Part shown: positions 1 to 18,014 of the stretch, in pieces
Layout of the letters: each line of letters opens with the position of its first letter
Position numbering within the stretch: the stretch's first letter is position 1
IMG/VR virus record: IMGVR_UViG_2778261276_000009
Location: 1 to 18,014 of that record
Direction: 5' to 3' (one strand)
From: a virus
Taxonomy: Duplodnaviria; Heunggongvirae; Uroviricota; Caudoviricetes
Length of the DNA: 18,014 nt
Made by a program: the position numbers and the translations under genes
The notes under the pieces: generated by a model
The model's database searches: none
The model's input: the letters and a program-made list of their open reading frames with translations, nothing else
What the model was told of the DNA's origin: nothing

Positions 1-7723: not shown

Positions 7724-7746
7724 AAGCACGGTGTTCGGGGTTTTTT

Positions 7747-8679
7747 ATGAGCAGTAAGCTTCATGGTCTTGTCTGGGAAGGGTGTGCCTTCACAGGCATG
7801 ATCTTATCCAGAGTGGCAGTAATGGCTCGCCTTGCAGACTACAGCAATGACGAAGGTGTGTCATGGCCTGCAGTGGAGACCATTCGTCGTCAGATTGGGG
7901 CAAAGAGTGAATCAACGGTTAAAGCTGCGATAGCTGAACTGGAAAAGAACGGCTGGCTGACGAAGGAGGAACGTAAGGTCGGTGGGCGTAATGAAAGCAA
8001 TATCTACCGTCTTAATGTGGAAAAACTCGAAGCAGCAGCAGCGGCGGCGCGTGAGGCATATAAACCGAAAAGAAAAATTAACCCGGCAAAAAATGACCCG
8101 CTAACCGTTGACCCGTCAAATTCTGATGGATCAACCGTTGATAAAAAACAGCCGGTTAGGGGGGCGATGGTTGGCCCCGATCCGTCAGTATTAAAACCTG
8201 ATCCGTCAGATAAAAGATCTTCTTGTCCGGAAACTTCGCAACCGGACGAGAAGACAGCTGAACAGGCGTTTTTAACCCGTCATCCTGATGCGGTTGTGTT
8301 CAGTGTGAAAAAACGCCAGTGGGGAACTCAGGAAGATTTGACGTGTGCGCAGTGGATCTGGTGGCGAATCGTGAGTCTTTACGAACAGGCTGCCAGCGAT
8401 GATGGCGAGATTACGCGACCGAAAGAACCCAACTGGACCGCATGGGCCAATGACGTGCGCACAATGCGGATGCTGGATGGCAGAACTCACAGGCAAATTT
8501 GCGAAATGTTCAGTCGGGTACAACGGGATCCATTCTGGGTAAAAAACGTCATGAGCCCGTCAAAGCTTCGCGAAAAATGGGATGAGCTGGTTATTCGTCT
8601 GGGACGTTCGCCTGTACAGCGTTGTGTGAATCACATTTCTGAACCGGACACCGAAATTCCGCCAGGGTTCAGGGGATAA
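7747..8679 (+). CDS. Putative replication initiation protein with N-terminal winged-helix domain
   Basis: 310-aa ORF; N-terminal region (LSRVAVMARLADYSNDEGVSWPAVETIRRQIGAKSESTVKAAIAELEKNGWL) typical of phage replication-initiator HTH domains; central low-complexity linker. Confidence 0.5.
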   Translation: MSSKLHGLVWEGCAFTGMILSRVAVMARLADYSNDEGVSWPAVETIRRQIGAKSESTVKAAIAELEKNGWLTKEERKVGGRNESNIYRLNVEKLEAAAAAAREAYKPKRKINPAKNDPLTVDPSNSDGSTVDKKQPVRGAMVGPDPSVLKPDPSDKRSSCPETSQPDEKTAEQAFLTRHPDAVVFSVKKRQWGTQEDLTCAQWIWWRIVSLYEQAASDDGEITRPKEPNWTAWANDVRTMRMLDGRTHRQICEMFSRVQRDPFWVKNVMSPSKLREKWDELVIRLGRSPVQRCVNHISEPDTEIPPGFRG

Positions 8680-8723
8680 GTTTGGTTTGAGATTGGTAAA
8701 TGATTTTAACGGGAGAAATTTTG

Positions 8724-9518
8724 ATGGAAACGTTGATTGATACGTTAAAAGCGATGCAAAAGGTGACGTGCACCGAGCTTGCTGCCAGTTTGGGCATTGA
8801 ACCTGCAGAGGCGATTAAAATGCTGAGGGAGTACGAAGAGCTGGGAGAAGTTGTGTCGGTTAATGGTTACTGGTCTGTTTCAGAACGACAAACGGGCGTG
8901 AAAGAAAAAAAAGTAACGGTGTGTAAAGTGGAAAGAAAATCCCATCCGGTGGTCAGCAGAAAAGAGCGTGAGCCACTGAATCGCTGCGACATCCTGTCCA
9001 CACTTGCTCATGGTGGGGCAATGACCACCGCTGAGATTGCAATTGCTGTGGGGCGTGCTGATTGCGTCAGGTCGCTGGTTTCTGCGATGGAAAAGCTTTG
9101 CCGCGATGGCATGGTGATTAAGCTGGGACAGGGGAAGGGGTGTAAGTGGATGCAGGTAAAAGAAACCGGGGAAAATTTACCAGCAGAGCCGAAAGTTGTA
9201 TCGGTAGAGAAAACACTTGGTAAAGCCTTTTCTCAGCCAGCCGGTGTTGCGTTACCAGTACAGGAAGCGGCAACACAGGAAGAAATTAAAACAGATACTG
9301 TGGGGGACATTGTGCAGTCGTTGCCATCGTTCACTGAAACGCGAGCCAATGGCCTGATTTTACCATCGCTGCATATGGCAAACCGCGAACTGCGCCGGGC
9401 GAAAAGTCATGTCCAGAAGTGGGAGCGAGTCTGCGCCGCGCTGCGGGAGCTGAACAAGCACCAGGATATTGTCCGACAGATTGTCGATTCCTCCAGTCGT
9501 ATTGTGTCGGAAAAGTGA
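8724..9518 (+). CDS. Hypothetical protein with two predicted winged-helix-like regions and a C-terminal helical tail; no Walker A motif
   Basis: GGGAG SD 8 nt upstream of ATG 8724 (ORF track gives 8700); sits where a helicase loader would be expected but has no GxxxxGK[ST]. Confidence 0.5.
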   Translation: METLIDTLKAMQKVTCTELAASLGIEPAEAIKMLREYEELGEVVSVNGYWSVSERQTGVKEKKVTVCKVERKSHPVVSRKEREPLNRCDILSTLAHGGAMTTAEIAIAVGRADCVRSLVSAMEKLCRDGMVIKLGQGKGCKWMQVKETGENLPAEPKVVSVEKTLGKAFSQPAGVALPVQEAATQEEIKTDTVGDIVQSLPSFTETRANGLILPSLHMANRELRRAKSHVQKWERVCAALRELNKHQDIVRQIVDSSSRIVSEK

Positions 9519-9534
9519 TTCCTGGGGAGGGCTT

Positions 9535-9954
9535 ATGGCAAAAGTATTTACACAGGAAGAGCGGGAAAAAATTAAAGGGCAGATCGTTGATCTCGTACGC
9601 CAGAGTGGGCGCGAGACGTTACGACAACTGGAAGCTAAAACGGGGGCGACAAGATATCAGATAAGTGTTCTTGCCAGGGAGTTGGTTGCGAATGGTGACG
9701 TATACAACTCTGGCTACGGGTTATTCCCGTCTGAGCAGGCACGTAAAGACTGGCAAAACGCCCGCAAAAAACTATCGAGGGCAAAGGTGAAGAAACCAGT
9801 TGTGGTTGATCCAGACCTTATTTGGTCATTACTAGACGGAGAAATACGTCGTTACGACAGGCGTCATAATATAATTTGTAGTGAGTGCCGTAAAAGCGAA
9901 GTTATGAAGCGCATATTGTCGTTTTATCAGGGAGATGTTCGGTATTTATTGTAG
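9535..9954 (+). CDS. Hypothetical 139-aa protein
   Basis: GGGGAGGG SD before ATG 9535 (internal to track ORF 9469-9954); HTH-like segment TLRQLEAKTGATRYQISVLARELV. Confidence 0.55.
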   Translation: MAKVFTQEEREKIKGQIVDLVRQSGRETLRQLEAKTGATRYQISVLARELVANGDVYNSGYGLFPSEQARKDWQNARKKLSRAKVKKPVVVDPDLIWSLLDGEIRRYDRRHNIICSECRKSEVMKRILSFYQGDVRYLL

Positions 9955-10156
9955 TGATGATATTTAAGAGCATTAATTAATATGTGAATTGACATTTTCA
10001 TGGCATAGGGTAGAGCTAGCGTGGTTGTCCGCTTTGTGCCATTACCGGACATACTGAGCAGAAGGTTTAAAAGAACGCTTTCAGGACATATAGCAAGAGA
10101 GCAGGGATGATAGAATAAACCCAGTATATTTAATGTTTCAATCATGATAGTTTCTG

Positions 10157-10184
10157 AATTAAAGGGGGGTATCCCCCTTTAATT
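10157..10184. terminator. Perfect 28-bp palindrome at the 3' end of the 92-aa gene, likely bidirectional terminator
   Basis: AATTAAAGGGGGG-T-ATCCCCCTTTAATT at 10157-10184, between convergent genes. Confidence 0.5.
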
Positions 10185-10461
10185 ACTTGTACCACTCAGT
10201 CTGAATTTGGTTACTAACTTCATCAGAGAGATTGTACCAATAAACTAAGTTATTGGTTGCGTCTACAACAATAAGTTTATCATCACTATCCATGACCGCC
10301 CTCACAATTTTGGCTGCATCCTCGGCAGAGTAACTACAGTTAACATACCAGTTCGATTCAGTTGTTAAAGCCCAATTTCCTAAAGATTTAATTGCATCAT
10401 ACACAGCCGCATAATCTTTCGTTTTAATGAGGTCATAAGTAATAAATAAATTATTAGCCAT
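10183..10461 (-). CDS. Hypothetical 92-aa protein of unknown family
   Basis: ATG 10461 with GGAG 8 nt upstream; alternating predicted strand and helix segments; not recognised. Confidence 0.6.
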   Translation of the reverse strand: MANNLFITYDLIKTKDYAAVYDAIKSLGNWALTTESNWYVNCSYSAEDAAKIVRAVMDSDDKLIVVDATNNLVYWYNLSDEVSNQIQTEWYK

Positions 10462-10483
10462 AAATCATCTCCAAAAGGACAAA

Positions 10484-10507
10484 GAAAAAAGCGCCTAGAA
10501 AGGCGCT
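10484..10507 (-). terminator. Intrinsic terminator after the DUF3606-like gene
   Basis: Stem GCGCCT-agaa-AGGCGC (10491-10506); the minus strand reads hairpin then UUUUUUCUUU. Confidence 0.6.
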
Positions 10508-10513
10508 CATATA

Positions 10514-10693
10514 TTAATGGTCTTTAAGCCATGCCTGTACTTTCTTAGCCGAATGACCTACAGCCTGTACGGCTTGAACAAGTTTGGCCTCGCTAACTCC
10601 AAACTTTTCAGCCCAATCACGTCTTTCGTAATCCTGTTTGATACTTATTAAATCATTGTCAGGGGTACCGATTTTGGTCTTATCATCAGCCAT
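10514..10693 (-). CDS. DUF3606-like small protein (about 59 aa)
   Basis: MADDKTKIGTPDNDLISIKQDYERRDWAEKFGVSEAKLVQAVQAVGHSAKKVQAWLKDH matches the DUF3606 pattern as I recall it; GAGGAA SD upstream of ATG 10693. Confidence 0.6.
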   Translation of the reverse strand: MADDKTKIGTPDNDLISIKQDYERRDWAEKFGVSEAKLVQAVQAVGHSAKKVQAWLKDH

Positions 10694-11184
10694 TTTACTG
10701 ATTCCTCGTGATACAGGCTTATACCTGCCCATTAGTTATATGACTCCCGTGCCGCTTCGTAAACGTTCAATAATTAAACAATTGACGCTGATCATAAAAC
10801 CAGTTAAGGGATTTGACTCTACCTTGGATATATGATGATGCCACCCCCTTTATATTGTTGTCGGTAATTCACAGGCATTGAACTCATGCTGGTGAGTGAA
10901 AGACCACATAAACGCCCAACATTTAAACTGCTCTCAGCAGCGTTCGCGGAGCAATATACAGGCTTCGTATTCAATCCTTCCCCTACGAGAAATCCTAGCC
11001 GCTACCTCGTTTTCAAGTGTCAGTAAGTTCTTTGTCAGACATCATACAGTCTTGAGCTGGGTGAGGTGCATGGGGGAAGCTGAAGCCTTAACTGTTGAGG
11101 TAAATCGAACCATAAGTGTGCAATTTTTCAAGCCCGGCGCTATTTTAGTCTTGAAAACAATTAGTACGCCCCCAAGGACAACTC

Positions 11185-11877
11185 ATGATCGAATTTATCG
11201 CAGAGCATATAAACACAATAAGCACACTTATCTCCGCTTGGGCAGCATTGCTAACAGCAGTTGCTACATTTTTCTTGTGGAGAGTAACAAGGCTATTAGC
11301 AGACGAGACAAAAAGGATGGTTGACGCATCAGTTCAACCTCACGTCGTTGTGACTCTTGAACCAAATTCTTGGGCTGCTTTTTATTTTGATATCAATATT
11401 GCTAATACCGGAAATGCCCCAGCCTATGATATTGAAATCGGATTTAATCCCCCACTGGTAAATGCTGAACATAGAAAAAATAAAGGTATACCATTTAGCA
11501 AGGTTAGCGTATTAAAAAACGGCCATTCGCTCAACAGCAGTCTTTGTAAGTATGAACAGATTAAAGATCAAGTTTATTCTGTTAGTATTAGTTGGTCTAA
11601 ACAGCCGGGCTCAACTGAAAGAGAGCGGAATGAGTATTCTTATGATATGGCTTCTTTCGAGGGGGTTAGCTACTTAGGTGCAAGGAGTCCAATGACACAG
11701 ATAGCCGAGCAGGTGAAAAAGATTAGAGAAGACTGGAGGCCGATTTCCCATGGAAGCAAAAAAATTAAAACAGACAACTATAATTCAAGTGACAGAGCCG
11801 AGGAACAACGATTACGTGAAGAGTGGTATCAGACCACTGCAAAGAAATGGGATAAAGAAAAGCAAAAAGATAACTAA
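11185..11877 (+). CDS. Hypothetical 230-aa protein with single N-terminal transmembrane anchor
   Basis: AAGGA SD 6 nt upstream; hydrophobic segment about residues 12-33 (ISTLISAWAALLTAVATFFLWRV); preceded by about 450 nt without convincing coding sequence. Confidence 0.7.
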   Translation: MIEFIAEHINTISTLISAWAALLTAVATFFLWRVTRLLADETKRMVDASVQPHVVVTLEPNSWAAFYFDINIANTGNAPAYDIEIGFNPPLVNAEHRKNKGIPFSKVSVLKNGHSLNSSLCKYEQIKDQVYSVSISWSKQPGSTERERNEYSYDMASFEGVSYLGARSPMTQIAEQVKKIREDWRPISHGSKKIKTDNYNSSDRAEEQRLREEWYQTTAKKWDKEKQKDN

Positions 11878-12206
11878 TACAATTGACCTGATCCCCATAA
11901 ATTAGCATACCACAATCTCAGGTCCGCTCTTCGCTCACAGCGGACCTTCAGCTCCGGTAACTTATCCACTTCGTGCAAATTTCTCTCATAAGGGACAACC
12001 ATACTCAAATCTCCCACATTTCAGGAGGTATGAGTATGAGCACGTCACCGTGGAACAAAGACCAGATGGTCCGTTTAAGCGGGATACTTACAATCTAACT
12101 TCTGTTGGGTCAAGCCCTGAAAGCCGCTTAACATGAACTGTCCAACTTTATGGGGGCAGTCCAGTTGTAGCGGCTTTTTAGTATATCGTTAGAGGGGGGG
12201 GTAATA

Positions 12207-12998
12207 CTATACTGGTAATTGCTTTGTGTCAGGCATTGGCTCGGAAAATCTTTCAAAATCGCTGTACGTGCTTTCATCAAAGAGCGAGATCGCTTCAATT
12301 TGTTCGATAGGAATGACGTGTCGAAAATGTTGTAAATTTAATGGTTCGGACTCAAATGTGATTTCTTTGGATAGATAGAGATCATAGTATCGGTGTTGTT
12401 CTATGTAGCGTAGTGAATCCTTATCTCTGTAACCACTAATGAATGGTATGATCTCAAGATGCGCACAGTTGTGGAATTCAACACGTGGTGCTGCCACATA
12501 CCCGATATATACTTTTCTGGATTTTAGTGTTACAAAAATCAGCATCTCTGTGTCAATGGCTTGGATCAATAGGTTTTCTAGTGAATCTTTTGATGCCATC
12601 TCCCTGTAAGCCTTTTGGCGCGCTTCTTCATTCTCCATTTCTTTTCGCGCATCCACCCCTTCAGAGTAAGCAATACAACAAGCGAAAATGATGGTGATGA
12701 CAGCAAAAAGTGGTAATTCCATCACTTTGGTTTCAAGTAACCAATTAAAAAAATGCCATTCTATAGGTTTGTCTCGGAAAATATTGATTATGTGTGGGAT
12801 AGAGTTCAGTAGCCAGAAAAGCATGTAGATCCCGAGCGTCAAAAGAAATCCTTGAGCAACAAAACGACACCCATGCATTGCAACGTAGAAATAGGATGAC
12901 CACCCATTTGTTCTTGCGTGATGAATTCTCGATTGATAGTGATTCTCGGTGTACCAAAAACCACACACGAGAATCACAGTTATAATCAATGGACCCAT
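12207..12998 (-). CDS. Hypothetical 263-aa membrane protein (three predicted TM helices plus about 150-aa soluble C-terminal domain)
   Basis: ATG 12998 overlaps the stop of the upstream 72-aa gene (TAATG); AGGAAG SD; hydrophobic segments near residues 3-15, 46-63 and 96-112; no recognised catalytic motif. Confidence 0.7.
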   Translation of the reverse strand: MGPLIITVILVCGFWYTENHYQSRIHHARTNGWSSYFYVAMHGCRFVAQGFLLTLGIYMLFWLLNSIPHIINIFRDKPIEWHFFNWLLETKVMELPLFAVITIIFACCIAYSEGVDARKEMENEEARQKAYREMASKDSLENLLIQAIDTEMLIFVTLKSRKVYIGYVAAPRVEFHNCAHLEIIPFISGYRDKDSLRYIEQHRYYDLYLSKEITFESEPLNLQHFRHVIPIEQIEAISLFDESTYSDFERFSEPMPDTKQLPV

Positions 12999-13216
12999 TA
13001 AGCAACTTCCTTGTCTGTACGGTTATGTAGTTTTCGCAATTGTTTCATTTTCTTGATGATGTCTGCTTGAACTTCTGGGTTTTCTATGTTCAGGGTGGCA
13101 TTACCGTTCGCATCAACTGTAAGACGATATTTTGTCGTTTGCTCAAGATGGGTGTCAACATGGGTTGCTACAGCACTTGTGTATCGACGAAGCACTTTTC
13201 CGATAAGTGTGGGCAT
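12998..13216 (-). CDS. Hypothetical 72-aa soluble protein, first gene of the two-gene operon
   Basis: GGAGAG SD 6 nt upstream of ATG 13216 (track ORF starts at 13222, where SD spacing would be 0); stop TAA 12998-13000 overlaps the downstream start. Confidence 0.6.
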   Translation of the reverse strand: MPTLIGKVLRRYTSAVATHVDTHLEQTTKYRLTVDANGNATLNIENPEVQADIIKKMKQLRKLHNRTDKEVA

Positions 13217-13231
13217 ATGCATCTCTCCATT

Positions 13232-13300
13232 GTTAGTGACTAACTTTTATTACATGTTATTTACTATATAGACAACGAAAAGAAAATAAAGTTGTAGTAT
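13232..13300 (-). promoter_or_regulatory. Promoter and palindromic operator of the two-gene operon
   Basis: Minus strand: TTGTCT, 17 nt, TAATAA, then perfect 13-bp palindrome GTTAGTGACTAAC (plus 13232-13244) directly upstream of the SD. Confidence 0.45.
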
Positions 13301-13394
13301 CGAATGAACTAGAGGGGAGGGTAAGTAAAATCGCTGCGGGTGCTTGAGGCTATCTGTCTCAGGCATGAACACCAAAAGGCAGATAAAGAAAAGC

Positions 13395-13465
13395 CCAGTT
13401 AACATTACGCGTCCTGCAAGACGCTTAACATTAATCTGAGGCTCAATCTATGAACGGCAAATCTA
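13395..13465 (-). ncRNA. Predicted Sok-like antisense RNA of the hok locus (position inferred, boundaries approximate)
   Basis: hok leader strongly resembles the R1 hok/mok leader, where Sok is transcribed antisense across the mok start region; no promoter hexamers confidently identified. Confidence 0.25.
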
Positions 13466-13506
13466 GGTTAGCCTCTTACGTGCCGAAAGGCAAGGAGAAG
13501 CAGGCT

Positions 13507-13662
13507 ATGAAGCAGCAAAAGGCGATGTTAATCGCCCTGATCGTCATCTGTTTAACCGTCATAGTGACGGCACTGGTAACGAGGAAAGACCTCTGCGAGG
13601 TACGAATCCGAACCGGCCAGACGGAGGTTGCTGTCTTCGTGGACTACGAATCTGAGAAGTAA
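13507..13662 (+). CDS. hok: Hok/Gef-family type I toxin (HokD/RelF-like)
   Basis: MKQQKAMLIALIVICLTVIVTALVTRKDLCEVRIRTGQTEVAVF is near-identical to HokD as recalled; upstream leader GGTGCTTGAGGC (13339-13350) and mok-like upstream ATG at 13450 resemble the R1 hok leader; 3' segment GCATCCTCAATGCACC (13709-13724) is complementary to the 5' end. Confidence 0.85.
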   Translation: MKQQKAMLIALIVICLTVIVTALVTRKDLCEVRIRTGQTEVAVFVDYESEK

Positions 13663-13719
13663 GAGTGACCAGGCGGGAGAGTAATCTCCCGCCACCTCTG
13701 ATGTGTCGGCATCCTCAAT

Positions 13720-13755
13720 GCACCCGCGCTTAACCCTCTTTGGCGTTTTTTTTTG
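13720..13755 (+). terminator. 3' end of hok mRNA (T-run 13746-13754)
   Basis: Long T-run after a GC-rich segment; a perfect 9-bp stem with GTAA loop at 13672-13693 lies just after the stop. Confidence 0.45.
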
Positions 13756-13890
13756 CTTTCAGATAATAAATTTACCAAAATGGTTTACAAAATCATTTTT
13801 TATGATAATTTATTAGTCATGAAGTCTTCATCACAGGTTGTGCTCCGAAAATAGGCAGCCTGTTACTTATAGCGAATCGAGGAATTAACT

Positions 13891-14250
13891 ATGGCACTCA
13901 CTGAATTCGGTAAGGCCGTTAGAAAAGCGAGGATAGATACCGACTGCACATTGCTTACGATGGCTCAAGAACTGGGAGTAACTTCAGCTTTTCTGAGCGG
14001 TTTAGAAACAGGCAGTAAGAAAATCCCCAAAAAATGGGTAAAAGAGATTCAGGCTTTTTTCCTGAAAAGAGGTTATGAGATTAATAATCTTCAGGAATTG
14101 GCTGATGTATCTAATCAGTTTGTTTCCCTTGATGGATTGTCGCAAAATCAGCAAATGTTGGTTGCTGGTTTTGCTAAATCCCCATTAACACCAGAGCAGT
14201 TAAAGCGAATAGCAGAGTTGATGAAAAGTATTAATCATGTTGAGGGATGA
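13891..14250 (+). CDS. XRE-family helix-turn-helix transcriptional regulator
   Basis: 119-aa ORF, GAGGAA SD; HTH segment LTMAQELGVTSAFLSGLETG; inverted repeats upstream (AAAATG...CATTTT 13778-13801; TGAAGTCTTCA 13824-13834). Confidence 0.8.
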   Translation: MALTEFGKAVRKARIDTDCTLLTMAQELGVTSAFLSGLETGSKKIPKKWVKEIQAFFLKRGYEINNLQELADVSNQFVSLDGLSQNQQMLVAGFAKSPLTPEQLKRIAELMKSINHVEG

Positions 14251-14253
14251 TCG

Positions 14254-14736
14254 TTGGAACAATCAGCTTACACATTACGTGGAAATCGTGTTGCACCAAT
14301 GAGTATTGTTGATATAACAACTCGCGCTGTTAACTATAGCGCGATCTTCGACCTTAAAACGTTGAAAAGAAAAAAGCGGTTAGACCATGCATTTGAGTTG
14401 TTGAGTGAATATGGGATAACGCTCAATATCGTTGAGGATCGTGCGTGGACTAAAGCTACATATGATTTGACATCTGGGCATTACGATCCAATTACACTTA
14501 CAATTAGTGTGCCGAATCATACATTTGAGTTGGCATGTAAAGGTGATAGAGAAGCATTATTTGTGCTCTTTCATGAAATCGGACATTTGGTGTTGGGGCA
14601 TAGAGCGTTATTTCACAGTTCCAATAAACCACCTTCGCAAATTGAAGATGCTGAATGGCAAGCAGATTTGTTTGCCGAGGTGGTTTTGCGCGAATTAGGA
14701 TTTTATATGGATCAACTATCATTTGACTTTTTATAA
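14254..14736 (+). CDS. ImmA/IrrE-family (COG2856-type) zinc metallopeptidase
   Basis: HEIGHLVLGH (HEXXH) at 14569-14601; start 4 nt after the XRE stop; TTG at 14254 has a GAGGGA SD, the alternative ATG at 14299 has none. Confidence 0.8.
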   Translation: MEQSAYTLRGNRVAPMSIVDITTRAVNYSAIFDLKTLKRKKRLDHAFELLSEYGITLNIVEDRAWTKATYDLTSGHYDPITLTISVPNHTFELACKGDREALFVLFHEIGHLVLGHRALFHSSNKPPSQIEDAEWQADLFAEVVLRELGFYMDQLSFDFL

Positions 14737-14738
14737 AA

Positions 14739-14760
14739 AAGCCCTGCTGTAACAGGGCTT
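14739..14760 (-). terminator. Hairpin whose U-run is on the minus strand
   Basis: AAGCCCTG-ctgtaa-CAGGGCTT; the plus strand has the A-run before it and no T-run after, so it terminates leftward transcripts most efficiently. Confidence 0.5.
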
Positions 14761-15064
14761 AGGATGGAAAGTCCGATAACTTTCCAGTGCAGATGGAGAA
14801 CCCCACCGCCACACTTGGATTTGACAGATGCAAGTTTAGCGGTTCTCCCAACAAATCGCAACCTGTATGGGGATACAGGTATGCAGGGACTTGCTTGTTA
14901 TGGCAATGAAAATCTGTAAGGAATGCGGAAAACCGTGCGAAATTATTTTTCGTTATTCCGTTTGTATCAATGGAGTTATGCGATATGCGAGGAAGGGGCA
15001 CCCTTTCCCGATTCCTGTTTGTGGTTGCTCCCGAACGTAGAGTTGCATAATGATCTAATCTAAA

Positions 15065-15084
15065 CCCGCTTCGGCGGGTTTTTT
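15065..15084 (+). terminator. Intrinsic terminator, plus-oriented
   Basis: CCCGC-ttcg-GCGGG followed by TTTTTT (15079-15084). Confidence 0.65.
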
Positions 15085-15159
15085 GTTTTACGTATTCTGG
15101 TTTACAATCCACAGGCCAGCCTGAACAACTGGCACCTGCTGCGCCAGCAGAGACAACCG

Positions 15160-15438
15160 ATGGCGCACGATACCAAATTACACAATTCTAATGATTCTGC
15201 TGTCTTTGCCAGCAGGTGCGGACGGCGTTTTCACGCATTCAAATCAGACTGGTTCCAGCATCCTCCATGCACTGAAGAGCAGGCTGAATGGATAATTCAG
15301 TGTTACCGCAGGCGTGGATACGAGGTTAAGAAAGCTCTTAGTCTCGACTATCGTCACTGGATAATCTCAGTCAGACTCCCTTACTCCGAACGCCCACCGC
15401 GTCCGTCCCGCACATTCCAGCAACGGATTTGGAGGTAA
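15160..15438 (+). CDS. Hypothetical 92-aa protein, first gene of the nin-like block
   Basis: ORF ends 2 nt before the DUF968 gene start; weak SD; a TACAAT -10-like hexamer at 15103-15108 precedes it. Confidence 0.45.
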   Translation: MAHDTKLHNSNDSAVFASRCGRRFHAFKSDWFQHPPCTEEQAEWIIQCYRRRGYEVKKALSLDYRHWIISVRLPYSERPPRPSRTFQQRIWR

Positions 15439-15439
15439 C

Positions 15440-16498
15440 GTGCGGGTATTACTTCGACCTGTTCTGGTACCGGAACTCGGGCTGGTGGTCCTTAAGCCAG
15501 GTCGTGAATCCATGCAGGTATTTCACAATCCTCGAGTGCTGGTGGAGCCGGAATCGAAAAGCATGTGCGGCCTGCCATCCGGAGTCGTCCCTGCCGTTCG
15601 CCAGCCGCTGGCGGAGGATAAATCATTACTGCCATTTTTCAGCGATGAGCGGGTGATTCGTGCTGCTGGCGGCGCTGGGGCACTGTCTGACTGGCTGTTG
15701 CGTCATGTCAAATCCTGCCAGTGGCCTCATGGTGACTATCATCACAGTGAAATCGTCATACATCGTTACGGTACCGGCGCGATGGTGTTGTGCTGGCACT
15801 GCGACAACCAGCTGCGTGACCAGACATCCGAATCACTCGAGCAACTTGCTCATCAAAATCTGTCAGCATGGATGATTGACGTCATACGCCATGCAATGAA
15901 TGGCACGCAGGAGAGGGAGTTATCGCTGGCTGAATTATCCTGGTGGGCGGTCTGCAATCAAGTGGCGGACGCGCTTCCGGAGGCAGTATTACGTCGTTCT
16001 CTGGGGTTACGTGCGGAAAAAATCCGCGCGGTGTACCGCGAAAGCGACATCGTACCGGGAGAGCAGACCGCCACCAACATACTGAAGCAGCGCACAAAAA
16101 ATCTTGCGCCGTTGCCTCACTCCCACCAGCAACAGAACCCACCACTGGAAAATACGGTGGTATGCATCACCGTTGATCCGGAGTCTCCGGAATCTTTCAT
16201 GAGGCGACCTAAACGTCGCCGTTGGGTAAATGAGAAATATACGCGCTGGGTGAAGACACAGCCGTGTGCGTGTTGTGGTCAACCAGCCGACGATCCCCAT
16301 CACCTGATTGGTCACGGTCAGGGAGGGATGGGAACAAAGGCTGATGATTTGTTTGTTATTCCGCTGTGCCGTAAATGTCATAACGAACTGCACGCCGGGG
16401 TAAAAGATTTTGAAGAAAAACACGGCAGCCAGCTGTTGTTGCTGATTCGTTTTTTAATGCACGCGAGAAATTCGGGTGTCCTGAAGTGGAAAGCATGA
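15440..16498 (+). CDS. DUF968-domain protein (YdfU-like)
   Basis: 352-aa ORF with GTG start after GGAGG; C-terminal Cys/His-rich motif CACCGQPADDPHHLIGHG...CRKCHNELH typical of DUF968 as recalled; directly upstream of rusA. Confidence 0.75.
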   Translation: MRVLLRPVLVPELGLVVLKPGRESMQVFHNPRVLVEPESKSMCGLPSGVVPAVRQPLAEDKSLLPFFSDERVIRAAGGAGALSDWLLRHVKSCQWPHGDYHHSEIVIHRYGTGAMVLCWHCDNQLRDQTSESLEQLAHQNLSAWMIDVIRHAMNGTQERELSLAELSWWAVCNQVADALPEAVLRRSLGLRAEKIRAVYRESDIVPGEQTATNILKQRTKNLAPLPHSHQQQNPPLENTVVCITVDPESPESFMRRPKRRRWVNEKYTRWVKTQPCACCGQPADDPHHLIGHGQGGMGTKADDLFVIPLCRKCHNELHAGVKDFEEKHGSQLLLLIRFLMHARNSGVLKWKA

Positions 16499-16876
16499 AT
16501 GACTGAACGCATAGAATTTGTTTTGCCTTACCCGCCGACGGTGAATACCTACTGGCGACGTCATGGCAATACGTATTTCATCTCGGAGGCCGGAAAGCGT
16601 TATCGCCGTGATGTGGCACTAATTGTTCGCCAGCAGCGACTGAAATTAAACCTGTCCGGAAGGCTGGCAATAAAAATTATTGCAGAGCCACCGGATAAGC
16701 GCCGCCGCGACCTGGACAATATCCTGAAGGCACCACTGGATGCGCTGACGCATGCCGGACTACTTATAGACGACGAGCAGTTTGATGAAATCAATATTGT
16801 GCGCGGACTGCCTGTTCCTGGTGGGCGGTTGGGCGTGAAGATTTACGAAATTACAGGTGATAACGATGGTGCGTGA
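16499..16876 (+). CDS. rusA: Holliday-junction resolvase RusA
   Basis: 125-aa product with RusA-like [10 protein letters not shown] and LDAL...DD motifs; ATG immediately follows the upstream TGA. Confidence 0.85.
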
Positions 16877-17252
16877 TATTCAGCAGGTTATGGAGCGGTG
16901 GGGAGCATGGGCTGCGAACAATCACGAAGATGTGTCATGGGCGTCAATCGCTGCTGGTTTTAAAGGATTAATCCCGCCGAAAGTGAAATCACGCCCTCAG
17001 TGTTCTGATGATGATGCAATGATAATTTGTGGCTGTATGGCCCGGTTGAACAAGAAAAATCAGGATTTGCACGATTTGTTGGTGGATTATTACGTAGGTG
17101 GAATGACTTTTATGGGGTTGGCACGAAAGCATGGGTGTTCGGATACCTGTATTGGCAAGCGCCTGCAGAAAGCGGAAGGGGTTATTGATGGCATGTTGAT
17201 GATGCTTGATATCCGACTGGAGATGGACAGATACGTAGAACGAATCATGTAG
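16866..17252 (+). CDS. Late-gene antiterminator Q-like protein
   Basis: About 128-aa ORF overlapping the rusA end (ATG 16866, AGGTGA SD); Cys-rich central region; immediately followed by a promoter and short terminated leader. Confidence 0.7.
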
Positions 17253-17256
17253 GAGC

Positions 17257-17286
17257 TTGACCAGACACATTGTCCGGGGCTATATT
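17257..17286 (+). promoter_or_regulatory. Candidate late promoter (lambda pR'-like)
   Basis: TTGACC (17257-17262), 18-nt spacer, TATATT (17281-17286), directly after the Q stop. Confidence 0.5.
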
Positions 17287-17346
17287 CCTCACGCGCCAGC
17301 AAAATCTGGCGTCGGGATTGGCGTCCCGGATGAAAAAGGCGACAAC

Positions 17347-17367
17347 AGACGCGCCAGCGTCTTTTTT
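17347..17367 (+). terminator. tR'-like terminator of the short late leader RNA
   Basis: AGACGC-gcca-GCGTCT followed by TTTTTT; two more hairpins (GCCAG...CTGGC, CGGGA...TCCCG) lie between promoter and terminator. Confidence 0.6.
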
Positions 17368-17525
17368 ATTGTCGTTTGCACTGTCGCATCTCAATGGTGG
17401 GCTGTGTGGGGGCGGAGCGATCCGCGCCGGTTCCTTTTTCCCGGTTACGCCAACCCTGCACAGTTCACCACCATACTGATTGGCGTCAGCAGTGGTGATG
17501 ATTCACATAGAAAAAGGATCATCCT

Positions 17526-18014
17526 ATGGCTATTCAAATCTCAGTTGAAACTCTTTCCCCGATCACCCATAACCAAATCCCTGTCATTACTACCGAGCTT
17601 TTGGCACAACTTTATGGCACCGAAACTAATAACATCAAAGTGAACTATACACGCAATGCCGAGCGTTTTGTTTGTGGGAAACACTACTTCAAATTGGAAG
17701 GGGCTGAGTTGCGGGAATTTAAGAACAAGGTTACTCAAAGTAACTTAGTTGCACCGCGTACAAAGCACCTCATCCTCTGGACAGAACGCGGAGCAGCCCG
17801 TCACGCCAAAATGCTGGAAACCGATCAGGCGTGGGAAGTGTTCGAAAAACTGGAAGACTGTTATTTCAGCCAAAAACAACCACCAGCAGCACAAAACACC
17901 CCAACCCAAAATGATGGATGCGCATTACTGATCCACTTCGATAAACACGGTCAGGTCGACTTCACGGAAAAACTACCCGCCGATGCGATGGTATGCACTC
18001 TGGAACGGTTTTAA
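17526..18014 (+). CDS. ORF6N/KilA-N-like domain protein, first gene after the late promoter
   Basis: 162-aa ORF with AAGGA SD; N-terminal region (VITTELLAQLYGTETNNIKVNYTRNAERFVCGKHYFKLEGAELREFK) resembles ORF6N-type domains found in antirepressor/Rha-like proteins; stop TAA is the last codon of the window. Confidence 0.6.
   Translation: MAIQISVETLSPITHNQIPVITTELLAQLYGTETNNIKVNYTRNAERFVCGKHYFKLEGAELREFKNKVTQSNLVAPRTKHLILWTERGAARHAKMLETDQAWEVFEKLEDCYFSQKQPPAAQNTPTQNDGCALLIHFDKHGQVDFTEKLPADAMVCTLERF

Follow-up and report, generated by a model that had tools for sequence, protein, structure and literature searches.

The window analysed here is the whole 18,014-nt stretch of a Caudoviricetes virus record (IMGVR_UViG_2778261276_000009). 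Between its DUF977/Ren-like gene and the rem-DUF968-RusA-Q genes lies a cargo block (9955-15090) whose contents are labelled M1 to M4 from left to right (Table 1). A preliminary description had placed an AT-rich block of separately terminated units between the early-right and nin/Q genes, and both the interval and every gene it listed (DUF3606, 92-aa, 230-aa, the 74-aa/263-aa pair, hok, XRE and ImmA) were recovered. Block GC is 0.413 compared with 0.481 elsewhere in the window, the 5136-nt frame of lowest GC in the entire window starts at 9851, and M1, M2 and M4 are uniform at 0.40-0.41. Codon usage agrees, with a GC3 of 0.32-0.45 in the cargo genes and 0.45-0.55 in the flanking phage genes; the exception is hok (0.69), which unlike the other cargo is not AT-rich. 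Terminators proposed for the units are also apparent, as the block holds 11 terminator-like hairpins against 4.9 +/- 2.2 in shuffles, and the terminator scan places them at unit ends (10162-10180, 10489-10508, 14739-14760 and 15062-15081). Promoter-like sites are not enriched in the block (10 against 13 expected), so the accompanying claim that units carry their own promoters was not confirmed.

Table 1. Features of the cargo block and its neighbours
Feature	Position	Strand	Basis or remark
DUF977 (phrog 'Ren-like exclusion protein'), last early-right gene	end 9954		left neighbour of block
Conserved backbone junction directly after DUF977	9955..10052		left slot boundary
Bidirectional G+C hairpin AAAGGGGGGTATCCCCCTTT	10162..10180	both	terminator scan
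92-aa protein, phrog_1090, second DS-46 gene	10183..10461	-	homology to WP_000002748.1
Intrinsic-terminator-like hairpin between DUF3606 and 92-aa genes	10489..10508	-	terminator scan
DUF3606 protein, 59 aa, first DS-46 gene	10514..10693	-	Pfam PF12244 4e-18
230-aa protein, 'putative lysogenic conversion protein' of P2-EC53 Z region	11185..11877	+	
Scar-rich M1/M2 spacer	11922..12206		holds the next four features
Spacer hairpin	11922-11947		
5' end fragment of site-specific integrase gene	11982-12063		
IS3-family fragment	12110-12163		
Long hairpin, then T-run	about 12120-12182		
263-aa membrane protein	12207..12998	-	2-3 transmembrane helices, C-terminal Sm/LSm-like barrel
74-aa soluble partner of 263-aa protein	12998..13222	-	72 aa from RefSeq start
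hok/sok type I toxin-antitoxin locus (M3)	13322..13752	+	Pfam, Rfam
sok/leader match	13338-13512		Rfam RF01794, 96 bits vs gathering score 59
mok	start 13450	+	
hok	13507-13662	+	Pfam HOK_GEF 1e-22
Degenerate copy of hok terminator	13729..13753	+	aligns with 15060-15084
XRE-family helix-turn-helix protein, 119 aa	13891..14250	+	Pfam HTH_3 19.7 bits, below cut-off
ImmA/IrrE-type zinc metalloprotease, 160 aa, HEIGH motif	14254..14736	+	phrog_87 metallo-protease 2e-15
Structured RNA leader, five helices	14741..14879	+	covariation
P1 helix of leader	14741-14758		is the hairpin at ImmA gene end
46-aa Cys-rich (zinc-ribbon-like) gene, previously unannotated	14900..15040	+	codon comparison
Intrinsic terminator AAACCCGCTTCGGCGGGTTT, then T-run	15062..15081	+	right slot boundary
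rem-like gene	start 15160		right neighbour of block; then DUF968, RusA, Q

Content of the block

M1 is a 1.9-kb cassette (10051-11921) that comprises the DUF3606 and 92-aa genes together with the 230-aa gene. The G+C hairpin at its left separates the early-right operon from the end of the 92-aa gene, while the hairpin within the pair has a T-run; the 92-aa gene has a GGAG ribosome-binding site. The DUF3606 protein is 100% identical to WP_001406733.1, the DS-46 protein tested in the publication, and the 92-aa protein, which had no match in Pfam, NCBIfam or PADLOC, is 96% identical (88/92, with 4 residues differing) to the DS-46 partner WP_000002748.1. Judged by sequence, the pair is the published DS-46 (DefensePredictor, Science 2026), which is defensive in MG1655, where it reduced phage plating (PMC13092281 Table S6, Fig. 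S7A). The 230-aa protein has a single hydrophobic N-terminal (transmembrane) helix, followed by an Ig-like beta-sandwich and, at the C-terminus, further helices. M1 lies between tail-fibre assembly and sheath genes in R18C, P2-EC53 and the two P2-like prophages that were sampled, a position assigned to fun(Z) in PMC6823313. The 230-aa gene and the DUF3606 pair move jointly, as one cassette that P2-like phages also have. The match to P2-EC53 and R18C begins at 9983, so that in P2-like phages the cassette carries at its left end the last 68 nt of the backbone junction (9983-10050), suggesting that it was captured from a lambdoid phage.

M2 had been described as a two-gene membrane operon. The overlapping minus-strand pair stands, but only one of the two genes encodes a membrane protein. 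Stop and start codons overlap (TAATG), and on this arrangement the 74-aa gene is predicted to be translationally coupled to the 263-aa gene. The 263-aa protein carries the invariant motifs TLKSRKVYIG and SGYR and a C-terminal domain with an Sm-like fold, for which there was no sequence match to Sm/LSm proteins or Pfam families. Homologues of the partner lie upstream of the membrane gene in Pantoea (a P2-like prophage, GpA-portal hotspot), Serratia (lambdoid prophages, Q-holin slot) and Photorhabdus (chromosome). The M2 pair occupies three distinct cargo hotspots of phages.

M3 is, from its sequence, an apparently intact hok/sok locus. Its limits (13322-13752) repeat in comparisons with Tritos, EC43 and Qin. 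Many chromosomal hok loci are inactive. The degenerate terminator copy at its right end is the left member of an imperfect direct repeat of ~25 nt around M4, and prophages without M4 (L008 and L016) have the hok terminator in single copy. The terminator at the right slot boundary is the original hok terminator, displaced.

M4 combines an XRE gene and an ImmA gene with what had been called a structured non-coding region. The structure is real, as covariation supports it, although the region also contains the 46-aa gene and is thus not wholly non-coding. Across the 35 pairs of the leader 87.4% of cells are paired, compared with 34-49% in slid controls. Changes on both sides affect 28 pairs, compared with 13-18 in those controls, and these values were reached in 0 of 500 shuffles. 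The GU:AC ratio of 60:26 favours the + strand, and no Rfam family matched. In comparison with a 70%-identical allele, 13 codons of the 46-aa gene are the same, 18 differ synonymously and 12 non-synonymously, and differences at the three codon positions number 10/5/25, a pattern typical of coding sequence. Among 80 related viral loci XRE lies upstream of ImmA in 78 and a homologue of the 46-aa gene follows ImmA in 60, and the full trio is present in 60; the homologue is also found in a Klebsiella phage. The XRE protein matches the PADLOC models HTH_VI (1e-6) and capH (2e-3), and ImmA reaches 21.7 bits against a Pfam Peptidase_M78 cut-off of 22, with weak capP, RmrA and Lit matches. The resemblance of the XRE and ImmA proteins to RmrA or CapH/CapP is no more than remote.

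The 230-, 263-, 74- and 46-aa proteins had no match in PADLOC 2.0.0, Pfam or NCBIfam, and as a consequence they are candidates for a defence role by location only. It might be argued that the cassettes act in a purely selfish way, as addiction or toxin-antitoxin modules that maintain themselves and the prophage and give no protection from other phages. hok/sok belongs to the classical loci of post-segregational killing, Qin holds relBE and hokD in its slot, the small protein plus membrane protein layout of M2 is typical of toxin-antitoxin pairs, and modules of a helix-turn-helix with an ImmA protease are the antitoxins in RosmerTA. The DS-46 clone had the working name RMRT in a screen that took remote HHblits homologues of established defence proteins, and this name suggests a match to a Rosmer toxin (PMC13092281). 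However, DS-46 lowered phage plating, and RosmerTA and many toxin-antitoxin systems are anti-phage too, such that the roles are not exclusive. We consider a purely selfish function improbable.

Variability and mosaic distribution

The left flank is present in 2989 and the backbone junction, at 80-90% identity, in 2087 of 5426 complete E. coli genomes, whereas the entire block is found in 4. M1 occurs in 99, M2 in 7 and M4 in 6. The proposal of a variable cargo hotspot is borne out by prophages that share the flanks and differ in content. SA31-1 carries TetR, adenosine deaminase, HAM1 and SIR2 in the slot, EC43 and phage Tritos carry RosmerTA after hok, Tritos also holds PDC-S15, and in L008 and L016 the slot is empty after hok. 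Had related prophages conserved the gene content and its order, with established functions outside defence, this would have spoken against a hotspot; alignment with them revealed the opposite. Breakpoints repeat across independent comparisons (10050/10052, 11922/11937, 13752/13754 and 15047-15064). Sequence common to SA31-1 and Tritos runs to 10050 and 10052, homology with SA31-1 picks up again at 11922, and that with EC43, Tritos and L008 at 15047-15064.

The uniform AT-richness of M1, M2 and M4 and the integrase and IS3-family fragments between M1 and M2 could indicate that one foreign island (a transposon or an integrative element) was inserted once and is now decaying, in which case the modules would simply be its genes. 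Part of the region is indeed decay, as these fragments attest. The exact block is also common to one prophage lineage, with identical arrangement in ~260 index blocks of the assembly collection, and is thus stable over short time scales. Nevertheless, every module is found apart from the others: M2, M3 and M4 without M1 in SA31-1, M1 to M3 without M4 in L008, L016 and EC43, M3 and M4 without M1 and M2 in L031 and L032, and M1 alone in about 93 P2-like prophages (95-96% identity; two E. coli prophages sampled for context). No terminal repeats bound the entire block, the ORFs are all intact, and the 46-aa ORF, the sole one tested directly, has mostly synonymous changes. A single decaying island is the least probable of the explanations considered.

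Ordinary nin-type lifecycle cargo, meaning conserved early or delayed-early genes for replication, recombination or lysis timing rather than for defence or host benefit, is likewise very unlikely. The block does lie in the path of pR transcription from the replication genes to Q, in other prophages the slot contains Ea22-like, DUF551, DUF4406 and similar small phage genes on the plus strand, and XRE/ImmA pairs control induction in other mobile elements (PMC10440598). Against this, half the genes run on the other strand, with hairpins of their own at the ends, prophages with identical flanks differ in content, the same cassettes recur in unrelated P2-like slots and beside integrases at island edges, and DS-46 is defensive by experiment.

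Discussion

Our results make it very probable that the block, located at the ren/DUF977-to-nin junction in a lambdoid E. coli prophage of the Qin/Rac type, is an accessory-gene ('moron') hotspot occupied by four independently exchanged cassettes. These would be gained and swapped separately via recombination at short common boundary sequences, mostly hairpins and terminators, and may be expressed in the lysogen from their own signals; pR transcription would have to read through the block to Q by antitermination. Lysogen and prophage would benefit by excluding other phages or aborting their infections, and by addiction. M3 would kill cells that lose the element, and M2 may be a membrane effector gated via a putative Sm-like ring. 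For M4, ImmA might cleave XRE upon a stress or infection signal, which could release expression of the 46-aa protein through the leader. A moron or defence hotspot is an ordinary, well known kind of locus; the combination here is new, with two uncharacterised candidate systems as leads beside one published anti-phage system and one toxin-antitoxin locus.

M1 keeps the two genes of DS-46 in order, although the tested clone came from another strain rather than from the window copy. The P2-like Z/fun cassette of R18C, P2-EC53 and the two sampled E. coli prophages is the same DNA as M1 at 95-96% identity, whereas in the window M1 is carried by a lambdoid prophage of siphovirus type, in the ren-nin slot. 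Known P2-like cargo and defence hotspots include Z/fun and old/tin between GpA and GpQ (Rousset 2022, PMC9122126; Moura de Sousa 2026, PMC13586616), with cargo that is quickly exchanged and also common to non-P2 prophages; the Pantoea homologue of the M2 pair occupies such a GpA-portal hotspot. M2 differs from Sm/LSm/Hfq ring proteins in that its Sm-like domain is fused to a membrane domain of 2-3 helices.

The slot itself is most readily compared with that of Qin, the cryptic prophage of E. coli K-12, which lies between the immunity/replication side and rem-ydfU(DUF968)-Q. The preliminary description rightly placed relBE-hokD there; these genes lie between dicC/ydfX and rem-ydfU. hok (91% over 260 nt) and the right flank (85%) are homologous, but Qin has lost its own replication genes, carries relBE, ydfV and flxA, and is without M1, M2 and M4. 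M3 shares with hok/sok loci such as hokD and hokW the Hok/Gef toxin, the overlapping mok frame and the sok/leader RNA model, and differs in that M4 insertion moved its native terminator away and left a degenerate copy. M4, like RosmerTA (RmrT/RmrA), ICEBs1 ImmR/ImmA and CBASS CapH/CapP, pairs XRE with an HExxH ImmA/IrrE-type protease, but it resembles RmrA and CapP only marginally (E about 1e-3 to 1e-4). In contrast to these systems its helix-turn-helix and protease are separate genes, and in place of an RmrT homologue it has the structured leader and the 46-aa zinc-ribbon gene.

Results

The slot between the DUF977 and rem-like genes (9955-15090) is preceded by int, xis, exo, dicB, ydfA, a LexA-family repressor, cro, ydaT, a replication gene, DUF1627 and DUF977, and is followed by the rem-like gene, DUF968, RusA and Q and then by lysis and terminase genes. 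The interval 9500-15500 has 100.0% identity to the E. coli BCE049 chromosome (NZ_CP042250.1), bar a 2-nt length difference, and there belongs to a lambdoid prophage that adjoins potC; over the whole window the identity is 98.9%. The length difference falls between 11877 and 12207, where a G-run directly 3' of the 263-aa stop codon (12196-12203) is the likeliest site, through slippage or sequencing error. After about 17201, in the Q region (17201-18014), the window departs from BCE049 and other assemblies match better; one related locus, L012, is 99.95% identical to the window over 8158-17874. This divergence may mean either that a sister strain is the source of the window or that mosaicism extends to the Q/late region itself.

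The preliminary description portrayed the block as AT-rich and as carrying several separate terminators, and both points hold. A windowed GC run gives 0.413 for the block against 0.481 for the rest of the window, with the lowest-GC 5.1-kb frame beginning at 9851, and GC3 is 0.32-0.45 in the cargo genes against 0.45-0.55 in flanking genes, hok being the exception. Terminator-like hairpins number 11, located at gene ends, compared with 4.9 +/- 2.2 in shuffles, while promoter-like sites in the block are not enriched (10 against 13 expected).

Features of the cargo block, arranged by cassette
Cassette	Feature	Position	Strand
M1 (10051-11921)	92-aa gene	10183-10461	-
M1	DUF3606 gene	10514-10693	-
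M1	230-aa gene	11185-11877	+
M2 (11922-13321)	263-aa gene	12207-12998	-
M2	74-aa gene	12998-13222	-
M3 (13322-13752)	mok/hok	13450/13507-13662	+
M4 (13753-15060)	XRE gene	13891-14250	+
M4	ImmA gene	14254-14736	+
M4	five-helix RNA structure	14741-14879	
M4	46-aa ORF	14900-15040	+

Breakpoints were taken from pairwise BLASTN against related loci. The left flank is common to the sister prophage SA31-1 up to 10050 and to phage Tritos up to 10052, records of P2-like phages align with 9983-11937, and SA31-1 homology restarts at 11922. A further break lies at 13752 in EC43, Tritos and Qin and at 13754 in two other sister elements (L008 and L016), and right-hand homology restarts at 15047-15064. These alignments resolve the block into four mosaic modules, the cassettes M1 to M4. 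In 5426 complete E. coli genomes, counted at a coverage of at least 80% for the junction, M1 and the whole block, the left flank (any match) occurs in 2989, the 98-nt post-DUF977 junction in 2087, M1 in 99 and the whole block in 4. M2 is found in 7 genomes and M4 at 99% identity in 6, and an allele about 70% identical to the M4-downstream stretch (14737-15062) is present in about 50. Among draft assemblies the exact block arrangement is frequent within one prophage lineage. The junction itself (9955-10052) is noncoding, lies just 3' of DUF977 and is 80-90% identical across its genomes; it may be a tR2-like signal. A minus-strand 72-aa ORF that overlaps it (9927-10145) is without support.

The disparity between flank and block, together with alignments in which relatives have the same flanks around unlike content, bears out the earlier proposal that this is a variable cargo hotspot. 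Differing content lies between the same DUF977 and rem/DUF968 flanks in SA31-1, EC43, Tritos, L008, L031, L032 and Qin, and the equivalent slot of Qin does hold relBE-hokD, in agreement with the preliminary description. The EC43 slot encodes RosmerTA (PADLOC RmrT 1e-24, RmrA 1e-105), and that of Tritos a pair related to RosmerTA as well as PDC-S15 (PADLOC 1e-98). In SA31-1 (L003 3688-6761), M1 is replaced by genes for a TetR regulator, an adenosine deaminase, a HAM1 NTP pyrophosphatase and a ThsA-like SIR2 protein, of which the deaminase is CARF_ADA-like (PADLOC 3e-36) and the SIR2 protein scores 3e-31. The four genes, a candidate nucleotide-targeting defence cluster, match no complete known system. 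Known defence systems are present among the alternative contents of the slot, and the window itself carries DS-46, a published two-gene anti-phage system.

In M1, the DUF3606 gene is followed by its 92-aa partner, as in DS-46, and the sequences are near-identical (59/59 residues to WP_001406733.1 and 88/92, or 96%, to WP_000002748.1, respectively). The corresponding row of DefensePredictor Table S6, 'RMRT', is marked defensive = TRUE and named DS-46 (PMC13092281). Of 24 transcription units picked at random among those remotely homologous to known defence proteins, DS-46 was the sole protective clone (PMC13092281), and phage protection is reported for that near-identical clone (Fig. S7A legend, PMC13092281), not for the window copy. 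A literature search with RefSeq accessions of the block proteins turned up only this row. A diverged DUF3606 and 92-aa pair stands alone at the edges of integrative islands, adjoining an integrase.

M1 occurs at 95-99% identity in 93 genomes and is 95-96% identical to the fun(Z) insert of R18C, to that of the P2-EC53 'Z-region' record and to those of the two sampled P2-like E. coli prophages. In all sampled P2-like cases its position is between the genes for tail-fibre assembly and for the sheath, and the insert site in P2-like R18C is the fun(Z) position (PMC6823313). The left 68 nt of the cassette in P2-like phages are part of the widely conserved lambdoid post-DUF977 junction, which suggests a lambdoid backbone as the source from which P2-like phages acquired it. 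Inverted repeats annotated around the P2-EC53 cassette were considered as recombination sites, but none was found by repeat search and the best local alignment was weak. The 230-aa protein corresponds to the P2-EC53 'putative lysogenic conversion protein'; its predicted model combines a transmembrane helix with an Ig-like sandwich and further helices, with generic fold matches only, and its homologues in Xanthomonas and Klebsiella likewise adjoin integrases. From architecture and fun(Z) position, a surface or exclusion role is our guess.

The 230-aa, 263-aa and 92-aa proteins have no match among solved-structure sequences, and these three and the 74-aa protein have none in Pfam, NCBIfam or PADLOC. 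In M2, the 74-aa and 263-aa genes overlap through TAATG, and the C-terminal domain of the 263-aa protein is predicted as a five-stranded bent beta-barrel superposable on Sm domains. A profile search for this family, which we term TM-Sm, returned 2773 cluster representatives at 50% identity; 34 sampled members gave no PADLOC match and a single Pfam match, to DUF6338, in one distant member. The pair recurs in Pantoea, in the GpA-portal hotspot of a P2-like prophage, in Serratia, in the Q-holin slot of lambdoid prophages, and at a chromosomal site in Photorhabdus. A defence or exclusion role of M2 is suggested solely by its occurrence at three separate cargo hotspots. In the Pantoea hotspot (L034 6052-7970), an AAA_21/AAA_15 ATPase gene and a 223-aa gene adjoin the pair, in a layout reminiscent of PARIS, Septu or AbiL. 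Two fragments lie in the spacer that separates the 230-aa gene from the 263-aa gene: an 82-nt piece of a site-specific integrase gene (upstream sequence and first codons; 11982-12063), 87-94% identical in many E. coli genomes, and a 54-nt IS3-family fragment (12110-12163; 98% identity). Two short direct repeats in common with the hok leader (D1, D5) pointed to a second hok remnant within 11922-12300. The remnant was rejected, since these repeats are not collinear and only one sok is found by Rfam.

The single hok/sok locus, M3, is complete by both Pfam and Rfam. Hok matches PF01848 (1e-22, 79.8 bits against a cut-off of 22) and has a hydrophobic segment at residues 1-30, the sok/hok leader matches RF01794 at full length (1-157; 96.2 bits, gathering score 59), and an in-frame upstream start yields a 70-aa Mok (phrog MokW-like, 3e-32). 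M4 follows, flanked by an imperfect direct repeat of about 25 nt whose right copy is a good terminator and whose left copy is degenerate. Since M4-less prophages carry one repeat copy directly 3' of hok, M4 was inserted at the hok terminator.

M4 begins with an XRE HTH gene followed, after a 3-nt gap, by an HExxH COG2856/M78 protease gene, the order of ImmR/ImmA- and CapH/CapP-type pairs. The protease has the ImmA HEIGH motif and scores 21.7 bits for Peptidase_M78 (cut-off 22) and 2e-15 for phrog_87, and capH and capP scores for the pair are 2e-3 and 4e-4; XRE lies upstream of ImmA in 78 of 80 IMG/VR loci. The stretch 3' of ImmA had been described as a structured non-coding region. Its structured part stands, through covariation in the interval directly after ImmA; it is not wholly non-coding, as it also holds a Cys-rich, zinc-ribbon-like 46-aa ORF. 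Against a 70%-identical allele, this ORF has 18 codons with synonymous changes only and 12 with non-synonymous changes, the differences falling 10/5/25 by codon position. In 60 of the 80 IMG/VR loci, and also in a Klebsiella phage, ImmA is followed by a homologue (consensus CxKCGxxCEIIFR...FPIPxCxC), and the protein has no match in Pfam, NCBIfam or PHROGs. The 46-aa gene is under purifying selection, and the RefSeq records of BCE049, SA31-1 and Klebsiella phage ST13-OXA48phi12.4 do not annotate it. YnfU of Qin was considered as a relative, and no similarity was evident on reading both sequences.

Between ImmA and the 46-aa ORF, the RNA structure shows pairing in 87.4% of cells against 34-49% in slid controls, with changes on both sides in 28 of 35 pairs; the observed values were reached in 0 of 500 shuffles. 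Rfam gives no match to this interval at E <= 1, and nearby only a chance-level rsmX over the downstream terminator. A minus-strand sRNA that would extend from a promoter-like site (14970-14942) to a hairpin (14760-14739) folds well (z = -4.5) but is disfavoured by the plus-strand codon signature and by wobble pairs, which favour the plus strand 60:26. A conserved A-run 5' of helix P1 would improve P1 as a minus-strand terminator. A minus-strand 117-aa ORF at 14759-15112 is without support.

Discussion

The variable slots of temperate phages have been a repeated source of new anti-phage systems. Our results map one such slot, between ren and nin, on a very common lambdoid backbone whose left flank is carried by over half of the complete E. 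coli genomes. Because the boundaries of the slot are exact, it is open to systematic mining of the kind carried out for P2/P4 hotspots. Lambdoid and P2-like phages exchange a 1.9-kb cassette that includes the validated DS-46, and two further leads emerge: a large family of membrane proteins that bear an Sm-like domain and lack annotation, comprising about 2800 clusters at 50% identity and not in the Pfam and PADLOC copies searched, and a conserved module of XRE, ImmA, structured RNA and micro-protein, the small gene of which RefSeq does not annotate.

We propose only tentatively that at least one of the M2 pair and the four-part M4 represents a phage-borne system of immunity or exclusion of a new kind. 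For M2, this would combine a soluble protein of about 70 aa with a membrane protein bearing a putative Sm-like ring domain. For M4, by analogy with families in which ImmA-type proteases cleave the repressor on a signal (PMC10440598), the protease would cleave the XRE repressor on signal, and the RNA leader of about 140 nt may be a new cis-regulatory element gating a 46-aa effector.

The kind of region is well known from lambdoid mosaicism, morons, Qin and P2/P4 hotspots, the last of these having been described already (PMC9122126, PMC13586616); no description of the lambdoid ren-nin slot as a defence hotspot was found in the literature. In RosmerTA, RmrA is an N-terminal HTH fused to an ImmA-type protease, whereas here the two are separate genes (119 aa and 160 aa); M4 scores E 6e-4 to 3e-3 against RmrA models, and BLASTP against EC43 RmrA matches around HExxH only. 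No window protein matches the RmrT toxin, the neighbour of ImmA being instead the Cys-rich 46-aa ORF without a family, and M4 has neither of the defining features of RosmerTA, a fused RmrA and an adjacent RmrT. As XRE and ImmA are only remotely like RmrA or CapH/CapP, M4 by analogy would work like RosmerTA without being a member of it (PMC10440598). The block contains one published system and two uncharacterised candidates, and it is the combination in this slot that is new.

Follow-up and report, generated by a model that had tools for sequence, protein, structure and literature searches.

A widely conserved two-gene cassette of temperate phages encodes a small protein and a membrane protein with a predicted Sm-like domain

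Introduction

Several membrane effectors of bacterial immunity, namely CBASS Cap15 (2TM-beta-barrel), Pycsar PycTM and type III CRISPR Cam1, combine N-terminal transmembrane (TM) helices with a small C-terminal cytoplasmic domain. In these proteins, the C-terminal domain senses a ligand, and once activated the proteins oligomerise and disrupt the membrane. Abortive infection of the lambda RexAB type uses two prophage genes, transcribed independently of the lytic operons, that encode a membrane component, RexB (four TM helices without a soluble domain), and a cytoplasmic partner, RexA (279 aa). Type II toxin-antitoxin loci, found on phages and plasmids, have a small upstream gene overlapping a larger one, and the small partner diverges faster.

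The gene pair described here shares its architecture with the first group, namely an N-terminal TM region followed by a small C-terminal cytoplasmic domain, but the PADLOC search detected no sequence homology with these effectors, and the pair has no nucleotide cyclase or CRISPR partner but a small-protein partner of 58-94 aa. Like RexAB, it is prophage-encoded, consists of two genes for a membrane component and a cytoplasmic partner, and is transcribed independently of the lytic operons, but no PADLOC model matched, and protein sizes and topology differ. The pair has the bicistronic layout of type II toxin-antitoxin loci, but an antitoxin with an autoregulating DNA-binding domain, a known toxin fold and a conserved operator were not found.

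Results

Organisation of the gene pair

The window analysed is an 18,014-nt stretch of the IMG/VR virus record IMGVR_UViG_2778261276_000009. Its minus strand contains a small gene (12998-13216, 72 aa) and a large gene (12207-12998, 263 aa), which are co-oriented and translationally coupled via TAATG at 12996-13000, where the stop codon of the small gene overlaps the start codon of the large one. The Shine-Dalgarno sequence GGAGAG of the small gene (13223-13228, minus strand) precedes its ATG at 13216 by 6 nt; that of the large gene, AAGGAAG (13006-13012, minus strand), is embedded in the final part of the small gene and precedes the large-gene ATG by 7 nt. Both ORFs, their overlap and the two Shine-Dalgarno sequences had been described in an earlier note on this DNA and were all seen in the sequence. 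An alternative in-frame ATG at 13222 would yield a small protein of 74 aa; the start at 13216 is that of the RefSeq annotation.

Comparison with the copy from a Citrobacter P2-like phage gave dN/dS values of 0.085 for the small gene and 0.04 for the large gene. These low values indicate that both ORFs are real genes under purifying selection, and the small protein evolves faster than its large partner. The GC content of the pair is 40.4%, compared with 48.1% in the window outside positions 9900-14750. The pair is therefore AT-rich, as the earlier note had judged by eye, but the entire cargo stretch 9900-14750 is equally low in GC (40.9%).

A hok/sok toxin-antitoxin locus adjoins the pair, with its leader starting at 13338 on the plus strand. 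Since this upstream neighbour is on the opposite strand, the pair needs its own promoter, which must lie on the minus strand in the private upstream region 13245-13337, as narrowed from the position of the neighbour. The promoter proposed earlier, TTGTCT (13270-13275) and TAATAA (13247-13252) with a 17-nt spacer, matches the consensus at only 4/6 and 3/6 positions, and the sigma-70 scan upstream of the small gene passed no site, this one included; what stands of the proposal is the requirement for a separate promoter. A -10-like TATAGT (13263-13268) is conserved better than TAATAA, reading TATAGT in the closest homologous locus (L092, a 77%-identical P2-borne copy) and TACAGT in locus L098. 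In addition, a strong imperfect hairpin (12120-12177; dG -32.1 kcal/mol, z -4.6, none of 200 shuffles equally stable) is located 30 nt downstream of the stop codon of the large gene and may be a bidirectional terminator. The T-run following it is good on the plus strand and consists of only UUU on the minus strand.

Structure of the large protein

According to hydropathy analysis and the AlphaFold2 model (pLDDT 85.3), the large gene product is an inner-membrane protein with the three N-terminal hydrophobic helices already recognised in the earlier note. TM helix 1 (aa 2-19; 12942-12995, minus strand) carries a near-invariant G13. The long hydrophobic helix 2 (aa 36-72; 12783-12893, minus strand; residues 32-74 in the model) contains G43 and is preceded by a conserved cytoplasmic patch, R29/G32-W33/Y36. 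With an average of 3.5 K+R residues, the loop before helix 2 is assigned to the cytoplasm. TM helix 3 (aa 93-112; 12663-12722, minus strand) is extended by a helical linker (aa 113-149) that is charged and cytoplasmic. The predicted topology is thus three TM helices, N-out and C-in, with an Sm/LSm-like beta-barrel facing the cytoplasm.

The soluble domain, in which no motif had been recognised previously, is modelled as this barrel (aa 139-250; 12249-12584, minus strand). It shows the features of the Sm/LSm fold, namely an N-terminal alpha-helix and, after it, a small barrel of five antiparallel beta-strands with strong bends. Identity with Sm/LSm-fold proteins (eukaryotic Sm/LSm, archaeal SmAP, Hfq, Rof/YaeO) is 12–18%. 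In contrast to these proteins, it follows three TM helices in the same chain, has KSRKVYxG and SGYR in place of Sm1/Sm2, and contains an insertion of approximately 23 residues between beta4 and beta5 (aa 204-226). This insertion might hinder the assembly of a canonical Sm ring. The Pfam LSM/Hfq models matched neither the window protein nor 130 relatives, and Sm1/Sm2 motifs were not found. The motifs that define the family are TLKSRKVYxG (aa 157-166) and PxxSGYRDKD (aa 185-194), with KSRKVYxG and SGYR invariant; conservation is concentrated in the cytoplasmic Sm-like domain and not in the periplasmic loops.

Features of the small protein

The small gene product is a basic (pI 9.7), non-hydrophobic, cytoplasmic protein. 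Its AlphaFold2 model, of modest confidence, comprises only a beta-hairpin (aa 32-42, motif VDANGNATLN) and a long helix (aa 47-71), which form the conserved core; confidence is low for the N-terminal 25 aa. The pattern common to small proteins across loci is h.h[DN]..G.h.hN....V...L. No Pfam or PDB sequence match was obtained for the window protein, and a comparison of 52 small proteins with Pfam and PDB profiles found no match, including HTH, RHH, AbrB or Phd-type DNA-binding domains. The VD..G...N pattern suggested an AbrB/MazE-like half-domain, which was set aside as the same profile searches gave no support for it. Natural fusions of the small and large proteins, which would demonstrate that the two interact, were sought among longer family members and none was found, the extra length being inserted TM or loop sequence.

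Homology searches

Neither window protein matched Pfam, NCBIfam or PADLOC models, nor did PADLOC-DB 2.0.0 give a match at E ≤ 1; PADLOC analysis of 130 diverse relatives of the large protein returned two stray weak matches only. Neither protein showed homology to a housekeeping, phage structural or lysis family. PDB searches with profiles of 43 and 130 sequences gave noise plus a weak Rof/YaeO match, and the BFVD structure search gave weak matches to unnamed small viral proteins only. A Pfam family of uncharacterised integral membrane proteins, DUF6338 (PF19865), was matched by 7 of the 130 relatives at E ≤ 0.01 (best 1.5e-5) and not by the window protein. The one match inspected, that of protein P0250, reached 14.7 bits (gathering threshold 26.5) over residues 5-94, the N-terminal TM region only. 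Membership in DUF6338 was rejected, as the similarity is sub-threshold, confined to the TM region and leaves the Sm-like domain uncovered.

Full-length matches were found in PHROG, namely phrog_3630 and phrog_23864 for the large protein (E 7e-75 and 3e-91, respectively) and phrog_32583 for the small protein (9e-55). All three are annotated as 'unknown function', and the small and large families are not linked there. The literature search found no paper naming the accessions, the PHROGs, the pair or a defence protein combining TM helices with an Sm-like domain, an absence that is not proof.

Family size and conservation of the pair

The large-protein family comprises 2,927 clusters (50% identity) at E ≤ 1e-3 from at least six bacterial phyla, and bacteria from Enterobacterales to Acidobacteriota share the coupled arrangement. 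The large gene is immediately preceded by a homologous small ORF in 78 of 84 genome loci and 78 of 80 IMG/VR viral contigs; these partner ORFs encode 41-108 aa and end within a few nt of the large-gene start. This survey, suggested in the earlier note, shows a pair conserved across phyla in a large family, so the term "orphan" operon used there does not hold. The pair is thus a real, widely conserved, uncharacterised two-gene cassette, the proteins of which were already catalogued as PHROG clusters. None of three checks made on the reading of the earlier note spoke against it: no homology to a housekeeping, structural or lysis family was found, the pair is very strongly conserved and the membrane architecture was confirmed. 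The pair is present in only 7 of 5426 complete E. coli genomes, and nucleotide homology between the window pair and the P2-borne copy ends at the gene boundaries.

Genomic context

The window copy belongs to the cargo on the nin side of a Rac-like lambdoid prophage, with replication genes on one side and DUF968/RusA/Q genes on the other, which agrees with the cargo slot named in the earlier note. Among the 80 viral contigs, 44 carry the pair between the P2 gpA and portal genes and a further 24 in lambdoid nin or Q-holin slots. The P2 gpA-portal (gpQ) interval is the hyper-variable tin/old defence hotspot, which also houses non-defence cargo such as partition systems and cytolethal distending toxin (Rousset et al. 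2022; PMC9122126). Location in this hotspot was found for relatives (loci L002, L010, L015, L018, L043, L046, L048, L053 and L092-98; phages SEN5 and ST15-OXA48phi14.1) and not for the window copy.

In three inspected loci, the pair stands beside Septu, bSEFIR or GmrSD-like genes. These hotspot neighbours were identified as Septu PtuA/PtuB (E 2.8e-107 and 3.7e-77), bSEFIR (6.9e-103) and a fragmented HEC-06/GmrSD-like gene. IncC conjugative plasmids carry the pair beside genes for a RecD-like ATPase and a methyltransferase, and it is also present on megaplasmids; among the carriers are IncC plasmids of Salmonella and a Klebsiella ST15-OXA48 prophage. Many lambdoid phages have the pair just after Q, in the same orientation as the late operon.

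Many chromosomal copies have housekeeping neighbours, for example, in Photorhabdus, Bryobacterales, Neisseria and Methylophilus, and a limited query set detected no phage hallmarks near many of them. A general association of chromosomal copies with defence islands was rejected, since the neighbour census was heterogeneous and mostly housekeeping; only phage and plasmid copies show such an association.

Discussion

The pair could well be a self-contained, horizontally mobile cassette of temperate phages and some conjugative plasmids that serves as an anti-phage defence or exclusion module, and this is the explanation tentatively preferred here. Since temperate phages carry it in defence-gene slots, it is a good candidate for a new defence system. 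Conservation of the pair, its rarity in E. coli, low GC content, homology ending at the gene ends, hotspot location and defence neighbours are all consistent with such a role. Of eight randomly chosen unknown loci in P4 hotspots, six protected against phage (PMC13586616). Against a defence role, machine-learning predictors class only 15–32% of unknown P2 hotspot proteins as antiviral, the P2 hotspot also houses cargo other than defence genes, and PADLOC found no homology of either protein to a known defence protein. Many chromosomal copies have non-phage, housekeeping surroundings, and co-orientation with the late operon after Q in lambdoid phages is awkward for a suicide effector. The earlier note proposed a membrane-acting exclusion or abortive-infection effector; the membrane architecture and the defence-slot context fit this proposal, and we infer abortive infection or exclusion from them.

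In a defence module of this kind, the large protein would be the effector. Like Sm proteins, it might oligomerise, possibly via the Sm-like domain, into a ring of 6-7 subunits with 18-21 TM helices, and this ring could gate the inner membrane or perturb it. The small protein may bind the cytoplasmic domain of the large one, acting either as a stoichiometric antitoxin-like inhibitor or as an adaptor that senses the incoming phage. Infection would then release or activate the effector, and the membrane would be depolarised or the infection blocked.

Outside defence, the pair may be a physiological membrane module, acting in envelope stress or ion homeostasis with the small protein as a regulatory subunit, which phages carry as a lysogenic-conversion gene. 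This is unlikely, yet it has several observations in its favour. The family is large, spans several phyla and includes the many loci with housekeeping neighbours and without a phage hallmark; in Bryobacterales, synteny with GT2 glycosyltransferase and RrnaAD genes is conserved. The layout of three TM helices and an Sm-like barrel recalls MscS-type channels, but no match backs this likeness: neither the Pfam MS_channel model nor a resemblance to MscS TM3 and its beta-domain was found. The weakly similar DUF6338 proteins are described as widely conserved, and in P. stutzeri a DUF6338 gene is reported to be in an operon with novel small proteins (PMC10433244).

A more specific form of the defence mechanism appears quite unlikely, namely a membrane-tethered Sm/LSm ring that senses phage nucleic acid or protein and gates a pore of 18-21 TM helices, with the co-evolving small protein as plug or trigger adaptor. 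It draws on an analogy with the soluble Sm, Hfq and WYL barrels, which bind RNA or ssDNA.

Superinfection exclusion without cell death, modelled on SieA, Imm and HK97 gp15, which block incoming phages, would have the membrane protein stop entry of the genome or an early step at the membrane, and the small protein would assist it as a cofactor. An inner-membrane protein of temperate phages, transcribed in the window apart from the phage operons, would fit such a function, which would also be compatible with late-operon expression in the Q-lysis slot. In Pseudoalteromonas phage C5a, the pair is located near the repressor gene on the same strand, with one opposite-strand ORF between them. However, exclusion of this type is improbable: to our knowledge, the known exclusion proteins are encoded by single genes, conservation in the large protein concerns the cytoplasmic Sm-like domain and not the periplasmic loops, and the pair also occurs on conjugative plasmids and in non-phage chromosomal loci.

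Similarly doubtful, and placed after exclusion in our ranking, is an addiction module resembling toxin-antitoxin systems, which would stabilise the prophage or plasmid through a labile small antitoxin and a membrane toxin and have no dedicated anti-phage role. The small gene comes first, its stop overlaps the next start and its product evolves faster; the pair occurs on IncC conjugative plasmids and megaplasmids and adjoins hok/sok in the window. But known toxin and antitoxin families gave no match to either protein, a DNA-binding domain of the HTH, RHH or AbrB type was not detected in the small one, and no conserved operator was found. The large gene is often inactivated (disrupted in 10 of 84 genome loci) and the small ORF often intact; such asymmetric decay was rejected as a toxin-antitoxin signature, as the excess of broken large genes is that expected from a 3.6-fold larger target.

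The proposal of the earlier note that the small protein is a DNA-binding autoregulator concerns a perfect 6+1+6 palindrome in the 5' leader, GTTAGTGACTAAC (13232-13244, not strand-specific), which is present as described and unique in the window. The window contains ten perfect palindromes of this form, compared with 4.5 ± 2.1 in shuffled sequences, a frequency that makes the significance of this one doubtful, and in locus L092 the site reads GTTAATCAGTAGC, with the palindrome lost. The dyad is absent from more distant homologous loci, and the palindrome was set aside as an operator on these grounds. Although the palindrome lies between the candidate -10 and the Shine-Dalgarno sequence, a frequent operator position, and the small protein is basic, autoregulation through it is very improbable, as the small protein has no detected DNA-binding fold or family and its core is kept in loci whose upstream DNA differs entirely.

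If the preferred reading of a mobile defence cassette is correct and the pair is protective, it would represent a compact defence family of about 1 kb with an architecture unseen in described systems, namely a three-TM anchor, a cytoplasmic Sm-like barrel and a partner of about 70 aa. Such a family would reach clinically relevant Enterobacterales via phages and plasmids, as the Salmonella IncC and Klebsiella ST15-OXA48 copies illustrate. Thousands of 'hypothetical' proteins and three PHROGs would gain a defined function, and the ancient Sm fold a new use. Should the sensing-ring form hold, the large protein would be the first membrane-tethered Sm/LSm-fold immune effector, and its broad new defence family (~2,900 clusters) would shuttle between P2-like phages, lambdoid phages and IncC plasmids. 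If the pair is not defensive, it would still represent a membrane module that is widespread and uncharacterised and has an obligate small-protein partner, a type that usually escapes small-protein surveys.

A translationally coupled operon and its products

The small gene (13216-12998, minus strand, 72 aa) and the large gene (12998-12207, minus strand, 263 aa) overlap in the sequence TAATG at 12996-13000, which joins the TAA of the former to the ATG of the latter. The small-gene ATG at 13216 is preceded at a spacing of 6 nt by GGAGAG (13223-13228, minus strand), and AAGGAAG lies on the minus strand 7 nt 5' of the large ORF. An alternative in-frame ATG at 13222 would extend the small protein to 74 aa; the 72-aa form is the RefSeq annotation in all seven E. 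coli genomes with the locus. Against the 77%-identical copy of a Citrobacter P2-like prophage, the small and large genes have dN/dS values of 0.085 and 0.04, respectively, so both are real protein-coding genes. The two genes and their coupling, described earlier from the sequence alone, were confirmed. The AT-richness judged by eye was also borne out (40.4% GC for the pair vs 48.1% for the phage backbone); the entire 9900-14750 stretch is as AT-rich as the pair (40.9% GC).

The AlphaFold2 model of the large protein, built from a 43-sequence alignment, is confident (pLDDT 85.3), and its helices 2-19, 32-74 and 97-122 coincide with three hydropathy peaks, in agreement with the three transmembrane (TM) helices of the earlier note. 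The third helix is followed by a charged helical linker and, from residue 139, by a helix and bent beta-strands. According to the K+R counts over 130 diverse members (3.5 in loop 1, 1.45 in loop 2 and 4.4 after TM3), the large protein is N-out/C-in and its Sm-like barrel is cytoplasmic. Residues K162, Y164, G166, P185, S188, G189, R191 and Y204 of the barrel are near-invariant, as are G13, G32, Y36 and G43 of the membrane part. The small protein is modelled with modest confidence (pLDDT 66): residues 32-42 form a beta-hairpin and residues 47-71 a helix, and the N-terminus is of low confidence. Of the operon's two products, the small one is a cytoplasmic protein, and the other spans the inner membrane with three TM helices and has its Sm-like barrel in the cytoplasm.

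Promoter, palindrome and terminator

Since the nearest upstream feature, hok/sok from 13338, is on the opposite strand, the pair needs its own promoter. The proposed TTGTCT-17-TAATAA has only 4/6 and 3/6 matches and was not called by the promoter scan, and this part of the earlier note was not confirmed. The -10-like TATAGT at 13263-13268 is better conserved, being TATAGT in the closest homologous locus (L092) and TACAGT in another P2-hotspot locus (L098). The palindrome GTTAGTGACTAAC, read earlier as an operator, is exact at 13232-13244. The window contains 10 perfect 6+1+6 palindromes vs 4.5 +/- 2.1 in block shuffles, a mild general excess, and the site in the closest homologous locus reads GTTAATCAGTAGC, with the dyad symmetry gone; for these two reasons the palindrome was not taken as an operator. 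A strong hairpin at 12120-12177, 30 nt 3' of the large gene (dG -32 kcal/mol, z -4.6), may be a terminator for transcription arriving from either side.

Relatives of the two proteins

Neither window protein matched Pfam, NCBIfam or PADLOC, and no PDB relatives of the small protein were found; PHROGs match both, in clusters annotated 'unknown function'. Weak matches to DUF6338 were shown by 7 of the 130 diverse large-protein relatives. Membership of DUF6338 was rejected, as the one match inspected was limited to the TM region and below the gathering score. Among the same 130 relatives there was no convincing match to a PADLOC model, and literature searches by accession, PHROG id, DUF name or architecture found no description of the pair.

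The pair is not the orphan it had appeared to be. A word-indexed search returned 115 clusters of large-protein homologues, and a profile search of 1.84 billion representatives returned 2,927 at E<=1e-3 and 2,155 at E<=1e-10, nearly all full-length (230-320 aa). In the scan of species-representative genomes, the large protein was found in Gamma- and Betaproteobacteria, Acidobacteriota (Bryobacterales), Bacteroidota, Cyanobacteria and Planctomycetota. The single-sequence search for the small protein gave 10 clusters only, an apparent narrow spread. Inspection of the DNA revealed an ORF of 41-108 aa ending a few nt from the large-gene start in 78 of 84 genome loci and likewise in 78 of 80 viral contigs (the best 80 of 190 IMG/VR contigs encoding a relative). 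These ORFs align over a common core, h.h[DN]..G.h.hN....V...h..L, and this holds even for E. coli against Acidobacteria. Divergence is faster in the small partner than in the large one (37% and 62% identity, respectively, with the Pantoea copy). The small proteins of Bryobacterales and other Acidobacteriota (loci L065-L083) lack the N-terminal segment and have a conserved C-terminal tail (…ERFRGKPGVTFVRPVRQRD) instead.

Prophage setting and neighbouring cargo

The window is a Rac-like lambdoid prophage integrated beside potC, with the gene order int, xis, exo, dicB, cI-like repressor, cro, ydaT, replication genes, DUF977, cargo stretch, DUF968, rusA and Q. The pair lies within the cargo stretch, antisense to the rightward phage operon, together with a DUF3606/DUF8453 block, hok/sok and an HTH-ImmA pair.

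The block at 9983-11937 comprises a 92-aa ORF and DUF3606 (minus strand) and a 230-aa DUF8453 protein (plus strand), none of the three matching PADLOC or NCBIfam. It recurs at 95% identity in a P2-like prophage of another E. coli (L099), so the lambdoid cargo region is pieced together from modules that P2 hotspots carry as well. The L099 copy sits between the tail-fibre assembly and tail sheath genes, an interval that is the Z/fun accessory slot of P2. The gap between the pair and the DUF8453 gene holds ~130 bp (11981-12110) whose matches (91-95%) in many E. coli islands overlap annotated integrase or partial-integrase genes; in one island (L103), the match adjoins a nucleotidyltransferase and SLATT pair near bioA/ybhB. 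This stretch looks like a recombination scar; an ORF of 22 codons (about 12030-12098, plus strand) lies inside it and has a strong SD, AGGAGG.

The hok/sok type I toxin-antitoxin (13338-13664, plus strand) is directly upstream of the pair and divergent, with an Rfam sok match of 96 bits at 13338-13512 and a Hok/Gef ORF within 13450-13662. About 90 bp at 13313-13400 are common to >3,000 E. coli genomes and mark the right-hand limit of the pair's private DNA. At 13891-14736 (plus strand), after hok and before the nin genes, lie genes for an HTH protein (119 aa) and an ImmA/IrrE-type metallopeptidase (160 aa); the Pfam matches are weak for both, and the two may form a regulator/anti-repressor module or a further cargo system. 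Just 3' of the antiterminator gene Q, the stretch 17280-17475 (plus strand) matches Rfam isrK (79 bits), C4 antisense RNA (74 bits) and the C4 a1/b1 target (52 bits), and resembles an antisense immunity element of the P1/P7 type, placed here in a lambdoid late-control region.

Genomic context of relatives

Genomic context is the main functional clue for the pair. Its closest relatives (83% identity; Citrobacter, Enterobacter and E. coli) lie in P2-like prophages, with the replication gene gpA on one side and the portal gene on the other, and the same site is occupied by the copies of Chania, Pantoea, Salmonella diarizonae, Edwardsiella, Photorhabdus and Symbiopectobacterium, down to 29% identity. 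The gpA-gpQ interval is a hotspot for tin, old and many validated defence systems, with some non-defence cargo (Rousset et al., PMC9122126). Among the best 80 of the 190 IMG/VR contigs, 44 carry the pair in the P2 hotspot, 24 are lambdoid (nin region or, more often, after Q before holin), and three have it near the tape-measure gene. Sequenced phages with the pair include Salmonella SEN4 and SEN5, Klebsiella ST15-OXA48phi14.1, Cronobacter phiES15 and Pseudoalteromonas C5a, in the last of which it is close to the repressor gene.

Three P2-type hotspots were inspected. In each, the pair is the element nearest to gpA, and its neighbours are recognised defence systems. The slot is shared with complete Septu PtuA/PtuB (E 2.8e-107 and 3.7e-77; L002, 7552-9470), bSEFIR (E 6.9e-103; L101, 5059-6492) or a fragmented HEC-06/GmrSD-like gene (L105, 6052-7794).

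The pair is also found on 31 plasmids, 25 of them Salmonella plasmids with a distant allele (24% identity of the large protein). In the one inspected, the IncC conjugative plasmid pSTY1-2010K-1587 (L104, 4791-5789), this allele is flanked by genes for a RecD-like AAA ATPase and a DNA methyltransferase and is close to a mer operon. The window pair's own clade is very rare in complete E. coli genomes (7/5,426). Since nucleotide similarity to the P2-borne copy stops at the gene boundaries, the mobile unit is essentially two genes and a short leader. That the pair is a conserved, mobile, translationally coupled operon is secure.

Possible function of the pair

Location and architecture suggest defence or exclusion as the most likely role of the pair, and in its full form this reading is tentative. 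The membrane protein would be the effector, possibly oligomerising via its Sm-like domain, and the small protein would serve as an inhibitor or trigger adaptor.

Other observations count against defence. Many chromosomal copies have ordinary metabolic or envelope neighbours, and no phage hallmark was detected there with a limited query set; in Bryobacterales, the pair keeps its synteny with genes for a GT2 glycosyltransferase and an rRNA dimethylase, the acidobacterial pair (L065-L083) lying downstream of the ~780-aa GT2 enzyme. A membrane function outside conflict is unlikely, if still worth considering. Where the pair occupies the Q-holin slot, it has the same orientation as the late operon, which does not easily fit a simple suicide effector. 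Superinfection exclusion by the pair without killing is quite unlikely.

The large gene is frameshifted or nonsense-interrupted in 10 of the 84 species-representative genome loci (L033, L036, L038, L041, L042, L053, L057, L060, L074 and L089), and in at least six of them the small ORF upstream has stayed open. This fits a dispensable or costly gene; the breakage does not discriminate between the models, because its frequency also matches the gene-length ratio. A pure addiction module is improbable.

As for the exclusion or abortive-infection effector with a small partner proposed in the earlier note, the P2-hotspot and defence-neighbour context and the membrane architecture favour it, whereas its operator/regulator idea for the small protein is unsupported and very improbable. 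In predicted function, the pair resembles the TM-anchored sensing effectors Cap15, PycTM and Cam1 and the two-gene prophage system RexAB, but it belongs to none of these families and represents a candidate defence module with a new architecture.

Follow-up and report, generated by a model that had tools for sequence, protein, structure and literature searches.

The sequence considered here is a stretch of 18,014 nucleotides from the viral record IMGVR_UViG_2778261276_000009 (Caudoviricetes), which we refer to as the window. On its plus strand it carries, downstream of a hok locus, a gene for a 119-amino-acid repressor with an N-terminal helix-turn-helix (xre, 13891 to 14250, stop codon TGA at 14248 to 14250; HTH_3, E = 9e-4) and, directly after it, a gene for a minimal peptidase of 160 amino acids (14254 to 14736). 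An initial annotation had noticed a helix-turn-helix gene followed by a gene encoding HEIGHLVLGH, and both reading frames are indeed present, with 3 nt between them. RefSeq/PGAP also calls both frames in an E. coli prophage that is 99.9% identical, one as a "helix-turn-helix domain-containing protein" and the other as an "ImmA/IrrE family metallo-endopeptidase". The prophage possesses its own CI/Cro-type switch, as had been recognized early on, with a LexA-family repressor on the minus strand (6320 to 7093) and cro (7086 to 7301), and the pair is separate from this switch. The pair of repressor and zinc protease is not a spare prophage regulator, but makes up the first half of a mobile cassette that is complete in itself. 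This cassette consists, in order, of a palindromic operator over its own promoter, xre, the peptidase gene, a hairpin that terminates minus-strand transcription, a small RNA (sRNA), a gene for a small protein, and a terminator, where autoregulation through the operator and the sRNA are predictions. Enterobacterales cassettes additionally harbor a LexA-box-like palindrome.

The peptidase gene starts with TTG, preceded 7 nt upstream by the ribosome-binding site GAGGGA, and its translation contains the peptide FHEIGHLVLGH. By motif, profile and predicted fold, the protein belongs to the ImmA/IrrE family (M78/COG2856), which agrees with the family assignment that the initial annotation had proposed to check by profile searches. 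The HExxH motif is accompanied by the downstream E-x-x-A-[ND]-x-F-A motif with the third zinc ligand (HEIGH...EDAEWQADLFA), and this zinc-site segment aligns to HELGH...EAQADLFA of CapP (7t5t), the best sequence match of the peptidase among solved structures. Among 28 relatives, eleven residues never vary (H107, E108, H111, E131, D132, E134, W135, Q136, A137, D138 and F140). The profile PF06114 gives the window protein 21.7 bits, just below the gathering score of 22, and matches 24 of the 28 relatives at E <= 0.01 (best E 1.2e-7); furthermore, there is a match to the metallo-protease family phrog_87 (1.7e-15). AlphaFold2 models the peptidase as a single domain (pLDDT 89.7), for which the top PDB matches by Foldseek are PprI (8sln, probability 1.00) and IrrE (3dti and 3dte, 0.99 and 0.98), with weak E-values (1e-2) and TM scores of 0.46 to 0.49. 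The genes were not recognized as a defence system by PADLOC-DB 2.0, which returned weak partial matches only, among them the capP model (residues 103 to 141 only, E 4e-4) and the RmrA models (E 6e-4 to 3e-3).

With respect to the partner protein, a family alignment revealed a conserved C-terminal segment, LDGLSxQQQMLVAGFAKS, in which F94-A95 is invariant. Among solved structures, a search with the XRE family profile gave matches to ClgR, an immunity repressor (8bny), DdrO, CapH and ImmR. Between E. coli and Haemophilus, XRE is 66% identical, as compared to 52% for the peptidase. Upstream of the gene lies a palindrome (13769 to 13789) with the core TACCAAAATGGTT at 13773 to 13785; the form of this core that is conserved across relatives, AACCAAWWTGGTT, was found with two mismatches or fewer in 67 of 80 distinct upstream regions, as opposed to about 3% of random 160-nt windows. 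We predict this palindrome to be the XRE operator. It overlaps the -35 hexamer of the predicted promoter P_xre (13784 to 13811, plus strand), which comprises TTTACA (13784 to 13789), a 16-nt spacer and the extended -10 element TGaTAATTT (13803 to 13811). In most relatives, as judged by eye, the palindrome likewise has a -35 hexamer (TTGAAT or TTTACA) joined to its right arm, accompanied by a -10 element of the type TGnTAAATT. A promoter scan offered an alternative on the plus strand (13740 to 13767), which we did not adopt, because it lies inside a terminator remnant and the arrangement kept in relatives differs from it. Two upstream inverted repeats had been pointed out previously, and both exist (13777-13786/13790-13799, 10 nt, 90% complementary; 13816-13824/13826-13834, 9 nt, 89% complementary), but neither is the palindrome that is kept across relatives.

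The extent of the cassette is apparent from an alignment with the related phage vB_EcoS-640R1, which lacks the block. This phage has a single terminator at the site. Relative to it, the window contains an insertion of 1.3 kb (about 13757 to 15061) at the hok terminator, and the sequences align to the left and to the right of the insertion with an overlap of 25 nt; in the cassette-free phage, hok is followed directly by the next nin gene. The cassette is flanked by two copies of the same terminator, a degenerate one at the left junction (TTAACCCTCTTTGGCGTTTTTTTTT, 13730 to 13757, plus strand) and an intact one at the right junction (15062 to 15089, plus strand), which was also detected in a terminator scan as the intrinsic terminator T2 and marks the end of the cassette. 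We regard 13757 to 15089 as a single autonomous, horizontally mobile cassette that entered the nin region of a lambdoid prophage by a moron-style insertion at the hok terminator; for this explanation as a whole, including the mechanism laid out below, our confidence stays a little under one half.

The pair travels as one cassette in 110 loci of Gamma-, Beta- and Alphaproteobacteria, with an XRE homolog immediately upstream of the peptidase in 106 and the small protein gene downstream of the pair in 105 of them. It had been considered that the pair might be a conserved part of the phage backbone, which is at odds both with the existence of the cassette-free phage and with the patchy occurrence of the cassette, whose carriers comprise 55 of 5,426 complete E. 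coli genomes and 10 of 50,697 phage records; about 200 viral contigs also carry it. Carrier strains include E. coli BCE049 (NZ_CP042250) and O55:H7 RM12579. Its immediate neighbors are heterogeneous across 57 non-redundant loci, the settings being nin regions, integrase-adjacent islands, a Tn7-like element and the vicinity of some defence genes (named neighbors are integrases, TniQ, Abi_2, AbiZ, Old, AriA, Cap15 and RmrA). The cassette is also found outside prophages, namely in the Tn7-like element, in chromosomal islands and beside RM or VapBC genes. In one Klebsiella phage, dinI comes after the cassette.

These observations bear on the idea that the prophage has, in the pair, a second regulatory module, which would act as ImmR/ImmA or CapH/CapP do and control a neighboring promoter, be it that of hok or of other prophage genes. 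In ICEBs1, phi105 and CBASS, adjacent cargo is indeed under the control of XRE-M78 pairs, and in the window the cassette sits beside hok. However, the 18-kb window contains one operator-like site, at the cassette's own promoter, besides one chance match with two mismatches, and an operator scan found no second XRE operator in the spacer downstream of the peptidase gene. A free regulator of a neighboring target is hard to reconcile with this sole site and with neighbors that differ from locus to locus, and there is no divergently transcribed operon, unlike with CapH/CapP. As to hok, which had been named as a candidate target, the cassette is inserted downstream of its terminator, the hok/sok locus is complete and has its own terminator where the cassette is absent, and hok is near the cassette in only 16 of 110 loci. 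Hence, we consider it very improbable that the pair serves as such a second module, and the cassette likely regulates neither hok nor prophage induction. The other candidate target that had been suggested, the structured region downstream, does turn out to be linked to the pair, since it holds a conserved gene for a 46-amino-acid protein as well as a predicted minus-strand sRNA, and in 105 of the 110 loci these form one cassette with the pair.

The small gene lies on the plus strand at 14900 to 15040 and encodes an unannotated, basic, cysteine-rich protein (MAMKICKECGKPCEIIFRYSVCINGVMRYARKGHPFPIPVCGCSRT). Across cassettes, its counterparts have 36 to 50 amino acids and begin 165 to 205 nt downstream of the peptidase gene. 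The pN/pS values of this reading frame (0.08 to 0.31), together with a confident, all-beta structural model, argue that the gene is real, and the protein appears beta-rich and zinc-ribbon-like. The versions in beta- and alphaproteobacteria have no cysteines, and no LexA-like box is present in their cassettes. A comparison with known toxins and solved folds found no resemblance and no recognizable toxin domain; the protein is basic and soluble-looking, in which it differs from classical type I toxins. No homologs were found in a word-indexed protein collection, and an exhaustive HMMER search yielded 12 representatives only, none of them fused to an informative domain. Other open reading frames in the region, one on the minus strand (117 amino acids, within 14759 to 15112) and those on the plus strand at 14764 to 14919, were rejected, since the substitutions between variants fit only the frame at 14900 to 15040.

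Directly 3' of the peptidase stop codon, a terminator scan located a hairpin, T1 (14739 to 14760, minus strand). It is preceded on the plus strand by an A-run, so that it looks like an intrinsic terminator of minus-strand transcripts and like a weak terminator of plus-strand ones, and the A-run and hairpin after the stop codon are kept across divergent loci. From folding and covariation, we predict that T1 ends an sRNA of about 92 nt on the minus strand (14735 to 14826) with three hairpins: HP1 (about 14815 to 14788), H2 (about 14787 to 14766) and T1 itself. The minus strand folds with a minimum free energy of -35.6 kcal/mol (z -4.5), as compared to -27.8 (z -3.0) for the plus strand, and it is the more stable strand in 31 of 38 relatives (Wilcoxon p 1.4e-5). 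Compensatory changes occur in 17 of 27 pairs of the model, and 90% of its cells are paired, versus 36 to 54% when the model is slid; none of 500 shuffles reaches the covariation result. Furthermore, the G-U pairs of the model would be A-C mismatches if read on the plus strand. Rfam searches with the spacers from the window and from 10 diverse loci gave no family match, and the only hit near the spacer was to rsmX at chance level (14983 to 15084). The twin loops of the sRNA vary between cassette variants, e.g., TGCGCTAACA versus GTTGACGCA, and complements of the twin-loop words were not found elsewhere in the locus (±2.5 kb).

A promoter for this sRNA is predicted on the minus strand from positional conservation (14833 to 14861), with a -35 element TTGCGA (14861 to 14856), 17 nt of spacing and a -10 element TAAACT (14838 to 14833). 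The corresponding motif, TTGnnn-16/18-TAnnnT with the -35 element starting 40 to 50 nt from the start of the small ORF, is present in about 61 of 74 distinct spacers, among them those of beta- and alphaproteobacterial cassettes that are otherwise unalignable in sequence, and absent from about 13. Between this promoter and the small ORF lies a LexA-box-like palindrome, ACCTGTATGGGGATACAGGT (14861 to 14880), with the core CTGT-N8-ACAG at 14863 to 14878. This core is found 36 to 47 nt before the small-ORF ATG in about 40 of the 74 spacers, all of the Enterobacterales type, at a background of 0.11 per kb; the box in the window scores 11 bits, which is weak to moderate on a matrix built from E. coli LexA boxes that themselves score mostly 17 to 26 bits. 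A conserved plus-strand sigma-70 promoter for the small ORF was not found in the spacer.

How might these parts work together? In our preferred explanation, which we put forward as plausible though at somewhat less than even probability, the cassette is a cleavage switch of the ImmR/ImmA type with a small protein as its output and an antisense RNA as a buffer; throughout it, we infer cleavage, read-through, sRNA expression and toxicity. The conserved palindrome over the -35 hexamer suggests that an XRE dimer binds at 13769 to 13789 and represses its own promoter, and such autorepression would keep the expression of xre and of the translationally coupled peptidase low. Upon a stress or infection signal, the M78 peptidase would cleave the C-terminal segment of XRE, as can be surmised by analogy with ImmR/ImmA, DdrO/IrrE and CapH/CapP. 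The candidate scissile bond is the invariant F94-A95, whose phenylalanine parallels the cleavage site F82-R83 of CapH. Cleavage would remove the C-terminal helix of XRE and thereby de-repress the operon, and the increased transcription would read through past T1 into the 46-amino-acid zinc-ribbon gene, which may be the output of the switch. Read-through is suggested because T1 has no U-tract on the plus strand and because the spacer has no conserved plus-strand promoter, but T1 could terminate plus-strand transcripts, and a separate unrecognized promoter, perhaps under LexA control, could drive the small ORF. The sRNA of about 92 nt, which its promoter, terminator and covarying hairpins predict to be made constitutively, would be fully complementary to the intercistronic read-through RNA, and to read-through transcripts only, and may set the threshold of the output like the antisense RNAs of the SOS-induced type I toxins in tisB/istR-1 and symE/symR. 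In Enterobacterales, the LexA-box-like palindrome by the sRNA promoter may add SOS control upstream of the small ORF. The role of the cassette is likely that of a three-component toxin-antitoxin-like, abortive-infection or stress module that is carried as accessory cargo.

Among known systems, ImmR/ImmA of Bacillus subtilis (ICEBs1, phi105) shares with the cassette the order of an XRE gene and a minimal M78 peptidase (about 160 to 170 amino acids) in one operon that is autoregulated and borne on a mobile element, as well as, by analogy, the expected de-repression by cutting of the C-terminal part of the repressor. However, ImmR belongs to the backbone of its element and controls excision and transfer genes, whereas the cassette is optional cargo whose only operator is at its own promoter and which has none over excision, transfer or lytic genes. 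Also, ImmR/ImmA lacks the small protein gene and the antisense sRNA, both of which the cassette has (the sRNA by prediction). The protease-repressor logic may likewise be shared with CapH/CapP of CBASS and other defence operons and with DdrO/IrrE of Deinococcus, which include the best sequence match (CapP) and the best fold matches (IrrE/PprI) of the peptidase. CapP and IrrE carry extra HTH and GAF domains and an ssDNA-binding groove, and CapP a cysteine-switch loop, whereas the cassette peptidase is a bare catalytic domain of 160 amino acids with two invariant histidines (H116 and H121) in the equivalent loop. CapP and IrrE are furthermore transcribed divergently from the operon that they control; the cassette has no divergent cargo operon, hok upstream of it being co-directional with its own terminator, and its flanks vary.

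A second possibility is that the peptidase itself is the effector, i.e., a toxin, with XRE as antitoxin and repressor, and that the small protein acts on the peptidase as its trigger, adaptor or activator, while the sRNA and possibly also LexA limit the amount of small protein. A LexA-like box before the small ORF would fit a separately induced activator, and the peptidase shows weak local matches to Lit models, both in PADLOC and in NCBIfam (E 8.5e-4). Lit acts by cleaving EF-Tu. However, the NCBIfam match amounts to 18.6 bits against a cutoff of 274 and covers residues 103 to 142 only, rather than the full length of the model. Precomputed weak matches to Peptidase_U49 exist for relatives, but a direct scan at E <= 0.01 found PF10463 (Peptidase_U49) in none of them, as compared to M78 in 24 of 28. 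Also, the characterized M78 members ImmA, IrrE and CapP cut their partner repressor and not host targets, and XRE is the more conserved protein of the two, which is unusual for an antitoxin. One source gives one relative the name "toxin", and Makarova et al. 2009 (PMC2701414) were the first to propose an effector role for COG2856, which they list among predicted toxins, as a protease, with Xre as its antitoxin. On balance, we consider a toxic peptidase improbable.

In this context, the systems of Makarova et al. and RosmerTA resemble the cassette in that an HTH and an M78 peptidase are tied to a third, presumably harmful gene, and in their patchy, mobile distribution in prophages and islands. 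In RosmerTA, the antitoxin RmrA is a fusion of HTH and M78 beside a variable toxin gene, whereas HTH and peptidase are separate genes in the cassette. In both kinds of systems the third gene is relE, a PIN gene or another recognizable toxin gene, often with HTH and peptidase fused, whereas that of the cassette encodes a novel beta-rich protein and lies 165 to 205 nt downstream, with a predicted sRNA gene in between.

Yet another comparison concerns SOS-induced type I loci (tisB/istR-1, symE/symR, dinQ/agrB), in which a small ORF under stress control adjoins a small RNA on the opposite strand, by analogy much as in the cassette; the enterobacterial cassettes resemble them further by the LexA-box-like site between small ORF and sRNA. 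In contrast to these loci, the small protein of the cassette is not hydrophobic, pairing in trans of the sRNA with the translation start of the small ORF was no better than in shuffles (mean z -0.18), and stress control would come from a dedicated repressor-protease pair, instead of or besides LexA. The first two differences also count against our preferred explanation. One may ask whether the small protein is not toxic at all and instead has a regulatory function, for instance as an SOS-linked antirepressor, as a modulator of cell division or SOS, or as a small nucleic-acid-binding factor. The cassette would then be a stress-responsive switch of benefit to the host or the element, with no killing involved. 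The LexA-like box of the Enterobacterales cassettes would suit such a function, as would the basic, beta-rich, zinc-ribbon-like character of the protein and the dinI gene of the Klebsiella phage, and LexA-controlled small antirepressor modules are found in other temperate phages, for instance Tum of coliphage 186 and the Gifsy antirepressors. However, the occurrence of the cassette in a Tn7-like element, in islands and by RM or VapBC genes makes a prophage-specific antirepressor unlikely, the beta- and alphaproteobacterial versions do without cysteines and LexA-like box, and it is harmful products that are more typically placed under both a repressor and an antisense RNA. A non-toxic output seems unlikely to us.

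Carrying the preferred explanation further, we tentatively propose, as a rather doubtful extension, that the cassette is a four-part sensor of stress or phage infection not described so far, in which an autorepressor and a minimal M78 protease are joined by an antisense sRNA and by a mini zinc-ribbon protein as effector, and that it has spread among Proteobacteria via temperate phages, Tn7-like elements and islands. Its switch of protease and repressor would release a new kind of small protein as effector, and the two matching, rapidly diversifying loops of the sRNA may be specificity determinants that prevent cross-talk between co-resident cassettes. A literature search, incomplete in its coverage, found no description of the arrangement of three genes plus sRNA.

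XRE-M78 pairs are among the commonest two-gene modules of prophages and are usually filed as "regulator" or "putative toxin-antitoxin", with an output that is not known. The cassette shows a candidate output, namely a small protein that is conserved and a small RNA that is predicted, both of them missed by annotation pipelines. Two of its four parts lack annotation in 55 or more complete E. coli genomes and in some 200 viral contigs. If our explanation is true, the cassette would be a concrete, testable case of the three-component Xre-COG2856 system whose existence was predicted in principle (Makarova et al. 2009, PMC2701414), and its small protein would represent a new effector fold. It would also mean that a minimal ImmA-like protease suffices to operate a switch on its own, although it lacks the GAF and ssDNA-sensing domains that CapP and IrrE have.

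The two genes that the initial annotation had read as a tandem of an HTH regulator and an HEXXH peptidase are both present on the plus strand, where the ORF listing gives a 119-aa XRE protein (13891-14250) and a 160-aa protein (14254-14736) containing FHEIGHLVLGH. The gap between them is 3 nt, and the ribosome-binding site of the peptidase gene, GAGGGA, sits within the 3′ end of xre. In E. coli BCE049, which carries a 99.9% identical stretch, RefSeq names the products 'helix-turn-helix domain-containing protein' and 'ImmA/IrrE family metallo-endopeptidase', and the pair lies within a lambdoid prophage adjoining potC. The claim that such a prophage already has its own CI/Cro-type switch held as well, since the LexA-family repressor (6320-7093, minus strand), cro (7086-7301) and ydaT (7298-7723) of the BCE049-type prophage were located in the window. 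Taken by itself, the pair adds one more ordinary member to the Xre-COG2856 class, as which PGAP already names it.

That the pair is not part of the phage backbone is borne out by phage vB_EcoS-640R1, whose hok region lacks the block: hok is followed there by a 92-aa gene and DUF968 within ~170 bp. Its alignment with the window spans 13322-13754 and resumes from 15063, and both junctions are matched by one 25-nt stretch of its hok terminator. Hence, ~1.3 kb (13757-15061) was inserted at this terminator, of which the window now has two copies, the left degenerate and the right intact. The neighbouring type I toxin-antitoxin locus hok/sok is complete (13338-13662; Rfam sok 96 bits, Pfam HOK_GEF 1e-22), with the 70-aa ORF 13450-13662 corresponding to mok and hok lying within it, and it is independent of the inserted cassette. 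The window-type cassette is found in 6 of 5,426 complete E. coli genomes, and an O55:H7-type variant, 77-81% identical to it, in 49 genomes of the same set. Among 50,697 phage records, 10 have relatives, these being phages of Klebsiella, Pasteurella and Burkholderia and the Pseudomonas phages H66 and JBD90; ~194 IMG/VR viral contigs also have one, and none of 72,556 plasmids does. Two decayed cassettes were seen in E. coli NZ_CP035817 (H96) and NZ_CP148507 (H95), one retaining the promoter and xre alone, the other complete except for its missing promoter and xre start.

The proposed ImmA/IrrE-type (COG2856) membership of the HEXXH protein is upheld by profile, motif and fold matches, the window protein itself scoring 21.7 bits against Pfam Peptidase_M78, where the cutoff is 22. 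It matches phrog_87 ('metallo-protease') at 1.7e-15. Across 58 homologues, nearly all of ~160 aa, from Enterobacterales, Aeromonas, Orbaceae and Burkholderiales, the alignment has an invariant block, HExGH...H...H...EDxEWQADxF, which is the COG2856 pattern HExxH...ExxA[ND]xFA, and PF06114 is matched by 24 of 28 family members (best E 1.2e-7). The top sequence match of the family profile among solved structures is CapP (7t5t, E 0.056), across the catalytic block. For the AlphaFold2 model (pLDDT 89.7), the three best Foldseek matches are PprI/IrrE (probability 0.98-1.00, E 1e-2 to 2.5e-2, TM 0.45-0.49), followed by an M. tuberculosis 'transcriptional regulator' (6cyy/6d2s) and minimal zincins. 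Judged by sequence and modelled fold, the peptidase belongs to the ImmA/IrrE family as a divergent and minimal representative. An identity with Lit was rejected, as matches to the Lit model, like those to the capP and RmrA models, were weak and local, and none of the 28 members matched Peptidase_U49. The loop that joins HExxH to the third zinc ligand contains two invariant histidines, H116 and H121; at the matching position, CapP has an autoinhibitory cysteine-switch loop, to which these histidines could be a putative 'histidine switch' equivalent. In one of the two main rival readings, the peptidase might itself be the toxin of the cassette, which we consider unlikely.

Profile matches of the XRE protein among solved structures comprise ClgR, the 129-aa regulator 9sf2 (over its full length), the 'immunity repressor' 8bny, PezA, SinR, DdrO, CapH and ImmR. 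Its C-terminal half has a strongly conserved segment, LDGLSxQQQMLVAGFAKS, in which F94 and A95 are invariant. The inverted repeats noted upstream of the pair were found in the sequence, and nearly all cassettes have the palindrome TTnAACCAAWWTGGTTnAA, whose right arm merges with a -35 hexamer (TTGAAT or TTTACA) that is followed by an extended -10. With at most two mismatches, its 13-mer core (13773-13785 in the window) is present in 67 of 80 distinct upstream regions, compared to ~3% of random windows. No further operator-like site was found in any spacer between peptidase gene and small ORF, nor another good one in the 18-kb window. With the predicted operator confined to its own promoter, XRE would, on the simplest interpretation, repress no operon other than its own. 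The initial annotation had instead seen the pair as regulating a neighbour. This we regard as very improbable, because the sole good operator-like site is at the pair's own promoter and because 57 non-redundant cassettes have no conserved neighbour.

The nearest large ORFs around these 57 cassettes are heterogeneous, with DUF968 (eight times), an SDH-type protease (five), DUF1367 (four), SRAP (three) and integrases recurring, and Cap15, Old, AriA, AbiZ and RmrA in one or two instances each. Settings range from lambdoid nin regions (E. coli, Pectobacterium) to a P2-like prophage end adjoining integrases and a reverse-transcriptase gene (Yersinia), a place beside vapBC and an SNF2/methyltransferase/HNH block (Caballeronia), one between tniQ and an Abi_2 gene (Rheinheimera), and one adjoining an integrase (phage H66). 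Lacking a conserved neighbour, the cassette is thus autonomous accessory cargo, and the neighbour listing often places it in hot spots shared with defence genes.

The structured region downstream, another suggested target, turned out to be tied to the pair. It is conserved throughout in the O55 variant, and the substitutions between this variant and the window fit a single plus-strand frame, 14900-15040, encoding MAMKICKECGKPCEIIFRYSVCINGVMRYARKGHPFPIPVCGCSRT. In a collection of 110 loci encoding a peptidase relative, 106 have an XRE homologue directly 5′ of the peptidase gene, and 105 have a same-strand gene of this small-protein family, starting 130-270 nt (typically 165-205 nt) past the peptidase stop. 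Counted within the family are betaproteobacterial proteins without any cysteine, e.g., EQVIYRMTITVKGRVIRRPDGKPFRIVLR, and likewise alphaproteobacterial versions. The gene is protein-coding, with pairwise pN/pS of 0.08-0.31 and synonymous sites near saturation. PGAP does not annotate the small ORF; in the hand-curated Pseudomonas phage H66, it is the 36-aa gp67, after gp69 (HTH) and gp68. The AlphaFold2 model is a five-stranded all-beta mini-domain (pLDDT 81.6). Only 12 hits came from exhaustive HMMER searching against 1.8 billion representatives, none of them fused to an informative domain. In the second main rival reading, a doubtful one in our estimate, the small protein could be a non-toxic regulator. 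One Vibrio-type locus (L088, an IMG/VR contig) has two tandem copies of its gene, ~200-400 nt past the peptidase stop.

Directly past the peptidase stop codon lies a hairpin, T1 (14739-14760), which on the plus strand has an A-run before it and few T after it, and hence, as an intrinsic terminator, would act well on the minus strand and poorly on the plus strand. Of 74 distinct spacers, ~61 have a predicted minus-strand promoter, TTGnnn-17-TAnnnT, whose position is fixed, with the -35 starting 40-50 nt from the small-ORF start, also in Beta- and Alphaproteobacteria cassettes whose spacers are unalignable with that of the window (there, -35 TTGCGA at 14861-14856 and -10 TAAACT at 14838-14833). 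The predicted minus-strand sRNA (~14826 to 14735, ~92 nt) would form three hairpins with a minimum free energy of -35.6 kcal/mol (z -4.5), as compared to -27.8 (z -3.0) for its complement, and in 31 of 38 non-identical relatives the better fold is that of the minus strand (Wilcoxon p 1.4e-5). In this model, 90% of cells are paired, versus 36-54% with slid partners, and 17 of 27 pairs show both-sided changes, values that none of 500 shuffles reached, for a structure derived from one member and sequences that are related. Its frequent G-U pairs would be A-C mismatches on the opposite strand. No Rfam family matches the region, and a search for a conserved plus-strand sigma-70 promoter for the small ORF found none.

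In Enterobacterales-type cassettes, the -35 hexamer of the predicted sRNA abuts a palindrome, CTGT-N8-ACAG, 36-47 nt 5′ of the small-ORF start (14863-14878 in the window). It occurs in ~40 of 74 spacers, at a background of 0.11 per kb, and twice in Yersinia cassettes. It resembles a LexA box, that of recA being CTGTATGAGCATACAG. SOS control of these cassettes is considered no more than possible, because with a matrix built from E. coli LexA boxes the palindrome scores only 11 bits and most true boxes 17-26. Furthermore, in 40 of 74 distinct spacers (shuffles, 3.6%), T1 and the next hairpin, H2, have an identical 7-10-nt word in their loops. At least 12 different words occur among the cassettes on constant stems; between two close relatives, both loops have been reverse-complemented in concert, and no complement of the words was found nearby. 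One idea is that antisense pairing might draw its specificity from the loops, in the manner of plasmid copy-control RNAs. Such hairpins were noted in the window (14739-14787, where the loops match only partially) and in loci L002, L007, L008, L012, L087, L110 and others.

Other parts of the window deserve mention. Immediately 3′ of the Q antiterminator gene (17280-17475, 17526-18014), Rfam gives strong matches to isrK (79 bits), to C4 antisense RNA (74 bits) and, at 52 bits, to the a1/b1 target of the latter, followed by a KilAC/antirepressor-like ORF that extends beyond the window end; the region looks like an antisense-controlled antirepressor module of the P1/P7 immI or Gifsy isrK-anrP kind, and the otherwise near-identical BCE049 prophage has other genes at this place. 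Between the replication genes and hok (11185-13222) are three genes of unknown function, encoding a 230-aa protein (plus strand, phrog_11802), a 263-aa predicted membrane protein (minus strand, phrog_3630) and an overlapping 74-aa protein (phrog_32583). They have no Pfam, NCBIfam or PADLOC match and may be additional cargo of the accessory kind. A Qin/Rac-type dicBF division-inhibition region in the prophage is suggested at 4893-5109 (minus strand), where STnc100 (33.7 bits) and DicF (28.6 bits) are matched below the Rfam threshold, adjoining a dicB-like gene.

In the searchable literature, Pfam, PHROGs, PADLOC and Rfam, no account was found of a constant association of the pair with a novel mini-protein and a structured antisense sRNA, of the stand-alone autoregulated architecture or of the twin loops. 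Three-component Xre-COG2856 systems were predicted by Makarova et al. (PMC2701414) with RelE or PIN toxins as the third gene, whereas the cassette has a novel mini-protein and a predicted antisense sRNA.

By analogy with ImmR/ImmA, DdrO/IrrE and CapH/CapP, a signal would cause the peptidase to cleave the C-terminal segment of XRE, thereby de-repressing the predicted cassette promoter, P_xre. The anatomy of the cassette suggests that the output would be the small protein, reached via read-through of T1, and that the antisense sRNA would set a threshold on it. Analogues exist in tisB/istR-1 and symE/symR, where an antisense RNA sets the threshold for small-protein output. The full chain, in which cleavage and de-repression lead to an sRNA-buffered output of the small protein, is a plausible if tentative account of what this autonomous cassette may do.

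Follow-up and report, generated by a model that had tools for sequence, protein, structure and literature searches.

A structured RNA leader, a cysteine-rich small gene and a predicted antisense RNA as a candidate third component of a prophage XRE-ImmA cassette

The Escherichia coli type I loci tisB/istR-1, dinQ/agrB and zorO/orzO each contain a missed small ORF behind a long structured leader, together with a short, constitutively made antisense RNA whose pairing site lies far 5′ of the ribosome-binding site. At loci of the tisB/istR-1 type, a damage-responsive repressor induces the mRNA against a fixed pool of sRNA. The genes tisB, dinQ and symE are SOS-induced small genes with antisense partners. 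In the antisense RNAs of phage immunity and copy control, apical loops define specificity and differ between related elements, and the duplicated target elements of P1 and P7 change together between heteroimmune phages. Xre-COG2856 pairs are abundant in prophages and were predicted by Makarova, Wolf and Koonin in 2009 to regulate an unknown third component (PMC2701414). In CapH/CapP, ImmR/ImmA and DdrO/IrrE(PprI), DNA damage or ssDNA leads the peptidase to cut the repressor, and neighbouring genes are switched on (PMC2701414; PMC10904395). The latter source describes CapP/CapH and PprI/DdrO as ssDNA- or DNA-damage-activated peptidase/repressor pairs of the same family.

The window analysed here is an 18,014-nt stretch of a Caudoviricetes virus (IMG/VR record IMGVR_UViG_2778261276_000009, positions 1 to 18,014). 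Comparison with relatives indicates that its region 14737–15090 is a conserved module of ~350 bp, made up of a structured mRNA leader (helices P1–P4), a 46-codon Cys-rich gene and a terminator. The region is without annotation in RefSeq for this genome; some relatives have merely an unrelated short hypothetical call on either strand. The features of the locus are as follows.

13771–13812, plus strand: inferred promoter/operator region of the XRE-ImmA operon (sequence block conserved in relatives inspected)
13891–14250, plus strand: XRE-family helix-turn-helix protein, 119 aa, cassette gene 1 (Pfam HTH_3, PADLOC, RefSeq)
14254–14736, plus strand: ImmA/IrrE (Peptidase_M78, COG2856) metallopeptidase, 160 aa, cassette gene 2 (PF06114, RefSeq)
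14735–14760, no strand assigned: P1, GC hairpin (terminator scan, pairing, relatives)
14765–14786, no strand assigned: P2, hairpin (pairs changed on both sides)
14795–14848, plus strand: P3, long three-part helix of the leader (MFE fold, covariation, G-U counts)
14833–14861, minus strand: predicted sigma-70 promoter of the antisense sRNA (54/54 unique leaders)
14735–14825, minus strand: predicted ~91-nt cis-antisense sRNA (inferred from promoter, terminator and fold)
14858–14884, plus strand: P4, RNA hairpin that holds the LexA-like palindrome (pairing, G-U counts)
14884–14889, plus strand: Shine-Dalgarno region CAGGGA (conserved in relatives)
14900–15040, plus strand: gene for the 46-aa Cys-rich small protein (codon-position variation, homologues)
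15062–15087, plus strand: intrinsic terminator closing the module (terminator scan, relatives)

The first-pass annotation had noted a mini-ORF with CxxCxxxC and CxC motifs, and the ORF is present with its stop codon at 15038–15040. Codon-level comparison of 39 unique coding sequences indicates that it is a real protein-coding gene under purifying selection: of 44 sites, 18 are variable at the first codon position, 12 at the second and 42 at the third, with pS 0.60, pN 0.096 and pN/pS 0.16. Comparison fixes the start at 14900 and not at 14906, since several relatives have Thr in place of the second Met. The Shine-Dalgarno sequence CAGGGA sits 10 nt 5′ of the start codon, a suitable distance for a ribosome-binding site. 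GCAGGGA is conserved in enteric relatives, and distant relatives have GGAGA 7–9 nt 5′ of the ATG. The plus-strand terminator proposed to the right of the ORF was recovered by a terminator scan as AAACCCGC-TTCG-GCGGGTTT followed by a T-run, with its stem at 15062–15081; a GC hairpin and T-run lie 3′ of the ORF in nearly all relatives.

The product is MAMKICKECGKPCEIIFRYSVCINGVMRYARKGHPFPIPVCGCSRT (46 aa). The ORF is intact in >80 loci, and homologues occur in Enterobacterales, Proteus, Vibrio, Alteromonas and Pasteurellaceae, with identity down to about 35–40% in Yersinia, Proteus, Vibrio, Alteromonas and Ursidibacter. Vibrio carries the ORF in tandem duplicates. A word-index protein search with the 46-aa protein returned no matches because such small ORFs are rarely called as genes; relatives were retrieved by exhaustive HMMER and profile searches. 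Residues C6, C9, C13 and C43 are invariant and C41 is nearly so. The protein is basic, soluble-looking and beta-rich, has no hydrophobic helix, and gives an all-beta AF2 model (pLDDT 79.7). It is probably Zn-binding; in a comparison with the zinc-ribbon fold, the Cys residues were invariant and the model all-beta, and no PDB match was significant. One Cys-less homologue was tested and aligned with an hhalign probability of 94.6%; such homologues exist, and zinc binding is therefore not the core of the family. No significant family was found in Pfam, PHROGs, PADLOC, NCBIfam or PDB sequence searches, and full-text literature searches for stretches of the module's peptide and DNA sequence gave no match. 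Tiny Cys-rich proteins encoded in phages or prophages include the zinc-ribbon proteins Mu Com and P2 Ogr and the Zn protein YnfU, recognised only lately in the Qin prophage of E. coli. The protein described here has no detectable sequence or fold similarity to them, and its Cys pattern is CxxCxxxC...CxC rather than paired CPxC/CxxC knuckles. YnfU was rejected as its identity, the locus and motif being different.

Covariation indicates that the ~160 nt 5′ of the small gene is a plus-strand RNA leader with four helices. In the alignment, 91.1% of cells pair, compared with ≤46% when partners are slid, and the covariation score is 0.192 against ≤0.063 in slid controls. Twenty-three pairs are changed on both sides, a count reached in 0/500 shuffles. 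The consensus fold is −29.9 kcal/mol on the plus strand and −21.2 kcal/mol on the minus strand. The long imperfect stem reported earlier, GGAGAACCCCACCGC ... GCGGTTCTCC, spans 14795–14848 and lies within an MFE fold of −61.4 kcal/mol (z = −3.65, 0/200 shuffles as stable). Covariation thus supports the earlier suggestion of an uncharacterised structured RNA element, and a scan of the region with Rfam covariance models gave no match at gathering thresholds. The best matches in E-value mode were driven by terminators, such as rsmX at 26 bits against a threshold of 56.

P1 consists of a GCCCTG/CAGGGC stem and a CTGTAA loop, with A6 on the left flank and TT on the right. It pairs in 99% of cells through Watson-Crick pairs only and is the exact left border of the module, conservation beginning there regardless of the upstream gene. 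P2 is formed by TGGAAAGT and ACTTTCCA around a CCGATA loop, and 7/8 of its pairs have changes on both sides. Its G-U versus A-C counts (20 versus 15) are ambiguous as to strand, and P2 can fold in the leader on the plus strand as well as in the sRNA on the minus strand. The pair types of P1 and P2 are strand-symmetric, as expected if both also fold in a minus-strand RNA. P3 has three parts (GGAG../..CUCC, CCGC/GCGG and ACUUG/CAAGU). Counts of G-U versus A-C favour the plus strand in P3a (37 versus 0) and P3b (28 versus 3), and the inner part, P3c, is weakly defined (25 versus 36). The plus strand is also favoured in P4 (40 versus 6), which pairs in 94% of cells and has a conserved loop, (U)AUGGG(U/G). 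Pairing of the P3 3′ arm with the ribosome-binding region reaches −9.6 kcal/mol, against −6.4 kcal/mol for shuffled arms, an energy suggestive of an anti-Shine-Dalgarno switch. A leader peptide from the AUG of AUGGAG was considered and rejected by inspection; the ATG is lost in leaders L057, L080 and L090, and the frame shifts through indels.

A hairpin with a minus-strand U-run had been reported at the left border. It is present as GCCCTG (14741–14746) and CAGGGC (14753–14758) with six A's at 14735–14740, giving U6 on the minus strand, and the scan places a minus-strand terminator at 14760 to 14739. Across relatives, the mean length of the T-run behind P1 is 4.5 for the minus strand against 2.7 for the plus strand, and the minus-strand run is ≥3 in 54/54 leaders. 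P1 would be a good minus-strand terminator and leaky for plus-strand transcription. A conserved promoter on the minus strand accompanies it, with −35 TTGCGA (14861 to 14856), a 17-bp spacer and −10 TAAACT (14838 to 14833). The pattern TTGNNN-17-TANNNT is found in 54/54 unique leaders, with TTG, T1, A2 and T6 invariant and a spacer of exactly 17 bp. Position 3 of the −10 takes all four bases, and other non-critical positions vary freely. This is the sole conserved promoter-like site on either strand; none for the small gene was found on the plus strand from −230 to +230 of the ATG.

Given this terminator and promoter, one antisense sRNA of ~91 nt, from 14825 to 14735, is likely. Its predicted 5′ end is near G14825, and the +1 G is nearly invariant. 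It would comprise the antisense of the 5′ arm of P3, hairpin P2′ and, as terminator, P1′ with U6, and its predicted fold is −35.6 kcal/mol (z = −3.71). The convergent sRNA pair proposed in the first-pass annotation is not supported: one antisense sRNA is predicted, and its plus-strand partner is the mRNA leader and coding sequence, not an sRNA. The TTGACA hexamer pointed out at 14821–14826 is present. It was rejected as a −35, having no conserved −10 partner and sitting in the P3 apical loop, at the predicted antisense +1. The predicted layout is cis-antisense, with the sRNA complementary to the leader of the small-gene mRNA. With the sRNA target masked, predicted Shine-Dalgarno accessibility falls only from 0.436 to 0.395, a weak effect, and is lower in just 32/54 leaders. 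A second sRNA target was sought in the xre-immA mRNA by unrestricted RNAduplex, which produced long duplexes without meaning and pointed to no conserved site.

The apical loops of P1 and P2 are identical in 46/53 leaders, in 10 exactly repeated sequence types. The two loops change in concert and vary rapidly between lineages. No reverse complement of the twin loops lies within 3 kb, and no loop copy lies upstream of XRE. Loop type does not covary with XRE, ImmA or the small protein, and the very same small protein is found beside two different loop types. We know of no prior description of two identical loops within a single cis-antisense pair.

Upstream of the module, a helix-turn-helix protein adjoins an HExxH M78 peptidase. 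The XRE protein matches Pfam HTH_3 below the curated cutoff, has weak PADLOC capH/HTH matches and is annotated in RefSeq; its N-terminal helix-turn-helix is nearly invariant across relatives. A promoter block, TTTACC-AAAAT-GGTTTACA, lies ~100 nt 5′ of the XRE start codon in all relatives inspected. It overlaps the −35 TTTACA (13784–13789), and a −10-like TAATTT follows at 13807–13812. The peptidase carries a HEIGH motif, matches PF06114 just below the curated cutoff and is called ImmA/IrrE by RefSeq. Matches to the PADLOC models are weak for both capH (E = 2e-3) and capP (E = 4e-4), and the latter covers about 40 positions of the 242-position model around the metal-binding motif. ImmA here is a 160-aa single domain with this weak partial match, and ssDNA sensing is therefore not simply transferable to it.

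The module is somewhat favoured, from its genomic contexts, as the third component of a mobile XRE-repressor/ImmA-peptidase cassette found in prophages and further mobile elements of Gammaproteobacteria. In 63/84 loci, the protein that ends at P1 has an HExxH motif, and true matches of the RNA motif in IMG/VR are followed by the ORF in 39/39 cases. Loci with an XRE homologue have the Cys-type ORF in 65/74, and at least six of the other nine have a Cys-less small ORF. Unrelated mobile elements share the three-gene order: it recurs beside a Proteus integrase, within an HP1-like prophage and an Alteromonas integrative element, and in Vibrio. In 21/84 loci the gene upstream codes for something other than an ImmA homologue, and a Mu-like phage has a homologous ORF in its early region without this leader or antisense unit; the XRE-ImmA link is therefore strong but not obligatory. 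A hok/sok locus adjoins the cassette in this window, and integrases adjoin it elsewhere.

Several other readings of the region were weighed against a leader, small gene and antisense RNA. The LexA-like palindrome proposed earlier is present, as a perfect 8-4-8 repeat, ACCTGTAT-GGGG-ATACAGGT, at 14861–14880, with CTGT-N8-ACAG at 14863–14878. It is very unlikely to be a LexA operator that places the small gene or the sRNA in the SOS regulon, even though SOS-induced small genes with antisense partners exist and CTGT-N8-ACAG is kept in 45/54 leaders (alignment A8, read by eye; 39/41 in the first alignment). The 20-bp site was compared with TACTGTATATATATACAGTA and scored 9.9 bits in a PWM, below the minimum of 12.7 bits for a hand-entered list of 29 reference LexA sites, and ranked fifth in the window. 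CTGT-N8-ACAG occurs once in the window against a chance expectation of 0.21, and 38/200 shuffles (19%) hold at least one; the palindrome alone is therefore not significant. It overlaps no plus-strand promoter, and relative to the minus-strand promoter it is upstream of the −35. Covariation is seen at flanking stem positions, and distant relatives swap CTGT/ACAG bases for G-U or compensatory pairs. The half-sites are lost with pairing kept in Alteromonas and in leaders L076, L101, L087, L094, L037 and L063. Pairing that outlives the half-site sequence indicates that the palindrome is the RNA helix P4 and not an SOS operator. The label SOS-regulated may still be right in spirit, as the gene lies behind an XRE/ImmA pair, a type of damage-responsive switch elsewhere. 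The region had also been described as lacking a convincing long ORF. A 117-codon minus-strand ORF (14759–15112) does span it, which corrects that description, but this ORF is not conserved. The chance that the region encodes this 117-aa product is negligible: the longest stop-free minus-strand stretch has a median of 70 codons in 54 relatives, substitutions follow the plus-strand frame, and the ORF would contain the plus-strand terminator.

The twin loops would be explained, in their identity within one element and difference between lineages, if P1 and P2 were nut-like, boxB-type hairpins for a phage-specific RNA-binding antiterminator. In lambda, the boxB stem is GCCCU/AGGGC, similar to the GCCCUG/CAGGGC stem of P1. 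This reading is highly improbable, as the contexts are non-lambdoid (HP1-like prophage, Alteromonas integrative element, integrase-proximal Proteus site), the loops are 6–7 nt and not GNRA-like pentaloops, and no cassette protein covaries with loop type, the XRE helix-turn-helix being invariant and one small protein occurring with both of two loop types. It is doubtful, though less so, that no antisense RNA is made at all. P1 would then be a bidirectional immA terminator, the leader would be purely cis-acting (a sensor of temperature or of a ligand, say, or a site bound by the small protein or by a host factor), and the promoter pattern would be a by-product of plus-strand RNA constraint. P3 and P4 are clearly plus-strand structures, and the six invariant promoter positions lie in or beside them, where RNA structure could add to their conservation; the promoter in the window matches 8/12 consensus positions and was not reported by a consensus promoter scan. 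A helix, however, predicts neither the fixed TTG, T1, A2 and T6 with a free position 3 nor a 17-bp spacer in 54/54 leaders. The P1 U-run is longer on the minus strand in all lineages, and the pair types of P1 and P2 work on both strands, unlike those of P3 and P4. A prophage addiction or abortive-infection module of type I toxin-antitoxin kind, with the small protein as growth-inhibiting toxin and the sRNA as antitoxin, is a tentative possibility of somewhat greater weight. The small unannotated ORF, long structured leader and constitutive-looking antisense RNA off the ribosome-binding site recall tisB/istR-1. The cassette occupies accessory 'moron' positions beside hok/sok or integrases, the ORF is duplicated in Vibrio, and the apical loops diverge rapidly between lineages, like the specificity loops of antisense systems. 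Against it, most type I toxins have a hydrophobic helix and this basic, beta-rich protein does not, and the Mu-like phage homologue stands without leader or antisense unit.

With a leader, small gene and predicted antisense RNA as the preferred reading, the locus resembles the E. coli type I loci in its missed ORF, leader and predicted antisense layout. It differs from tisB/istR-1 in that the sRNA would be fully cis-antisense, with its end at a hairpin shared by both directions, the protein is basic, Cys-rich and of beta type rather than a hydrophobic membrane peptide, and the damage switch would be XRE/ImmA instead of LexA. There is no sequence or Rfam similarity to these loci (istR, 16.9 bits against a threshold of 45). 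P22 sar/ant, P1/P7 C4/ant, CopA/CopT and RNA I/RNA II likewise use short RNAs made of hairpins, one of them a terminator stem. They are similar to the locus neither in sequence nor by covariance model (sar, 14.7 bits against a threshold of 43), and the regulated gene here is not an antirepressor of known family. A C4 RNA is present elsewhere in the same window. With CapH/CapP, ImmR/ImmA and DdrO/IrrE(PprI), the locus shares the order of an XRE gene and then an M78/COG2856 HExxH peptidase gene, in one operon with its own operator. Here the output would be a 46-aa protein, an RNA leader and an antisense RNA, downstream on the same strand, rather than a divergent immune operon or a mobile-element excision programme, and the peptidase is a short single domain. 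In the modules of Makarova and colleagues, third components are RelE or PIN toxins, and the protein and RNA described here fall outside that analysis (PMC2701414).

A damage-responsive switch likely drives a small effector gene gated by antisense RNA. The small gene would have no promoter of its own, and its transcription would come from the autoregulated XRE promoter, with polymerase reading through the leaky P1. Pairing of the ~91-nt sRNA with the leader, at P1, P2 and the P3 5′ arm, would set an expression threshold for the small protein, through duplex cleavage or leader refolding. ImmA would inactivate XRE, as related peptidases do upon DNA damage or ssDNA. Operon transcription would then outpace the sRNA, and the small basic protein would be made. 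The model as a whole, from leader and gene as the third part of an XRE-ImmA cassette through read-through and antisense threshold to release on damage, is held with moderate confidence. A bolder version is rather unlikely: the twin-loop leader, sRNA and micro-protein would be the effector arm of a new three-part mobile system. In that version the loops would be programmable specificity determinants, an RNA 'immunity type' that sets which co-resident or incoming cassettes are cross-silenced, and DNA damage or phage attack would release the micro-protein as a toxin or a factor for host takeover.

The locus provides a caution for SOS-box scans, since a perfect CTGT-N8-ACAG palindrome can be an RNA helix and not an operator. 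The concerted evolution of two identical hairpin loops is without ready explanation and could reveal a new specificity mechanism. The region brings together three unannotated elements: a family of small proteins missing from Pfam, NCBIfam and PHROG, a covarying RNA absent from Rfam, and a predicted antisense sRNA. Together they are a candidate answer to the question, raised in 2009 (PMC2701414), of which third component XRE/ImmA pairs regulate, and a candidate output for one widespread XRE/ImmA subfamily, carried by prophages of E. coli, Klebsiella, Proteus, Vibrio and Alteromonas.

The stretch 14737-15090, which has no RefSeq annotation, appears from comparison of related loci to be a conserved, unannotated module attached to an XRE/ImmA switch, comprising a small gene, its leader RNA, and a predicted antisense RNA. 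The reading as an SOS operator next to a doubtful ORF is rejected. All the features named in the first-pass annotation were found in place in the window sequence, and that observation is confirmed, while its interpretation was partly right. The window is from a lambdoid (Qin/Rac-like) prophage adjoining potC in E. coli BCE049 (100% match). Features of the region are:

13338-13662: hok/sok type I toxin-antitoxin locus (Rfam sok, 96 bits; Hok/Gef CDS in RefSeq), immediately 5′ of the XRE-ImmA cassette
13771-13812: probable promoter/operator block TTTACC-AAAAT-GGTTTACA ... TAATTT, lying ~100 nt 5′ of the start codon of XRE, kept in all relatives
13891-14250: XRE helix-turn-helix gene
14254-14736: ImmA/IrrE M78 metallopeptidase gene
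14741-14746 and 14753-14758: left hairpin (P1), GCCCTG/CAGGGC with six A's before it, called a minus-strand terminator by the scan
14795-14848: long stem, part of the minimum-free-energy fold (z = -3.65)
14838 to 14833, minus strand: predicted antisense -10, TAAACT
14861 to 14856, minus strand: predicted antisense -35, TTGCGA
14861-14880: 8-4-8 palindrome (P4)
14900-15040: Cys-rich mini-ORF of 46 codons, stop codon ending at 15040
15062-15081: right hairpin followed by a T-run, called a plus-strand terminator by the scan
15160-15438: 92-aa ORF in the position of rem in Qin, followed by a DUF968 gene, RusA, and Q

The XRE operon has its own conserved block (13771-13812), probably an autoregulated promoter/operator. 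The neighboring hok/sok marks the position as an accessory-gene hotspot. After the Q antiterminator gene lie isrK (17293-17367), a c4-a1b1 target element (17280-17332), and a C4 antisense RNA (17390-17475), each scoring above its Rfam gathering threshold.

Related loci were collected by back-translated searches of IMG/VR and GTDB genomes (59 loci). More distant proteins were added by exhaustive HMMER and profile search, and Proteus, Vibrio, Alteromonas, Pasteurellaceae, and metagenomic loci by context look-ups and a second IMG/VR scan. The whole stretch 14737-15159 occurs in only 56 of 5,426 complete E. coli genomes, and the element in only 1 of 50,697 phage records (Klebsiella phage ST13-OXA48phi12.4). 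The last ~100 bp (15060-15159) is a conserved lambdoid prophage junction, consisting of the terminator and ~80 nt preceding the 92-aa ORF, with two small hairpins (GCCAG..CTGGC and CTGCTG-CGC-CAGCAG) immediately 5′ of its ATG. It is found in ~2,900 of the same 5,426 genomes, far above the module's 56.

Comparative analysis shows the 160 nt upstream of the mini-ORF to be a plus-strand RNA structure. Fifty-four unique leaders were aligned, and a structure of P1, P2, a three-part P3 (P3a-P3c), and P4 was tested. Pairing was retained in 91.1% of cells versus ≤46% when 3′ partners were slid by 1-3 columns, and the covariation score was 0.192 versus ≤0.063 in slid controls. Two-sided changes occurred at 23 pairs, a number matched by 0/500 shuffles. 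The uncharacterised RNA element proposed in the first pass is thus backed by covariation, and no Rfam family matched the leader region in an Rfam scan. RNAalifold favoured the plus strand (-29.9 versus -21.2 kcal/mol). A G-U pair counts as a pair only on its own strand, and comparing G-U with A-C counts therefore indicates which strand folds.

Table. Non-Watson-Crick combinations in the leader helices: G-U as read on the plus strand; A-C, equivalent to G-U on the minus strand
P3a: 37; 0
P3b: 28; 3
P4: 40; 6
P2: 20; 15
P1: 0; 4 (rest Watson-Crick)
P3c (inner segment, weakly defined): 25; 36

By these counts P3a, P3b, and P4 fold on the plus strand, and P1 and P2 could form on either one.

The palindrome, described in the first pass as LexA-box-like, is helix P4 on the comparative evidence and very unlikely to be a LexA operator. 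CTGT-N8-ACAG occurs once in the window (0.21 expected; ≥1 in 38/200 shuffles), which by itself is not significant. A LexA position-weight matrix derived from 29 E. coli sites gives the palindrome 9.9 bits, below all 29 reference sites (minimum 12.7), and ranks it only fifth within the window. The CTGT/ACAG core is flanked by covarying positions. In Alteromonas (counterpart AAAUUUUUAUGGGUUUAAGGUUU), L076 (counterpart GCAAAUAUUUGUGGGUUCAGUGUUUGC), and three other distant relatives (L101, L087, and L094), the hairpin and loop of P4 are preserved and the LexA half-sites are lost. A scan for conserved promoter-like patterns within 230 nt of the start codon found no plus-strand promoter overlapping the palindrome. 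The top LexA-like match in the window by the same matrix is CGCTGATCATAAAACCAGTT (10786-10805, 14.0 bits), which outscores the palindrome and is intergenic, upstream of ORFs starting at 10886-10896.

Conservation indicates that the mini-ORF is a real gene. Already in an initial four-way alignment its substitutions fell mostly at third codon positions, and stem changes were compensatory. Across 39 distinct coding sequences, variable sites at codon positions 1, 2, and 3 number 18/44, 12/44, and 42/44 (mean pS 0.60, mean pN 0.096, ratio 0.16). The start codon is assigned to ATG 14900, which is preceded by a Shine-Dalgarno sequence (CAGGGA in the window, GGAGA in distant relatives); the second Met is replaced by Thr in several relatives. 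In 26 diverse members, residues C6, C9, C13, F17, G25, F36, I38, and C43 are invariant, with P39 and C41 almost invariant. The AlphaFold model built from an alignment has five strands and is all-beta (pLDDT 79.7). Searches of Pfam, PHROGs, PADLOC, NCBIfam, PDB sequences, and PDB folds gave no significant match for the protein. On the minus strand, the window has a 117-codon ORF across the region; it is not conserved in relatives.

Small ORFs that lack the cysteines but share the beta core (e.g., VVVIFTPYITKNGKRIYHPQGGVFRIEIP and VIYRMTITVKGKVIRRPNGQPFRIVL) occupy the same spot after XRE-ImmA homologues in five IMG/VR loci (L195, L209, L214, L217, and L218). One Cys-less ORF tested with hhalign is homologous over a 30-residue core (probability 94.6%). 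Therefore the beta core, not zinc binding, defines the wider family, in which zinc binding appears not to be universal.

RNA, ORF, and cassette are linked. An IMG/VR pattern scan for the RNA motif gave 44 matches, of which 39 are true elements, all followed by the ORF (two cut by the locus end), and 5 are chance matches inside unrelated coding sequence. Among 74 IMG/VR loci encoding an XRE-protein homologue, the downstream ORF is of the Cys type in 65 and of the Cys-less type in at least 6 of the remaining 9. An HExxH ImmA homologue lies upstream and ends at P1 in 63/84 loci; others have an unrelated 304-aa or 146-aa protein there. The left border of the module is exactly P1, independent of the gene before it. 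The order XRE, ImmA, ~175-nt leader, and mini-ORF recurs beside the integrase of a Proteus prophage, at an HP1-like prophage end, within an Alteromonas integrative element, and, with a duplicated ORF, in Vibrio. A Mu-like phage is an exception, with a homologous ORF and without this leader. Vibrio parahaemolyticus loci L065-L067 carry two tandem paralogous mini-ORFs after XRE-ImmA (3790-4144; MKSGYCPKCKQPCEVSF... and MAASTTCPKCGNPCELIF...), and their leader is unlike the enteric leader save for a P1-like hairpin.

A conserved minus-strand unit predicts an antisense RNA running from a promoter to the P1 terminator. TTGNNN, exactly 17 bp, and TANNNT are present in 54/54 leaders, with invariant TTG (-35) and T1, A2, and T6 (-10); position 3 of the -10 is free (C 23, A 15, T 10, G 6). 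Within 230 nt of the start codon, neither strand has any other conserved promoter-like pattern. Because the invariant bases of this pattern are located within or next to P3 and P4, their conservation may partly reflect constraint from RNA structure. The nearly invariant G14825 is the likely start. The TTGACA hexamer noted in the first pass (14821-14826) is present and lacks a -10 partner on the plus strand; it falls in the loop of P3, where the antisense RNA is predicted to start. P1 lies ~90 nt downstream on the minus strand, with a mean T-run of 4.5 on the minus side (≥3 throughout) versus 2.7 on the plus side. The predicted 91-101-nt RNA has two hairpins and a terminator tail (z = -3.71).

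In 46/53 leaders, the P2 loop duplicates the entire P1 loop ~30 nt away. Ten loop sequences show exact identity (CGCTAA, TTGACG, TTGGCA, TTTGCCG, CTAGGA, CTAGGAA, CTGAGAA, CTTCGAA, CTGCAAA, and CTCTAA), and the close relatives L014 and L034 differ by an identical change in both loops. The window's own loops are unequal (CTGTAA versus CCGATAA). No complementary copy was found nearby, and loop type does not covary with XRE, ImmA, or the small protein; one identical small protein accompanies CTAGGA in locus L005 and CGCTAA in L032. The pattern recalls the specificity loops of antisense-RNA immunity and copy-control systems, which leaves the equality of the loops unaccounted for. The 7-nt twin loops (L014 versus L034; L037, L049, L052, and L059) are all CU-NNN-AA (CUAGGAA, CUUCGAA, CUGCAAA, and CUGAGAA), a form characteristic of an anticodon loop or U-turn, for which rapid RNA-RNA kissing or mimicry are candidate reasons.

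The small gene appears to lack its own promoter, and transcription is therefore expected from the XRE promoter. It would read through a leaky P1 hairpin into the small gene, and an expression threshold would be set by the antisense RNA, whose sequence is complementary to P1, P2, and the P3 5′ arm. The P3 3′ arm can pair with the ribosome-binding region (-9.6 versus -6.4 kcal/mol for shuffled arms); masking the sRNA target lowers predicted ribosome-binding accessibility in only 32/54 leaders. This logic resembles tisB/istR-1, with XRE/ImmA in LexA's place. In the XRE/M78 pairs CapH/CapP and DdrO/PprI, targets are derepressed once ssDNA or DNA damage activates the peptidase (PMC10904395). Makarova et al. 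(2009; PMC2701414) proposed an unknown third component under Xre-COG2856 control. The small basic protein could act as a toxin, antirepressor, or host-takeover factor. The module appears kin both to small genes gated by antisense RNA and to three-component Xre-COG2856 modules.
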